The notes beneath the pieces were generated by a model. The model did not search any database, was not told the origin of the DNA, and worked only from the letters and a program-made list of their open reading frames with translations. Made by a program: the position numbers and the translations under genes. Positions 1 to 64,000 of a stretch of 64,000 nucleotides of DNA are shown here, piece after piece; within the stretch, counting starts at the first letter, position 1; every line of letters begins with the position of its first letter. Source of the DNA: Candidatus Borrarchaeum weybense (GTDB taxonomy: Archaea; Asgardarchaeota; Sifarchaeia; Borrarchaeales; Borrarchaeaceae); the NCBI GenBank assembly GCA_019057385.1, contig JAHQJS010000005.1:96001-160000 (forward strand). Direction: 5' to 3'.

Positions 1-677
1 GTACCACTGCATCCTAAATTCCCATTACACATAACATGTCCAATATCCGCTTTAACATAATCTAAAATATACCCCGTATGTGTGATGATTAAGCCAGCTT
101 TTGGAGATGGTTGGGTTCTTCTGTTTTCACAATTTAAATCTGCGCAGAATAAATCATTTATAATACTGCCAATAAGTGCAATATTTTCAAGATCGACTCC
201 AGAAGTAGGCTCATCTAGAAGCAAAAGATTTGGATTTTGTGCTAATAACTGTAAAAGTTCAGCACGTTTAATTTCTCCTCCTGAAAATCCTTGATTTATA
301 TCTCGCTCTAAAAAAGTTTCTAGATTTAGTTTTTCTGCACACCCTTTCACATTAAAAGGTTTATTCTTTGCACATAATTCCACAAGTTGTTTCATTTTCA
401 GTCCTTTAATAGTTGGAGGGCGCTGAAACATATATCCAATCCCTCGTTTTGCTCTTTCGTCTATAGTTAGATGAGTGATATTTTCCCCTCGAAATACAAT
501 CCGGCCAGTAGTCACATTATAATCGGGAAAGCCCATTATTGTCATAAGTAATGAGGTCTTTCCAGAGCCATTTGGACCAAATAGTGCATGAATTTCGCCC
601 TCTTTTATCTCCAAGTTGATTGAGTGTAAGACTTCTTTGTCATCTATTGAAACAGTTAAGTTCTCAATTTGAAGCAT
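1..677 (-). CDS. sufC: Fe-S cluster assembly ABC ATPase SufC/SmsC (3' end runs off the window)
   Basis: Manual translation from ATG at 677: MLQIENLTVSIDDKEVL..GPNGSGKT (Walker A), FQRPP, GFSGGEIKR signature, LLLLDEPTSGVD, LIITH; not in the ORF track because it is truncated. Confidence 0.85.
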   Translation of the reverse strand, partial: MLQIENLTVSIDDKEVLHSINLEIKEGEIHALFGPNGSGKTSLLMTIMGFPDYNVTTGRIVFRGENITHLTIDERAKRGIGYMFQRPPTIKGLKMKQLVELCAKNKPFNVKGCAEKLNLETFLERDINQGFSGGEIKRAELLQLLAQNPNLLLLDEPTSGVDLENIALIGSIINDLFCADLNCENRRTQPSPKAGLIITHTGYILDYVKADIGHVMCNGNLGCSG

Positions 678-905
678 ATCTCAAAGTCACCTTTGAAAAC
701 TTATGGACTTTGAAAATGACAATCAATGGATAGATATTTGAATGTTTTCACATGCTAGGTAATCGGTAGTTTGTGGCGTTGAAAAAATAGAGACTTTCAC
801 TAAGAAGAAAATTTATATTCTTAGATTTTAATAATTAGAAAGCTTCAAGATATAATCGCAAATCAATTGAACAAAAGAATTTAACTTGTAAAAGGTTGTG
901 AACTA

Positions 906-1208
906 ATGAGATCTTCAAAGGGCTATAGAGCAAGGACGAGAAAGTGCCTAAAGAAACACCCGAGAAATCGAGGAATGCCTCCTTTATCAAAGATGACAAC
1001 AAACTATGAAATCGGAGACTATGTAGACGTAGATCCAGAACCAGCCATACATAAAGGTTTACCTCATCGAAGGTTTATTGGGAAGACAGGAGTTGTAATT
1101 GGTAAAAGAGGACGCGCATACTTGATCCGGATTAAAGACAAAAAGAGGGAGAAGACGCTTATCACTCTTCCAGAGCATATATCTCCTAGTAAATCAATTA
1201 TGAGATAA
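906..1208 (+). CDS. rpl21e: 50S ribosomal protein L21e
   Basis: SKGYRARTR, HKGLPHRRFIGKTG, PEHI motifs; conserved rpl21e-rpoF-DUF655-ksgA order. Confidence 0.97.
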   Translation: MRSSKGYRARTRKCLKKHPRNRGMPPLSKMTTNYEIGDYVDVDPEPAIHKGLPHRRFIGKTGVVIGKRGRAYLIRIKDKKREKTLITLPEHISPSKSIMR

Positions 1209-1227
1209 TAATCGAGAGGTAAATTAG

Positions 1228-1563
1228 ATGCCGAAAAAAATTATGGAAGAAAAACTTCTTACACTTCCAGAAGTTAAAGAAATTCTCACAAAACGTGGAG
1301 AGGATGACGAACTTGGCTATATACAAAGAGTTACTCTCGATTATACTATGAAATTTGCTGCGGCTGATAAAGACAATGCACGTAAGCTTGTGAGTGATTT
1401 AGTATCCAAATTTGATTTTGTAGATGAAAATATGGCCGTTCAGATAGTCAATGCTATGCCTACATCAATTCCTGAATTAAAAGTGTTTGTAACTGAAAAA
1501 CACAAAGTTGTTTTATCGAGTGATATGGAAAAAATGCTTGGAATTATTGATAAATACAGATAA
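1228..1563 (+). CDS. rpo4: DNA-directed RNA polymerase subunit Rpo4 (RpoF)
   Basis: LTLPEVKEIL..ELGYIQRVTLDY..AVQIVNAMP; synteny. Confidence 0.93.
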   Translation: MPKKIMEEKLLTLPEVKEILTKRGEDDELGYIQRVTLDYTMKFAAADKDNARKLVSDLVSKFDFVDENMAVQIVNAMPTSIPELKVFVTEKHKVVLSSDMEKMLGIIDKYR

Positions 1564-1632
1564 ATGGAACATTTATGTTTTCTAATTAGCTTTTTTCTAT
1601 TTTGAACTTTTAATTTTTCCAGGGGTAAGTAT

Positions 1633-2235
1633 ATGCGAGATCAAATCACAAGTCGCAATAAAAAGGAATATGAAGAATATGTGGTGGTACTCGATTTTTT
1701 GCCTCTTGGTCGACTGGGTAAGAAACCTGCATATTTACAAGAACCCCTGGTTCAAGTGGTTGGTGAGAAGCGTTTCACTTTATTAGAACTCACAACCACA
1801 AAAGATGCCCTTATCAACTTACATGATCGTTTAAACATCAATCCACGTGTAAAACGGAAAGGCGACAAAATTTTACATGTCAAGCGGCGTATAAATGACG
1901 AAGAATTAACCACAACTGCAAAAAGAGAACTACCGTTTGCAATTGAAAAAATTGTGACAATGCAAGAAACTCGTTTCGTTAAGTTTTTCAACAATGCACG
2001 CCCTATAACTACTCGAAGGCACCAACTCGAACTTTTACCTGGCGTAGGGAAAAAACTTGTTATTGATACCTTAAATGAGCGAAAAAAAGGGCCGTTTAAA
2101 TCATTTACAGATATTGAGGAACGGACACGCATCCATCCAAAAAAAGTAATCGAGAAACGCATCTTGTTAGAACTTGAGAGAAATGAAAAACACTATCTTT
2201 TCGCACGACCTCCCATCAGGGAGGATAATAGATGA
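1633..2235 (+). CDS. DUF655 nucleic-acid-binding protein (OB fold + HhH)
   Basis: EEYVVVLDFLP, FTLLEL, HQLELLPGVGKK; canonical position after rpoF. Confidence 0.9.
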   Translation: MRDQITSRNKKEYEEYVVVLDFLPLGRLGKKPAYLQEPLVQVVGEKRFTLLELTTTKDALINLHDRLNINPRVKRKGDKILHVKRRINDEELTTTAKRELPFAIEKIVTMQETRFVKFFNNARPITTRRHQLELLPGVGKKLVIDTLNERKKGPFKSFTDIEERTRIHPKKVIEKRILLELERNEKHYLFARPPIREDNR

Positions 2236-3077
2236 CAAATCTCTTGACTGAGACTCAGAAAACTTTGAATAAATATAATATCAAGCTAAGAAAACGAATG
2301 GGCCAAAATTTTCTTGTAAATTCAAATGTGCTTGATAAACAAATTGCTTACGCCAGTTTAAAAAGATCGGACACCGTCTTAGAGATCGGTGCAGGCATTG
2401 GGACATTAACAAGACGCTTAGCAGACTATGCAAAAGAAATAATAGCCGTTGAAAAAGATTCACGCCTTTTAGAAATTTTAACGGAACAATGTGCGAAATA
2501 TGATAACATTACGATTATTCACGCTGACATCCTACAGATAGATATACCTCCCTTCACAAAAGTTGTTTCAAATATCCCTTACTCAATTTCTTCACCTTTG
2601 ACATTCAAATTACTTACTTATGATTTTGAATATGGGATAATAACCTACCAAATTGACTTTGCTGAAAGACTAGTCGCAAAACCTGGTTCTCGTGAATACA
2701 GTCGGCTTTCCGTAACAGCCTATTATCGAGCACATACCAAAATCCTTGAAAACATTTCGCGAACTGCGTTTTATCCGTCACCTAAAGTAGATTCTGCACT
2801 TGTAAAAATCACACCACATCCCCCCCATTTTCGTGTAGACAATGAAAATCTTTTTTATGACGTTGTTCGTGCCCTTTTCGGTCGAAAAAACAGAAAAATA
2901 AAAACAATGCTTGCGATATATTTGGATAAACAAGAGACATCTACATCAAGAAAGCAAATTCTTCAAGAATTGACCCAAGAACTTCCATTTCTTGAAAAGA
3001 GGGTCAGGCAGATGTCACCAGAAGAAATCGGTCTTTTAACCAACCACCTCCAGGGAACGATAAAAACAGCAGCGTAA
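2232..3077 (+). CDS. ksgA: 16S rRNA adenine dimethyltransferase KsgA/Dim1
   Basis: GQNFL, VLEIGAGIGTLT, VSNIPYSIS, YSRLSV, FYPSPKVDS. Confidence 0.96.
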   Translation: MTNLLTETQKTLNKYNIKLRKRMGQNFLVNSNVLDKQIAYASLKRSDTVLEIGAGIGTLTRRLADYAKEIIAVEKDSRLLEILTEQCAKYDNITIIHADILQIDIPPFTKVVSNIPYSISSPLTFKLLTYDFEYGIITYQIDFAERLVAKPGSREYSRLSVTAYYRAHTKILENISRTAFYPSPKVDSALVKITPHPPHFRVDNENLFYDVVRALFGRKNRKIKTMLAIYLDKQETSTSRKQILQELTQELPFLEKRVRQMSPEEIGLLTNHLQGTIKTAA

Positions 3078-3093
3078 AGGAGGAACATCCAAG

Positions 3094-3705
3094 ATAAAGA
3101 CATTTAAATTCAATAACCTTGTCTTTCAAATTTTTAATGAAGTATATGAGCCTGCAGATGATTCATTGTTATTGGCAGACTATTTAAAGCACGAAATTCG
3201 CTCAAAAGATATAATCCTTGACTTAGGAACTGGCTGTGGAATCCAAGCTATCACAGCAACTACTTTAAAGGACGATGTGCGGGTTATTGCGACAGATATT
3301 AACCCTATTGCAGTAAAAAACGCAGTGAAAAACGCAAAACTAAACAACGTAAATGAAAGAATAGAATTTATTCATGGTGATTTATTTCAGCCATTTCTTA
3401 AAAAAGAGTATTTCAATCTAATAATTTTTAATCCACCTTACCTTCCTCTCCCACTACCCGATCAAAAAAAACAAGATTGGATTTCACTTGCTTGGGCTCA
3501 AGGAATAGGTTCTGATATAATTCAGAGATTTCTTCTAGAATCGAATTCATATCTTAAGGAAAATGGGCGCATCCTACTGATTATTTCTACATTATCAAAT
3601 ATTGATTTTAAAAGATGGGAGGGTACATATTCCTTTGAAAGACTATCAGAGCGTGCCTTTTTCTTTGAAAAGTTAATTCTATTAAAGATAACGAAAGTTC
3701 GTTAA
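3094..3705 (+). CDS. HemK2/N6AMT1-like (release factor) methyltransferase; probable ATA start
   Basis: DLGTGCG and FNPPY motifs; family motif VYEPADDSLLL lies in frame upstream of the ORF-track TTG (3166); AGGAGG at 3078-3083 precedes ATA at 3094. Confidence 0.85.
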   Translation: MKTFKFNNLVFQIFNEVYEPADDSLLLADYLKHEIRSKDIILDLGTGCGIQAITATTLKDDVRVIATDINPIAVKNAVKNAKLNNVNERIEFIHGDLFQPFLKKEYFNLIIFNPPYLPLPLPDQKKQDWISLAWAQGIGSDIIQRFLLESNSYLKENGRILLIISTLSNIDFKRWEGTYSFERLSERAFFFEKLILLKITKVR

Positions 3706-3828
3706 TAACATCAATTAAAATGTGGTCTTTAAATTATTTTGTGTAGATAGGTAAAATGGACGTGCATCGCAAAAGAGAGTCATGTCTGAAATCTTTTATA
3801 TCTGAAAGACAAGTAAATACAACATTAG

Positions 3829-4107
3829 GTGGAGCAGATGGCAAAACTCTATAAAGTGGTAGATGAAGATTTGGAAATCGCACCTTATCAAAATACAACT
3901 TTAATGAACGCTTCTAATGAGGTTTTCGTGCTAGACGATAGTGAAAACAAGAAAATTTGGATTTGGATTGGTAGGAAAGCCAGTACTCGCCAAAGATTCA
4001 ATGCTGCACGGTTATCTGAGAAATTAGATAAAGAGGCTGGAGGCTTACCTGTCATTAAGACGATAGATGAAGCGGAAGAACCTCAGGAATTCCTTGATAT
4101 GTTCTAA
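3829..4107 (+). CDS. Single-domain gelsolin-family protein (eukaryotic signature protein)
   Basis: EVFVLD..IWIWIGRKAS..RFNAA..IDEAEEPQEFLDMF fits the gelsolin repeat consensus. Confidence 0.85.
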   Translation: MEQMAKLYKVVDEDLEIAPYQNTTLMNASNEVFVLDDSENKKIWIWIGRKASTRQRFNAARLSEKLDKEAGGLPVIKTIDEAEEPQEFLDMF

Positions 4108-4563
4108 AAGTTATCTACTTCAAAATTAAACCAAGAAAACAGTTCTTAATCCCATAATGTTTCTTTTAATAAAGGGTAATTAAGAAACTAAGTTTATACT
4201 TTTTCTAATTTTTGCTAATTTAGTTAAGAGGAATCTATTCTTCTTTTTTAGTATTAAATGATCAGTGAGATATAGAACTCTATATGTGAAGAGATTAATT
4301 TTAATTGGAAAAACGGTGATAAAATCGTTATTTTTGAAAATTACAACGATAATATTGACAATGAGTTTTAAGAGATAAGTCTTATACATATCATTAGTTA
4401 GTCATGAGCACGAATTAGTTCTATATCTCCGAGTAATGAAACTGATTTGAGCATTAAAGGAGAGAAGGATTTATATAGACGTAATGACGTTAAATGTTTA
4501 GTACAGAGATTATATAATATCTTGATTTTACAGAATTGGGGGTACCTATAGGAGGTCAAATAT

Positions 4564-4809
4564 TTGGCAAAAAAGAAAAAAGCTGCACCGAAAAGAGCAG
4601 CTAGCAAGACACGATTAGCCCTTGCCCCAGTAAGAGAACTTATGAAAGATGCTGGAGCGGACCTTGTAGCTAAAGATGCTATTATGGCAGTTGTGGAGCA
4701 TTTGGAGACCACAATTAAAAAGGTCAGCAAAAATGCCCTTGAGCTTGTAAAACTTTCTAAACGGAAGAAGGTCACTGGCGCTGATGTTGCCAAGGCTTTC
4801 ACGATGTAA
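4564..4809 (+). CDS. Archaeal histone with Lys-rich N-terminal tail
   Basis: LALAPVRELMKDAGA..VAKDA..KRKKVTGADV histone fold; TTG start after GGAGG; poly-T tract at ~4842-4850. Confidence 0.88.
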   Translation: MAKKKKAAPKRAASKTRLALAPVRELMKDAGADLVAKDAIMAVVEHLETTIKKVSKNALELVKLSKRKKVTGADVAKAFTM

Positions 4810-4921
4810 TAACTTTGTTACTTCAATCCAGACCTTATTCCTTTTTTTTTATTATTTTTAAAAAATTTACTTTAAAGTTATGTCCTTGTTTTATATTGAT
4901 TTTCTCCTAAGAGGATAAAAC

Positions 4922-5737
4922 ATGAAAAAATTAAGTATAAATCGCTGGTGGCTTTTTGAAGGTAAAGAAATATCTGATACAATTGAAGAAATTTCCACTT
5001 TTGGATTTAATGGAATAGAATTGGATTTAGCAGACCCCACTAACTACAACATAAATGAACTCAAAAAGATATTAAACAAATACAAAATGAAGCCTTCTGG
5101 CATCGCAGCGGTAAATACTCTGTACTCTGAATATGATCTCTGTAGTTTAGAGGAAGATATCAGAAAAAGAGCGATAAATGACGTAAAAAGTTGTTTATCT
5201 TTTGCTAAGAAAGTAGGTGCACCAGTTGTCGTTATTCTTCCTGGGCTTAAACAGGAAGGAAAAGATGACGAATTGCTATTCAATAATTTCATAGGAAACC
5301 TAAAGGAACTTGGAGAGGTGTGTGAGGAACTAAATCTTAGAATTTGCATAGAGAACGCACATGGACGTATTTGTGAGAATTCAGATGATCTATTGAAAGT
5401 ATTTGAGACCATTGGAAGCCTATCACGATATATAGGCGCTGTATTTGATACAGGACATTTTTTACTCAGCAAAGAGAATTTAAACGATGTTGCAACAAAA
5501 TTAAGGCGCTACATATACCATCTTCATATAGATAACAATGGAGGCAAATTAGACGATCATGCACTGCCCACAGTGGGACTTTTAACGGAACATGATTTCG
5601 TCAAGTTTTTTGAGACACTAAAAGCAAATAACTATCAAGGTTGGTACAGTTTCGAAATACGACCTAAAAATGAAACGGTTTCTTTTATTCTTAAGTCTTG
5701 TAAAAAGTTTTTTGATAACGTTGTGGCGCAAGATTAA
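4922..5737 (+). CDS. Sugar phosphate isomerase/epimerase (AP-endonuclease-2 TIM barrel)
   Basis: GFNGIEL, ICIEN, FDTGH, HLHIDN..DDH, YSFE metal ligands. Confidence 0.85.
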   Translation: MKKLSINRWWLFEGKEISDTIEEISTFGFNGIELDLADPTNYNINELKKILNKYKMKPSGIAAVNTLYSEYDLCSLEEDIRKRAINDVKSCLSFAKKVGAPVVVILPGLKQEGKDDELLFNNFIGNLKELGEVCEELNLRICIENAHGRICENSDDLLKVFETIGSLSRYIGAVFDTGHFLLSKENLNDVATKLRRYIYHLHIDNNGGKLDDHALPTVGLLTEHDFVKFFETLKANNYQGWYSFEIRPKNETVSFILKSCKKFFDNVVAQD

Positions 5738-5856
5738 ACATTTTTTGAAAATATGTGACATGCCACGAACAGAATTAAATTATATCCCTAAATCCCATTT
5801 TTACTAGGATTGAAGACCACAAGCGTGAATCTTTTCCAGCTGAATAAGGTGATAAA

Positions 5857-6684
5857 GTGTCACTTCACAAAGAAAATATCTCCTTTTTTAATAAGAAAAG
5901 CATTCGAGAGGATAGGATCAATGAAGCTATACGGATAATTGATGTTGCTAGAAAAAAGGATGCTATCTTAAGGCTTATAGGCGGTCTGGCAGTACGAAAT
6001 CATTGTGAAATAATTGATTTTTGTGAGAGAGACTACGGAGATATAGACCTCGTAGGCTTAAAGAAGCATTTTAAGAAAATTAACGAGACTTTTAAGGAAC
6101 TTGGATACACAGAAAACAGAAACGTGGCTATTGCAACTTCAGGCCAACAGATGCAGTTCTATAAAAAAGATTTAGAAGACCACGTGGATGTCTTCTTAGA
6201 TACTTTTCGTATGGAGCATGATGTCGTTTTAAAAGACAGGCTTACTCTTGAAGATTACACCATATCTATAAGCGATATCCTGATCACCAAACTGCAAATA
6301 TACACGATGAACGAGAAAGATCTTCGGGACATTCTCACTATTGTTAAAGATGTATCTCTAGATGAAGAAGACAAATCTGGTGTCATCAATGTGAAATACA
6401 TTGCTCAACTGTGTGCGAAGGACTGGGGACTTTATACTGATATTATTTCTAATATTAACAAATGTCTTAATCTAATGCATCATTACAACCTTTCGCCTGA
6501 GGAAGTTAAGCAAATCCAAATTAAACTAAAAACTATCAAAGAGATGATAGAAAATGAACCGAAGACACGTAGATGGAAATTGAGGGCAAAAATTGGAAAG
6601 AAAAAGTCATGGTATAGGGTAGTAGAAGAAGAAGGAGCAATACCAATTTCCTTAGAAGAGGAACTTGAAAAAAGAAAGAATTAA
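5857..6684 (+). CDS. Nucleotidyltransferase-superfamily protein
   Basis: RLIGGLAV..RDYGDIDLV motif, LITKLQI..NEKDLRDI. Confidence 0.7.
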   Translation: MSLHKENISFFNKKSIREDRINEAIRIIDVARKKDAILRLIGGLAVRNHCEIIDFCERDYGDIDLVGLKKHFKKINETFKELGYTENRNVAIATSGQQMQFYKKDLEDHVDVFLDTFRMEHDVVLKDRLTLEDYTISISDILITKLQIYTMNEKDLRDILTIVKDVSLDEEDKSGVINVKYIAQLCAKDWGLYTDIISNINKCLNLMHHYNLSPEEVKQIQIKLKTIKEMIENEPKTRRWKLRAKIGKKKSWYRVVEEEGAIPISLEEELEKRKN

Positions 6685-6751
6685 ATAATAGCAACGTTTT
6701 GCAGATAAAAAAGAAAGGAGAATAACTTCTCCAACAAGAGGAACTCGGGTT

Positions 6752-7375
6752 TTAGGCTAAGTCTTTGTTTAGAGTATAGGTTCCTGTGATTTTTACTTCA
6801 GCTAGAATATGCCCTTTTATAGCTTCTAAAACCTCAGGTCTGCCGAATTTTTCTGGGACATGAATATGGTCGATATCTAAAGCGTAGAGTGTGAAATGAT
6901 AGTGGTGGATGATGGAATCATTCCAAGGAGGGCAGGGACCATCGTAACCATAATAATCGCCTTCCATGTTTTCGTCGCCCTTGAACCAATCCGTATAATT
7001 ATTGAGACCTTGTCTTGTTCCCTGTGAAACTCTTCCACTTGGCTTACCGCGAGCCGTAATGCCACTAGAAAATTCTCCCTCCTTGATGCCTGCTGAATCA
7101 GCCGGAATCTCGATAAGAACCCAATGCGCAAAATCAACACGAGGTAGATCTTTTGGCACCGTCATGCCTTCTTTATTGACTTGATCTGGTTTTGAAGGTA
7201 CATCTGAGTCGTGACAGATGAATACAAAGGACTGTGTTCTTGCGGGAACATCCGACCACGAAAAGTCTGGGTTAATGTTTTCTCCCATCTGCACGCCTTC
7301 AGGAGTGAGCACACAGAAGCCATATTTTCCTGGAATTCGCTCGCCATCTTTAAATGCAGTTGTTGTCAATTTCAT
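6752..7375 (-). CDS. YbhB/YbcL (PEBP/RKIP-like) protein
   Basis: NPDFSWSDVP, HDSD, FAHWVL, YDGPCPP, HHYHFTLYALD; start moved to MKLTT. Confidence 0.92.
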   Translation of the reverse strand: MKLTTTAFKDGERIPGKYGFCVLTPEGVQMGENINPDFSWSDVPARTQSFVFICHDSDVPSKPDQVNKEGMTVPKDLPRVDFAHWVLIEIPADSAGIKEGEFSSGITARGKPSGRVSQGTRQGLNNYTDWFKGDENMEGDYYGYDGPCPPWNDSIIHHYHFTLYALDIDHIHVPEKFGRPEVLEAIKGHILAEVKITGTYTLNKDLA

Positions 7376-7673
7376 GGGAATCTCTCCTGCTAAGCCTATA
7401 TGTATGCAAGAATTATATAATAGTTGTAGATTGTTACAAAAAAGATACAAAAATGTCTACTGCTTTAGCGATGGGAAAATGTCAAAAATTTTCAAATAAT
7501 GAGTACCTAGAATTTTCCAAAAATTTAATTGATGCACCAGCGATAATATGTTGTCAGAACTACACAGTCCTGTTCTATGCTTCGTATCTTTTTCTTTACA
7601 AAGTCTAATTATAAAACTTAATATATTCATGTTTACATATAGTTTGAGTACTATTTTTCTTGGAGGTGGAGTT

Positions 7674-8327
7674 GTGTGTAAAGTAGGTGTAGTTTTGTCT
7701 GGGTGCGGTGTATACGACGGCGCAGAAATCCATGAAGCAGTAATTACCCTTTTAGCACTTGATCGTGCTGGCTGCAAAATCGTTATGATGGCACCAAATA
7801 TTCCTCAAATGCATGTTGTCAATCATTTGACAGGGGAAGAAGCTAAGGGCGAAACAAGAAACGTGTTAGTAGAGTCTGCACGCATTGCACGTGGAAACAT
7901 TAAAGATATGAAAGACGTAAAGAGCGCAGATTTGGATGCACTTGTTTTCCCAGGTGGATTTGGAGCAGCTAAAAATCTATCAAACTTTGCGACCAAAGGA
8001 ACTGGAATGGAAGTTAATCCTGAAGTTGATCGGTTATTTAAGGAAATGTTTGGTAAAAAACCAATCGGGTTAATTTGCATTGCTCCAGCAATTGGCGCGA
8101 AGTCTGGAGAAGGCGTGACACTGACGATTGGCACTGATAAAGATACAGCAGCCGCATTAGAGACGATAGGTGCTAAACATGTAGACAAACCTGTGAACGA
8201 TATTGTCGTGGATGAAAAAAATAAGGTTGTCTCAACACCTGCCTATATGTTAGGACCACGCATATCCGATGTTGCTACCGGCATTGAAAAATTGGTTGAC
8301 CAAGTTCTGAAAATGGCACAAGCGTAA
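7674..8327 (+). CDS. elbB: Glyoxalase ElbB / ES1 (DJ-1 superfamily)
   Basis: VVLSGCGVYDGAEIHEA, RNVLVESARIARG, PGGFGAAKNL, CIAP, STPAYM; GTG start after GGAGGTG. Confidence 0.93.
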   Translation: MCKVGVVLSGCGVYDGAEIHEAVITLLALDRAGCKIVMMAPNIPQMHVVNHLTGEEAKGETRNVLVESARIARGNIKDMKDVKSADLDALVFPGGFGAAKNLSNFATKGTGMEVNPEVDRLFKEMFGKKPIGLICIAPAIGAKSGEGVTLTIGTDKDTAAALETIGAKHVDKPVNDIVVDEKNKVVSTPAYMLGPRISDVATGIEKLVDQVLKMAQA

Positions 8328-8335
8328 ATTAAAGG

Positions 8336-8369
8336 ACTGCTTAATTTAACAGCAGTTCTCTCTTTTTTT
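8336..8369 (+). terminator. Hairpin plus T-tract after elbB
   Basis: ACTGCT..AGCAGT stem followed by TCTCTCTTTTTT. Confidence 0.45.
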
Positions 8370-8479
8370 AAGGTTCATCGGCGTTCCTTTCAGCTTTAGA
8401 GACGTGTGATGAGTGATCGATGAAAAAATAATCCACATTAGATTTGTTTAACGATAAAGCCAAAAAAAAGGAAAGGATA

Positions 8480-8761
8480 TCAGACATACATTTCAGGCAT
8501 GTTTTTGTTATAATAATGAACGGATTCGCGTTTTTCTTTCAGGAAAACTAATTTTTCTGTCAATTCAGCTAATTCTGCAAAATGATCTTGAATGTCATTT
8601 ATGACATCTGCAACACGTTTTATAGACTCAAACAAGGCTTTTTGATTCTCAATAAGTATTTTTTGACCTTTATAGAGTTTTTCAAGTTTTTTATCGGTAT
8701 ATTTATTTGATTCATTCATTTTAAATACACGTTGATTCATGTTTTTTGGTATACTAATCAT
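8480..8761 (-). CDS. Small coiled-coil hypothetical protein
   Basis: Heptad-like helical 93-aa ORF with no competing ORF; start uncertain. Confidence 0.5.
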   Translation of the reverse strand: MISIPKNMNQRVFKMNESNKYTDKKLEKLYKGQKILIENQKALFESIKRVADVINDIQDHFAELAELTEKLVFLKEKRESVHYYNKNMPEMYV

Positions 8762-9035
8762 GATATGATAATACTTTAAGAACCTTTTGATTAAACAAGC
8801 ATTTGGTTAAAAGGATTTATGTTCTTTTGGGGAAAGGGTGGATTATAGTGAATGCTTTCTTTTCAGTAATTGTCTTTGAAACTATGAGGCAGTGAGAAAA
8901 AATGTAAGGCGATCTCTTAGTAACTAAAATATAATAGCCTCAAAAAGGCATAGATTCTCTCAATTATTTTATTTATTGATTAAAACCACAATAAAAGGAA
9001 AATATTAACGGGTGTGACCTTATGTGAATAATTCG

Positions 9036-9746
9036 TTAAGTTTCTGTTTTAATTGCCACAAGACCCTTTTCTCTAAGAAATTCAATTGCATCAATAGTTG
9101 CTGTCATAGATAAGGCTGTCCTTTTTGAGATTTCTCGAATAGTCAATTCCCCCTCAGTAAGAAGTGGAAGAATTTTTTGAACAATATTTGAAGGAAGATA
9201 CGGTATATAACTAGTAAGAAGGTCAAGGCGCGTGCTGATAATAATAGGTTTTAAAGAGGCCAGTTCGTATATAAGCATCTTTTCTTTTTGATCCAATGGT
9301 GGACTGGTTTGCTGGGCATCAAGTTCTGATACAAGGAAGTTGTATAAACCATCAATAAGTCCTTGAAATGGCTGCCCCTTCCTTATGGCTTTCACGATAG
9401 GTACAATTCGATGCGTAAACATCCATGCTTTTTCATACAGAAGTGATAAATAGTTTCTTTCAACAAGAATTGAAACAGTAGCAGGAACTACACCGCCTCT
9501 TTTCTCAGGATTTTCAATATAGAAATAATAAGCGAATGAAATAAACTGTTCCATAGGGAATGGAATAATAGACTTACCCTCCACACTAGATGTTTTTCCT
9601 TTTTCTTCTACACCTATAAAACAAATCGTCATGATTTTAATGACCTTATCGTTAATAAAGTCTTCATCTAAAGCATCAGGATGCCAATAAATAGGTTGAG
9701 GTCCAATGTTTTCGTCAATAACTGAATAAATGACACCACGAACCAC
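9036..9746 (-). CDS. Longin/uDENN-like domain protein with C-terminal winged HTH
   Basis: N-terminal IYSVIDENIGPQP (hD-x3-GP motif), RGG hairpin; C-terminal LTIREISKRT..IEFLREKGLV wHTH. Confidence 0.65.
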   Translation of the reverse strand: MVRGVIYSVIDENIGPQPIYWHPDALDEDFINDKVIKIMTICFIGVEEKGKTSSVEGKSIIPFPMEQFISFAYYFYIENPEKRGGVVPATVSILVERNYLSLLYEKAWMFTHRIVPIVKAIRKGQPFQGLIDGLYNFLVSELDAQQTSPPLDQKEKMLIYELASLKPIIISTRLDLLTSYIPYLPSNIVQKILPLLTEGELTIREISKRTALSMTATIDAIEFLREKGLVAIKTET

Positions 9747-9772
9747 TTTAAGTGCCTCAAAGAGATCGATTT

Positions 9773-10969
9773 TTATTTTTTATGTCCATGTGAAACATCT
9801 AATTGTACTGACTTCCACAGATCATCCAGTTGTCTTTCTACCCATCCTAACTCATAGAGAATCTTTTCACAATCTTGGTAAAATACATCTCGTGTGTGAG
9901 CATTTGAGTATTTTTTGTGAAAAAGCCCAATATCTAACAAACGACGATAAATCAGCCATCTGTATTTATCTATTTGATTAAGTTTTATAGCGATGAGTTG
10001 CTGAAACAAGGAATCAGCATTATAAATTGGTTTTTTGTGCTTAATGAAGTTTTCTAACTTAAAATAGAGCAGTTCAACACATTGATATCTCATCAATACT
10101 GCATTTCTGCGAATCCACATTTTGTGAAAAAAGCTGTCATCAAAGAAAATACTCAGGTCTTCAGCCCATGTTGTGATACCATCAAAGGAATATGATCCTA
10201 CAACTGGAGATTTATTCAGAAGTTCATTTGCATGCCAAATAGAGATATCTGTTCTTTGTGATTCTTTCTCAAATATATACCATAATAATGAAAAATAGAC
10301 ATCCGAACGATAATATCCAAAGGTTTCTGCATCAAGTGCAATAAGTAAAGGAGAAAGATGATTCTTGTGTGTTACCTTATCAAGGATTTGTTCGGCACGA
10401 GGCCATCCATGACTTAAAGCATAACTAAGGTCACGATTTCTTGGGAAAAGCTTCATTTCTGTTCCATAGAACTCACAATTATAAATACCCCCAAGATCTT
10501 GCTTGTCAAAAGCGATGGGATCTCCATCCACAATAATATAGCTAAGTCCTAACTCTGACAATGTGGGCACAATATCTTTTGCAAAAATCAATTCTGGGGG
10601 AAAAAATCCTGTTGGCGTAATCCCAAAAGAGTCACGTATCATTTTTAGATGATGAAAAGTCTGTTCTTTTAACAGACCATCTGGTGTAAAGATAGAGGGG
10701 GCCTGGTGAAAGGGGGAAGTCATCAGTTCAAGAACCTGGGAATCAACTAATTCCCCTATTAGACTGAAAAGATCATCTCTTTTCCTCTCAAACCATTTTA
10801 ATAACGCACCAGTAATATTTGCGGTGATTCTGACAGGGCTAAAGTTGTGTTCTAAATCTCGAATTAAATATAGTAGTCTTTCATAGCACTTTTTACAAAT
10901 TTCGAAAAAGATTTCGTCAGGACCGTAATAAGGATAATGAAAATGAAGTAATAGTGCGATATCTGTCAT
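9773..10969 (-). CDS. Glycoside hydrolase family 57 protein
   Basis: LHFHYP, ELMTSPFHQ, GFFPPEL (nucleophile Glu), ALDAETFG. Confidence 0.85.
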   Translation of the reverse strand: MTDIALLLHFHYPYYGPDEIFFEICKKCYERLLYLIRDLEHNFSPVRITANITGALLKWFERKRDDLFSLIGELVDSQVLELMTSPFHQAPSIFTPDGLLKEQTFHHLKMIRDSFGITPTGFFPPELIFAKDIVPTLSELGLSYIIVDGDPIAFDKQDLGGIYNCEFYGTEMKLFPRNRDLSYALSHGWPRAEQILDKVTHKNHLSPLLIALDAETFGYYRSDVYFSLLWYIFEKESQRTDISIWHANELLNKSPVVGSYSFDGITTWAEDLSIFFDDSFFHKMWIRRNAVLMRYQCVELLYFKLENFIKHKKPIYNADSLFQQLIAIKLNQIDKYRWLIYRRLLDIGLFHKKYSNAHTRDVFYQDCEKILYELGWVERQLDDLWKSVQLDVSHGHKK

Positions 10970-11166
10970 TTAAACTCCACAATGTTTTTTTTAATACTTA
11001 ATATTTTATTTTGGTCAAATAGATTCTAGGTGAAATAATTGCAATCATTTCTTTTCTAGATTGTGGATGATCTTCTAAATATAGAGTTAGATTTTTGTAA
11101 AGAAGCATTTTTAACCTGACCTACTTAAATTGCATAAACATTAGCCTCAGTCAGGAGGAGGCCATC

Positions 11167-11412
11167 ATAAAAGAAATCCTTTATAAGCTTTCAAAAATCG
11201 ATAATGCAAGAATAATTGGTGTAAATACCACCGAAAAAGAAGTACATATAGAATTGTTTGTTCCAAAGGTTATGGAAGAAACTCAAGAAAATGGACAAAT
11301 AAACAAGATAGTTAAAGAGATATCTAAGATCATAGATGAAGGATCATCCCAAAGACATTCAATAAAGGTCAAAGGTGCGGTTATTTCTATAAAAATTCCA
11401 GTTTTTAAATAG
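11167..11412 (+). CDS. Hypothetical 81-aa protein with non-canonical (ATA/ATC) start
   Basis: AGGAGGAGG followed by ATC ATA AAA GAA..., open to TAG at 11410-11412; fills the gap between GH57 and radA; missed by the ORF track. Confidence 0.5.
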   Translation: MKEILYKLSKIDNARIIGVNTTEKEVHIELFVPKVMEETQENGQINKIVKEISKIIDEGSSQRHSIKVKGAVISIKIPVFK

Positions 11413-11468
11413 AAAGAAGAAAAAGTTTGTGTAAGATTATCTTGTGCTTTTTTGTTTTGTTTTAAACA

Positions 11469-12404
11469 TCAGGGGTCTCCAATGCCATCTTCCTTGATCA
11501 CAAATACGGCTTCAGATTCAGGAAGGCAGGGGCTATCTACTACTCTTGCAACGCGTCGATCACCCTTGGATTTGCGCAGGTACACACGCGTGGTACAGGC
11601 ATGAGCAACAATATGTCCACCGACTGGGGCTGTAGGATCGCCAAAGAACATATCTGGTCGAGCCATCACCTGGTTGGCCACCACTACCGCTAAATGATGA
11701 ACTTCTGCAAGACGAAGCAGTTGATGCAAGTGCTTATTAAGTTTCTGCTGTCTTTCTGCTAGTGTACCGCGCCCAATGTATTCGCTTCTGAAGTAACTGG
11801 TCAGAGCATCCACTATAACCAGTTTAATGTTTTTTTCCTGAATGATATTAGGGGCTTCTTCTATAAGTAAAATCTGATGATCACTATTATACGCTCTTGC
11901 ATAGACAACATTTTGTAATGCAGAATCAATCTCAAGATCTTCTTTTTCCATCATTTGAACAAGGCGCTCTGGACGGAATGTACCCTCTGTATCGACATAT
12001 AAGGCTCCGCCGCCTAATCCTCCTTTTTCAGGAGGAAGTTGGGTCTTTATACATAGTTCGTGGCAAATCTGTGTCTTGCCCGATCGAAAAGGTCCGTAAA
12101 ATTCAGTAATACCATTAGTTTCTATGCCGCCGCCTAGAACTGCGTCTAATTGTTCACTACCTGTGGTTATACGCCCTACAACTTTTCGAATTTCATAAAA
12201 TTCCAAGGCGGTGGAATAACCAATCTCTAATTGTTCTCGCGCCGATTGTATTATCTTCTGGGCGGTGCTTTCGCCAATATCGACAGTTGTAGACAGTTCT
12301 TTGGGTGCAGCGACAGCTAATGTTTCGAGAGAAGTGTATCCTGCTTCTTTCAATTTTGCTGCTGTAGCGGGGCCTACACCGGGCAGTTCCTCTAATTCAA
12401 CCAT
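11469..12404 (-). CDS. radA: DNA repair and recombination protein RadA
   Basis: LEELPGVGPATA HhH, GPFRSGKTQ, DTEGTFRPER, GRGTLAERQQKL. Confidence 0.98.
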   Translation of the reverse strand: MVELEELPGVGPATAAKLKEAGYTSLETLAVAAPKELSTTVDIGESTAQKIIQSAREQLEIGYSTALEFYEIRKVVGRITTGSEQLDAVLGGGIETNGITEFYGPFRSGKTQICHELCIKTQLPPEKGGLGGGALYVDTEGTFRPERLVQMMEKEDLEIDSALQNVVYARAYNSDHQILLIEEAPNIIQEKNIKLVIVDALTSYFRSEYIGRGTLAERQQKLNKHLHQLLRLAEVHHLAVVVANQVMARPDMFFGDPTAPVGGHIVAHACTTRVYLRKSKGDRRVARVVDSPCLPESEAVFVIKEDGIGDP

Positions 12405-12769
12405 ACTATCACCTTATCACACTTTATGTTGGCTTCATGGTCTTTAAACAAAACTGAGGGGTAAGTGAAAGTAAAACTATTTTACATATGAATAGGCATC
12501 CCTGAAACAAGAAATTCGCCTTATACTACAAATCCTATGTTTTTAAAATAACCCTCATCATATATTTTCTCTTTATGGTTAATTTTAATCTCATGAAAAT
12601 GTTGTTAAACTGCCTCCTTAAATTTTCAATTCTCAAATAACTATCCAATGCTTGTTCCGCACTCCAAAAGTATTTAACTAAAATAGAAAAACCTTAATTA
12701 GTTTTGTGTTCTATAAGGAAGGCAAAATCTCACTAAGCAACGCTGCAAAAATTTTACCATCTTTACGCA

Positions 12770-13765
12770 TTGGAAAAGGAGTTTAATAGTGAAATGCAAC
12801 TGCTAATGCCAACAAGTTGTGCATTCGCAATCACCTATAAATGTAACTCTAGGTGCACAATGTGCAACATTTGGCAGAAATATGAAAAAGATCCTCAGGC
12901 ATATCAAAAGGAAATTCGAAGTGACCAATTCTTCGCGTTTGTAAAGAAATGGCAAACCATTACATCATATAATATTGTTGGAGGAGAACCTTTTTTAAGC
13001 CCATATATCGAAGATGCAGCTTTGTTTTTACTTTCAAACGGAAAAAACTTTACCGTTACAACTAATGGTGTCCTATCATCCAAAATCACTGATTTTGTTA
13101 CAAAATTGTCTACATTTCCTCAACAGTATGGTATCTCGATCTCTCTTGATGCAATTGGCGAAATTCATGATAAAATGCGAGGCAGAAGAAAATCATATGA
13201 AAGGGCAATGCAGACGCTAAAAAACTTAATACAAACAAAAGAAAACGGTTCGAATATTCGACTTTCAATACATTTTACTTTATCGCCCCTCAACTACAGC
13301 CAATTGTGGCAAGTATATGAATTGACCAAAGAATTAAAGCTTGGTTTTCGTTTCAATTTTATGGCATACAGCGATTTTTACTTTGAAAACAAAGATACAC
13401 GCATGAAATTTACTGAAACTCAATTTAATATTATAGAAAACCAGATAAACAAGATTATTTCTGATGAAAGAAATGGAAAGAATACAAACGATAAATTAGA
13501 AAAACGTCATGCTCATTTTCGAGCAATGCTAGCCTATGAAAAAAACCAGGTGAAAAATATGTTATGCACGGCGTATACAACACACATGTATCTTGATCCC
13601 TATGGGGCGATTTACCCGTGCTGTTTTTTAAATAAAAAAGTTGGAACTATAGATGATCCTCCAGAAGTCGTATGGGCAAATGAAGAACTTAAAGAGTTTA
13701 TTAAATGTGATTGCAAATGTAATATCTGCCCACATTGGTTTGAAAGTGTTTGTCTTATGAGTTGA
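12770..13765 (+). CDS. Radical SAM / SPASM(twitch) domain protein
   Basis: CNSRCTMC (CxxxCxxC), GGEP, C-terminal C..DPYGAIYPC. Confidence 0.9.
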   Translation: MEKEFNSEMQLLMPTSCAFAITYKCNSRCTMCNIWQKYEKDPQAYQKEIRSDQFFAFVKKWQTITSYNIVGGEPFLSPYIEDAALFLLSNGKNFTVTTNGVLSSKITDFVTKLSTFPQQYGISISLDAIGEIHDKMRGRRKSYERAMQTLKNLIQTKENGSNIRLSIHFTLSPLNYSQLWQVYELTKELKLGFRFNFMAYSDFYFENKDTRMKFTETQFNIIENQINKIISDERNGKNTNDKLEKRHAHFRAMLAYEKNQVKNMLCTAYTTHMYLDPYGAIYPCCFLNKKVGTIDDPPEVVWANEELKEFIKCDCKCNICPHWFESVCLMS

Positions 13766-13769
13766 TACC

Positions 13770-15059
13770 ATGAAAAAGGATAATCTGACCTCTGTTTGTT
13801 TCTATTTTGAAGTACATCAGCCTTTTCGATTGCGAAAAGATTTTCATGTCAAAAGATTTTCACTGCTTGGTCGTTCTTTATTTGATCAATATTTTGACGA
13901 TGATGTTAATAAGGCCTTATTCAATAGAATTGCAGAAAAATGCTATTTACCCACAAATGAAATTCTGTTGAAAAAAATTGACCAGTTCAAAAAGGAACGC
14001 CGCCAATTCAAGGTATCATTTGGATTAACAGGGCTTTTTATTGAACAATGCGAGCGCTACAATACAGACCTACTAGACTCATTTAAGCAACTTGTTGATA
14101 CGGGATGTGTTGAGCTACTAAACGAAACGTATTATCACTCAATATGTAGTCTATATGATGTAGAGCGAGAAGAATTCATAGACCAAGTGGCTTTACATCA
14201 ACAATTGATTCAAGATGTTTTCAGTTACAAACCTACAGCCTTCATCAATACTGAATGCTTATATAATAACAGTATTGCGCGGGTAGTAGAAGAAATGGGC
14301 TATAAAGTCATCCTGACTGAAGGAGTCGATTGGGTTTTAAGTAACTGGAAATCACCAAATTTTGTATATAAACCACCTTCTAATTTCTGTAAGCGCTTAC
14401 GAGTTTTGTTGAGGAATTATCGATTAACGGATGATATTGGTTTTAGATTTTCTTCGCGGGACTGGGCAGAGTGGCCTCTTACTGCAGGTAAATACGCCTC
14501 ATGGTTATCCGCAACTTCAGGACAATGTATTAATCTATTCATGGACTATGAGACCTTTGGAGAACATCATTGGACAGATTCAGGGATCCATTGGTTTTTA
14601 CAGGCGCTCCCTGATGAAATTTTCAAACATAAATCCCTTGATTTCGCCACACCAAGCGAAATTGTTGAAGAAAATGCTTCAATTGGTGGTGAAATTAGTA
14701 TAGGAGACTATGAAACAATTTCATGGGCCGATGAGGAACGAAGTACCGAGAGTTGGATTGGGAATTGGATGCAACAAGAAATTTATCGAGAGTTATTGGC
14801 TTTGGAAAAACCAGTGAAAGCAATTGCTGATAAATCTTTAATTCAAATATGGCGAAATTTACAGGCGAGTGATCATCTTTATTACCTAGCAACCTTTGGT
14901 GGAGGACCTGGAGAAGTTCATAGTTATTTTAGTCCCTATCATACTCCTTTTGAAGCGTATTCAGTTTATGTCAGAATACTTGCAGATTTCGCACGAGTTG
15001 TGAACGAACGAAAAAAAAAGCAAACTGACGAACAAAATGAGTTAGAAAAGATTTCTTAG
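13770..15059 (+). CDS. GH57 alpha-amylase
   Basis: FYFEVHQP, ETYYHS, NTE, DYETFGEH, SWADEER, QASDHLYY. Confidence 0.93.
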   Translation: MKKDNLTSVCFYFEVHQPFRLRKDFHVKRFSLLGRSLFDQYFDDDVNKALFNRIAEKCYLPTNEILLKKIDQFKKERRQFKVSFGLTGLFIEQCERYNTDLLDSFKQLVDTGCVELLNETYYHSICSLYDVEREEFIDQVALHQQLIQDVFSYKPTAFINTECLYNNSIARVVEEMGYKVILTEGVDWVLSNWKSPNFVYKPPSNFCKRLRVLLRNYRLTDDIGFRFSSRDWAEWPLTAGKYASWLSATSGQCINLFMDYETFGEHHWTDSGIHWFLQALPDEIFKHKSLDFATPSEIVEENASIGGEISIGDYETISWADEERSTESWIGNWMQQEIYRELLALEKPVKAIADKSLIQIWRNLQASDHLYYLATFGGGPGEVHSYFSPYHTPFEAYSVYVRILADFARVVNERKKKQTDEQNELEKIS

Positions 15060-15350
15060 AAGAGCTTTTTCAATTTTTTTTTAAATAGTCTTCCAGAAGC
15101 CACAAGAACAGCGTAAAAGACGGTTTAATTTATAAAGTAAAGCTCCACATCTAGGACAGTGACCATATAAAGAAATATTCAACTCTGAATGAGTCTTAGT
15201 AGAATGAAAATTGCTGCTCACGGTTTATCAAGCATAATAATATATTTCTACCTTATAAGGATAAGAGAGGCTTTCATGTAAGTGAAAAAAGCAAAAGAAG
15301 AACTCTTAGAAACGTAAACGTGTTACAAATTTGTTTAAGGGTAATCCTAA

Positions 15351-16253
15351 TTGGTGAGAATGATGGATAGAAAGACACTTTCTTTGATCTTAATTCTAAC
15401 AGCGATATGGGGTACCGGCCCAGTTACTGCACGATTTCTTGTGGGAGTTTCAGGGGAGATCACCCCAACTGACCTTACTCTCTTGAGGTGGGTGATTGCG
15501 TTCATTTTCCTATTTGTACTACTTTGTAGAACTCAAAGTTTTAACGAATCAAAACTTTCATTTAGGGCAGATTGGTTGAATTTTCTGGCTATTGGCGCCG
15601 CAAATGCAGCATTTGGTTTATTGTTTTTGTTTGGAGTCAGTTTGAGTTTTGCTGTAAATGCTGCACTTTTAACAAATCTTCATCCTATTTTTATAGCTAT
15701 TTTAGCACATGTTTTATTAAACGAAAAAACTGGAATCAAGCAATCTCTTGGAATTTTTTCAGCAATAATTGGAATGCTGGTAGTTGTAACGCAAGGTGAT
15801 TTTTCATCATTAGTTCTTTCAGGACAGTTTATTGGAGATTTTCTATTAATACTTTCAGCTTTGGCGTGGTCTATTCAATCTCTTCTCGCCAGGAAACATG
15901 TTAAGACGTACGGAGGATTACAAACTCTTGCTTTAAGTGCTCCATTCACCATTATAATCTTGATTCCATTTGCAGTTATTTTAGGAAATATGCAGACGAT
16001 ATTCACCGTATCTCTGATTGGATGGCTTTTGATATTGCACTTCAGTTTGGGTATTTCTGGAATAGGTTATGTTTTATGGTTCTTAATTCTTCGTAGAATC
16101 GAAACCGCAAAGGCCAGCGTATCAATATTAATAGTCCCTTTATATACGATAATCTTCGCAAATATATTCTTAAACGAACCAATTACATTGATGGTAGTTA
16201 TTGGAACGGTGTTTGTATTGACAGGTATTTATTTGGTTCAAAAAGCTAAGTAG
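15351..16253 (+). CDS. EamA/DMT family transporter
   Basis: ~10 TM helices, IWG motif, two LNE(K/P) repeats. Confidence 0.9.
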   Translation: MVRMMDRKTLSLILILTAIWGTGPVTARFLVGVSGEITPTDLTLLRWVIAFIFLFVLLCRTQSFNESKLSFRADWLNFLAIGAANAAFGLLFLFGVSLSFAVNAALLTNLHPIFIAILAHVLLNEKTGIKQSLGIFSAIIGMLVVVTQGDFSSLVLSGQFIGDFLLILSALAWSIQSLLARKHVKTYGGLQTLALSAPFTIIILIPFAVILGNMQTIFTVSLIGWLLILHFSLGISGIGYVLWFLILRRIETAKASVSILIVPLYTIIFANIFLNEPITLMVVIGTVFVLTGIYLVQKAK

Positions 16254-16333
16254 TTGATGCGTCGAACCATTTTATACGAATTGGATCAGGTTCATATGGT
16301 CCAAATGGGGATTTGATGCAGAAAAATTTGCAA

Positions 16334-16813
16334 TTACGTCCCATTCTTAAGAGCTATTATTTCTTTAACATCTATAAGTTTCCATACGTAATTTCTTTCT
16401 TCTTTGACTATAGATTCAAGAGGTTCTTCAGGCGAATGACCAAGGGCTTTCAGGATATTCTTTGAAAGATTCTTATCTTTAATTAGTTGTACAAATCTTT
16501 CCCGTATGGTCTTCTTCTTGTTATCACCCTTCACTTCTACCAAGCGTCCTAAGAGGGTTACAAAGGAATAATCAGAGAGGTCTCGACTATATCTGTCCAC
16601 TTCAACGGAAACATTAGGATTTTGCTGGAAAAATTCGATTTTTTTACCATATTTGGTTGACAGAAAAAACATGTGCTTTCCATCAAAAATGTAAAGAAAC
16701 GGCGCAATATAGGGATGTTCTTTGCCTTTAAAAGCAATCCGACACACATATTCATCAATAATTAATTGATCATATTCCTTTCTGTCCATTTGTGGGATTT
16801 TTTGAATATCCAT
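16334..16813 (-). CDS. Pyridoxamine 5'-phosphate oxidase-like FMN-binding protein (NimA-like)
   Basis: VCRIAF..PYIAP..GKKIE..NPNVSVEVD. Confidence 0.85.
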   Translation of the reverse strand: MDIQKIPQMDRKEYDQLIIDEYVCRIAFKGKEHPYIAPFLYIFDGKHMFFLSTKYGKKIEFFQQNPNVSVEVDRYSRDLSDYSFVTLLGRLVEVKGDNKKKTIRERFVQLIKDKNLSKNILKALGHSPEEPLESIVKEERNYVWKLIDVKEIIALKNGT

Positions 16814-17007
16814 AGATATCCCTGCATTCCATTAAATTTTCAACAGTTACCTCAATAAATCTTAGACTATAAAACTTATCAGGATTCATTCTCTTTTTCA
16901 ACCAATGTTTTGACAGATTCGATGAAGCAAAACACAAAAATGATGATTTCAATAGATATTACAATCAAGATTTTTAGTAAATATTGGTAAAAAAGAGTTG
17001 AGATTTT

Positions 17008-17910
17008 ATGACGTTCTCAATTATTGGTTATGATCCTAACACAGGTGATTTAGGAGTTGCCGTACAGAGCAAGTTCATGTGTATTGGAATTGTAACTCCA
17101 TTTGCGAAAGCAAATGTTGGAGCTCTTGCAACCCAATCTTGGATAAACACAACTTACGGCCCACGAGGGATTGAGATGCTAGAAACAGGTATGGGCGCGA
17201 AACAAGTCTTAAAAAAACTCATATCAACTGATGAAATGCGAGAATATCGTCAAGCAGCGATTATAGATTCCACAGGTGCAGTTGACGCATTTACAGGAAA
17301 GGATTGCTTCTATTGGGCGGGACACATCATTGGAGACAACTTCAGTTGTCAAGGTAATATTTGTTACGAAGGAACAGTTGAAAGTATGGCTAAGGCATTT
17401 GAAACTCAAAAAGGAGATTTAATTGACAAATTGCTTGCAGCAATGAAAGCGGGGGATGAAGAAAGAAGAGGGGACGTTAGAGGGAAACAAGCTGCTGCGC
17501 TTTTGGTTGTGCGTGAAAAAGGTGGTTATGAAGGCCTAAATGATCGTTACGTTGATATTCGAGTTGATGAGCATACAGAACCTATTAAAGAACTCTGTAG
17601 AATATTTGAACTCTATGATCTGACTTTCCTTGCCAGAGAAGCTACATCAAATTTGTTGACGATTGAAGGAGAAATTTCAATAAAAATAAAGCAAATTCTT
17701 ATAGAACTTGGTTATCTCAATGAGGCTGAAGCAGCGAAAGGGGATGGCTGGGAAAAAGTAGAGAGGGATGCCTTAGAGGCATGGATTGGAATTAACAATT
17801 TCGAAAGCAAATGGCGTGATGACGGTACGATATGGAAGTCAATCTACGGCTATATGATGAAAGAAAAAGGAACGTCTTTCGTTTCGCTCAGAAAAATGTC
17901 AGAATGGTGA
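17008..17910 (+). CDS. DUF1028 (Ntn-hydrolase-like) protein
   Basis: MTFSII, GVAVQSKF, GALATQS, GDVRGKQAAALLV, VDIRVDEH. Confidence 0.9.
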   Translation: MTFSIIGYDPNTGDLGVAVQSKFMCIGIVTPFAKANVGALATQSWINTTYGPRGIEMLETGMGAKQVLKKLISTDEMREYRQAAIIDSTGAVDAFTGKDCFYWAGHIIGDNFSCQGNICYEGTVESMAKAFETQKGDLIDKLLAAMKAGDEERRGDVRGKQAAALLVVREKGGYEGLNDRYVDIRVDEHTEPIKELCRIFELYDLTFLAREATSNLLTIEGEISIKIKQILIELGYLNEAEAAKGDGWEKVERDALEAWIGINNFESKWRDDGTIWKSIYGYMMKEKGTSFVSLRKMSEW

Positions 17911-17953
17911 ACTACCACCCTACAAGTTGGGGGGGTCTTCTTGCGGAGAAGGG
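17907..17953 (+). mobile_element. 47-bp non-autonomous IS200/IS605-type (IscB-family) mini-element
   Basis: Left end GTGAACTACCACCCTACAAG and right end GGGGTCTTCTTGCGGAGAAGGG followed by ATAAA; ends shared with elements at 36757 and 44489. Confidence 0.65.
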
Positions 17954-18023
17954 ATAAAGGGGAGACAAAATAACAATACTTTGAAAAACTAATGGTGTTT
18001 TGTCACAACAAATTATTATTTTG

Positions 18024-18342
18024 ATGGTTAGACTTCTTTAACCATATAAATGGTTGGTTAGATATATATTACCTATAGGTGAACCTACTATGAGCATTAT
18101 CATCAACACCAAATACACAAACAACAAACCCTATTATTACGTGTATGTAGTCTATGGTGAAGGCAATAAAGAAACCCATTACATTGGTAGTGCAAAAAAC
18201 CCAATATCATATGAAAAAGCATTGTATAAAGTCAAAGAGATCCTTAAACAAGAAATGCAGAAGAAACTTCACCATGCGGAAACACGAGCCGAGAACTTAA
18301 AGAATGAATACCTTTCTAAATAGGTTAAATATATCTAACCTA
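18024..18342. repeat. Three GGTTA-N8-T(A/T)ACC palindromes flanking a small ORF
   Basis: 18026 GGTTAgacttcttTAACC; 18056 GGTTAgatatataTTACC; 18323 GGTTAaatatatcTAACC; sites 2 and 3 are ~21-bp inverted copies. Confidence 0.7.
18090..18323 (+). CDS. Small basic putative DNA-binding protein (KPYYY..HYIG motif, typical of archaeal mobile elements)
   Basis: AGGTGA SD before ATG 18090; beta-rich YYY..YIG motif followed by a helix. Confidence 0.6.
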   Translation: MSIIINTKYTNNKPYYYVYVVYGEGNKETHYIGSAKNPISYEKALYKVKEILKQEMQKKLHHAETRAENLKNEYLSK

Positions 18343-18384
18343 TATATGCTGCGTTTTTCTATTGTTATGTTTTCTATAATAGAT

Positions 18385-18969
18385 TCATACTATTTTGACT
18401 GTTCTAAATGCTTTTCTCATTGACTTAATGCTTTTCCGCGCGATTGATTCAGGATAGAATCCTAGAACCGCCTGATTTAGTGCTTCTAGGGATACTTCTC
18501 CGCTTATTCTGCAGAAAGCACCTAAAATTCCTATGTAATTATTACCGCCATAATTTTGATTTGTTAGGCTTTCATCTATTTCATTCATTGAAACTTTGTC
18601 AACATCTACTGTTGCTGTGGAGAATCCTATGCCGAAGAGTTCTATTAACTCGTATGGGGAATATGATGAATTGACAAGGAGAATGCCTGACCTTTTTAAT
18701 CCCTCTGTAACGTCCAATATTTTCAAAAACGAATCATCCAGTACTATGGTGTAATTTGGGCAGCAGATCTGTGGATAAGTAGATAAAAGTTTCTTGCTAA
18801 TTCGAATGGCAACTTTTAGAATCACTTCTGGTGTTGTGGTTTTAGGTTGAAACACTTGGGAACACTTATTCCTATAAGCTATTGCCTCAGCAAGGATCTC
18901 TGCTAATGTAACTACATTCATGTCTCCTCGACCGATTAAGAGAATTTCTTTGATTTTATAAAATGACAT
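18385..18969 (-). CDS. 2-oxoacid:ferredoxin oxidoreductase gamma-subunit-like protein (divergent, stand-alone)
   Basis: IGRG..VVTLAEILAEA, IRIS, PNYTIVLD, GLKRSGILLVNS, ILGAF. Confidence 0.75.
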   Translation of the reverse strand: MSFYKIKEILLIGRGDMNVVTLAEILAEAIAYRNKCSQVFQPKTTTPEVILKVAIRISKKLLSTYPQICCPNYTIVLDDSFLKILDVTEGLKRSGILLVNSSYSPYELIELFGIGFSTATVDVDKVSMNEIDESLTNQNYGGNNYIGILGAFCRISGEVSLEALNQAVLGFYPESIARKSIKSMRKAFRTVKIV

Positions 18970-19188
18970 GAGGGTACAACCTTTCTTAGAATAAATTGAA
19001 TCCTGTGTTTTGCTCCTTTTTATCGCATACTTATACTTTGAAATTAAAATTTAGACACTTTTTAATGGATATTTTTGTCTTAAGAACGCAGATTCTAGTA
19101 AAAACATTTGAATAGCGATTTAAAATTAGATCAAATCTTAAAACTTTTTAAGTAATAATAATTGACTTTGTAAATAGCAAATTTTTTC

Positions 19189-19608
19189 ATGGAGGAAAAA
19201 TTTATGCAATTCTCTCAGTTCTCTATAGCATTCCTGATTGACTTTATTGTGTTTGTAGCTATTGTGGCAGTTTCTGTAGCCATAACGTGCTGGCTTTGGG
19301 GCTATTCGAGATACAAATTTGCTTGGGGGTCAAGTATCGTTACTGGAATTGTAGCCGCTGTCGTATGGATTATATTTAGAATGTTACCGCTCGGTCGTTA
19401 TACCTTGGCTATTGCATTTGTTGCAGTCTTTGTAGTGATTCTTCTTGCACTTCGTCACTTTTGGCCTAAATTTTCTGAATGGCCAACAGCGTTTCTCGGT
19501 ACGCTGGTTTGTATCGTTATAGTCATTGTCATTTGGCTGGTAATTTCATTTATCATTGCGGGGCTGGGTTTGATAGCAGGATATCTGCCCCCACTGAGTA
19601 TATTCTAA
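19189..19608 (+). CDS. Hypothetical 4-TM membrane protein
   Basis: Four hydrophobic segments. Confidence 0.7.
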   Translation: MEEKFMQFSQFSIAFLIDFIVFVAIVAVSVAITCWLWGYSRYKFAWGSSIVTGIVAAVVWIIFRMLPLGRYTLAIAFVAVFVVILLALRHFWPKFSEWPTAFLGTLVCIVIVIVIWLVISFIIAGLGLIAGYLPPLSIF

Positions 19609-19774
19609 CACCAGAATCTAAAAAATTCTTTTCTTTTTTTTTAAGACGGTCATATGAGTTTTTTGAGAAGCTAAAATGAACTAAGAGATAATAAAATTCA
19701 AGACAACGAATGAAGAGCTGAAATAGATTATTATAAAAAAAAGGCGAAAAAGAGAAAAAATGGATCGGGATAGA

Positions 19775-20098
19775 CTATGTAACTTGTGCAATTATTGCAA
19801 GAATAGCGCCTATTATAACGAGTAATCCCCCGAGACCAAGCACAATTATACCAAAGATTAGGGCAAGTATTATGTATACCCACTCATCTAACTGATCTGC
19901 AACGCGGAGAACAATAATTATTATTCCGATAATTATTGATATAGCCGCTGCAATTAAGCCACCAAGAGCACCTAGCGAACTTGGAACACCAAGTCCGATT
20001 CCCACGAAACTCAACGCTCCTTGGACAATCATAAGGATTGCACCGACAATCACTAGTATCCATGCCGCTAATAAAATACCACCAGACGGTCTAGCCAT
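19775..20098 (-). CDS. Small Gly/Ile-rich membrane protein
   Basis: Hydrophobic GxxxG-rich helices; GGTGA SD. Confidence 0.7.
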   Translation of the reverse strand: MARPSGGILLAAWILVIVGAILMIVQGALSFVGIGLGVPSSLGALGGLIAAAISIIIGIIIIVLRVADQLDEWVYIILALIFGIIVLGLGGLLVIIGAILAIIAQVT

Positions 20099-20340
20099 AC
20101 AATCACCATTTCAATATCTTATTTCAGGTTAGGATGAACCCGATTTCCTAGTATATAACTTGTTCGCATTCAAGCTTGTAGAGAACCATGGACTTAAACA
20201 AATATCATAGAAGAAATCAACTTCAAGAGAATCAAATAATAACTATTTGAACACTATCGTTTTCTAGATCGAATAAGTGCCAATAACAAAGAATAAGGAT
20301 TCTCTAAAATTATATAGAAAAAAAGGAAAAAATAATAGGA

Positions 20341-21699
20341 TTATACTTTTGGCAAGATTTCGAGCGATTTATCGATTTGTTCCTGTGGCATTTCATAGTC
20401 AACAAGGTTTCCAGCGAGATATTCTTCATATCCTTTTAAATCAAAATGACCGTGTCCGCTGTAATTAAAAGCAATCACTTTTTCTTCACCAGTTTTTTTA
20501 CATTTTTGTGCTTCTTTGATCACTGCAACGATAGCATGATTGGTTTCTGGCGCTGGAACGATCCCTTCTGTCTTTGCAAAGATCACTCCTGCTTCAAAGG
20601 TTTCTATTTGATGGTATGCAACGGACTCCAAGATACCTTCTTTTTGCAGTAGACATAAACTGGGGGCGTCTCCGTGGTATCTTAATCCTCCAGAATGAAT
20701 TGGTGGTGGGACAAACTCGTGCCCAAGAGTGTACATTTTCACTATAGGAGCTAACTTACCAGTATCTCCGTAATCGTAGGCATAAGGTGCTCTTGTCAAT
20801 GTAGGAACCGCCTTCGGCTCAACAGCAATAAATCGGATATCTTTTCCTTTCAATTTGTCTGGAACAAACGGATAAAAGAACCCTGCAAAATTACTGCCGC
20901 CTCCAACGCAGCCAAGCATCATATCAGGATATTCCCCAATCTCTTCAAACTGTTTTTTAACCTCCTGACCTACAATTGTTTGATGTAGCAGGACGTGATT
21001 GAGCACGCTTCCTAGACTGTACTTAATTTTATCGTCGTTTAGAGCATCCTCCACAGCTTCAGATATTGCTAAACCAAGGCTTCCAGGATGGTCAGGATTT
21101 TCCTTTAAAACACTTCGTCCGACCTCTGTATTATTAGACGGACTTCGGAAAACTTCGCTGCCATAAGTCTGCATTAATACGCGTCTATACGGTTTCTGGT
21201 CGTAACTGACACCAACCATATATACACGGCATTTTATGTCAAAAAGGGCACATGCGAGGGAGAGCGCACTTCCCCATTGACCTGCACCTGTTTCAGTTGT
21301 AATTTGTTCTACACCTTCTTTCATTGCAAAATACGCTTGGGCGATAGCTGTGTTGGGCTTATGACTTCCCGTAGGGCTGAGATCCTCTCGCTTATAGTAG
21401 ATCTTAGCTGGCGTATCCAAATACTCCTCAAGCCGTTTTGCCCGATATAGTGGGCTTGGTCTACCTAATCGCCTGTAAGCCTCTTGTAACTCTTCAGGAA
21501 TAGGAATGTATCTTTCTGGGGACATCTCCTGTTGTAGAAGTGCAACAGGGAACAAAGGCATTAAATCAGGAGGACCACAAGGTTCTTTCGTTACAGGGTG
21601 TAACGGAGGAGGGAGAGGGGCTGGTAGGTCGGCTAATACATTATACCATTGAGTTGGTAACTCATCAAGGTTTAAGACAACTTTTACACCATCATACAT
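20341..21699 (-). CDS. trpB2: Tryptophan synthase beta chain, TrpB2 type
   Basis: [17 protein letters not shown] (PLP Lys), [28 protein letters not shown]. Confidence 0.96.
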
Positions 21700-21742
21700 T
21701 TTCAATCACCTCAAATTTTTTAGATTTCTATTTTTATTTTTC

Positions 21743-21748
21743 AAAAAA
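21743..21748 (-). terminator. Oligo-T tract between Trp leader and trpB2 (candidate attenuation terminator)
   Basis: T6 on the minus strand, 41 nt after the leader stop. Confidence 0.4.
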
Positions 21749-21789
21749 GTTGGAAACGAGGGGGTATCAATAGCTGTTGAAATAGTGGG

Positions 21790-21843
21790 CTACTGCCACC
21801 GCCAAGAATGCCAGGGATGCCAAGAAAAGTTTGAAAAGCTCAA
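21790..21843 (-). CDS. Trp-rich leader peptide (MSFSNFSWHPWHSWRWQ)
   Basis: TTG-started 17-aa uORF with 4 Trp in the last 10 residues, between a BRE/TATA and trpB2. Confidence 0.7.
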   Translation of the reverse strand: MSFSNFSWHPWHSWRWQ

Positions 21844-21886
21844 AGCTAAGTCAATTAAAAATTCAGGAGTAAAATCTGTTGGAGTT

Positions 21887-21903
21887 TTATAAAAACCTTT
21901 TTC
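21887..21903 (-). promoter_or_regulatory. BRE/TATA promoter for Trp leader-trpB2
   Basis: GAAAAAGGTTTTTATAA on the minus strand. Confidence 0.6.
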
Positions 21904-21951
21904 CGGGCAGGGTGGTTTAGCTTCAAGACTGAGAGAAAAGAAAAGACATTT

Positions 21952-21988
21952 TGTTAAAGCAAATCCCATTGGCGCAATCAAACCACCT
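21952..21988 (-). repeat. Motif B, copy 1 (similar to 23672-23709)
   Basis: + strand TGTTAAAGCAA..CC(A/G)TTGGCGCAATCAAA..CC(A/G)CCT at both sites. Confidence 0.85.
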
Positions 21989-22035
21989 AATCTGCCTATT
22001 TCTTTAGGCTTGTTATTTAAATCTTTCTCTGTTTT

Positions 22036-22183
22036 ATTACATTTTTCGTCCCCTGCGAGTCATCCATTCCCAACAATTGAGGCGTCGGACCTCTGAATTG
22101 GTTCAGTCTCATGCACAAGAACGTGTCCCACGTGATATACGAGGAACATACCGCCTTGTAACTCATGTATTCTCTTTCAAAGA
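22036..22183 (-). ncRNA. Long structured repeat, copy 1 (candidate guide-RNA scaffold)
   Basis: 139/148 identical to 23447-23594; own TATA upstream; nested hairpins on the minus strand. Confidence 0.65.
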
Positions 22184-22186
22184 TTC

Positions 22187-22194
22187 TATATAAA
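22187..22194 (-). promoter_or_regulatory. TATA box for repeat copy 1
   Basis: TTTATATA; predicted start site ~22166. Confidence 0.55.
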
Positions 22195-22351
22195 CACCGC
22201 GATTCTGCTAAACCAACTTTTTCTTACCACTTTTCGATCCTGAAAGCAAAGCAGAGCTGAGTTTTCTACAGCTTATTTTTATCCCTCATTAAGTTGCTTC
22301 CTGAAAAAACGAATTTTTACTGCCACTCCTCTCGAAAACAATTTAACGTTG

Positions 22352-22534
22352 TCACTTCTGTCGATTTTGCATCGCTCCCCACCTTGAAGATTTCTTCCTG
22401 TTCGTCAAATTTAACTCATGATGTTCCGCTAGGAGCCGATACAAGTTGTAACGTGGCAATAAAAAGTTGCATTCGAGGCAACAAAATGTTGTTTTAACAG
22501 ATTCAATACAATGATCCATTCTTGTCATGTTCAC
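22352..22534 (-). CDS. Small putative Zn-finger protein coupled to the Cas5-HD gene
   Basis: Overlaps the upstream stop (GTGA); CLEC..HH. Confidence 0.35.
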   Translation of the reverse strand: MNMTRMDHCIESVKTTFCCLECNFLLPRYNLYRLLAEHHELNLTNRKKSSRWGAMQNRQK

Positions 22535-23343
22535 AAACCACTATTCAAGTCGTCAAGATAGAGATTTACCATTAATAAGAGATGATTTTTCAAAGACGAA
22601 AACCCAAATTTTAACGCTTCGTTGATCTTATCAAGTGCTTGACATTTTCGAATAAAAGTATAAAGGGCATACGGGGAATATTGGCACTTTTCTATCTCTC
22701 TTTTTAATGCATCGAAATTTATCTTTTCTAGTTCAGTCACACGATAACGCGTGAACGCAGACCATCTAAATTTTCGAGAAATCATTGCAGAAAGTCTATC
22801 ATAATACTGAAGAAGAGGGAGAAGAGGCAATTCAGCCTCATCTGTATCATAGTTGTGGTGATTTTCCACAAACTTACGGACTTCTTCATCAAGTATATTA
22901 ACTTCAGAGTAGATTTTGCTCTGATGTCGATTAGTGTGTACGAAATCATGTAGTAACATAGCTATAACTAATGTTTCTTGCACGTTGGAGAGTTTAGGGA
23001 GTTTTTTACGGATCTTAATTGTTCTTGAAATATAGAGCGGATTTTTTTTGAGTTTACTAACAGAAGTCCATAAGATTTGCCCCATCCCTTCACATGTATA
23101 ACTCCCAACACTGTCAATGGCGAGCGCTTCTTCAAGTTTATATTCTGGAACGATGAACTCAACATTTCCATACCATGCCCTAAAGGTCATAGGCGCACGT
23201 CTTTGCCCTACAGTCAATTTTCCGAATACCCTAGGACGACCATTTATGGTCATCGCTCCAATATCGGCAATTCCAAAATGCCTGCGCCTTGAAACGATAG
23301 GAGTTTTTGTATAACCCATTAATTTAAAGTATTTTTGTGACAT
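22531..23343 (-). CDS. RAMP (Cas5-like)-HD nuclease fusion
   Basis: N-terminal YFKLMGYTKTPI strand and G-rich loop VGSYTCEGMGQI; HD motifs LLHD..HH..YDRLSA with C-terminal SLKNH (Cas10-type permuted order); GAGGGG SD. Confidence 0.75.
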   Translation of the reverse strand: MSQKYFKLMGYTKTPIVSRRRHFGIADIGAMTINGRPRVFGKLTVGQRRAPMTFRAWYGNVEFIVPEYKLEEALAIDSVGSYTCEGMGQILWTSVSKLKKNPLYISRTIKIRKKLPKLSNVQETLVIAMLLHDFVHTNRHQSKIYSEVNILDEEVRKFVENHHNYDTDEAELPLLPLLQYYDRLSAMISRKFRWSAFTRYRVTELEKINFDALKREIEKCQYSPYALYTFIRKCQALDKINEALKFGFSSLKNHLLLMVNLYLDDLNSGL

Positions 23344-23365
23344 TTAATCCCCTCTTTTTAGGTCT

Positions 23366-23396
23366 TATCTCCTCTTGAAACAAAAGAGAGGAGATA
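23366..23396 (-). other. Perfect 10-bp hairpin closing the copy-2 variable segment
   Basis: TATCTCCTCT-N11-AGAGGAGATA. Confidence 0.7.
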
Positions 23397-23397
23397 C

Positions 23398-23446
23398 AAA
23401 CCTTGCCAAAGTAAACGCTTTTGCAACTTTTATTAGTAAAGTGGGT
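23398..23446 (-). other. Variable segment after repeat copy 2: putative guide matching the cas7 promoter (24727-24776)
   Basis: 35/40 ungapped match with mismatches at positions 1, 6, 24, 30, 36, then 9 more matches after a 1-nt gap. Confidence 0.7.
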
Positions 23447-23594
23447 ATGACATTTATCGTTCCTTGCGAGTCATCCTTCCCCAACAATTGAGGCGTCGGA
23501 CCTCTAAATTGGTTCAGTCTCATGCACAAGAACGTGTCCCACGTGATATACGAGGAACATACCGCCTTGTAACTCATGCATTCTCTTCCAAAGA
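23447..23594 (-). ncRNA. Long structured repeat, copy 2
   Basis: Near-identical to copy 1; AT-rich TATA-like sequence upstream (~23600-23612). Confidence 0.65.
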
Positions 23595-23671
23595 GATACT
23601 ATTATTAATATAGTACACGTACAGGCGTCAAGAAGGAAGGAGAGGATTAACCTCTCCCTAAAGTAGGACGG

Positions 23672-23709
23672 TGTTAAAGCAACATCCGTTGGCGCAATCA
23701 AAACCGCCT
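23672..23709 (-). repeat. Motif B, copy 2 (within the variable segment after repeat copy 3)
   Basis: Matches 21952-21988; associated stem TACAGGCG (23620-23627)/CGCCTGTA (23705-23712). Confidence 0.85.
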
Positions 23710-23717
23710 GTATTTTG

Positions 23718-23845
23718 ATGACATTTTTCGTCCCCTGCGAGTCATCCTTCCCCAACAATTGAGGCGTCGGACCTCTAAATTGGTTCAGTCTCATGCACAT
23801 GAACGTATCACTCACAAAAGTAAGTGATAGTCCGTTATGAGATGA
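23718..23845 (-). ncRNA. Long structured repeat, copy 3 (core 23718-23806; 5' part structurally equivalent but different in sequence)
   Basis: 85/89 identical to the copy-2 core; replacement hairpin at 23806-23829. Confidence 0.65.
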
Positions 23846-23868
23846 GAAAAAAGAATGAGATGGAGTTA

Positions 23869-24687
23869 TCATGCAGTCACCGTTTCTTCGTTTTGTTCGT
23901 TTTGTTCGCTAAAATTCAAAGAATCCCTCCAATCCTCGATATTACTGAGAGAGATAGGTTTTTCAGTTGCTTTTTCGACAATTTTATAATTTCCTTTGTT
24001 ATCTTCCGCGACATTGCGAGTAGTTTCGATCTTCTGGAGGTCGAAATTGAAAATCGTGACGCGACCATAACCACTCGCTCGTCCTGCGCCCAGAATCTCA
24101 ACATATAATAGCGATTCCATGAGAAACTTGATTTCTGTATTCGTTAATTTGGTCACATCAATGTAAAAACTGAAATAGCCGCTGAAATAACTCTCCCTAA
24201 AATCTTGGATAGCTATACCATCATAGGTGAGCGCAATTCTGTTTTCACTAGCGATATGGACTTTTTGGACTGGAACTTCAGTTAAGTATTCTTTATGTTT
24301 GATTGAGGCAATAGGATCTGCTAACACATTAATAGAAGATTTCTCGCCAAATGCACCAAAGATTTTTCGCAGAATGCAGGGAGGATCACATGTACCAAGT
24401 GCATGAAAACCAGAAGGGATGAGTCCAGTGCCATCTTTGAATGTCTCCTTTTCACTGGTATGACATACCTCGATACCGCACTCCTGAGCGAGCGCCATAC
24501 AGGCATGTCTTAGCATCCCTCGAATACCTTTGATATAATAGAATTTAGTGTTGAAGGTTTTGTCTCCATTCACATACGGAAGTTCTCCTAACAAAAGCAT
24601 GGTCGAATTTTTTTGAATCGAGGCATTAAGAGGCTTAGCAATAGGGGTAAAAGCATGAACCACTAACTGTTTTTTGATTTTTCTCAT
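23869..24687 (-). CDS. cas7: Cas7-group RAMP protein (Csm3/Csf2-like)
   Basis: AFTPI, KGIRGMLRH helix, Cys cluster C..C..C-ILRKIFG, ENRI thumb, C-terminal LGAGRASGYGRV G-rich loop. Confidence 0.85.
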   Translation of the reverse strand: MRKIKKQLVVHAFTPIAKPLNASIQKNSTMLLLGELPYVNGDKTFNTKFYYIKGIRGMLRHACMALAQECGIEVCHTSEKETFKDGTGLIPSGFHALGTCDPPCILRKIFGAFGEKSSINVLADPIASIKHKEYLTEVPVQKVHIASENRIALTYDGIAIQDFRESYFSGYFSFYIDVTKLTNTEIKFLMESLLYVEILGAGRASGYGRVTIFNFDLQKIETTRNVAEDNKGNYKIVEKATEKPISLSNIEDWRDSLNFSEQNEQNEETVTA

Positions 24688-24721
24688 GTTTCTAACCTCA
24701 ATTATAGTTAGTACAAGTACC

Positions 24722-24776
24722 TATATAAACCTTGCTCAAAATAAACACTTTTCCAACTTTTATTAGTAAATTGGGG
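24722..24776 (-). promoter_or_regulatory. cas7 promoter (AAGGTTTATATA) and putative protospacer
   Basis: TATA at 24722-24729; upstream sequence duplicated at 23398-23446. Confidence 0.7.
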
Positions 24777-24780
24777 AATT

Positions 24781-24866
24781 AATTGACTTCCTTCTGAGAA
24801 AATAAGTATTTTAAACGGCTTTTAGCAAAAAAATCATTAAAAAAGTAGAACCCCCTTTATAAATAA
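24781..24866 (+). repeat. 86-bp degenerate direct repeat, copy 1
   Basis: 66/86 ungapped identity with 30135-30220. Confidence 0.8.
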
Positions 24867-25033
24867 CAACGTATTGAGACGATTTGTATTATTGTCTTTT
24901 TAAAAGAATAGTTGAACAATTTAACAAAATGAAACATTCTTGAAGATTCAAAAGGAATAAATTTATGGTCTCAACTGAACTAACACACGTTTTTAAAAGA
25001 ATATGTATACTATAACTGATTCTTAATTAAGTA

Positions 25034-28000
25034 TTAGGGTAAAAGATCCTTTACAGCAACTGGAGGACCTTTTTTCGGTGGTTTATAGATGCCTTCCAGA
25101 TGTTGAAACCGCTCATACATCAAGTGGAGAGTTTCCTTATCTGGAGCGTAGATAAAGGGGACAAAGCGCTTTTTTTCCAACAAAAAACCCTTGAGTTGTA
25201 GTGCGCACCGCCTTATAGCTTCCTTTACTGTCATATATTCTTCTAGATAGTATACCTTTTGAGCGAGTATGTTGTTAACCAATCTCTCAACTTTGTAGTG
25301 TCCATTCCAGTTAAGATGATAGAATCGTTCACGCTCTAGTGTTTTACGTCGAATGAAATCAGTTTTCGCAAATTTATCATGTATACATGCAAAGATGAAG
25401 GCGAACCTGAACAGGGGAAGAAACACCTCTCGGAAGTCAACAACAGTGCCAAGAAAAGATCTTTGTTTTTTCTTATAATGCAATATCAGTTCGTTGGGTA
25501 CCCAGGAGAACCCTGCCTCAGCGAGTGCTTTTCGACAGTAAAAGTTAAGGTGTCGATAGACAGCATTGAGTGCAGCACTAAAGGGAGTTCGCGCCTTTGC
25601 TTCCCCCAGAAGCACCACTGTGGCAATATAGCGGTCGAGGGTACGACTGATGATTTCAAAATAACTGCCCTGAAGCAAATGCTTGGGAACCTCCCAGGCA
25701 ATGCTTTCCACTACGCCTTCAAGACCGCGAAGGTTGTCAATATTGCCCCGCCAATAGAGAAACGTATACGCCACGCGATCCAGTAGTTGGGATAAGAATT
25801 CCTGTGCCTCTGCAGGAGATAATAATCCCTCTTTTTCAAAATGGAGAATTGCATTGGCGAGTCCCATATTTTTACTCATCACCAGCAACCTCGCTAATAA
25901 CTTGCCTCGTTCCGTCTCTCTGAGTTGCTGGGCGGCGTGTTTCAGTTCATCGGCTAATTGTTGTTTCTCGGGTGTCAGTGTATGCTCTACAAAGAATCTG
26001 CCTTCGGGCGAATTAATATCAATGAGTTTTTTACCATAGTTCTTACGAACCTGTTGCGTAACTTCTCCACCCTCGATGATGATGTGACGGATAGCACCGA
26101 TTAAATATCGCTGTGTTGTTTTCCCGTCCTTTAAGGAATGAGTAAATCGTTTTTTCTTAATATCAAGCTGTTCACCGCACTTGACACGGATGATTCGTTT
26201 TGGTCGTCGAATGTAAACCCTTGTTTTTTTAACCCGCGGGACATAATTTCCAGCCTTGCCTAAAAGCAATTCCAACCCTTTTAACATCAAACCTCGGCGG
26301 CCTGGTTTCACCACTAGGTCACCTTTCATGGTTAAATAATAGCGGGAATTGCATTCAGGACAGACGGTGTATTCGTTATAGCGTGACGGCAGTTCCACTG
26401 TACCGTCGGAGTTGCAGAAGTAGCATGGAGTATCATCAAGTGTTTCTTGTAAGACACGAATTGTGCGCTTTTTTAACTTCCGCGCTTTCGTATGATATTC
26501 GCAGGCACCCATCTTTGGTGCGACATAAGACTTTCTTGCTCGCCTTCCAACTTTTGTGTTATACTTACGATTCAACACGCAAATATGTGCACGTTTCGAT
26601 CTGCGACGGTCCTTCATGGAGTTTATCCGAAAGAAGCCACATGAGCCACAGGTGAGGCGCAGATGTTCAGGAAGACTCACATTCACATCTGCCACATAGA
26701 TTTTGGGGCGACCTCGTAACTGCCCTTGAGAGATAAACTGGATTTTTCCCTGGATTCCTAACCGCTTGACATGTTTAACTACCGTGGTGTAGTGAACTGG
26801 TCTTTTATATTGCTTACGAACTTTTGTCGTAATTTGTTTATAAGAAATAAGTTTATACTGTTTAATAAAGGTGTAGATTGCTTCCTGAAGTCCTGGATAT
26901 GGTTTCGGTCTATGTTTTGGATACCAGCGTCTCCTTCTGCCTTTGTTCCCTCTTTCAACTTCAGGCTCTTTGTATTCAGGATTTAGTTTTGAGGTAAGTT
27001 CTTTAGCAACCCTTGCCGCCCTCGGGTCGCTGCGCCCCAGATAGTCATAACTTGCTTCTGCGATCCATGACGCCGTCTTTCTATGTGCTTCTGCATCACC
27101 CGGTCTTATGTTTACCCGAGTTGCCGCTTCTGTGACTGAAGAACCCTGACTGAGTAACCATACGAAAGAGGTATATTGTTGGGTGGTGTATCGTGTGGTG
27201 CTGCTCACTTCATGCATGCTTCGCCCGATTAGTGTAATCACGTGCCGGGAGAATTCCCGTTCTGAGGAGCAGTGATGTGTGGCAAAAAAATTCTTGATCC
27301 TGATGGCGGTTTTAGTCGGCAGTAAAAATTGGCTGGCCCAGCGTCCTTTGGCTGTTGCACTAAACTTTCCACCATTTCTTTTGATAAAACCTTCCTTGAT
27401 AAGTGTGTGAAGGATTCCCTCTCTTTTTTTCTTCGGTTCATCCTGCTTAGGTCGAGCTAACAGTTTCTCTCTTAGTTGTTGTGTAAAGTCTTTCAACTGG
27501 TCGTGGGTGAATGGTGTCAACAGTAAGCGAAGCTCTCCATTTTTGATTCCGCGTGTAGTGGTGTTCTTCTTGACCCACATGAAGAATTTTCTCGTTACGC
27601 GTTTCAAGTCGAATGGGAGAGAGCCTTCGTGCGTTTCGCGCAATAAGGAGAGTAAATGAAGTTCGTTATTGAGCCAGCAAAGCTCCTCCTCATGAGTCAA
27701 GAGTGCGGTATTCATTAGTTCGGACCAATTCTGTAGCAACGCTTTGTGTTGATGCCAGAAGTAATGTCTTTCAAGTTTGAGGAGCAATTGTTTCGTGGAT
27801 ACCGAGCCTCTAGCTATCAGGGTGAGTACAATATCTGCCAAAGAAGAACGAGCTTGGCTTACTATACGATGTTCTTTGACTATCAATTGTCCTTCAACGA
27901 TTTGAATATCCTTTTGCTTCAAAATCTCTTGGTCGTCCCCCACGAAGATCAGATCGGCATAGCCCACCCGATGATGGCGCGGTCGTGCCGCCCTGCCGCT

Positions 28001-29125
28001 CAATTGTATCAACAGTTGAGAGCTGAACATTCCTGCATCGGCAATTATCACCCTTTTGATCGGAAAGTCCACCCCCTCTCCGTATTGAGTCGTTGATAAA
28101 AAGACCTGAAATTCACCCTTCTTAAGTTTTCTCATAGCTTTTTGTTGTTTCTCTTTACTGAGCCCAGCATGGCTGTAGCCAACGGTTAGATTGAGCCCAA
28201 AACTCTTTAGAAAGGTCTGCAATTCTTCAGCGCGTTGTTCAACCTGATTTCGTGTGTAGCAAAAGATATGCACGATTTTAGTCCGCTGATCATCGCCATA
28301 TGAGTGTAGTTCAAAGGTCTTTTTGATCAAGCGAGCGAACAGAAAGCGCTTTTTTCGTTCGATCTGCTCTATTGTGCTGCCTGAAACTCCAAAAGACGAT
28401 ACAATAAGTTTCGACCGCCGTTCTTTGGTATGGATAAGTTGAGCATCGAGCCAGCTTGCCAGTTCCTCAGCATTCCCCAAAGTAGCCGAGAGATAGATGA
28501 TGTGAGGACGAGGTCGCAACCACGCTTTCGCATTGACAATCGCGGTTTCTAGACACGTACCCCGCCCTTTGTTACCCAGATTATGCAGTTCATCGACTAC
28601 AATTAATCCTATCCTGTCTAAAAACGGATACTCGAAATGTTTGGCTAGCAGCCCATTGAAGGATTCGTAGGTGATGATGAGGATATCCGCAGTTTCAAGC
28701 TCTTCAGGAGACGGTCGGTTATCTCCGCTGACCCGGAGGATGGTGCAGATGTCGTGATACCACTCTTTGAACCTGTCATACATCTGATCGATCAGCCGTT
28801 TGGTCGGCTCAAGGATCACACAGCGCATCCCTTTTCCAAGGATGCGGGTGGACACTATTTGGGCGATCAAGGTTTTTCCAGAAGCGGTGGGAGTGTATAA
28901 CACTTTGTCATGTCTTTGCTTACCAGAAAAGCATGCCTCCCATTGAAAGTCATAGAGAAGTTTAATGTCAGCCTGTTCCAATTGTTGACGTATAAATTCG
29001 TAGTTTAACCCTCTTTTCGTCATTGTAAGGAACTGTCCCCTCAATCCCTGTGTCTCACTTATGATGGTTGAAAAGTTCTTTATAAAGAGGGCAAACCTTT
29101 GGATCACTGGCTTGATAACTGTCAC
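25034..29125 (-). CDS. SF2 (Ski2/Hel308-like) helicase - wHTH - Zn finger - Cas1 fusion
   Basis: PTASGKT, DELH, SAT, QLSGRAARP; CGSC/CYFC/CPEC; Cas1 motifs LRGLEG..W, PFSAALNAVYRHL, ILH, DFREVF; GAGGGG SD before GTG. Confidence 0.85.
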   Translation of the reverse strand: MTVIKPVIQRFALFIKNFSTIISETQGLRGQFLTMTKRGLNYEFIRQQLEQADIKLLYDFQWEACFSGKQRHDKVLYTPTASGKTLIAQIVSTRILGKGMRCVILEPTKRLIDQMYDRFKEWYHDICTILRVSGDNRPSPEELETADILIITYESFNGLLAKHFEYPFLDRIGLIVVDELHNLGNKGRGTCLETAIVNAKAWLRPRPHIIYLSATLGNAEELASWLDAQLIHTKERRSKLIVSSFGVSGSTIEQIERKKRFLFARLIKKTFELHSYGDDQRTKIVHIFCYTRNQVEQRAEELQTFLKSFGLNLTVGYSHAGLSKEKQQKAMRKLKKGEFQVFLSTTQYGEGVDFPIKRVIIADAGMFSSQLLIQLSGRAARPRHHRVGYADLIFVGDDQEILKQKDIQIVEGQLIVKEHRIVSQARSSLADIVLTLIARGSVSTKQLLLKLERHYFWHQHKALLQNWSELMNTALLTHEEELCWLNNELHLLSLLRETHEGSLPFDLKRVTRKFFMWVKKNTTTRGIKNGELRLLLTPFTHDQLKDFTQQLREKLLARPKQDEPKKKREGILHTLIKEGFIKRNGGKFSATAKGRWASQFLLPTKTAIRIKNFFATHHCSSEREFSRHVITLIGRSMHEVSSTTRYTTQQYTSFVWLLSQGSSVTEAATRVNIRPGDAEAHRKTASWIAEASYDYLGRSDPRAARVAKELTSKLNPEYKEPEVERGNKGRRRRWYPKHRPKPYPGLQEAIYTFIKQYKLISYKQITTKVRKQYKRPVHYTTVVKHVKRLGIQGKIQFISQGQLRGRPKIYVADVNVSLPEHLRLTCGSCGFFRINSMKDRRRSKRAHICVLNRKYNTKVGRRARKSYVAPKMGACEYHTKARKLKKRTIRVLQETLDDTPCYFCNSDGTVELPSRYNEYTVCPECNSRYYLTMKGDLVVKPGRRGLMLKGLELLLGKAGNYVPRVKKTRVYIRRPKRIIRVKCGEQLDIKKKRFTHSLKDGKTTQRYLIGAIRHIIIEGGEVTQQVRKNYGKKLIDINSPEGRFFVEHTLTPEKQQLADELKHAAQQLRETERGKLLARLLVMSKNMGLANAILHFEKEGLLSPAEAQEFLSQLLDRVAYTFLYWRGNIDNLRGLEGVVESIAWEVPKHLLQGSYFEIISRTLDRYIATVVLLGEAKARTPFSAALNAVYRHLNFYCRKALAEAGFSWVPNELILHYKKKQRSFLGTVVDFREVFLPLFRFAFIFACIHDKFAKTDFIRRKTLERERFYHLNWNGHYKVERLVNNILAQKVYYLEEYMTVKEAIRRCALQLKGFLLEKKRFVPFIYAPDKETLHLMYERFQHLEGIYKPPKKGPPVAVKDLLP

Positions 29126-29176
29126 AAAATCCCCTCTTTATAAATTAATTATAACCTATTGACAGTAGTGGCAACA

Positions 29177-30124
29177 ATGTCTTTCGAAGAACACCTTAAG
29201 CAAGGAAATGAGTTTTATGAACAGAAACAATACCGAAGGGCGTTAAAACATCTCACAAAGGCTGCAAAATTAAAACCAAAAGACTATCAACCTTGGCAGA
29301 AATGTGGAGATATTTATTTTACTTTGCACATCTATCAGAAGGCAATCAAATGTTGGAAAAAGGCGTTTGCGAAAAAACCTGACGAAATGTCACCCTTGGT
29401 CGGCATAGCTAATTCATACGGATTCTTGGGCGAATACGAAAAAGCCATCAAATACTGTCAAAAGATATTGAATACACAACCAAACTTTCCTTTAATTAAA
29501 CTCTTGATGAGCAATATAAAAGATGTACAAGAACATTCACCTCTTACCGATGAAGAGGTAGCAAAAATAAAAGAAGCAGATTCAAAAAAGGTCATCACAA
29601 GTGTCGTAATCCGTGGTATAGACTATTATGTTATTAATAACACATTAAAACTTCGCGATCTAAATATCAAAGATATTAAACACATCAAAGGATTGGAAAA
29701 TCTTACCAATCTCCAAGAACTTGATCTAAGCGGGAATAAAATATCAGTAATTGAGGGATTAGACACACTTTGCAATCTTCAAGAACTTAATTTAAGTGCG
29801 AATAAAATTACTATGATACAAGGTTTAGATACCCTTACCAAGTTACAAGTTTTAGAACTTTACGACAACCAGATCAATAGGATAACTGGACTGGATAACC
29901 TTACGCAATTGAAAAAGTTATATCTTAATGGGAACTCGATAGAAACAATTGACGGAGTGGAACAACTCACGAATTTGGAAGTTTTAAGCCTTGCAGATAA
30001 CCCTCTATGTGAGGAAGATCGACGCGTGTACGAACGAAGTGTGACAGCTATGGATGCCCAGTATTGTGTAAAATATTGCCAGAAAAAGATGTCGATATTT
30101 TCTACCAAGAGTCCTAATAACTAA
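29177..30124 (+). CDS. TPR + leucine-rich repeat (SDS22-like) protein
   Basis: Three TPRs, then 22-aa LRRs LxxLxLSxNKIxxIxGL; TTTATAAA at 29137. Confidence 0.88.
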   Translation: MSFEEHLKQGNEFYEQKQYRRALKHLTKAAKLKPKDYQPWQKCGDIYFTLHIYQKAIKCWKKAFAKKPDEMSPLVGIANSYGFLGEYEKAIKYCQKILNTQPNFPLIKLLMSNIKDVQEHSPLTDEEVAKIKEADSKKVITSVVIRGIDYYVINNTLKLRDLNIKDIKHIKGLENLTNLQELDLSGNKISVIEGLDTLCNLQELNLSANKITMIQGLDTLTKLQVLELYDNQINRITGLDNLTQLKKLYLNGNSIETIDGVEQLTNLEVLSLADNPLCEEDRRVYERSVTAMDAQYCVKYCQKKMSIFSTKSPNN

Positions 30125-30134
30125 ATAGAGAATC

Positions 30135-30220
30135 AATAGACTTCCTTTTATGATATAAAGTGATTAAAAAGGCTTTTAGTTGAAAAATCAAAGAAAGAGT
30201 AGAACCCTCTTTGTAAATAA
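30135..30220 (+). repeat. 86-bp degenerate direct repeat, copy 2
   Basis: See 24781-24866. Confidence 0.8.
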
Positions 30221-30603
30221 TATGAAGACTAAGAATGTAAGTTGATGAGATCTGAAAATATTTATTTTGTTGATTTACAGATCTCTTCAAATTAATTAGT
30301 CATAATTAACTTTTCAGAAAATTTATGTAGGAGAATCCATATTACATTTTAGTTAATCATAAGAAGCGATATTAAGAAGTTACTATATGAAAGATTATTC
30401 TGATTTAAATTTTACTTTCACCCATCACACTCTAACTCTTATTTGGGTTACATTAAATGTATTAATTATGAAGTTTAGTTGTGCATTTTTGTCAAAATAA
30501 AAATGATAATAATGCAAGTATGTGCTATCAAATAAGATGAGGGGCAGAGTTTACTCTTTTTAATGGGGAAATTCAATCTTCATCTTAACAATGATTTTAG
30601 AGA

Positions 30604-31308
30604 GTGATAAACATGGGAGCGATCGAAGGGTTTGTAGTAGGTATTGCCTCTAATGTAGCTTATGATTTAATCAAAAAGCTTTCAAGAATTGAAATATTCA
30701 AGCAGATACCAATAAGAACTAGTTTCAGTCTTGTAATTAATTTTAGAGAAGGTATCGAGGTTATTGAAATTGATAATAATTTGACTAAGACATTTCGAGA
30801 AGAGTTTGGAATCAAAAAAGATCAGAAGAAAGTACCATTTATTGAAATTGATAATCTAAAATTATATGTACTTATAGACTACCATTATCTTGAAGATAGC
30901 GAAAAAATCATTGATGCTTTGAATGATATCTTTGAAATAAGAGAGGAAGATGCAGTTCAACCAGAATTCATAGATGCATTAACCATACAAATTTTTCCCG
31001 ATGATACGAAAGAATTAGATGACATATTAATGGTTATGGATGTTTTGAAAGATATAAAGAGACTTATTCAACGTGATTACAATATTGAAAAAGATTTGAT
31101 CTGGCTACGCTTGGATGTTGATGATGAAAAATCAGCGATCTTAATACAAAAGAAACTTGTTGAAAGTTTTCCCGAATTAATTATTATTAAAAATAAAGAT
31201 ATGCAGAATAATGTTTTTTTGAAAATAAAAGATACTAGTGACTTAGAATTAAAACAAATAATAGATGTTCTAAAATCTAACAGAATCAGAAAAATACTAC
31301 ACATTTGA
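30604..31308 (+). CDS. Hypothetical acidic protein (island cargo)
   Basis: 234-aa ORF, very AT-rich, no recognised motif. Confidence 0.7.
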   Translation: MINMGAIEGFVVGIASNVAYDLIKKLSRIEIFKQIPIRTSFSLVINFREGIEVIEIDNNLTKTFREEFGIKKDQKKVPFIEIDNLKLYVLIDYHYLEDSEKIIDALNDIFEIREEDAVQPEFIDALTIQIFPDDTKELDDILMVMDVLKDIKRLIQRDYNIEKDLIWLRLDVDDEKSAILIQKKLVESFPELIIIKNKDMQNNVFLKIKDTSDLELKQIIDVLKSNRIRKILHI

Positions 31309-31317
31309 GATGATTTA

Positions 31318-32031
31318 ATGGTTTTTGTCTGCCGAGTTTTGAAAATTATGCCAAGATATGATGATCAAGTCAAGCAATTATTGAAAAAACCATCTGAAAT
31401 AGTATTTGATACAATAAGACAAAGTGAACTCATTGAATTAAAGCTATACATAGATGAACCTGCTGAAGAGAACGATTTTGGCTTTTTAATAACAGCCTAT
31501 GTTGATATACCTCAAACATTATGGAGTAAAGATACAGGTACTTATTCTACGAAAATCACAAAAAAACTAGAAGTTCAAATATTTACTACTCCTGAAGTTG
31601 GAAACTATTTAGTCGTATTTGCATCAAATATTCTTGTAAAGGAATTTGTAAATTCTGTAACTAAGATATTAAATACAGTTGAATGGTTTAAGCCAGTATT
31701 AATAGATACTGACCGAAAAGAGGAAGAGATAAGAAATGAGTTAGGCGATTTTAGGCGTGTTTACGTGAAAGATATGGATGATGATCTTGTAAAAACAGCA
31801 ACAATGGGTGGTCTAAGACTAGAATTGTCGTCAGATTATGCTAGATATATTAGAGATTATGGGGGTAGGCTAAGTGCAGTTTCGCTTATTTATGAAGGTA
31901 ATTGGATGATGATAACGTTTAGAGGAATTTTTTATTCACCTAGTAAAGATGCCGAAAGTAGGAAAGTTGAAATAATTCACAACTTACTGAAACTTCTAAA
32001 AGAAATTGATGCGCTAGATACATCATCTTAA
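31318..32031 (+). CDS. Hypothetical protein (island cargo)
   Basis: 237-aa ORF 9 bp after the previous one. Confidence 0.7.
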   Translation: MVFVCRVLKIMPRYDDQVKQLLKKPSEIVFDTIRQSELIELKLYIDEPAEENDFGFLITAYVDIPQTLWSKDTGTYSTKITKKLEVQIFTTPEVGNYLVVFASNILVKEFVNSVTKILNTVEWFKPVLIDTDRKEEEIRNELGDFRRVYVKDMDDDLVKTATMGGLRLELSSDYARYIRDYGGRLSAVSLIYEGNWMMITFRGIFYSPSKDAESRKVEIIHNLLKLLKEIDALDTSS

Positions 32032-32722
32032 GAATTTGCGGATTTTTAATTCTTTTCTTCACTCATCATTACCTAATATAGGAAAATACTCTTTCATCCG
32101 TTCTTTCAGTAATTCCTCCTGCAATGTTTTTTAGCATAAGACGTTTTATTTCCTCTTATTCTTATGCATGCTCCAATGCCCACCCTAGTTTCAGATAAAC
32201 TGTTTCTGGGAGCATGTCTTCTAGGTGATCACGCTTAAGAATTACAAGTAGGGCAACATCCAAGCAATTAAAAAGCAGTAATAAAATGTGGATCATAGTT
32301 TAAACTCAAGCTAAATTCCTCTTTAATTAAAACCGTCATTGCTAGCTAACAAAGGGTTCTGTTCATGTAAATCTTTATTTTATAAAAAACATCAAAAAAT
32401 AAAGTTTTCTCTGATTTTTTCATTACGATTAATGTTGTAAATTCATTTTCAAATTAACAAATTAACTAAAATTAATTTTAATTAAGTCAAAAGTCGAAAC
32501 AACGTAGGTACGTAATCAATTACCTGTTTTAAGTTTTTTTAGAGCATCAGCAGTATTAGCTTTTTGTTTATAAACTTAACGTTTTTGTAAGAATTGCCTA
32601 CTAACTCAGATAATGCAGAAAAAATAAGCAGGCAATGAATGCAAAAGAAAAATGTTCGATAGCCTTCTTGTAAATGAAGACAAAAGAGATGTATATGATA
32701 TATTGAGGGGCAGTCTAAAAAA

Positions 32723-34486
32723 CTATCCTATCAATGTTGCGAATTGTTCATCGATCTCCTTTGAAAGTTCATCACATGTCGCGTCTATTTTTTCGGGATC
32801 AATTATTTTGAGACGAGAGATGTTTTCGTAGACGCCCAGTTTAAGGATGTCCGCTATAGATGCACCACTTTCACTTGCTGCTCTCATCTTTTGATGTGTC
32901 TGCATGATTATTCCAAGCATTCGCTTTGCCTTATCTAGGGAACAGTAAGAATCGACTGGATGATATGCATGTTGCATCAAGTAGTCCTCGCGAATGATAC
33001 GCGCGGCCTCAAGCACTACTCTTTCAATCTCAGGTAACGCATCAGGACCTACTAATTGTACGATTTCCTTGAGTTCTTTCTCCTTTTGTAAAAGCGACAT
33101 AGCTTCAATTCTCAAATCTCTCCAATCCGCGCCTAAATTGTCTTTATACCATTCCTCAAGTGTTTCTTGATACAATGAATAACTAGTTAACCAATCAATA
33201 GCTGGGAAATGCCTTCGTGATGCTAAGTCTTTAGATAACGCCCAGAAGACCTTTACAACACGTAATGTGTTTTGCGTAACTGGTTCAGAAAAGTCACCGC
33301 CAGGTGGGCTAACTGCGCCAACAACGCTTACAGATCCATAACGTTCGTCAGAACCTAGAGTTTTAACTCTTCCTGCGCGTTCATAAAATTCAGCGATGCG
33401 GGATGCAAGATATGCTGGATAGCCTTCTTCTCCAGGCATTTCCTCAAGCCGTCCAGAGATCTCGCGAAGCGCTTCGGCCCATCTTGATGTTGAATCTGCC
33501 ATGATAGAAACATCATAACCCATATCACGGAAATATTCGGCAAGTGTAATGCCCGTGTAAATACTCGCCTCTCGTGCAGCGACTGGCATATTTGAAGTAT
33601 TGGCAATAAGGACAGTTCTTTTCATTAAAGGTTCGCCAGATCGAGGATCCTCTAGTTCTGGAAATCTTTCTAATACTTCCGTCATTTCATTGCCACGTTC
33701 ACCACAGCCAACATAGACAACAACTTGTGTGTCAGCCCACTGAGCAAGTTGGTGTTGCATGACTGTTTTTCCGGTCCCAAACCCCCCAGGAATGGCGCCC
33801 GTGCCTCCCTTGGACATGGGGAAGAAAGTATCAAAAATCCGTTGTCCAGTAAATAGAGGAACTATTGCGGGAATGTTTTCTTTGATTGGTCGAGGGACAC
33901 GAACAGGCCATTTCTGCATCATAGTCAAATCTTGACGTCCTTTATCCGTTTCAACTACTGCAATGACATCTTCAATTGTGTAGTCTCCTGCTGGAACAAT
34001 TTCAACAACCTTTCCAGAGGTTCGTGGTGGAACCATAATTCTGTGCTCGACTAAAGTCGTTTCAGGCACTGTTCCAAGAATGTCTCCACCAGTAACATTA
34101 TCACCAACGCTCAAGCGAGGCGTAAATGACCATTTCTTTGTCCGATCAAGAGGGCTCGCGACAATTCCTCTTGTAATGAAATCACCAGATAATTCTTTTA
34201 AGGAAGGTAAGGGACGCTCAATGCCATCGTAGATCTGGCTGATCAATCCCGGTCCTAATTCAACGCTTAAAGCGCCACCGGTAGCTATAACTTTTTCTGT
34301 AGGTCGAATTCCGGCAGTTTCTTCATATACTTGGATACTACACACGTCGCCTTCTAAGGCGATAACTTCTCCGATAAGTTCTTCACTTCCTACACGACAT
34401 ACTTCGTACATTTGTACGCCTGTCATGTTTTTAGCTTGAATTAACGAACCTGCAACTCGTGTAATTTCGCCTTCTATTGTTGCCAT
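32723..34486 (-). CDS. atpA: A/V-type ATP synthase subunit A
   Basis: [40 protein letters not shown]; no intein. Confidence 0.98.
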
Positions 34487-34552
34487 AATTTTTCACCTAT
34501 AATCCCAGCGGCACTCTACCGCGATTTTAATTATAATAATATGTCGACTTTC

Positions 34553-34864
34553 TCACAAGTCAACTCCAACAGCCCTCTTGACTAGGGCTTTAATTGGATC
34601 AATTTCTCGTTTCATTGGTCCATGTTTGTCTTGGAGTTCTACAACAATGGGAAATTCCTTTTCGGTAATTTGAGTTATAATTGAACGAACAGAGGCAGAA
34701 TCAGCTATCCGTTCAGTAGTAATAATGAGACCAATATCTTTTCTTTCTGAGAGGGTTAAAAAAATGGACCTTGCGTCGTCATCAGTAGTTACATAACCCT
34801 CATCAATCCCAGCTAATTTCAAACCAGTAACAGTATCTTCATCCGCTACAGCTACTATCTTCAA
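34553..34864 (-). CDS. atpF: A/V-type ATP synthase subunit F
   Basis: KIVAVADEDTVTGLKLAG..VKRAVGVDL. Confidence 0.94.
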   Translation of the reverse strand: MKIVAVADEDTVTGLKLAGIDEGYVTTDDDARSIFLTLSERKDIGLIITTERIADSASVRSIITQITEKEFPIVVELQDKHGPMKREIDPIKALVKRAVGVDL

Positions 34865-34890
34865 AAAAATCGCTCCTCTACTTATTAGAT

Positions 34891-35232
34891 CTAAGAGATT
34901 ATGCGGAGGAGAGTCTCAATAACTGTGTCTAAAGCCTTAGATAGGTTTTGATTTGCTTTTTCTTTAAGCGATGCAATTTGTGATTCAGATTCTTTGAGTA
35001 TAACATTTACCGCTTCATCGATTTGTTTCTGAATATCCTGTTGAATTGTTTCAGCTTGCCCTTCGGCATTATTCTTTGCTTCTTCAAGCACTTGCCGAGC
35101 TTTTAGGTTTGCTTCTTCTTCAATTTTTTTAGCCTTTTCATTTGCTTCGGAAAGAATTGTGCGTGCTTGTTCCTCTAAATCTCGAATTGCTTTGAGTGTC
35201 TCAATGCTGGACATAAATGATATTCTCCTCAA
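34891..35232 (-). CDS. A/V-type ATP synthase subunit H/G (peripheral stalk)
   Basis: Charged EA-rich coiled coil upstream of atpF. Confidence 0.75.
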   Translation of the reverse strand: MRRISFMSSIETLKAIRDLEEQARTILSEANEKAKKIEEEANLKARQVLEEAKNNAEGQAETIQQDIQKQIDEAVNVILKESESQIASLKEKANQNLSKALDTVIETLLRIIS

Positions 35233-35509
35233 TTTTCATGTAAACATTATGAATCGGTTTTATAATAGTTCCCTTTATATTCCTTTCTATCGCTGGCTTC
35301 GTTTTTCGAGGTCGGGACTTAGATGGAAGAAGATTGCTGTAAATTGAATCTATGAGGGATCTTAAGAGAAATTCTATAAATCTCTGATGCGTTTATATAT
35401 AGTATCCAGTTTTCTGCGTCCAGTGTAAAGTTTTTATTTCAATTATTTCAATTTGAATCTGTACGTTTATGAAATTTATTTTTGTAAAGGTATTAACTGT
35501 GGGATAATA

Positions 35510-36760
35510 ATGAAAAAGGGATTTAAAAAACTTATACCAGTCTCTGAAGCCATAAATGCCGTTTTAAGCGAACTTAAGCCACTAAAAAGCGAAATAATAC
35601 ATGTTAAAGAGGGCTTAAATCGGGTAATTGTCAATGATATCGTTGCTCGATATGATGTACCAATGTTTGACCGTTCTGCAATGGATGGCTACGCAATTAG
35701 ATCAGAAGATTCTTTTGGTGCTAGTGTAACTGACCCTGTGTATCTTAAAATTACAGGGAGAATTGAGATAGGAACTATCCCAGATATTGAAATTAAAACT
35801 GGAGACGCCGCTCAGATTATGACGGGTGCAGCGCTCCCAAAAGGAGCAGATGCTGTTATAAAAGTCGAGGATACACGAGAACATGGACATAGTATAGAGG
35901 TAATTAAACCATATCCTCCGAGAAAAAATGTTAGTATTAGAGGAGAGGATGTAAGGAGAGGTGACGTTATCCTAAAGCAAGGTCATCTTCTTCATCCTCA
36001 AGACATAGGCATCATAATAGCATCTGGACATGATCAAATAAGTGTAATCCGCAAACCAAAAGTAAGTATTATATCGACTGGGAGTGAACTTATTGATCCT
36101 GGCGAGATACTTGAACCCGGAAAGATATTTGATGTCAATAATGCCACTTTGTCTAGTTTAGTAAGTCAATTTCATTCAATCCCCTCTTTTACCAGAAGAG
36201 TAAAAGATGACAGAGACGAATTATTACAAGCCCTTGAAAAGGCAATTGAACAAACAGATGTCATCGTGTTTTCAGGGGGCAGCTCTGTCGGAGAATATGA
36301 TATAATTGATGAGATTATTCTACAAAAGGGTAAGTTATTAGTTCAAGGTGTAGCTATGCGACCAGGCGCTCCAACACTCATTGGAATCATTAACAATAAA
36401 CCAGTTTTTGGTCTTCCAGGCTCACCAGTAGCGGCAATGATTTCCTTTGATGTATTTGTGCGACCAACCCTTCAAACTCTGCTTGGAATGACACCATATG
36501 ATCCAAAACCAATAATTAAAGCGAAACTCAAACGTAGTATTCCATCAGAAGTTGGAAGACGAGATTTTGCGAGAGTAAGGATAGTAAAAGAAAACAACGA
36601 ATTCTTTGCAGAACTTGTAAGAGTAAGAGGATCAGGAATTATAAGCACCTTGGTGAAAGCAGATGGCATAATTGAAGTTTCTGAAGAGCGAGAAGGCTTA
36701 AGCAAAGGAGATTCTGTTGATGTTAAACTCTTTTCACAGCATTATTTTCCCAGTTCGTGA
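35510..36760 (+). CDS. moeA: Molybdopterin molybdenumtransferase MoeA
   Basis: FDRSAMDGYA, IMTGAALP, STGSEL, SGGSSVG, GLPGSP. Confidence 0.95.
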   Translation: MKKGFKKLIPVSEAINAVLSELKPLKSEIIHVKEGLNRVIVNDIVARYDVPMFDRSAMDGYAIRSEDSFGASVTDPVYLKITGRIEIGTIPDIEIKTGDAAQIMTGAALPKGADAVIKVEDTREHGHSIEVIKPYPPRKNVSIRGEDVRRGDVILKQGHLLHPQDIGIIIASGHDQISVIRKPKVSIISTGSELIDPGEILEPGKIFDVNNATLSSLVSQFHSIPSFTRRVKDDRDELLQALEKAIEQTDVIVFSGGSSVGEYDIIDEIILQKGKLLVQGVAMRPGAPTLIGIINNKPVFGLPGSPVAAMISFDVFVRPTLQTLLGMTPYDPKPIIKAKLKRSIPSEVGRRDFARVRIVKENNEFFAELVRVRGSGIISTLVKADGIIEVSEEREGLSKGDSVDVKLFSQHYFPSS

Positions 36761-36834
36761 ACTACAACCCCTACAAGTAGCGTGGCTCCCTGAACCATCC
36801 ATTCCCGTTGAGGGGATTTTCTTGCGGAGAAATG
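36757..36834 (+). mobile_element. 78-bp non-autonomous IS200/IS605-type mini-element
   Basis: GTGAACTACAACCCCTACAAG...TTCTTGCGGAGAAATG followed by ATAAC. Confidence 0.65.
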
Positions 36835-36910
36835 ATAACAGGCTTAAGGAAATTTATCAAAAACTCTCTTAGAGAGTTCACATGACTTCAAGTGGTTAAT
36901 AGGAGGTAAA

Positions 36911-38887
36911 ATGTTGAAACGCAAAGTCTACTTAGATCTAGTGTCTATAGAAGAAGCAAAAAGAAGGTTTTATGAGCATTTTAAAATAACTTATCACCTC
37001 ACTAATTCATCTATATGGGATGCAGGTGGAAAAGTTTTAGCAGAAGATATTGTTGCAGGATACGATGTACCTCCTTTTGATAGGGCTCGAATGGATGGAT
37101 ATGCACTTATTGCCAGAGATTCCTTTGAGGCGGATGAAGACAATCCTATTACATTGAAAATAGTAGATGAAATACCCGCAGGTGTTATTCCAGATGTTGA
37201 AGTCAATTCTGGGGAATGTACTGTTATATCAACAGGTGCAGTAATTCCAAAAGGTGCAAATTCTGTCATCATGGTAGAGTACACAGAACAAGAAGAAAAA
37301 CAAGTGAGATTATTTAGATCTGTTGTGCCTGGCGAAAACATCATGTTTGCAGGATCTGACATTAAAATAGGCGAAATTGTGTTAAGAAAGGGTGAACGAT
37401 TATCACCACGAGAAATTGGTGTTCTAGCCGCTCTAGGAGTTTCTGAAATCCCTGTTTATCAACAACCAAATGTAGCAATAATCTCAACAGGAGATGAAAT
37501 AACATCACCAGGTGAACTTCTTGAACCTGGGAAGATTTTTGATATAAATGGTGCTACATTAACAAATGCCGTGAGAGAGTGTGGATGCAAACCCAACTTT
37601 TTAGGTATTATAAAAGATTCTCCTGAAATGTTAAAAGAGCAACTCAAAAAAGCGCTCTCTAAAGCTGATGTTGTACTTATATCTGGAGGAACCTCTAAAG
37701 GTGTTGGAGACCTTTCCTACAAGGTCATCAATGAGTTAGGAACGCCAGGTATACTAGTTCACGGCGTGGCAATTAAACCAGGTAAACCACTGCTTTTGGC
37801 GGTAGTAGATAATAAAGCGATAATAGGACTGCCTGGATACCCAACATCAGCGCTAACTGTTTTTGAGCGTCTTGTAGCACCGTTCTTGCGTTCATTAGCT
37901 GGGATAAATAGTCTTGAAAAAAAGGTTCTTGAGGCATACATGGTCACACGAGTAGATCATGCTCTTGGTCGCCATGAATTTCTTCCTGTCCATATTATTA
38001 GAAAGGACTCCAAATATTTTGCATATCCAGTTCTTACTGGTTCAGGCGCAATAACTACTCTGAGTTTTAGTGATGGGTTCGTTGAAATTCCCTCAAACCA
38101 ACTTTTCATTGATGAAAATGAAAGGGTTACTGTAGAATTATTTAGCAACACTATTGAGCCCGCAGATCTTGTCTTTATTGGAAGCCACTGTCTTGGATTA
38201 GATCTCATCTACAATTTAATGCAAAAACATGATCCAAGTGTTTCTTTCAAACTAATCAATGTAGGATCGATGAGTGGTATAAAGGCAATAAGAAGGGGAG
38301 AAGCAGATATTGCAGGAATACATCTTTTTGACGCAAAATCAAATGAATATAATTTACCATTTCTTCAAGACATTATTGGTCAAGTCATAGTTATAAGAGG
38401 TTATAAACGAGAGCAAGGTTTGATAGTTGAAAAAGGGAATCCAAAAAATATAACGGGGCTACGAGATCTACTGAGAGATGACGTGTCTTTTATTAATAGA
38501 CAAAAAGGATCTGGAACACGGATCCTCACTGATTTCGAATTAGAAAAAATCGCTCAACAAGAAAATATGAAGTTCTCAGAACTTATTTGGGCTATTAAAG
38601 GCTATGAAGTTGAGGTGAAAACACATAGTGCTATTGCATCATCCATAGCGTACAAAAAAGCGGATATTGGGGTGGCAATATATTCCGTTGCTGCAAAATA
38701 TGATCTTGATTTTATACCAATTCGTGAAGAACTCTACGATTTTATAATCCTCAAAGACCGCTTAGATAAGGAAAGCGTTAAACTCTTCATTAAAACTCTC
38801 AGATCAAAAAAATTCAAAGAAAAACTCAGTTTAGTCTATCCTGGTATGCAGCCTACTGAAAAAACGGGATCTATAATATCTGAGTAA
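36911..38887 (+). CDS. moeA: MoeA fused to C-terminal PBP (LysR substrate-binding-like) domain
   Basis: MoeA motifs plus GSHC, GIHL, REQGL, FINRQKGSGTR. Confidence 0.93.
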   Translation: MLKRKVYLDLVSIEEAKRRFYEHFKITYHLTNSSIWDAGGKVLAEDIVAGYDVPPFDRARMDGYALIARDSFEADEDNPITLKIVDEIPAGVIPDVEVNSGECTVISTGAVIPKGANSVIMVEYTEQEEKQVRLFRSVVPGENIMFAGSDIKIGEIVLRKGERLSPREIGVLAALGVSEIPVYQQPNVAIISTGDEITSPGELLEPGKIFDINGATLTNAVRECGCKPNFLGIIKDSPEMLKEQLKKALSKADVVLISGGTSKGVGDLSYKVINELGTPGILVHGVAIKPGKPLLLAVVDNKAIIGLPGYPTSALTVFERLVAPFLRSLAGINSLEKKVLEAYMVTRVDHALGRHEFLPVHIIRKDSKYFAYPVLTGSGAITTLSFSDGFVEIPSNQLFIDENERVTVELFSNTIEPADLVFIGSHCLGLDLIYNLMQKHDPSVSFKLINVGSMSGIKAIRRGEADIAGIHLFDAKSNEYNLPFLQDIIGQVIVIRGYKREQGLIVEKGNPKNITGLRDLLRDDVSFINRQKGSGTRILTDFELEKIAQQENMKFSELIWAIKGYEVEVKTHSAIASSIAYKKADIGVAIYSVAAKYDLDFIPIREELYDFIILKDRLDKESVKLFIKTLRSKKFKEKLSLVYPGMQPTEKTGSIISE

Positions 38888-38962
38888 CAAATCATAGAAA
38901 AGAAAAAGAAGTGCGAGATTTTAAAAGACTCAATTGGTTATTCTCAGTAGAATCTCATTATT

Positions 38963-40102
38963 TTAGAAGCATCGATGAATGGCAGCGGCGCCCATGTCTT
39001 GGTATTCTTTTTTAGTCACCCACATTTTCTGGAAGGTCTTAAGTGACGATAGAATACTACCTCCGATCCAGACACTGTAGCGTCTCTCTGGTGGGGCAAT
39101 GATTTTGATCTCTACGCCTTCGGGTACCAGTTCGGTGAGTTCCTTGTGCATGCGTTCCTTTAGTCCGGGGAACATGGTGGAACCGCCTGATAACACGATG
39201 TTACCGTAGAGTTCGCGGCGCAAGTCGACGTCACATTTCATGATGGCTTGGTAGATGGCTTCGTCAATTGGTGAAGCTTCTAAGCCGATCACACCTGGGT
39301 TGAAGAATACTTCGGGAGCCAAGAAACGTTCAGGACCGACCACTAAGGATTGGCCATCTGGCAGAGTATAGGTTTTCTCCATACCGGAGACTTTCTCCGC
39401 TAATTTCATTTCCTTCTCGGGGTCTAGGGCCACGTAACAAAGTTTTTCCTTGATGTCACGGACGATTTCACGTTCGGCAGATGAGGTCAATGAATAGCCT
39501 CGCTGTCGGAGCAGTCGTCTTAAATACTCGGTGAGGTCACGACCGGCTAAATCGACACGAGAGATGGCGTGAGTGATGGCGAACCCTTCATAGATGGGCA
39601 CGATATGTGTCACTCCGTCACCGCTGTCGACTACGATACCCGTAGTTCTTCCGCTGGCATACAGACTCAATACTGCCTGCATGCTAATATATACGGCGGG
39701 TACGTTGAATGTTTCAAACATGACTTCCGTCATCTTCTCTCTGTTGACTTTGGGATTGAGTGGCGCTTCGGTCAGCAAAACAGGGTGCTCATTAGGGTTA
39801 ACTCGCAGGTCATTATAGAAGGTATAATGCCAGATTTTTTCCATAGCATCCCAGTCGTTGATAACCCCATGTTCTACAGGGTAGATGAGTTTCAACACAC
39901 CTCGTAAGTTCAAGGCTTCTTCGCCGATATAGTACTCCCTTACGTAATGCTCAACATCGGTCATAATAGACTTATATTTTGGGTAGCCAATGAGCGTTGG
40001 GAAGACACTCCTGGGCTGATCCTCTCCAGCATAGCCGTTTTTGGACAGACCAGTCCCGTTATCTACCACCAACGGCTTTCCAGTTATTCCTTCTTCTTCC
40101 AA
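38963..40102 (-). CDS. Asgard actin (eukaryote-like)
   Basis: [56 protein letters not shown]-terminal HRCF. Confidence 0.97.
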
Positions 40103-40343
40103 TGGTTTTCCTCCATTTAAAAATCTTTAAAACACTTATTAAAAGAACTTAATCGTATTAAAAAAAACTTGTGGTAAAAGTCTGCGTTTTTCATGTTCCA
40201 TATCGTAAACTACTTTAGATTTCAACTTCTTGTCTGCAGATAGTTTCAGTCTATGGAATGAAAAAAACTATATATTCCCAACGTTAAATAACGCGACTTT
40301 TTCACTGTTTGAACTCATTAGCTTTCTTAGTACCTCATTATAA

Positions 40344-41315
40344 TCAAATAAGTTTCATGGGTGCTGCTAGTTTGCTTAACAAAACAACTCTACTTGGGGT
40401 CGATTCGTCTAATATTCGATATCCGGTCAATTGACTCAAGTTTTCTGAAAATTCACGGATTTCCTCATGTGTTGGCATATGAGATAAGGCTAACCTATCG
40501 CGAGAGTGACCCACCCACATATATGCTTTTGGCTCTATGTATACGCTTTCAGCTTTTGCTATTAACTTTGCATAGTCCTCTACATGCTCTAGGTTGTGTT
40601 GCTTTACTAGCGTCAATCGAAGCACAGTCGGACAGCTGAAACTATGAAGCATTTCCAAGGTTTCATTAAGTTTTTGCCATCCGTCATGGATTTGAGGTCT
40701 GCAAAGTCGTCTATAAATCTCTTCAGTGGGCGCAGAAACCGATACATATAATTGGGTAGGTTCTGTTATCTCAGATAGTCGCTCTGGAACCGTACCATTT
40801 GTAACTAAGAAGGTAGTGAAGTCCATTCGGTGAAATTCTTCAATTAACTCGCCCAGTCGGGGGTACAAAGTCGGTTCTCCGGAAAGACTGATCGCAACAT
40901 GTTTTGGAGAGAGCGCTTCGCTATATTTCAAAGGATCGACTTTGTTATGCGCTTTTGGATTATAACCGCTTAAGAGTCGTTTTTGTTCAATTAATGCACC
41001 TTGAATGATTTCCTGAGGATCATCGACTTCTATATCTGTCATCTTTGTTCTATCTATTGAACTATCATAATAGCGCCAACAGTATAGACATTGTTGTGTA
41101 CAAAAATTCAAGGCACATGTCATTTGCAAGCATCTATGTGTTTGAATTCCATAGAATTTAGACTTATAGCAGACAGTGTTTTCTACCAAACTTTTGCGTA
41201 CCCAGCGGCAAGTTTTTACTGCGCTATGGCGTCCTACAATATGATATTTTTGTTTAAGAAGGGTTTTTTTCACGCTTTCAGGAATAAGTTCTCCATACAT
41301 TCTTGTCGCGCCCAT
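40344..41315 (-). CDS. taw1: 4-demethylwyosine synthase Taw1/TYW1
   Basis: HSAVKTCRW, CYKSKFYGI, CTQQCLYCWR, AISLSGEPT. Confidence 0.95.
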   Translation of the reverse strand: MGATRMYGELIPESVKKTLLKQKYHIVGRHSAVKTCRWVRKSLVENTVCYKSKFYGIQTHRCLQMTCALNFCTQQCLYCWRYYDSSIDRTKMTDIEVDDPQEIIQGALIEQKRLLSGYNPKAHNKVDPLKYSEALSPKHVAISLSGEPTLYPRLGELIEEFHRMDFTTFLVTNGTVPERLSEITEPTQLYVSVSAPTEEIYRRLCRPQIHDGWQKLNETLEMLHSFSCPTVLRLTLVKQHNLEHVEDYAKLIAKAESVYIEPKAYMWVGHSRDRLALSHMPTHEEIREFSENLSQLTGYRILDESTPSRVVLLSKLAAPMKLI

Positions 41316-41363
41316 TATAAGAATACTAGACTAGAATAACTGGATTGTATTATAACTCTTTTT

Positions 41364-43379
41364 TTATACGGGAGGTGAAACCTTCTCTATACGATCTTTT
41401 TTGATTAATGGTTTTTCTGAGAAAAGTAAAAGGGAAGGACAGGTATCTAAACATTGAGTACAGTTTATACACTTTTTCTCATCGATTATCGGATAATTAC
41501 GTTGTACATCAAGAATTGTCGCTCCTTGAGGACAAAATATCTCACAAAAGCCACATCCGACACATTTCTGAGCTCTTGCAAAAATCTTTGCAAGATTTTT
41601 TATCAACTTTTTTCCCGCTTTTAGATGTGATGTGCTCACTTTGAAAGTTCCATCAGCAAATATGGTGACAGACGACTCGTTTATTTGCATATTAACTTGG
41701 TCAAACGCTTCATTTGTCCAACTCTTTCCTAGAATATTAAGGAGGTTTCCTATCCGCTGAATATCTAATGGGTATGGAAATCGTCCTTCCATTGTATAAA
41801 AATCATCATTATGAGAGCGAATTTTCTCTTTTATCACATATCGGGTAGGTTGTATGTCTATATGAGATTCAAGCTCATTAGTTTGTAAGCCCAGTTGTTT
41901 GGCTACTTGTATCTGACCTTTTGCAAGGGTTCTCCATCTCCAAAATCCGTGTGTTGCCCATTCTTCTGCATATCCATTTGATTTCGCCCAGTTCGTTAGA
42001 AATTCCATCCAGAATCTGTAAAGATGTTCGTGGGTCTCTTTAATATCATGTAATTCAGAAAGTTTCATAGCAGGGCAATAAATGCATCCAATTCGCTCAA
42101 ACCCTTTATAATAGAGAGGATTAGCAATAGCATTTTTCATAAGCAGATAGAGCCAAACATGAAGTGCAGTCCAGTTTTTTATGGGACTCGCTCCGATCTG
42201 TCCTGGCACAAAGGGGTTCTTCCACACTCTATGCTCTTGTGCACGTGGCTGAGATTCGTATCGTCTAACGCCGAGAAAGGTTACTACTCCCTCTGGATAG
42301 TTTTCTCTAATGATCTGTGCAGTGGGAGACAGTTTTAGAAGTTTGCAGCACCATCGAAAATCTCGCGCTGGAGGACCAAATTTTTCAAGCATAACATCCC
42401 AATCAGCTTCGGTCTTTTTGTAAATTAATCGGTTTTCTATACCTAGGTCTTTCATAGTAGTAAATACATTTTCTATTGTTTCAGGGAACTCTATTCCCGT
42501 ATCAGCAAAAAATACATCAAACTGATCTTCTAAAGCCTCTAATGCCAATAATAGAAGACATAAACTATCCTTTCCACCGCTATAAGCTACTGCTTTAGGT
42601 TTTCTGTAACTCTTAGCTAGGGATCTCATAAATTGAATGGCTTCTTCTGCCCTTGAGTTCAAAATCTGCACGTTTGCCTGTACTGCCATATCCCATGTTT
42701 GTCCGTCATGATGAATAGTTGGAGGAGTTGGGGGTTCACGGTGTTTTATTTTTACGACCATACCTCTCTTTGTAGCAAGAATTGTCTCTCCTGAGAATTT
42801 CGCTACACCTACCGCTAAAACCTCGTCGGATGGAGTTATTATCAACACATCATCTCCAGGTTGAATTGAGGGATCACAATCCTTTACACCAGGTGCAAGG
42901 AGACTTGCGCCCTTAAGAAGTGGATCAACTGCTCCTTCGTATATTTTTACCCACTTATTACATCCAGCAAGCCATAACCGCCTTGCTCCTTCAACCTTAG
43001 GCAAAAACTTCCATCTTTGATGCAGTATATCGAAATAAAGTGCGCCTATAATGACTCCATCAAGAATTATTTCGTTCCTTCTGTCAAGTGCAGGTGCCTT
43101 ATTGAGCACAACGAGTTTCTTGTCAGGAATCAATTTTTGTCCTACACCTTCACCTGCAAACTGAAAATCTATAGTTTGCCGAATTAATTCGATATCATGA
43201 GCAAATGCGGGACGTGTATCTCCTGGAGGTGTGATTTTGCATTTTATAGTAGGACTTCCGCATAGAGTGCAGTTTTCCATTTCCAAGATAGGTAGGTTAC
43301 ACTGAAAACACCAATATAGCAGAAGAGGACCAAGATAAACTTTCTTTGGCATTTTTACTGAAGACTCCTTAGAGAACAT
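41364..43379 (-). CDS. PAPS-reductase-family protein with Zn ribbon, PUA and ferredoxin domains
   Basis: SGGKDS PP-loop, RWCC, RIGCIYCP, PUA LLAPGV, two CxxCxxCxxxCP. Confidence 0.88.
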   Translation of the reverse strand: MFSKESSVKMPKKVYLGPLLLYWCFQCNLPILEMENCTLCGSPTIKCKITPPGDTRPAFAHDIELIRQTIDFQFAGEGVGQKLIPDKKLVVLNKAPALDRRNEIILDGVIIGALYFDILHQRWKFLPKVEGARRLWLAGCNKWVKIYEGAVDPLLKGASLLAPGVKDCDPSIQPGDDVLIITPSDEVLAVGVAKFSGETILATKRGMVVKIKHREPPTPPTIHHDGQTWDMAVQANVQILNSRAEEAIQFMRSLAKSYRKPKAVAYSGGKDSLCLLLLALEALEDQFDVFFADTGIEFPETIENVFTTMKDLGIENRLIYKKTEADWDVMLEKFGPPARDFRWCCKLLKLSPTAQIIRENYPEGVVTFLGVRRYESQPRAQEHRVWKNPFVPGQIGASPIKNWTALHVWLYLLMKNAIANPLYYKGFERIGCIYCPAMKLSELHDIKETHEHLYRFWMEFLTNWAKSNGYAEEWATHGFWRWRTLAKGQIQVAKQLGLQTNELESHIDIQPTRYVIKEKIRSHNDDFYTMEGRFPYPLDIQRIGNLLNILGKSWTNEAFDQVNMQINESSVTIFADGTFKVSTSHLKAGKKLIKNLAKIFARAQKCVGCGFCEIFCPQGATILDVQRNYPIIDEKKCINCTQCLDTCPSLLLFSEKPLIKKDRIEKVSPPV

Positions 43380-43536
43380 TCAACAAGAGCTCTCTGAAAC
43401 TTCTTTTTCATCCTTTAAAATCTTTCTGTAACTCACTTTGCGGTAGAATAATCATCATTTCGTAATTGTACGGGTTGGATTCTCTACTTCCTTTGTTGGC
43501 AAGAGTTTAAAAAGGGTAGAAAGCACTAAACCATCT

Positions 43537-44511
43537 ATGAGCCCCTTCGTCTCTATCCTTGTTCCTTGCTTAAACGAAGAAAATACTTTGCGTTCTCTTA
43601 CAGGACGTGTTGAAAAGACTCTTGCTGGACTACAAAATATTCAATGCGAACTTATCTTTATAGATGATGGAAGTACAGACGAAACGGGGTCAATAATTGA
43701 TCAATTAAGTCAAGAAATTCCATGGGTGAAGGCATATCATCATTCAACAACAAAAGGAAAATCTGCAGCCATAATGAACGGTTTTTACCATTCTAAAGGA
43801 AATATCATAATTCTATTAGATGCAGATCTGCAATTCTTTCCTGAAGACATTCCAGCAATCCTTTCAGAAATGACTCAGAAAAAATTAGATATTGTTAATG
43901 GCTGGAGAAAGGAGCGAAAAGATCCTTTGTCCAGAAGGGCTGCATCTCGTCTCTATAATTCCTTTGCAAGTTCTCTCTTCGGACTAAAGGTTCATGATTA
44001 TAACTGTGGGATCAAAGGTCTAAAACGGGAGGTATTAGAATCCTTCAGATTAAGAAAAGGATATCATCGTTATATACTGGCCCTTGCAAAGCATCACGGG
44101 TTTCGTATAGGCGAAGTAGTAGTTCAACATGCCCCTCGCCCGTATGGAAAGTCTAGATACCGAACTAGTCGACTATTTGCAGGATTTGTGGATTTGATGA
44201 GTTTAAAACTTCAATTCATGTTTATGGAGCGCCCCATGTCACTGTTTGGCGTGCTTGGCGCATTTATCTTCCTCCTCGGTCTTATTTCTGGAGCTTATCT
44301 TGTATATCTTTGGTTTCTTGAAGGCGGTATTGGTACACGACCACTTCTCTTCCTTACAGTCCTCTTACTTGTTGCAGGCATTCAGTTTTTCTCATTTGGA
44401 TTTTTAGCTGACGCAATTGCATCTTTAAAAACAGACGTTGATTATCTTAATCAATTAGTCATACAGAGGAAAGAAGAAAACACAAAAGGTCAATCACCCC
44501 CTAACAAGTGA
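43537..44511 (+). CDS. GT2 polyprenol-phosphate glycosyltransferase (ArnC/DPM-like)
   Basis: PCLNEE, DDGSTD, DADLQ, two C-terminal TM helices; last codons supplied by the inserted element. Confidence 0.92.
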   Translation: MSPFVSILVPCLNEENTLRSLTGRVEKTLAGLQNIQCELIFIDDGSTDETGSIIDQLSQEIPWVKAYHHSTTKGKSAAIMNGFYHSKGNIIILLDADLQFFPEDIPAILSEMTQKKLDIVNGWRKERKDPLSRRAASRLYNSFASSLFGLKVHDYNCGIKGLKREVLESFRLRKGYHRYILALAKHHGFRIGEVVVQHAPRPYGKSRYRTSRLFAGFVDLMSLKLQFMFMERPMSLFGVLGAFIFLLGLISGAYLVYLWFLEGGIGTRPLLFLTVLLLVAGIQFFSFGFLADAIASLKTDVDYLNQLVIQRKEENTKGQSPPNK

Positions 44512-44735
44512 GGGGGCTTGTTCCGTGAGGAACAAGAGTAATTGGTTGATTAGCCTAAGAGAGGTCGTGGTGGAACACACATGACGGTATCTACGTTATC
44601 AGGAGAGTTAAAGAACACACCAAGGGATGCTTCTCTAGTCCCGTGCTCTGTAAACGGTGGTTTAAACAGAGAGGAAACTCTCAGTGATCATCGTAGAGTA
44701 CTGACTGATAACCTTGGCGAAGAGAACCTACTCCC
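44489..44735 (+). ncRNA. omegaRNA/HEARO-like scaffold
   Basis: GTCAATCACCCC..GTTGATTAGCCTAAG..CTACGTTATCAG..GGGATGCTTCTCTAGTCCC..CTCTG..TTAAACAG..CAGTG..CTGATAACCTTGGCGAAGAGAAC, the motif order I recognise from HEARO/omegaRNAs. Confidence 0.8.
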
Positions 44736-44897
44736 CTGGTGTTGGGAGCGGCGGGACTTGCGAGTACCCGTTATTAAAACACCACCCGAGGTTGGGTACA
44801 CCAACCCCTGTCTTCGCAGAAAGGGTTGTGTGAGCAACGCTCGACCTCAATTCATGTATCCCCCCAACAAGTTGAGGGGTCTTCTTGCGAGGTAGTT
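44489..44897 (+). mobile_element. Non-autonomous IscB-family IS200/IS605 element lacking a nuclease ORF
   Basis: Subterminal hairpins CCCC(T)AACAAGT(T)GAGGGG at both ends; followed by ATAAA. Confidence 0.75.
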
Positions 44898-44916
44898 ATA
44901 AAATGGTCTTCCTTTA

Positions 44917-46233
44917 TCAAATCTCGATAGTTTCTCCAACACGAGGAACAAATGTTTCAACACCCTCCTTTAGCTCCTGAACTCTTTTACTGAAAGCAAA
45001 CGCCTTTTCTTTCTCGCCATGTACCACTATAACCCTTTTCAGGCCTTCTATTTCTGAAAGAATGCGCATGAGCCCGGCCTGATCGGCATGTGCACTAAAT
45101 TCAAAATGGTGTACTTTCGCGTTTATTTCTACTTTTTCACCGTCGATTTCTAATACACGTTCGCCTTCTTGAAGTTGACGACCTCGCGTTCCTTTTACCA
45201 TGTATCCAGTAAGACAAATGAGGTTTCGTTCATCATCTCCTAACTCTTTGAGATAACGTATTACCGGACCGCCTTGTACCATCCCGCTTGTTGTGATAAC
45301 AATAGCAGGTTGTTTTGTATTAATAAACTCGTCACGTTCAGAGGACGTTACTTCATGAAACATCTCAGATTCCCATGGTGACCTCTTAGTATATCTTATT
45401 TGTCGGCGAATTTCAGGACGAAGATATAGCCAATATAACTTGTAGATTTCGTTCATTTTTCTTATCATTCCATCGATATAAACTGGCACTTCAGGTAAGA
45501 ATCCGCTTCTCATGTAGGCCTCGATGGAGAGCATCGCCTGTTGAGCTCGTCCTGCCGCAAAAGCTGGAATAATGACTTTTCCTTGCCTCTTTAATGTGTT
45601 CTTAACAGCGAGTGCAAATTCTTTTTCGGTCTTTTTAAGATTGGGTAAACGATCATTAGGGTCACCATAAGTAGATTCAATAATCACAGTCTCTGTTGGT
45701 AAGGTGCTATCAGCTTGGTGAAGTGTTCTTGTATGGCGCGCGTTTACATCACCTGTGTAAAGAACAGTGTGCCCATCTATTTCTAGCCAAACCATGGCGC
45801 TCCCTAGAAGATGCCCTGAACGATATAAGATCATTTGTGCATTCGATACATCTAAAGGTACTCTGAATCGGACATCAACGGCATGAGATCTCATAGCTTG
45901 AACATCTTCTGCCTCATATGGACTTTCTTCGTGAGCTCTAGAAAGACGAAGATAATCGAAAACTAGCAGTTCAGTCATATCTTGTGTCACAGGCGTGGCG
46001 TAAATCGGACATTTGTATCGTTTTATGAGTGCAGGAGCGTGCCCAGAGTGATCTAAATGTGCATGTGTTAAGATCACAGCGTCTGGAGTATCAGGTAGCG
46101 GAAGAGGGTATCTATTTTCATCAGAAGCACCTAAATGCACACCAGCATCAAGAACTAACTTTGTGTCTTTGCTTTCCACAAATACACACGATCTACCGAC
46201 CTCTTGCGCTCCTCCTTGAAATGTAATGTTCAT
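44917..46233 (-). CDS. MBL/beta-CASP ribonuclease (aCPSF2-like, no KH domains)
   Basis: GGAQEVGRSC, THAHLDHSG, GHLLGS, YTGD, ESTYG, FSAHAD, VHGE. Confidence 0.92.
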   Translation of the reverse strand: MNITFQGGAQEVGRSCVFVESKDTKLVLDAGVHLGASDENRYPLPLPDTPDAVILTHAHLDHSGHAPALIKRYKCPIYATPVTQDMTELLVFDYLRLSRAHEESPYEAEDVQAMRSHAVDVRFRVPLDVSNAQMILYRSGHLLGSAMVWLEIDGHTVLYTGDVNARHTRTLHQADSTLPTETVIIESTYGDPNDRLPNLKKTEKEFALAVKNTLKRQGKVIIPAFAAGRAQQAMLSIEAYMRSGFLPEVPVYIDGMIRKMNEIYKLYWLYLRPEIRRQIRYTKRSPWESEMFHEVTSSERDEFINTKQPAIVITTSGMVQGGPVIRYLKELGDDERNLICLTGYMVKGTRGRQLQEGERVLEIDGEKVEINAKVHHFEFSAHADQAGLMRILSEIEGLKRVIVVHGEKEKAFAFSKRVQELKEGVETFVPRVGETIEI

Positions 46234-46393
46234 TAAATCAACAGCCTCCATTCTTACTTTAAATGGCTTCATATAAAACAGTAATGAGTTAAATGAAAAA
46301 GTCAATCACTTTTATTTGTCAACTATAATATAATTATTAAAGGGATATTTAGAAAAAAAGATTTAGATAAAAATCGACTTATCTAAGAAACCG

Positions 46394-47140
46394 TTAGTGT
46401 AGGGCATCTGCAACATCTTGAAAAAGGTATGCGTTAGATTCTTTAAGTAAGACTTTAGGAACAAGTAGATATCGATCTACCTGGAGACAAAGATCTATAT
46501 CCCTTTCATATCCCAAGCGCTTCAATTTAGCGCCTTCTGCGGAATTCTTTATTAAATTGTTAATATTGTCTTTATTTCTTTCATAACTTTCTGATGCTAA
46601 TTTCGCATCTTCATCAAGAATGCATCCCTTCTCACCCAATTTAGAAGCTATAAGTCCTGCAGCGAGCCAATCTTCGCATTCCTCTATTGGACCACATGCT
46701 ATAAGTACTATATCCAAATTCGTTTGTTTTGCTATGGTATATGCTGTTGCAGATACAGCAGAGGCGTTTAAAAAACCACCAACTAGTATATGCTCTGAAT
46801 TTCCCACACTGTGTATTATTCGAGTTCCGTTGGAAGTCGTAAGGACGAGAAATTTTTGAGAAACTGAATTTTCTAAGATTTCAATGGGTGAATTGCCATG
46901 ATCAAATCCTGACACCTTTTTATAATCCCGTTCTCCAGCTAAGATACAGTTTTCAATGCGATCTTTCAAAAGCCATACTGTATCAAGATCTGGAGCTGCA
47001 TATACTCCTTTTGCTCCTGCCGCTAAACTACAGGTAATCATAGTACCTGCACGGATAACATCTACAATAATATACACAGCGTTTTTCTTTTCCAATTCAA
47101 TAGAATTTTCCATTCCGAATAAATGAACTTCAGGTTTCAT
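46394..47140 (-). CDS. comB: ComB-family (2-phosphosulfolactate phosphatase-like) phosphatase
   Basis: DVIRAGT, AGER, GNSP, TTSNGT, NASAV, ED; AGGTGA SD before MKPEV. Confidence 0.88.
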   Translation of the reverse strand: MKPEVHLFGMENSIELEKKNAVYIIVDVIRAGTMITCSLAAGAKGVYAAPDLDTVWLLKDRIENCILAGERDYKKVSGFDHGNSPIEILENSVSQKFLVLTTSNGTRIIHSVGNSEHILVGGFLNASAVSATAYTIAKQTNLDIVLIACGPIEECEDWLAAGLIASKLGEKGCILDEDAKLASESYERNKDNINNLIKNSAEGAKLKRLGYERDIDLCLQVDRYLLVPKVLLKESNAYLFQDVADALH

Positions 47141-47173
47141 TAAACGATTCACCTTTTTGTTTTATAAAATCAC

Positions 47174-47180
47174 AAAAAAA
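47174..47180 (-). terminator. T7 tract between Ser leader and comB
   Basis: 35 nt after the leader stop. Confidence 0.45.
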
Positions 47181-47215
47181 GCGGATACTAAACGTGAATT
47201 TAATTGTGATTAACA

Positions 47216-47302
47216 CTACGACGACGAGGAGGACGAGGATGACGACAAACTACTTAAAACTAATAATGTTGAAGAAATAGAAGTCAACCTCTTTGTTATC
47301 AT
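47216..47302 (-). CDS. Poly-Ser leader peptide (MITKRLTSISSTLLVLSSLSSSSSSSSS)
   Basis: 28 aa, 14 Ser, 9 consecutive TCN codons before TAG; TATA (TTTTATAA) at ~47343-47351. Confidence 0.7.
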   Translation of the reverse strand: MITKRLTSISSTLLVLSSLSSSSSSSSS

Positions 47303-47609
47303 ATTATCACATCATCTTGTAAGGCAAGTACTACTGTCATCTTTTATAAAATTTTCTAAAGATACCTTTTCGAGATTTTATCTTAAAATATGATTTGCTG
47401 GAACACTTATTGCTACTATGTGGTATTAAAACAACATATTTTCTTCTTAAAGACACTCTTAGTATCATAAAAGTGTTTTATTTAAATAAAGCTTCAAAAA
47501 GTAATCTTTAAGAGCATTAAATAAACACCAAAATAAATTGAGGGGTAAATAGTGGATCCAGGCAGACCTTGGCTATGGTGAGCCTTACAAAAATTGCTTT
47601 ATTGGAAAC

Positions 47610-48743
<1,134 letters not shown>

Positions 48744-48866
48744 TTATAGTTTTTTTATCTTCCTAAAGATATGCATTCCACATTATCAGATATATGTCAA
48801 TAGAAGAGTGATACAATCATTTTTGCTTTAAGAGAATTTCTATTTCAAATGCTAATTAGAATTGGG

Positions 48867-49292
48867 TTAAATATCCAGAACAAACTGTAAGCGAACATGA
48901 GACTCTTTTTTTTGTATTTGCATCTCAGCATAGGTGATTGCCTTAACTTCTGTTCCTTGTGAATGTTTATCTATATCGAACGCTTCACCCCAGACGTCTC
49001 CTGTAAGATACCATTCAGCATTTTTCAGTTCTATTTTGTGCACTTTAAACCTTGAAAATACTAAGCCATCCGCGTCAAACAAGACAATCAATGCTTCTAG
49101 CCATTCATATAAAAGAGCAAAAAGATCCTCGCCAGTTACAGTAACTGATCTCTTCTCTTTCGCCTCTACCTTTGATATTTCGGTCATAATCTCTGTTAGC
49201 GCTTGACCAGCGACTTCAAAAGTTTCTTCAAGTGAACTTCCGAGTACTTCAAATTTTACATCAGCAGTATGATCCAATATATTATAAGTCAT
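48867..49292 (-). CDS. Archease
   Basis: LDHTADV, EVKAITY, C-terminal LDI; divergent from rtcB. Confidence 0.95.
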   Translation of the reverse strand: MTYNILDHTADVKFEVLGSSLEETFEVAGQALTEIMTEISKVEAKEKRSVTVTGEDLFALLYEWLEALIVLFDADGLVFSRFKVHKIELKNAEWYLTGDVWGEAFDIDKHSQGTEVKAITYAEMQIQKKESHVRLQFVLDI

Positions 49293-49632
49293 AACAACAC
49301 CTTGAGGAACTTCACTTCTTTAGGCGTATAATTTACGCATTTATCATTCTTGTTTGGTATACATCCCCTATTTTTTCTTCTTCGACATTTAATAACTCAT
49401 TCAATTTCAACTGAAATTCATAAGTAATTATATACGTTTCACTCAGATGTGCTTTGAACCTTATAGGGACTCTAGCCATCAACAGAATGCTTATATAAGG
49501 ACACGCTTCTCATAAAAAAGAATGTTTGGTATATGAACAGTTCTCCCCAGAAAATTGGAGGAATCAAATAAAGAGTTTCTTAATACTTGAATAAGATTTA
49601 TTGTAATTATTGAATTTACGCGAGGTTATGAA

Positions 49633-51090
49633 ATGCCATATCAAGGTCCATTAAACCAGATTTCGGAAAACATTTACGAAATTCCTATCAAACATAAACA
49701 AGGGATGAGAGTTCCAGGAAGAGTTTATGCTAGTCCTGAACTTCTAGAAAAAATGAAGGGTGATCTTACACTTACACAGTGTGTAAATGTAGCGCATCTA
49801 CCAGGGATACAAAAGTTTGCGATTACCTTGCCCGATGGTCATCAGGGCTACGGCTTTCCTATTGGTGGTGTGGGTGCTACTGACGTAAATGAAGGAGGCG
49901 TTATTTCCCCTGGAGGCGTTGGCTATGATATTAACTGTGGTGTACGTCTACTTTGGACGACTCTTGAAAGAAAGGAGGTCGAGCCTAAGTTAGATGACCT
50001 CTTATCAACACTCTTTAGGACAGTCCCCTCTGGTGTTGGGAGGACGGGACAAATACGTTTTTCAAAAGGAGAATTAGATGAGGCATTACTTGGGGGAGTA
50101 AAATGGGCTGTTGAGCAAGGATATGGATGGCGTATAGATGCAAGTCATTGTGAAAGCCAAGGATCTCTTGAACACGCAAATCCTGACAAGATTAGTGAAA
50201 AAGCAAAAAGTCGTGGACAACCTCAATTAGGTACATTAGGTAGTGGAAATCATTTCCTTGAGCTTCAATATGTAGAGAAAATCTATGATGAACGCATAGC
50301 TAAAGCTTTTGGTATAACTAATGAAGGACAAGTCACAGTAATGATTCATACAGGATCACGTGGATTTGGACATCAAGTTTGTTCAGATTATCTTCGTGTT
50401 ATGGAAAATGCAGTGAGAAAGTATAAAATAATGATTCCTGATAGAGAACTGGCATGTGCGCCTGGGACGAGTAGAGAAGGTGAAGATTATTTTGCCGCGA
50501 TGGCATGTGCAGCTAACTTTGCATGGGCAAATAGACAGTTCATCACTCATTGGGTAAGAGAAGGATTTGATAAATGGTATAAAACAGACCCCGACGAACT
50601 TGGACTTCAACTTATTTATGATGTAGCACATAATATTTGCAAACAGGAACGTCATGTCATTGATGGTAAAACAAAATCACTGTTTGTTCATCGAAAAGGT
50701 GCAACACGAGCATTTCCAGCAGGTCACACCGATCTTCCGCAAGATTATAAACCTATTGGCCAGCCAGTAATTCTACCTGGCTCGATGGGTACGGCATCAT
50801 ATCTACTTTGTGGACAAGATACTGCAATGGAATATAGTTTCGGTAGTACTGCACATGGCGCTGGACGAGTTATGAGTAGATATAAGGCAAAAAAGAGATA
50901 TTTCGGAGAGAAAGTTGCTAGTGATTTAAGGCAGAGAGGAATATTTGTATATGCCACAAGTAACAAAGTAATCGCAGAAGAGGCACCAGGGGCATATAAA
51001 GATATTAATCAAGTTGCCAAAGTCTCTAATGACGTAGGGATCGCATCTTTTGTTTGTAAATTACGTCCTATGGGTGTTGTAAAGGGATAA
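49633..51090 (+). CDS. rtcB: tRNA-splicing ligase RtcB
   Basis: PDGHQGYGFPIGG, DINCG, GNHFLE, HTGSRG, HRKGATR, HGAGR. Confidence 0.98.
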   Translation: MPYQGPLNQISENIYEIPIKHKQGMRVPGRVYASPELLEKMKGDLTLTQCVNVAHLPGIQKFAITLPDGHQGYGFPIGGVGATDVNEGGVISPGGVGYDINCGVRLLWTTLERKEVEPKLDDLLSTLFRTVPSGVGRTGQIRFSKGELDEALLGGVKWAVEQGYGWRIDASHCESQGSLEHANPDKISEKAKSRGQPQLGTLGSGNHFLELQYVEKIYDERIAKAFGITNEGQVTVMIHTGSRGFGHQVCSDYLRVMENAVRKYKIMIPDRELACAPGTSREGEDYFAAMACAANFAWANRQFITHWVREGFDKWYKTDPDELGLQLIYDVAHNICKQERHVIDGKTKSLFVHRKGATRAFPAGHTDLPQDYKPIGQPVILPGSMGTASYLLCGQDTAMEYSFGSTAHGAGRVMSRYKAKKRYFGEKVASDLRQRGIFVYATSNKVIAEEAPGAYKDINQVAKVSNDVGIASFVCKLRPMGVVKG

Positions 51091-51176
51091 CAAAACTCAA
51101 AAGTCCTAATTCCAATAATAAAACATTCTCAAGACCTTTTAATTCTAAAAATCAATAGTAGTTAATGCCATTCAAA

Positions 51177-51443
51177 CTAGGGTTTTGGGATATATTTTCG
51201 AACAGTTGCAATTGAATTATCTGAAACTCCACTAGTTTTCATACTCTCTTCGTTTACCCATACTTCCATTTCTGGAGTATCTGCATTACTGTTTGCAGTA
51301 AAATAAAAACGCTTCTTTTTTGTAACAACAAGTTCTATTTCATCATCTTCGGCTATCCCAAGTTCTTCCATAAGAGTTGGATGAAGTAATGCCTTTTTGG
51401 GAGGAATATCCTTTAAGTATACACGTATACGCTTTTGTTGCAC
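51177..51443 (-). CDS. Small double-psi beta-barrel protein (CDC48 N-domain-like)
   Basis: Two half-repeats: ALLHPTLMEELGIAEDDEI / VWVNEESMKTSGVSDNSIA. Confidence 0.6.
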   Translation of the reverse strand: MQQKRIRVYLKDIPPKKALLHPTLMEELGIAEDDEIELVVTKKKRFYFTANSNADTPEMEVWVNEESMKTSGVSDNSIATVRKYIPKP

Positions 51444-51505
51444 AGTTCAACCCTCGCTAATTTGTAGAATTAAACTACCTTAAATAATTATGTTATGAAT
51501 AGTTA

Positions 51506-54505
51506 TTGCAAGTTATCCAAAAGCTTGGTGAAAAACTGGTGTACAATGAACTCAACTATGAAGTCGTCAAAAGCCTTAAAGCATGGATAAAATTCATTTC
51601 AAAGGTTATTTTTGTCACTGATCGAAAAACTAAAACTGAATTTATCGTCTTTTTAATCGCTAAACTCATTTCTATCCAAACATTAGCGGATTTTGGCATT
51701 ATTGATCCACAATGGCTTAAGAATTCGTGGAATTCCTTCAATAAAAAATTGTATTCGAACGGCAAACTTACTGTATTAAAGAAGTTTTTTGAACAAATTG
51801 ATGTACTATTTAGGGAATATTTTCATCGTGATCTGTTTAAGTTAAATATTCTTGAATATATTGACGAGAACGAAGATAATATTGCAATCTTCTATCAAAA
51901 CCTGCAATTAGTTCTGGGTCTTAACAATAGCCAAGATTCATCTAGCAAGCTTAAGGGCATAACACAATATAATTATCAACATATCAATGAAAATATCTTC
52001 GGAAAAGTCTATGAAAACTGCCTTACTGAGATACGTCACGAAGAGGGCGTCTACTATACTCCTTCACATATTGTGGAATTTATCGTTGAGAACACTGTAG
52101 GCGAGGTATTTGATCAATATCTCACAGAAATAGAGTTTCAGATGAATGAAAAAAACTTCGAAGAAATAACAAGATTACTTCATAAATTTGTATCATTAAA
52201 AGTCTTAGATCCTTCCTGTGGTTCAGGAGCTTTTCTCATTGAAGTTTTTCGAGTAATAGAAAAGAAATACTCGACGCTTAATCAATTAATTTCGAAACTT
52301 GAGACGAGATATTATTCATACAGAGGCTACAAACATAAATCTGGTGAAATGGAAATAAAAACTTCAAAAATTAATGAAATGAGAAATATTTTTGGAACAC
52401 AAGACGAACACAAACTAATATTCAGTATTCCTATAAGACACCTATTTGGAATTGAATTGGATAAAACTGCTCTCAATATAGCCAAGATCAGTATCTTGCT
52501 AGAAACTATAAAACTAGCTTCATCACAACCTGGATTGGAAGAAAGTCTAAGAGAAGGTGGTCATCAGTTTTCTTATTTGGAAATGAATTTTATACATGGT
52601 AATACTGTTGTAGGGCTTCCTAATGAACATATTATTAAACATCTAAAACAAAAGAAATTAGAGATCCGCCAACTTTTTGAGGTAAGGAATTCATATCTTG
52701 CTAATTTTGAAAATCCAAGACCTCTAGTAGACATAGAATGCGTTAAATCAAGTCTAAGAAAAGAACTAGATGAATGTTTCCAAAGATATCTTGAAAATCT
52801 GAATTTAACTTCAGATATTTTGGAGGATACAATTCCATTATATTGGGCTCTTGAGTTTTGGTATGTTTTTTTCGATCAAGAGGGAATCACTTTAAGCGAG
52901 GGTGATTCAGGTTTTGACATTGTTATAGGTAATCCGCCTTATATCGATTCTGAGACAATGACGAAGATGAGTCCCAATATCAGACATTATTGTGCAAAAC
53001 AATATGTAAGCGCGTCTGGCAATTGGGATTTATTCTGTGTATTTATCGAAAAGGGAATTACACATACTAAGAAAGATGGATATTTTAGCTATATTATCCC
53101 AAATAAACTTCTCGCTGCTGAGTATAGCTTAGAAACACAGAAAATACTTGAAAAATATGCTCTCAAGAGGATAAGTGATTATTCAAGAACGAAAGTTTTT
53201 GAGTCAGATACAAGTGTGTATCCCATTGTGATTGTTTTACAAAAATCATCTCCTAAGAGCAATGATATTATCCAAGTAGAGATTATTGAAGAGTCAGAAG
53301 AAAACGAACTCAAATTATCCTCTGAAAACCAAATTACTGTGGAAACGTTTAGGGAACTTCCAAAAGGTTTGTGGTCTCCTTTAGTTAGAGAAAACTTTCC
53401 ATTTATTCAAAAGGTTTTGAACATTTCCAACGCTCTTCTTCAACATAGTAAAATTGTTGGAGCTGCCTCTGTTTCAGAGGCGTATAAAATAAAAGAAATT
53501 TTAAAGGAAACCTCAGAAAGCGAATTTAATCAAAGTAATTTAGCGTTTATAAACACAGGAACCATAGATCGTTATAATGTACTTTGGGGACTTCTACCAA
53601 CAAGGTATATTAAAAAAACTTATAGCAAACCTATTGTCAGACGTAGCGATCTTAGAAATATCTCAGAAAAGAGATTAAATGAATCAACTTCTCAAAAAAT
53701 CATTATTGCTGGAATGACACTAAGACTTGAAGCAATATATGACCTAGGCTATCTGGTGGCTGGAAAATCAACTATTCTCGTGCTCCCAAAAGACTTAGAC
53801 TTGAAATTTTTGATAGCGTGTATTAATAGCAAACTGATTAGTTTTATTTATAGAGAACTTTTTGAATCACTGTCATTGCATGGGAGATATCTTCGTATCG
53901 GTCCCCCTCAAATTTCACGCATTCCCATTCGCCGCATCAATTTTTCCACAGCAACAAACACCCGTAAGGCTCTTTTTGAAGAAGCAAAAAAACTCTATAA
54001 AAAATATCTAGTAACTAAAGATTACAACATAATCAGCGATTTCATCGAAGATCGTCTACCAAAAGACAAAAAGGGTGATCTAATCATCGAAAATGAAGAA
54101 AGTGACATTATTTATGACATCTTAATTTATTTAGCTGAACAGATAATAGAGCTGAACAAACAGAAAAATGAAGTAATTACAGAATTCATCGAATGGTTCG
54201 AAAAGGAACTAGATACGAAAATTGAGAATATGATTCACAAAAAGAAGTTGATATTTTATTATGATCTTGATTGTAATGAGTTTCTAGACGTTCTGGGAAA
54301 AAATCAAGCTCAAATTCCCATAATACTCTCAGATAGGGCAGTTCAAGATAGTCTAAGGAAAGTGTTTGAAAAAAACCTTGCGATACTTTCCCCTCTGATA
54401 AATAAACTCAAATTAGTTGATGAACTCATTGACCAAGTCGTTTACAAACTCTATGGGTTAACTGATGAAGAAATTGAGACAGTGGACACTACTATTCCAC
54501 GTTAA
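51506..54505 (+). CDS. N6-adenine DNA methyltransferase, type IIG/Eco57I-like with TRD; N-terminal nuclease not evident
   Basis: GVYYTP, VLDPSCGSGAFL, GIELD, DIVIGNPPY, TaqI-C-like region, IDQVVYKLYGLTDEEI tail. Confidence 0.88.
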   Translation: MQVIQKLGEKLVYNELNYEVVKSLKAWIKFISKVIFVTDRKTKTEFIVFLIAKLISIQTLADFGIIDPQWLKNSWNSFNKKLYSNGKLTVLKKFFEQIDVLFREYFHRDLFKLNILEYIDENEDNIAIFYQNLQLVLGLNNSQDSSSKLKGITQYNYQHINENIFGKVYENCLTEIRHEEGVYYTPSHIVEFIVENTVGEVFDQYLTEIEFQMNEKNFEEITRLLHKFVSLKVLDPSCGSGAFLIEVFRVIEKKYSTLNQLISKLETRYYSYRGYKHKSGEMEIKTSKINEMRNIFGTQDEHKLIFSIPIRHLFGIELDKTALNIAKISILLETIKLASSQPGLEESLREGGHQFSYLEMNFIHGNTVVGLPNEHIIKHLKQKKLEIRQLFEVRNSYLANFENPRPLVDIECVKSSLRKELDECFQRYLENLNLTSDILEDTIPLYWALEFWYVFFDQEGITLSEGDSGFDIVIGNPPYIDSETMTKMSPNIRHYCAKQYVSASGNWDLFCVFIEKGITHTKKDGYFSYIIPNKLLAAEYSLETQKILEKYALKRISDYSRTKVFESDTSVYPIVIVLQKSSPKSNDIIQVEIIEESEENELKLSSENQITVETFRELPKGLWSPLVRENFPFIQKVLNISNALLQHSKIVGAASVSEAYKIKEILKETSESEFNQSNLAFINTGTIDRYNVLWGLLPTRYIKKTYSKPIVRRSDLRNISEKRLNESTSQKIIIAGMTLRLEAIYDLGYLVAGKSTILVLPKDLDLKFLIACINSKLISFIYRELFESLSLHGRYLRIGPPQISRIPIRRINFSTATNTRKALFEEAKKLYKKYLVTKDYNIISDFIEDRLPKDKKGDLIIENEESDIIYDILIYLAEQIIELNKQKNEVITEFIEWFEKELDTKIENMIHKKKLIFYYDLDCNEFLDVLGKNQAQIPIILSDRAVQDSLRKVFEKNLAILSPLINKLKLVDELIDQVVYKLYGLTDEEIETVDTTIPR

Positions 54506-54565
54506 GGTAAAAAGACGTTTTTTTTGTAAGGTAAACATACTCAGTCAAAAGAATTTAAGTTAGGC

Positions 54566-54880
54566 TTATTTCTTAGAACGCGATTTCTTTTCTTGAATGC
54601 GAGTTCTCAATTTTTTAATACCAAGTGCAATCTTTTGGAGTGCTTTGCTCTTTGTATCCTTCTTACTGATTTTTACATAGCCTGGATCTTCCCACCATGC
54701 CCTGGAGTAATATGCGGAAGAATTTACGATAGGCTCATATTTGAATGCTTGAGCAACAAGATATATTTCCCGAACTGTTGGGTTCTCAACCGCAATCTTC
54801 CGTGAGATTTTACGCCCTTGATTTCTTGTTTTTAAGGCATTAATGTAAGCCGGCCAAATTGTATAAGCATCGTCTTTCAT
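54566..54880 (-). CDS. srp19: Signal recognition particle protein SRP19
   Basis: IWPAYI..TRNQGRKI..AVENP..YSRAWW..G. Confidence 0.92.
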   Translation of the reverse strand: MKDDAYTIWPAYINALKTRNQGRKISRKIAVENPTVREIYLVAQAFKYEPIVNSSAYYSRAWWEDPGYVKISKKDTKSKALQKIALGIKKLRTRIQEKKSRSKK

Positions 54881-54965
54881 GAAAACTCCTCAATGATTAT
54901 GTTATTTATAAATTAAAATCATAGCTCTTATATTTTTAATACAAGATTTTTTAAGTTTAAGCTAT

Positions 54966-55343
54966 TCATTTTGATGCTATGATATCTTTTACACCCAGTT
55001 CTCGCCCGCCAATAATTTCAGTGTGGGTATCACCACACTTGGGACATTTTAAAGATGACATAAGAAGGTTTTGTAGTGGGTCATCTTCTATTGGAGGGCT
55101 CTCTCCTTCATAACCGCATTTCTTGCAACGAATTCTTCCTGGCATTCTCGTTATATTAATCTTAGCATCTTCCGCGATGGTATCTTTCGAAGTAATTTCT
55201 AGTGTAAATCTCAGACGATCTTCGCTGACAACTGTCAGATCGCCAATCTCCACGTTAATTTCTAAGATTTTCTTCGCATCATATTCTTTTGCAGCCTTAA
55301 GAACAGTTTCGATGATGGAAACAGCTAAACTGAGTTCATGCAT
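54966..55343 (-). CDS. hypA: Hydrogenase maturation nickel metallochaperone HypA
   Basis: MHELS, CKKC, CPKC, GREL. Confidence 0.95.
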   Translation of the reverse strand: MHELSLAVSIIETVLKAAKEYDAKKILEINVEIGDLTVVSEDRLRFTLEITSKDTIAEDAKINITRMPGRIRCKKCGYEGESPPIEDDPLQNLLMSSLKCPKCGDTHTEIIGGRELGVKDIIASK

Positions 55344-55385
55344 CTTTTATGACTCCTTTAATTAAACATTGCATAATTATGTTAT

Positions 55386-55832
55386 TTACGTATTCCATTC
55401 TTTGTGCGCAATAATACCTCCGAATGAAACAAATCCTCCTCCAATAATGGCCAATATCAAAGCAATTGTGTCCATAAGATTAAATCGAGACTGACTATAG
55501 ACAACACTCCATATGAAAACATCTAAAACAACAAAGCCGAATGCCATGAGACTCAAAGTGGATGCAGCTGACGTTTCACCCAGATATCGTGAGGGTTGTA
55601 AATATCTAGTGTGAAATACTGCCATATCCATATCTGTTGCTGCAGCATATGTTGCAATAGCTGCCAAAAAGTTTGGTATCAACGTGAAGATAATACCTGG
55701 GCTTTCTGGATAATAAAAGAAGGTTGTAATCCAGCTTATAAATAAAGCACCAGTGGCGATTATTAGGATTTGCGTAGCTTTCGTGAAGTCAATTTCAGTC
55801 ATAATATCTTCTCTTATTATCGCAAAACTCAC
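55386..55832 (-). CDS. Hypothetical 4-TM membrane protein
   Basis: Hydrophobic helices; in operon with traB and hypA. Confidence 0.7.
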   Translation of the reverse strand: MSFAIIREDIMTEIDFTKATQILIIATGALFISWITTFFYYPESPGIIFTLIPNFLAAIATYAAATDMDMAVFHTRYLQPSRYLGETSAASTLSLMAFGFVVLDVFIWSVVYSQSRFNLMDTIALILAIIGGGFVSFGGIIAHKEWNT

Positions 55833-55844
55833 AGCGTTTCATTT

Positions 55845-56561
55845 TTATATATTCTGTTCGTGATGTTTCGAAAAATGTGCGTTTATTCGTTTCTTAATTC
55901 CATTAAGATGCCCTAGCCCAATTACAGCGACTATTTTCTTTTCAGGGAATGTATTAAGCAATGAAATTATGCGTTTTGAAATATAGGCATCCCTTTCTTG
56001 AATTAAGATTCTTGAAATACCTGGAAATTTTTTATGCAGAGTGCCCATGAACTCTGGAAGGATGTCATTCGGATTTGTCTCCAAGTCTAAAAGAGAATAA
56101 CTGATATCTTTCTCAGCCCCAAGGATGCCCTTTACGAGTTCTATTATCAATCGATTCTTCTCAAGACCTACTGATTGAAAACGTTGAAGGGTAATCGGAA
56201 GTGGTTGGTCAACAAAAAAGATTTTTGAACCAGTTTCCTTTGCTGATTTGATAGCAACAAGCATTTCCTCACCTGGGATGACACCAAATTCTTCGCCAAG
56301 CCCTTGTTCAAGGTGAGAAATTAACCAGACCATCAAATTTGTCGAGAAACTCCCTTGGCGCGCAGATAACAGGAGTTCACCAAAACTTAAGGTTGCTTTA
56401 GGCTGTTCTAATAATGCCTCATATCGTCCTTGATCAAGTTCAACTGCGACAATTTCTGGTTTTTTTTCAAGGATCAAATCACGAACTCGCCGTTTACTCT
56501 CAGGACTGACATGAATAGTACCAACAAGAAACAGCCTATCAAAAAGTACTTCGATTTGCAT
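55845..56561 (-). CDS. TraB/PrgY/GumN family protein
   Basis: LVGTIHVS, VAVELD..R, PGEEM, ERD, VIGLGH. Confidence 0.9.
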   Translation of the reverse strand: MQIEVLFDRLFLVGTIHVSPESKRRVRDLILEKKPEIVAVELDQGRYEALLEQPKATLSFGELLLSARQGSFSTNLMVWLISHLEQGLGEEFGVIPGEEMLVAIKSAKETGSKIFFVDQPLPITLQRFQSVGLEKNRLIIELVKGILGAEKDISYSLLDLETNPNDILPEFMGTLHKKFPGISRILIQERDAYISKRIISLLNTFPEKKIVAVIGLGHLNGIKKRINAHFSKHHEQNI

Positions 56562-56564
56562 TAA

Positions 56565-57359
56565 CTATTCCGACTCCCAGCGATAACTTTCTTCTGGATC
56601 CCAGCTATAACTGTCGAATATATGCTCCAGACCACCAGCGAGATCGTTCATACCATCCATCGTTACAGAAGATACAGGGATTACCTCTCCGATGTATCCC
56701 TGCATTTTGAGAGCATTGAGAAGCGTTACATTTAATTCTCTTTGCTGCCCTCTCGTAGAGATTTCCAAGGCATCCGCAAGAACTACTGGATCATTCCATC
56801 TACAAATCCGTTCTATTTCCTCTTCTGATATCAAGTCTGTCTTTGAGAGCACGGTAATATGGGGGACTGGAAAACGCACCTTTAATGATGCGCCAAGGAG
56901 CACCATTGATACGAAACTGGCAGGCGTTTTTGCAAGTAAAGCATCGATTAAATGAACGACAACGCTGTTTTTACTTAATGCAGTCACAAATAACAAACCT
57001 GCGCTTCTATAAGCAAAAATCTCCATTTGACCGACAGTATCAACAACAATATAATCTGCATCGAAGCTCTCGATCTCTTTTTTGATGTCGTCAATTTTTG
57101 TAACCAAGATATCGGACGCTGCGATGAGTGCACCGTTCGGTCCTAGACCATATTGTTCTATAATCTGCTCTAAGTTTACATAATCTCTCACATCAACTTC
57201 TGGAGTGTATGGCAATTGACGCACTCCAGGATCCATATTCACTCGAACGACTCTCCAGCCTTCATCAAACAATAGTCCTGATAATTTCAAAGTCAGAGCA
57301 GATTTTCCACTCCCAGCAGTTCCAAGAATGTAAACAATATGAGATGAATCTGATTCCAT
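56565..57359 (-). CDS. GPN-loop GTPase
   Basis: GTAGSGKS, NMDP, GLGPNGAL, DTVGQ, SKTD. Confidence 0.93.
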   Translation of the reverse strand: MESDSSHIVYILGTAGSGKSALTLKLSGLLFDEGWRVVRVNMDPGVRQLPYTPEVDVRDYVNLEQIIEQYGLGPNGALIAASDILVTKIDDIKKEIESFDADYIVVDTVGQMEIFAYRSAGLLFVTALSKNSVVVHLIDALLAKTPASFVSMVLLGASLKVRFPVPHITVLSKTDLISEEEIERICRWNDPVVLADALEISTRGQQRELNVTLLNALKMQGYIGEVIPVSSVTMDGMNDLAGGLEHIFDSYSWDPEESYRWESE

Positions 57360-57682
57360 GCGATATATCTCCCAAGAACATCTTGTTAAACAATAATCAT
57401 TATTTTGCAATCAATTACTAAAAGGGCGTTAAATATTTGCACTTATCACAGAACTTTCTATCCAGATAACAATGAACTTTCATAGAATAGAAAAATTTTC
57501 TAATACTACATGTAAATATATACGATTAAAGACGAAGACACATTAATCAACATATTTGTATATTATATAATAAACCCGCGAAGTGATATCACTCATCATC
57601 AAGTAGAGTTATTGCAGGCAGTATGTGATGAATCAACTACTCCTCTCTGTCGGAAGGACTGAGTCTCCTTCGGTGATTTAAG

Positions 57683-57970
57683 ATGAATATAAGAGTTTCT
57701 TCTGTGCGTGGTAAAAAGGTATATACCTCTGTAGGAAAGTATCTTGGACATGTTAATAGCTTGAAATTTGATATACAAAGGAATAAAATTGCTTCGCTTT
57801 TAGTCAAAATCGATAGACGCATAAAAAGATTGCAATCTCGTGTTGTTTCAATCCCATATGATTGGGTAACTGCCGTCGGAGATATCGTGATTATTGATAA
57901 AAAACTGTCAGCTTCTTGGAGTAAAAATAAAGAATCTAATATTCAAAACAAAGATTTTGTTGAATTATAG
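57683..57970 (+). CDS. PRC-barrel domain protein
   Basis: GKKVYTSVGKYLGHV..IPYDWVTAVGDIVII. Confidence 0.88.
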   Translation: MNIRVSSVRGKKVYTSVGKYLGHVNSLKFDIQRNKIASLLVKIDRRIKRLQSRVVSIPYDWVTAVGDIVIIDKKLSASWSKNKESNIQNKDFVEL

Positions 57971-58078
57971 ATATTAAGAGAACAATATCCACAGATATTG
58001 TTGAAAAAAGTCTCATTTTGAAAAATATTAATGCTACTGCATACACATTGCACTAGATCTTGTCAATATGATCGATTT

Positions 58079-58561
58079 CTATTCTGTGAATATAGTTTCC
58101 TCTGACAAGACAACGATATAATCTGCAGCATTTTCTAATGTTTCACTAAACCCTTCTGTTCTCCCAAGCACGACCGTTTCCTTACCTAATTCCTTTGCTT
58201 TAATGAAAATCGGAAGAAAATTAATATCAGATGTCCAAAAAGCAACTATTTCAAGTTCATCACTGTAAATTAAGTCCATGGCTTCAATCGACATGTAGAC
58301 ATCTATATCTCCAGGTACAACAATTGGTAGGTATCCTTTCGTCAATATTTTGTCAATATAGGTATCTGGTAACTGTTGATCGAGAATTACTTTCGCAATT
58401 CGTAAATCACCAATTGATGCAATAGTTTCATCAATTTTTTCTAGATCTTCCTCAATATTTTCTACAAAAAGATTAGAACCATCGATCAAAAGACCAAGTT
58501 TCTCTTTTTTTACATCTTTCTTTCTACGAAGTACCCTTCCAACTCTGCGAAGAACACTCAA
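58079..58561 (-). CDS. NYN-domain protein (TIGR00288-like)
   Basis: LLIDGSN, DIDVYM, SDINFLP, LENAAD. Confidence 0.85.
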   Translation of the reverse strand: MSVLRRVGRVLRRKKDVKKEKLGLLIDGSNLFVENIEEDLEKIDETIASIGDLRIAKVILDQQLPDTYIDKILTKGYLPIVVPGDIDVYMSIEAMDLIYSDELEIVAFWTSDINFLPIFIKAKELGKETVVLGRTEGFSETLENAADYIVVLSEETIFTE

Positions 58562-59010
58562 ACTGTCACCTTCCTAGCAACATATGTACATTGAACATAA
58601 CATTGTATATGACTTTTGATATAAGATTTCTCGATAGTTTCACCTATGCGAGTATCTTCTTTCTTTAAAAATGCAGTGATCTATCACTCATTGAATTAGT
58701 GGACTTAATATTCATTGCTGAATTGTTTGACTTGGAATAGTGCATTTCATATTGCTAAAGTCAATATAACTGCAAAGGGATTATATTTGCGAATCAGGCA
58801 TAGTGCACCTAACTAAAAGCACCTAAACGTCTAAAATGGAAATCTTTATGAGTGCACCCAGCGATGTAGGTGTACATTTATTTCATAGATTATATGAATA
58901 TTTATATCTATTTGTCAGGACATCTTCTCTACAACGAATATCATCTATATCAGTCCATTCTCACCAATATTAAAAGATAAGAAACTTCGACAGTGAAAAG
59001 GTGAGTACTA

Positions 59011-59787
59011 GTGAATTTGATTTCTCCCATCTACAAACTTTACAAAGCGTGGTTAAAAAGACAGATCAAAAATGGAGATGAAACCCGGCAACCTCCGCAC
59101 CACATTGGTATAATACTAGACGGAAATAGACGATTCGCGCGTGAAAAGGGATTGGATGTCTGGATGGGGCATCAATTTGGTGCTGCCAAAATAAATGCAG
59201 TTCTTGATTGGTGTTGGGAGGCTGGCATTAAGATTGTAACCATTTATTCCTTTTCGACAGAAAACTTTTCGCGACCCTTACAAGAAGTCGCTGAAATTAT
59301 GAAAATTGCTATTCAAAAGTTTGAAGAAATTCTTACTAATCCGAAAATCCACTCACGTGAGGTCCGAGTTAAGGCTATTGGACGTGTTAAAGACCTCCCA
59401 AAGAGTGTACAGGAATCAATAACTAGAGCCGAAGAGGCTACTAAACATTATGATAAACATTATCTTAATGTCGCCATAGGTTATGGTGGTCGTGCCGAAC
59501 TAGTTGATGCGTTTAGAAATATTGCTTCACTGATAGAGGAAGGGCAAATAGAGCCTGATGAGGTCACAGAAAAGACAGTTGAACAATTTTTATACACGTC
59601 TGGGATACCAGATCCAGATCTGATCATCAGAACCTCAGGAGAAGAACGCCTCAGTGGTTTCCTTCTTTGGCAAAGTGCTTATTCTGAATTGTACTTTGCA
59701 GATGTTTTTTGGCCCGAGTTTAGAGAAATTGATTTGTTACGAGCTATTAGAACCTACCAACATAGAAAAAGACGATTCGGTTCTTAA
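59011..59787 (+). CDS. uppS: cis-prenyltransferase UppS
   Basis: HIGIILDGNRRFA, FSTEN, YGGRAE, IRTSGEERLSGFL, RRFG. Confidence 0.97.
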   Translation: MNLISPIYKLYKAWLKRQIKNGDETRQPPHHIGIILDGNRRFAREKGLDVWMGHQFGAAKINAVLDWCWEAGIKIVTIYSFSTENFSRPLQEVAEIMKIAIQKFEEILTNPKIHSREVRVKAIGRVKDLPKSVQESITRAEEATKHYDKHYLNVAIGYGGRAELVDAFRNIASLIEEGQIEPDEVTEKTVEQFLYTSGIPDPDLIIRTSGEERLSGFLLWQSAYSELYFADVFWPEFREIDLLRAIRTYQHRKRRFGS

Positions 59788-59882
59788 TGGTTAATTCTTA
59801 AGCTTTTTATTGTTTAGAAAGGACTAATCTTTATCTTGATTCTCTAAAAGAGTGTATTGAAATTACCTTTGAGGCTAATTAA

Positions 59883-60284
59883 ATGCCATTAACTTCTATT
59901 ACAGGCAAACCCGTAGTTTCTGGCAAGGTTAGAGGAGATATATTATTTTCATCAGAAACTATCTCATTTCTTGGTGGCGTTAACCCAAAAACGGGAATTG
60001 TGATCGCTCGTAACCATAATTTAGAAGGAAAATCTATTAAGGACACAATCCTTGTTTTTCCACACGGGAAGGGCTCAACTGTTGGATCTTATGTCCTTTA
60101 TTCACTTGCAAAGAATAATGTAGCTCCAAAAGCCATAATTAATCGAATAGGCGATCCAGTTGTCGTTGTAGGTGCAATTATTGGAGAGATACCCATGCTT
60201 ATTGATGTAGACATTGATCTACTACATGATGGAATGACAGTTGAAGTTGACGCGGACCAAGGGATTATTAAAATTTTAGACTAA
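59883..60284 (+). CDS. Phosphomevalonate dehydratase small subunit (AcnX swivel, DUF126)
   Basis: ISFLGGVNPKTG, GKGSTVGSY. Confidence 0.92.
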   Translation: MPLTSITGKPVVSGKVRGDILFSSETISFLGGVNPKTGIVIARNHNLEGKSIKDTILVFPHGKGSTVGSYVLYSLAKNNVAPKAIINRIGDPVVVVGAIIGEIPMLIDVDIDLLHDGMTVEVDADQGIIKILD

Positions 60285-60299
60285 AAGGCAGGGTCAGAT

Positions 60300-61511
60300 A
60301 TGTTTTTGACTGCTAAAGAAGAACGAATTCTTGATGGAGAAGAGGGTTACGCTCGCCAGTTAGCAATGAAAATCGTTGTTAAGCTAGGAGACATCTTTTC
60401 TGCAGACAAACTTATTCCCATAACTGCTGCACATATCTCAGGTGCGTCCTACAAGACTATTGGTGATGCACCAATCGCGTTTTTAGAGGATTTAGTAAAA
60501 AATGGTGCACGAGCTACGGTCAAAGCGACTTTAAATCCCATTGGTTTCGATCTTCACGATTACAAGAATTGGTCTCTTTCGCAAACCGTCATTGAGAAGC
60601 AAAAGTATATTATCCATCTGTATGAAAAGTTGAGCATTGAGCCTATATTGAGTTGTACTCCCTACGTGTTGGAAAACTTTCATCTATCTCTTGGCGATCA
60701 TATTGCATTTTCCGAATCCTCAGCGTGTGTTTATACAAATTCGGTTATTGGTGCAAGAACCAATCGTGAAGGCGGACCAAGCGCATTAGCAAGTGCAATT
60801 ATTGGAAAGACAGCAAACTATGGATTACATATCACAGAAATGCGTCAACCTAAATTGCTAGTTGAGGTAGAAAACCCACCTAAAGAATATGCCGAATTTG
60901 GAATGCTCGGCACTTATGTAGGACGATTAGCTCGGGACAATATCCCAATCTTTCAAGGTATTCGAAACGCTACAAATAATCAATTAAAGTACTTAGGTGC
61001 TGGACTTGCTTCGACTGGAATGGTTGCTATGTTTCATATGCTTGGAATAACACCTGAAGCTAAAGAAATTGATGTAAAAGAATATAGCGAGAAAATAACT
61101 GTATCACAAGATGAATTGAATAATGAACTAAATAAACTCTCTACAACAGATAATGTTCCAGACTTAATTTTCATAGGATGCCCACATTGCTCTCTTCAAG
61201 AAATACAAGAAATTGCAGCCTATCTGCAAAACAAAAAAGTGAGAGATGATCTTAAATTATGGGTTTGTACCTCTCAGGAAATAAAGAAAAGTGCACAACA
61301 AGAGATAAAAACAATTGAAAACTCGGGCGCCAAAGTAATTTGTGATACGTGCATCGTTGTTGCATATCTTGAGCAGTTAGGCATCAAAACTATGATGACA
61401 AGTTCTGCGAAAGCTGCGAACTACACACCACATTTCTGTGATATTGACTCTGTGATGAATACCGTTCAAGGCTGTCTCGAAACTGCTACTACCAAACTCA
61501 AAGATATATAG
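60300..61511 (+). CDS. Phosphomevalonate dehydratase large subunit (AcnX, DUF521)
   Basis: AHISG, SCTPY, SESSA, GARTNRE, GCPHCS, DTC, SAK. Confidence 0.92.
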   Translation: MFLTAKEERILDGEEGYARQLAMKIVVKLGDIFSADKLIPITAAHISGASYKTIGDAPIAFLEDLVKNGARATVKATLNPIGFDLHDYKNWSLSQTVIEKQKYIIHLYEKLSIEPILSCTPYVLENFHLSLGDHIAFSESSACVYTNSVIGARTNREGGPSALASAIIGKTANYGLHITEMRQPKLLVEVENPPKEYAEFGMLGTYVGRLARDNIPIFQGIRNATNNQLKYLGAGLASTGMVAMFHMLGITPEAKEIDVKEYSEKITVSQDELNNELNKLSTTDNVPDLIFIGCPHCSLQEIQEIAAYLQNKKVRDDLKLWVCTSQEIKKSAQQEIKTIENSGAKVICDTCIVVAYLEQLGIKTMMTSSAKAANYTPHFCDIDSVMNTVQGCLETATTKLKDI

Positions 61512-61553
61512 GGGAATTATCTAAAAGGTTTCTCATAGGAGAGTGCGAAAAAA

Positions 61554-62882
61554 ATGGATTTACGTACATTTTTAAGGGAGCAAGAAACGAATGGACGTCT
61601 TATCAAGGTCAATAAACCTGTTTCGCTCAAATATGAACTTTCTGCTTTATTAAAAAAGTTAGATGGTGGATCGACGATCATTTTTGAGAATATTGATGCA
61701 AATCAGATGAAGATAGTCGGAAATACTTGTGCATCGAGACAATCGCTTTGTATGGCGCTTCAAACAGATATGAAATCCCTTCATGATACTATAATAAATG
61801 CAACGAAATCTCCCCGTGTACCAAACAAAATTTCTTTCTCTTTGTTAGAAGATAGAGTGCAATATGCACCGGATCTCTCACGCTTGCCAATTCCTACATT
61901 TTATGAGAAAGATCGTGGACCATACCTAACTGCGTCTTTAGTCTTTGCAAAGAGTCCCACTTCTGGTGTTCAAAATGCTTCATTTCATCGAATGCTGGTG
62001 ATCAATAAAAGACAACTTGCTATTCGATTAGTGCCACGCAATCTCTATAAATTTTACCAACTAGCAAAAGAGTCAAACCAATCATTACCAATTGCGATAG
62101 CTATCGGGCTACACCCAGCGGTGCATATTGGTGCATCAACACCGCTCCCCTCTGAATTTGATGAAATGAGTGTTGCTAACGCTTTAATGAATGATGCGCT
62201 AAAAACGGTTTCAACACCATCTCTTCAGATTGATGTACCAAGTCATGCAGAAATCATTCTGGAGGGCTATATTCATCAAGATGAAACTGTTGAGGGACCA
62301 TTTACTGATATCACTGGTACTTACGATGAAACTCGATCGCAACCAATAGTAGAAATAACCAATATGATTTTTAGGAAAGATGCAATGTTTCAGACAATCT
62401 TACCGGGTGGTATGGAACATAAAATATTAATGGGCTTTCCAAAAGAGGCAAAAATTTATGAATACGCGAAAAATGTTGTTCCTGATGTCCATGCAGTCAA
62501 TTTAAGTGCGGGTGGGTCTGGCTGGTTGCATGCTATCATATCCATAACTAAACAAAAACAAGGAGATGCAAAGAACGCTATATTTGCTGCATTTGCAGCG
62601 CATCCAAGTCTAAAAATCTGTACTGTAGTTGATGAAGATATTAACGTTTACGATATTAATGATGTAGAATGGGCTATCTGTACAAGAATGCAGGCCGATG
62701 AAGATGTTTTTATTCTCCCAAAATGCCGGGGTTCGAGTTTAGATCCGTCAGGAGATCAGGATGCCTTGCTAACAACAAAGGTAGGAATTGACGCCACAAG
62801 GGATTTAACGAAACCAAAAGAACACTTTGAAAAAGCTAAAATCCCTGGAGAAGATGAAATCAATCCCGCGCAATATTTTTGA
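61554..62882 (+). CDS. UbiD-family decarboxylase (anhydromevalonate phosphate decarboxylase by context)
   Basis: NASFHRM, EGPF, VVDEDI, SSLDPS, GIDAT; follows the AcnX pair. Confidence 0.9.
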   Translation: MDLRTFLREQETNGRLIKVNKPVSLKYELSALLKKLDGGSTIIFENIDANQMKIVGNTCASRQSLCMALQTDMKSLHDTIINATKSPRVPNKISFSLLEDRVQYAPDLSRLPIPTFYEKDRGPYLTASLVFAKSPTSGVQNASFHRMLVINKRQLAIRLVPRNLYKFYQLAKESNQSLPIAIAIGLHPAVHIGASTPLPSEFDEMSVANALMNDALKTVSTPSLQIDVPSHAEIILEGYIHQDETVEGPFTDITGTYDETRSQPIVEITNMIFRKDAMFQTILPGGMEHKILMGFPKEAKIYEYAKNVVPDVHAVNLSAGGSGWLHAIISITKQKQGDAKNAIFAAFAAHPSLKICTVVDEDINVYDINDVEWAICTRMQADEDVFILPKCRGSSLDPSGDQDALLTTKVGIDATRDLTKPKEHFEKAKIPGEDEINPAQYF

Positions 62883-62937
62883 TTCATTAGAAGTCTTCTT
62901 TGAGATGGAATTTGGTTGTTTAACAGAGTGAAATTAT

Positions 62938-64000
62938 ATGAGAGGAGTTAACGGAAGAGGAGGGTACAGTCTGACAAACAAGAGCCAGTATCTCCCACTT
63001 CTTCAAATTATTGAAGGCAAAGAGGTTGTCAAAGTTGGTAGTATCCAGAAAATCAAGAACGTACTTATTTCTTCACAAAGAGGTGCCTATGATACTCCAC
63101 GAAAAATGACCTCGACATTTATGAGCATGTTTAAGACTTGGAATAAACGAACTGAAACCGTAGACAAGAAATATTGCCGATTTTGTAATCTAGATCTTGC
63201 GGAAACTGAAAATTCCTTCCTAATTCAGGTAGCTGATCATCAAGAACGATCACCAGCTCCAATTGATACACAAAAAGACTTTATTGAAAGAGGATTTTTA
63301 GTTCTCATTAATCCTCAACCATGGCAAATGATCCAAGAAATCTTAGTACTAAAACGTCATGTAGAAACAATTTATGACTTTTCAATGACTGAGCATGAAA
63401 ATCTCTTCTATTGTGCACTAAGTTGCTGGCAACGTTATTCCGCCCTAAAAACTGAGTTACAATTGCATGCAGAGATGTCGTTAAAAGAAAGTTGGCTAAC
63501 CTTATTCACAAATGATAGAATGGGTGCGACAGTTTTGCATGCTCATAGCCAACCAGGCGTTAGCCTACTACCTCCAGGAAAGGAAACGAAACCTGAATTC
63601 CTTTCACAAGAGGCATGGAATTTTGCAGAAACAGATGCCTTTTCTGTATCAACTGTTCCAGGCAGAAACAATGAAATCGTTGTTTTTTCGAAAAGATCAT
63701 ATACTATTGATGAACTAAACATGATTACGATAAGCGAACAGTTAGGGCTAATACGTACCGCAATTCTGGATTTATATAATGATCTTTTTGGAGGAAAATT
63801 GCCTCTTAACGAAGGCATGTTTTTAAAATTCGACAGTCCTTCAATTTTGGTTTACGTTATTGTACCTTATTTTAATGAGGGAGCACCTCAAAGGTTATTG
63901 AATCTGCAATATTATTCTGGAACTCCAAGAGAAGTAGCACAAAATATAGCCATAAAGTTGCAACAACTTGATGAGTGGAAAATGTTTGAAAAACAGGGAC
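62938..64000 (+). CDS. HIT/GalT-superfamily nucleotidyltransferase-like protein (runs off the window)
   Basis: Manual translation: CRFC, LINPQP, GATVLHAHSQ (HxHxQ); start uncertain. Confidence 0.65.
   Translation, partial: MRGVNGRGGYSLTNKSQYLPLLQIIEGKEVVKVGSIQKIKNVLISSQRGAYDTPRKMTSTFMSMFKTWNKRTETVDKKYCRFCNLDLAETENSFLIQVADHQERSPAPIDTQKDFIERGFLVLINPQPWQMIQEILVLKRHVETIYDFSMTEHENLFYCALSCWQRYSALKTELQLHAEMSLKESWLTLFTNDRMGATVLHAHSQPGVSLLPPGKETKPEFLSQEAWNFAETDAFSVSTVPGRNNEIVVFSKRSYTIDELNMITISEQLGLIRTAILDLYNDLFGGKLPLNEGMFLKFDSPSILVYVIVPYFNEGAPQRLLNLQYYSGTPREVAQNIAIKLQQLDEWKMFEKQG

Follow-up and report, generated by a model that had tools for sequence, protein, structure and literature searches.

A 28-codon open reading frame ending in nine consecutive serine codons precedes the gene of a ComB-like phosphatase in the Asgard archaeon Candidatus Borrarchaeum weybense. 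Its sequence conservation supports the view that it is a selectively maintained element with a promoter and a Shine-Dalgarno (SD) sequence of its own. We propose that this upstream ORF (uORF) is translated as a leader that gauges charged seryl-tRNA and sets the expression of the ComB-like gene, a reading that we consider about equally likely to be right or wrong. All positions refer to the window, a stretch of 64,000 nt from contig JAHQJS010000005.1 (positions 96,001 to 160,000).

Anatomy and conservation of the serine-rich uORF

Direct reading of the minus strand places the ATG of the uORF at 47302 and its TAG stop at 47218-47216, with 14 serines among the 28 codons of the product (Table 1). 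The initial annotation, which had described such an ORF of 28 aa with nine terminal Ser codons, a TATA box upstream and a T7 tract 35 nt later, was confirmed in these elements. The TATA box TTTTATAAAA (47351-47342) comes just after the purine-rich TAGAAAA. GTGAT in front of the uORF ATG is conserved in all lineages read and stands in the register, around -8, at which GTGAT peaks before starts genome-wide. SD usage is general in this genome, with a core at -18 to -4 in 43% of genes compared with 8.5% at a control position. Of all Ser codons in the genome, TCG (8.2%) and TCC (8.5%) are used least. The TAG stop is specific to this genome; the alignment shows TCG or TGG there in the relatives.

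Table 1. Features of the uORF, its downstream leader and the ComB-like gene (window coordinates).
Feature	Position	Strand	Basis or remark
Leader ORF, product MITKRLTSISSTLLVLSSLSSSSSSSSS	47216..47302	minus	Direct reading and ORF list; in frame in six lineages
Run of 9 Ser codons, presumed sensing tract	47219..47245	minus	5 TCG, 3 TCC, 1 TCA; last 9 codons
BRE/TATA promoter of leader (TAGAAAA + TTTTATAAAA)	47342..47358	minus	Direct reading
GTGAT, partial SD from -8 of the uORF ATG	47306..47310	minus	Complements 16S 3' end GGAUCACCUCCU
T7 tract, candidate archaeal intrinsic termination/pause site	47174..47180	minus	35 nt after TAG
TGT TAA (Cys and stop ending the ORF in relatives)	47210..47215	minus	Behind TAG in this genome
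SD of ComB-like gene, AAGGTGAA; GGTG at -14	47148..47155	minus	Conserved in all lineages
ATTCAC, candidate anti-SD within invariant block TTCACGTnTAGTATC	47194..47199	minus	Pairs with GTGAAT 47152-47147
Arms of 8-bp stem, AATCACAA and TTGTGATT	47211-47204 and 47175-47168	minus	Direct reading
ComB-family (PF04029) phosphatase gene, 248 aa, ATG 47140	46394..47140	minus	Pfam 190 bits, residues 18-234

The other reading frames had been described as lacking start codons. This holds inside the body of the uORF but not upstream of it, where ATG 47340, ATG 47315/47312, GTG 47310 and TTG 47327 are found. The mini-ORF from ATG 47340 to TGA 47299, which overlaps the uORF ATG, was rejected: it begins within the promoter and its ATG is not conserved in lineage L005. 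On the plus strand, an acidic frame (DDEEDEDDD) has no start and a GTG-started poly-Thr frame (47194-47280) has neither an SD nor a downstream gene; both were rejected as by-products of the repeat.

The comparison covered six lineages of one genus (Borrarchaeum MAGs) with ComB-like proteins that are 78-96% identical (96, 92, 89 and 78%); the homologue clusters P0003 and P0005-P0010 (76-88% identical) stood outside this DNA comparison. All six lineages retain the uORF, its promoter, the T7 tract and the SD. The promoter block (47362-47338, 25 nt) is 100%, 96% and 76% identical in L003, L036 and L005, respectively. In L005 the stretch from the stop to T7 is 71% identical, and for the N-terminal 57 nt of the uORF the identity with the most distant lineage is 81%; the four-fold degenerate sites of comB reach 59% in the comparison with L005. 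The Ser run comprises 6-11 codons, mostly TCG, stays in frame throughout and ends 0-2 codons before the stop; in the relatives it is nearly pure (TCG)n followed by Cys and the stop. The T7 tract is invariant (alignment columns T71-T77) and lies 35-41 nt after the stop.

Beyond the genus, the identities of ComB homologues drop from 76% to at most 42% with nothing in between, and the leader element is limited to the one genus. The initial annotation had suggested a search for Ser-rich uORFs before Asgard comB or ser genes: they occur in the six lineages of the genus that were compared, but not before any of about 20 distant ComB homologues checked, nor before the SerA-like gene of this genome. 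When 185,579 species genomes were scanned for the motif TTCACGTNTAGTATCNNCTTTTTTT, the only matches were the leaders of comB in this genus, and the motif is therefore no regulon motif. A scan of genome contigs with P0008 returned known loci only.

Within the genome the uORF has a single counterpart of the same build. We scanned the intergenic ORFs of the 4.18-Mb genome for a start codon, a C-terminal run of at least seven identical residues right before the stop and a same-strand gene within 200 nt. Only two ORFs matched, the Ser ORF and an ORF with seven Arg codons in front of lysX/argX, where the LysX match (322 bits) is above the cut-off. The next most Ser-rich intergenic small ORFs contain 6 Ser in 10 codons compared with 9 in 10 here, and the same scan for Ser-rich small ORFs found no second Ser leader anywhere in the genome. 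The uORF is more than a chance occurrence. We discarded a further Ser-rich frame in front of the SerA-like gene (C6:350858), as it runs antisense to an acidic ORF of 91 aa and is not a leader.

Since the only other uORF of this build carries its Arg codons in front of lysX/argX, we read the Ser uORF as a serine-sensing leader. A Trp-rich uORF, followed by T6 and an SD, precedes TrpB2 within the same window. The Arg and Trp leader ORFs resemble the Ser ORF in the succession of TATA box, short ORF with codons for one amino acid, T-run, SD and gene. However, their codons match the downstream pathway, whereas for the Ser ORF this match is a prediction. The initial annotation had stated that the layout mirrors that of the Trp leader, which is correct for the order of uORF, T-run, SD and gene but not for a hairpin and T7 acting as a Trp-type attenuator. 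Taken together, the conserved Ser leader and the Arg and Trp leader ORFs support the view that this Asgard lineage uses ribosome-read amino acid gauges.

Proposed mode of action and leader RNA

The pool sensed by such a gauge would be charged seryl-tRNA, chiefly the isoacceptor reading the rare UCG codon. If seryl-tRNA became short, the ribosome would stall within the Ser codons, about 10-30 nt before its normal termination point, and this shifted position could change the fate of the downstream leader. No tRNA-Ser is among the 17-27 tRNAs called by aragorn, which presumably reflects intron-rich tRNA genes. The locus offers two candidate mechanisms, namely oligo-T termination coupled to the position of the ribosome and masking of the SD.

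Archaeal terminators differ from bacterial ones, and an archaeal oligo-T terminator needs no hairpin. The efficiency of oligo-T termination at the T7 tract may depend on a closely following ribosome. Runs of T7 or longer occur genome-wide at a density of 0.44 per kb per strand. By the second route, a weak helix formed by ATTCAC:GTGAAT and by pairing of the U-tract with the A-tract could hide the SD of comB, as the T7 tract is also one half of a U:A helix with AAAAAG (47158-47153). ATTCAC and GTGAAT pair at 6/6 positions in all 5 distinct sequences, including one compensatory change from A-U to G-C. Together with CTTTTT:AAAAAG, 98% of the sequence-comparison cells pair, but 109 of 500 shuffles perform as well. 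At 37 °C the combined helices have a predicted energy of -2 to -3 kcal/mol, and at 15 °C one of -7 to -8.5 kcal/mol. The anti-SD is located 18-22 nt past the stop, too far away for a ribosome halted at the Ser codons, so such a ribosome would not directly cover the duplex. The only candidate competitor of the anti-SD helix is the 8-bp stem, whose 5' arm lies 5 nt after TAG.

This stem had been put forward as the attenuator hairpin, a claim that the comparison contradicts: it is not conserved, shows no covariation and is broken in L004 and L005. Moreover, T7 is placed inside the proposed stem and no hairpin directly precedes T7. The proposed hairpin with T7 is not a Trp-type attenuator. Leader sequences fold no better than shuffled sequences (z-scores of -0.35 to +1.2), and an evident pair of mutually exclusive terminator and antiterminator hairpins is lacking. 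A search against Rfam (E up to 1) over 46300-49700 returned no family match, only two chance microRNA hits. Whole-leader folds pair a GAYGAYG element in the 5'-UTR with the (UCG)n run, and U/C variants of the element still pair, but the fold is no better than that of shuffles.

Control by ribosome-mediated leader peptides is a textbook bacterial mechanism. We know of no serine-specific leader peptide in any domain, and our full-text literature search found no case of archaeal leader-peptide control. The enterobacterial attenuators (trpL, hisL, pheL, thrL and leuL) share with the Ser leader the succession of leader ORF, cluster of codons for one amino acid near the stop, U-run and gene, and their sensor is the ribosome, which we presume here likewise. 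However, their GC-rich terminator hairpin and pair of exclusive hairpins are not evident here, the host is an archaeon and the amino acid serine, the leader matches none of the Rfam leader families, and the regulated gene is no recognised serine-pathway gene. The polycysteine short ORFs of mycobacteria (Canestrari et al., bioRxiv 10.1101/834739, "Cys ribulon") are similar in that a very small upstream ORF contains a homopolymer-like run of codons for a single amino acid. That system is bacterial, uses a leaderless short ORF and forms a regulon, whereas here an archaeal ORF with an SD precedes a single gene. The candidate anti-SD:SD duplex of the Ser leader is weak and is positioned 18-22 nt past the stop.

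Alternative readings of the ORF

The ORF could also be an independent small gene that is read from its own promoter and ended by T7, with comB transcribed from a near-leaderless promoter of its own, although we regard this as unlikely. The product would be a micro-protein of 25-31 residues with a basic N-terminus, a semi-hydrophobic segment rich in Ser, Thr and Leu and a poly-Ser tail, usually with a terminal Cys. The ORF indeed has its own BRE/TATA and SD, and the invariant T7 tract follows 35 nt past the stop. By our own counts, the stretch from about -28 to -21 relative to the comB ATG is a TATA-like 8-mer, and L005 has an 8-mer rich in T and A at roughly this position; comB could accordingly have its own near-leaderless promoter, T7 ending a separate small transcript. 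The N-terminal 19 residues change conservatively (L/F, L/M, L/I, T/I, T/L), third positions make up 7 of the 14 variable sites, and a terminal Cys is found in five of the six lineages. However, the length of the tail ranges between 6 and 11, the C-terminus is variable too (SSS, SWC or SSC before the stop), and in this genome the Cys is lost through TAG. Every lineage keeps the SD of comB, and L005 does so although the TATA-like 8-mer next to it is degenerate; the SD is thus better conserved than the putative internal TATA, which argues for a leadered comB mRNA. Leaderless starts form no visible class in this genome, the same build precedes cognate amino acid genes, and neither homologues nor partner genes of a micro-protein were found.

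It is distinctly less probable that the run is an imperfect (TCG)n microsatellite, located between genes in a region that is young and has diverged slowly, and the ORF a functionless accident. The initial annotation had argued from the mixed codons that the run is not a simple microsatellite. This applies to the present genome, but the relatives carry an almost uninterrupted (TCG)8-10 repeat of varying length, and because it is near-perfect there, slippage alone explains both the length changes and their being multiples of three. The genome also contains another intergenic trinucleotide microsatellite (C4:1118281-1118496), and every comparison was made within one genus. A mere repeat does not agree with the unique flanks (promoter, SD, ATG, N-terminal codons, TTCACGTnTAGTATC and T7), which are more conserved (71-81%) than four-fold sites (59%). 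Nor does it agree with a frame that in six of six lineages opens at a conserved ATG and closes 0-2 codons past the run. Furthermore, all four non-TCG codons in this genome are third-position, synonymous departures.

Given that a gene for a Ser-rich peptide stands directly upstream of a phosphatase gene, the peptide might be a precursor with a poly-Ser(-Cys) core that is modified post-translationally, for instance phosphorylated at Ser, and on which the ComB-fold phosphatase acts. We judge this highly improbable. The neighbours are trpS and a beta-CASP nuclease gene, with no kinase, protease, transporter or other maturation gene nearby, and the length of the core is unstable. To our knowledge, enzymes of the ComB family act only as small-molecule phosphatases.

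The ComB-like phosphatase and its possible role in serine metabolism

The gene behind the proposed serine leader encodes a full-length PF04029 domain, as does that of the 2-phosphosulfolactate phosphatase ComB. The true start of the gene is probably not GTG 47152, which the ORF list had picked. The protein scores below the equivalog cut-offs, with 144.4 bits for TIGR00298 (cut-off 175) and values below the cut-off for every other NCBIfam ComB equivalog. Its relatives in the PDB (2yyv, 2z0j and 1vr0) all carry "probable" assignments. It is 24-35% identical to Asgard ComB homologues that adjoin ComA and forms a long, isolated branch in the tree, separate from the ComA-linked ComB clade. In the Asgard families f8 and f18 ComA directly adjoins a ComB homologue, whereas the five genomes of the genus, two of which, this one among them, are 100% complete, contain no match to ComA (PF02679). 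Since ComA is absent from the genus, a role in coenzyme M or sulfolactate metabolism is unlikely, in agreement with the initial annotation, which had argued against coenzyme M synthesis. ComB-fold proteins without ComA are widespread and of unassigned role. For such an orphan enzyme the locus yields a concrete hypothesis.

The cognate leaders suggest by analogy that the phosphatase probably has a part in serine metabolism. The simplest guess at its putative activity is the dephosphorylation of O-phosphoserine, and the genome context makes a role of the predicted ComB-like enzyme as phosphoserine phosphatase plausible. The initial annotation had suggested asking whether the genome lacks serB; our search found no SerB equivalog above the cut-off. 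The best match is a HAD-IB protein with 94 bits (cut-off 144), whose gene lies 8 nt behind that of a GT4 glycosyltransferase and is operonic with it. SepRS, the SerA-like gene and SHMT are all present. Our literature search found no phosphoserine phosphatase of the ComB fold. A chemically closer alternative for this fold would be a 2- or 3-phosphoglycerate phosphatase in a non-phosphorylated serine route. In reconstructions of amino acid pathways, phosphoserine phosphatase is one of the steps that are missing most often; GapMind 2026 (PMC13759103) reports that serB is missing in 8% of prototrophs. Among 61 Asgard genomes, 16 contain SerB above the cut-off, and the families with ComA-linked ComB also have SerB; this pattern speaks neither for nor against a displacement of SerB by the ComB-like enzyme.

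In the combined reading, a new phosphoserine (or phosphoglycerate) phosphatase of the ComB fold is under the control of a serine gauge read by archaeal ribosomes; this reading is a tentative one that we think unlikely to hold in full. If true, the enzyme would stand at the branch point of O-phosphoserine, which the organism must keep for SepRS-dependent synthesis of Cys-tRNA. The ancestral ending of (Ser)n, Cys and stop would then read two tRNA pools that both draw on O-phosphoserine. Such a locus would combine the first serine leader peptide with archaeal leader-peptide control and, for the serB step that is so often missing, a new enzyme family.

The surroundings of the gene can be described further. 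In a sister family (L006) the neighbour of the ComB homologue was considered as a serine aminotransferase and rejected, being a cysteine desulfurase (NifS). A metatranscriptome run that shared 5% of words gave a single contig of 234 nt, which lies within trpS, and nothing that matched the leader. The locus is accompanied by trpS and the beta-CASP nuclease gene as conserved neighbours. On the 3' side the ComB-like gene is followed by T5 and T7 runs, and by eye the next gene has an apparent TATA-like box of its own.

A serine-codon reading frame kept within one genus

The spacer between trpS and the ComB-family gene (469 nt, minus strand) holds, in its promoter-distal part, a short upstream open reading frame (uORF) whose last nine codons are all serine (five TCG, three TCC and one TCA). 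Direct reading bears out the layout given in the initial annotation, namely a 28-codon ORF with nine terminal Ser codons, a T7 run and a Shine-Dalgarno motif (SD) before comB; its statement that the other frames lack start codons holds only inside the uORF, as such codons occur just upstream of it. The 3' end of the 16S rRNA is GGAUCACCUCCU, and across the genome there is strong enrichment of SD cores between -14 and -8 (43% of genes vs 8.5% at a control position). GGTG before comB, at -14, is slightly far yet inside the observed range. GTGAT peaks around -8 before starts genome-wide, the same position that it occupies before the uORF.

Features of the trpS-comB interval (window coordinates)
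Feature	Position	Strand	Remark
trpS (tryptophan--tRNA ligase)	47610-48656	minus	
Leader promoter	47358-47342	minus	purine-rich stretch + TTTTATAAAA
GTGAT	47310-47306	minus	upstream of uORF ATG
uORF	ATG 47302 to TAG 47218-47216	minus	28 codons, MITKRLTSISSTLLVLSSLSSSSSSSSS
TGT TAA	47215-47210	minus	directly behind TAG
AATCACAA	47211-47204	minus	5' arm of initially proposed stem
TTCACGTTTAGTATCCGC	between AATCACAA and T7	minus	block
T7	47180-47174	minus	
TTGTGATT	47175-47168	minus	3' arm of initially proposed stem
TTTTATAAAA	47169-47160	minus	TATA-like, upstream of comB-like ATG
AAGGTGAA	47155-47148	minus	comB SD
ComB-family gene	46394-47140	minus	ATG 47140; PF04029, 190 bits

Close relatives of the ComB-like protein come from one genus only (contigs titled Candidatus Borrarchaeum or Promethearchaeota MAGs), with identities of 96% to 76% that then fall to 42% or less. 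The order trpS, leader, comB and beta-CASP nuclease is common to all six lineages read, all of this genus, and each keeps the Ser uORF together with its ATG, GTGAT, promoter, T7 and comB SD. The peptide is MITKRLTSISSTLLVLSSLSSSSSSSSS in this genome, ...SSLSSPSLSSSSSWC in L003, ...STFFVLSSLSSSSSSSSSC in L048, ...STLFVLSSLSSSSSSSSSSSC in L036 and MILKRMTSISSIL[IL]VLSSSSSSSSC* in L005 and L038, with Ser runs of 6-11 codons in which TCG predominates. The Cys-stop ending is ancestral, the TAG of this genome standing two codons earlier. Because identity to the most distant lineage is 81% in the N-terminal 57 nt of the uORF, 76% in the promoter block and 71% from stop to T7 vs 59% at four-fold degenerate sites of comB, the leader element is under constraint and not just young.

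The half of the spacer next to trpS (47363-47600, minus) is likewise conserved within the genus and had no match in Rfam; 47519-47440 shares 68% identity with the most distant lineage, and CCAAGGTCTGCCTGGATCCACTA is near-invariant. In L003 (about 2720-3190), L035, L040 and L049 the distance from trpS to the leader promoter is longer by ~480 bases. This insert, carried by the lineage with 96% ComB identity, begins at the conserved block ...CACCATAGCCAAGGTCTGCCTGGATCC... and is possibly a small mobile element.

Some UAG codons are probably decoded as pyrrolysine in this organism, since a tRNA-Pyl(CUA) predicted by aragorn (C7:143743-143811) is found ~430 nt from a gene for the PylS C-terminal domain (contig C7:142596-143312), which scores 281 bits against a cut-off of 178; TAG is nonetheless the stop of 23% of long ORFs. 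Readthrough of the uORF TAG would add two codons (Cys, TAA) and reach the stop of the relatives.

RNA pairing and possible routes of control

An Rfam search of the leader returned no family, and neither the whole leader nor its 3' part folds better than shuffled sequence (z -0.35 to +1.2). The stem proposed in the initial annotation is not conserved: 92% of cells pair with zero compensatory changes, the G002 lineage has a mismatch, the most distant lineage does not form it, and its energy by lineage is -5.3, about 0 or positive. We rejected it as an antiterminator for T7, because the T run lies within it, not behind it, and polymerase reaches its 3' arm only after T7. An alternative pairing joins ATTCAC (47199-47194) to GTGAAT (47152-47147, the 3' part of the comB SD) and is extended by CTTTTT:AAAAAG (-2 to -3 kcal/mol at 37 °C, -7 to -8.5 at 15 °C). 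The whole pairing persists in all lineages (98% of cells, one compensatory A-U to G-C change), but 109 of 500 shuffles score as well.

Two routes of control can be envisaged. Archaeal oligo-T termination or pausing at T7 could be set by how closely the ribosome trails; the distance from uORF stop to T run is 35-41 nt, about the length that a ribosome touching a polymerase would cover. The other route could be masking of the comB SD. Closest in mechanism are enterobacterial leader peptides, whose defining hairpins are not found at this locus, and mycobacterial poly-Cys short ORFs. In the latter, the next gene's ribosome-binding site is hidden in a duplex on which ribosomes stalled in the run act (10.1101/834739); a candidate counterpart here would be the weak ATTCAC:GTGAAT pairing. 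Full-text literature searches found no archaeal leader-peptide attenuator.

The leader reading, its rivals and possible sibling leaders

We give about even odds to a conserved, functional serine-codon leader ORF confined to one genus, which would be a hairpin-independent, serine-specific archaeal leader that precedes an orphan enzyme. No Ser codons are rarer in the genome than TCG (8.2%) and TCC (8.5%), and rare codons suit a sensor of tRNA charging, but a (TCG)n repeat alone would be expected to look alike. The initial annotation had argued against a simple microsatellite, which holds for the mixed codons of this genome; in the relatives the run is microsatellite-like. With the flanking segments conserved as they are, we consider a neutral repeat improbable. 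Third positions account for half of the variable uORF sites (7/14), and amino-acid replacements are conservative, by our own count, which weakly indicates constraint on the peptide rather than on the nucleotides. An independent micro-protein gene seems unlikely to us, and a precursor peptide very improbable; the probability left over we assign to none of these readings.

comB might have a near-leaderless promoter of its own, used in addition to the leader promoter or in its place, T7 then ending a separate small transcript. We count a T/A-rich 8-mer some 28 to 21 nt ahead of the comB ATG here, and L005 has one in a similar position; however, the SD is better conserved than this 8-mer, and a clear leaderless class is not seen in the genome.

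To weigh the uORF against chance, we scanned the intergenic DNA of the whole 4.18-Mb genome in six frames for a start codon, at least five identical residues and a same-strand gene within a few hundred bases. Only two ORFs have a run of at least seven residues directly before the stop and a gene within 200 nt: the Ser uORF and an ORF ending in (CGA)7, seven Arg (C7:791280-791414), 197 nt before a gene scoring as LysX (TIGR02144, 322 bits, over cut-off). The next most Ser-rich small ORFs (6 of 10 residues) resemble noise. Upstream of the TrpB2 gene in the window is an ORF of 17 codons, four of them Trp, with T6 and a strong SD after it. Another 17-codon ORF, MPSVWCLDRRPRRRSNG (C8:50752-50805; 5 Arg in 10 codons), sits 206 nt before a second gene with an N-terminus resembling LysX/ArgX and is a possible further arginine leader alongside the (CGA)7 ORF. 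A long intergenic GAC/GTC microsatellite of about 12-14 units (C4:1118183-1118496), reading poly-Ser, poly-Arg, poly-Asp or poly-Thr by frame, demonstrates that this genome also generates such repeats where no leader context is obvious.

The ComB-like enzyme

The protein has a full-length ComB fold (PDB relatives 2yyv, 2z0j and 1vr0, all labelled "probable" only) and scores below the cut-off of every NCBIfam ComB equivalog. ComA makes the substrate of ComB; it had no match in this genome or in four others of the genus, two of them 100% complete. In the Asgard families f8 and f18 ComA is directly beside a ComB homologue. In the tree, the Ser-leader clade stands alone on a long branch, separate from the ComA-linked clade, that of family f12 and that of this genome's own paralogue. 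For these reasons a role in coenzyme M or sulfolactate metabolism is unlikely, in agreement with the initial annotation.

That annotation had also asked whether serB is missing, and no SerB equivalog was found in the genome. The best match, a 222-aa HAD-IB protein (94 bits vs a cut-off of 144), more likely serves a sugar-phosphate pathway, as its gene lies 8 nt behind a GT4 glycosyltransferase gene. The gap is common, SerB exceeding the cut-off in only 16 of 61 sampled Asgard genomes. Since SepRS (O-phosphoseryl-tRNA synthetase; C3:137548-139092, 510 bits, over cut-off) is present, Cys-tRNA is probably made through O-phosphoserine. Together with a short SerA-like dehydrogenase (346 bits), class-V aminotransferases and SHMT, this makes O-phosphoserine probably an obligatory metabolite whose enzyme to serine has no assignment. 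TrpB2-family enzymes have been reported to use O-phosphoserine, and one is encoded in the window at 20341-21705. That the ComB-like protein is a phosphoserine phosphatase is a reasonable guess from genomic context, not evidence, and we consider it doubtful. ComB enzymes act on 2-phospho-hydroxy acids, so in chemistry they are at least as close to a phosphoglycerate phosphatase that would feed a non-phosphorylated route to serine. SerB replacements of DUF1015 and IMPase-like type are described in the literature, where we did not find one of ComB fold.

At the two loci checked in family f12 (L009:638-2021, L013:1447-2823), the gene immediately before a ComA-less ComB homologue, in the same orientation, encodes a CDP-alcohol phosphatidyltransferase; archaetidylinositol phosphate synthase is its best match, at 145 bits under a cut-off of 180. 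To our knowledge, no gene has been assigned to the archaetidylinositol-phosphate phosphatase of archaeal lipid synthesis, and this clade is therefore a candidate for it. Downstream of comB, the gene at 44917-46305 (minus) encodes a 462-aa beta-CASP/RMMBL nuclease whose match to aCPSF1 (412 bits, below cut-off) covers the C-terminal 460 positions of the model and none of the first ~170; by eye, the gene appears to have a TATA-like box of its own, and its synteny holds across the genus.
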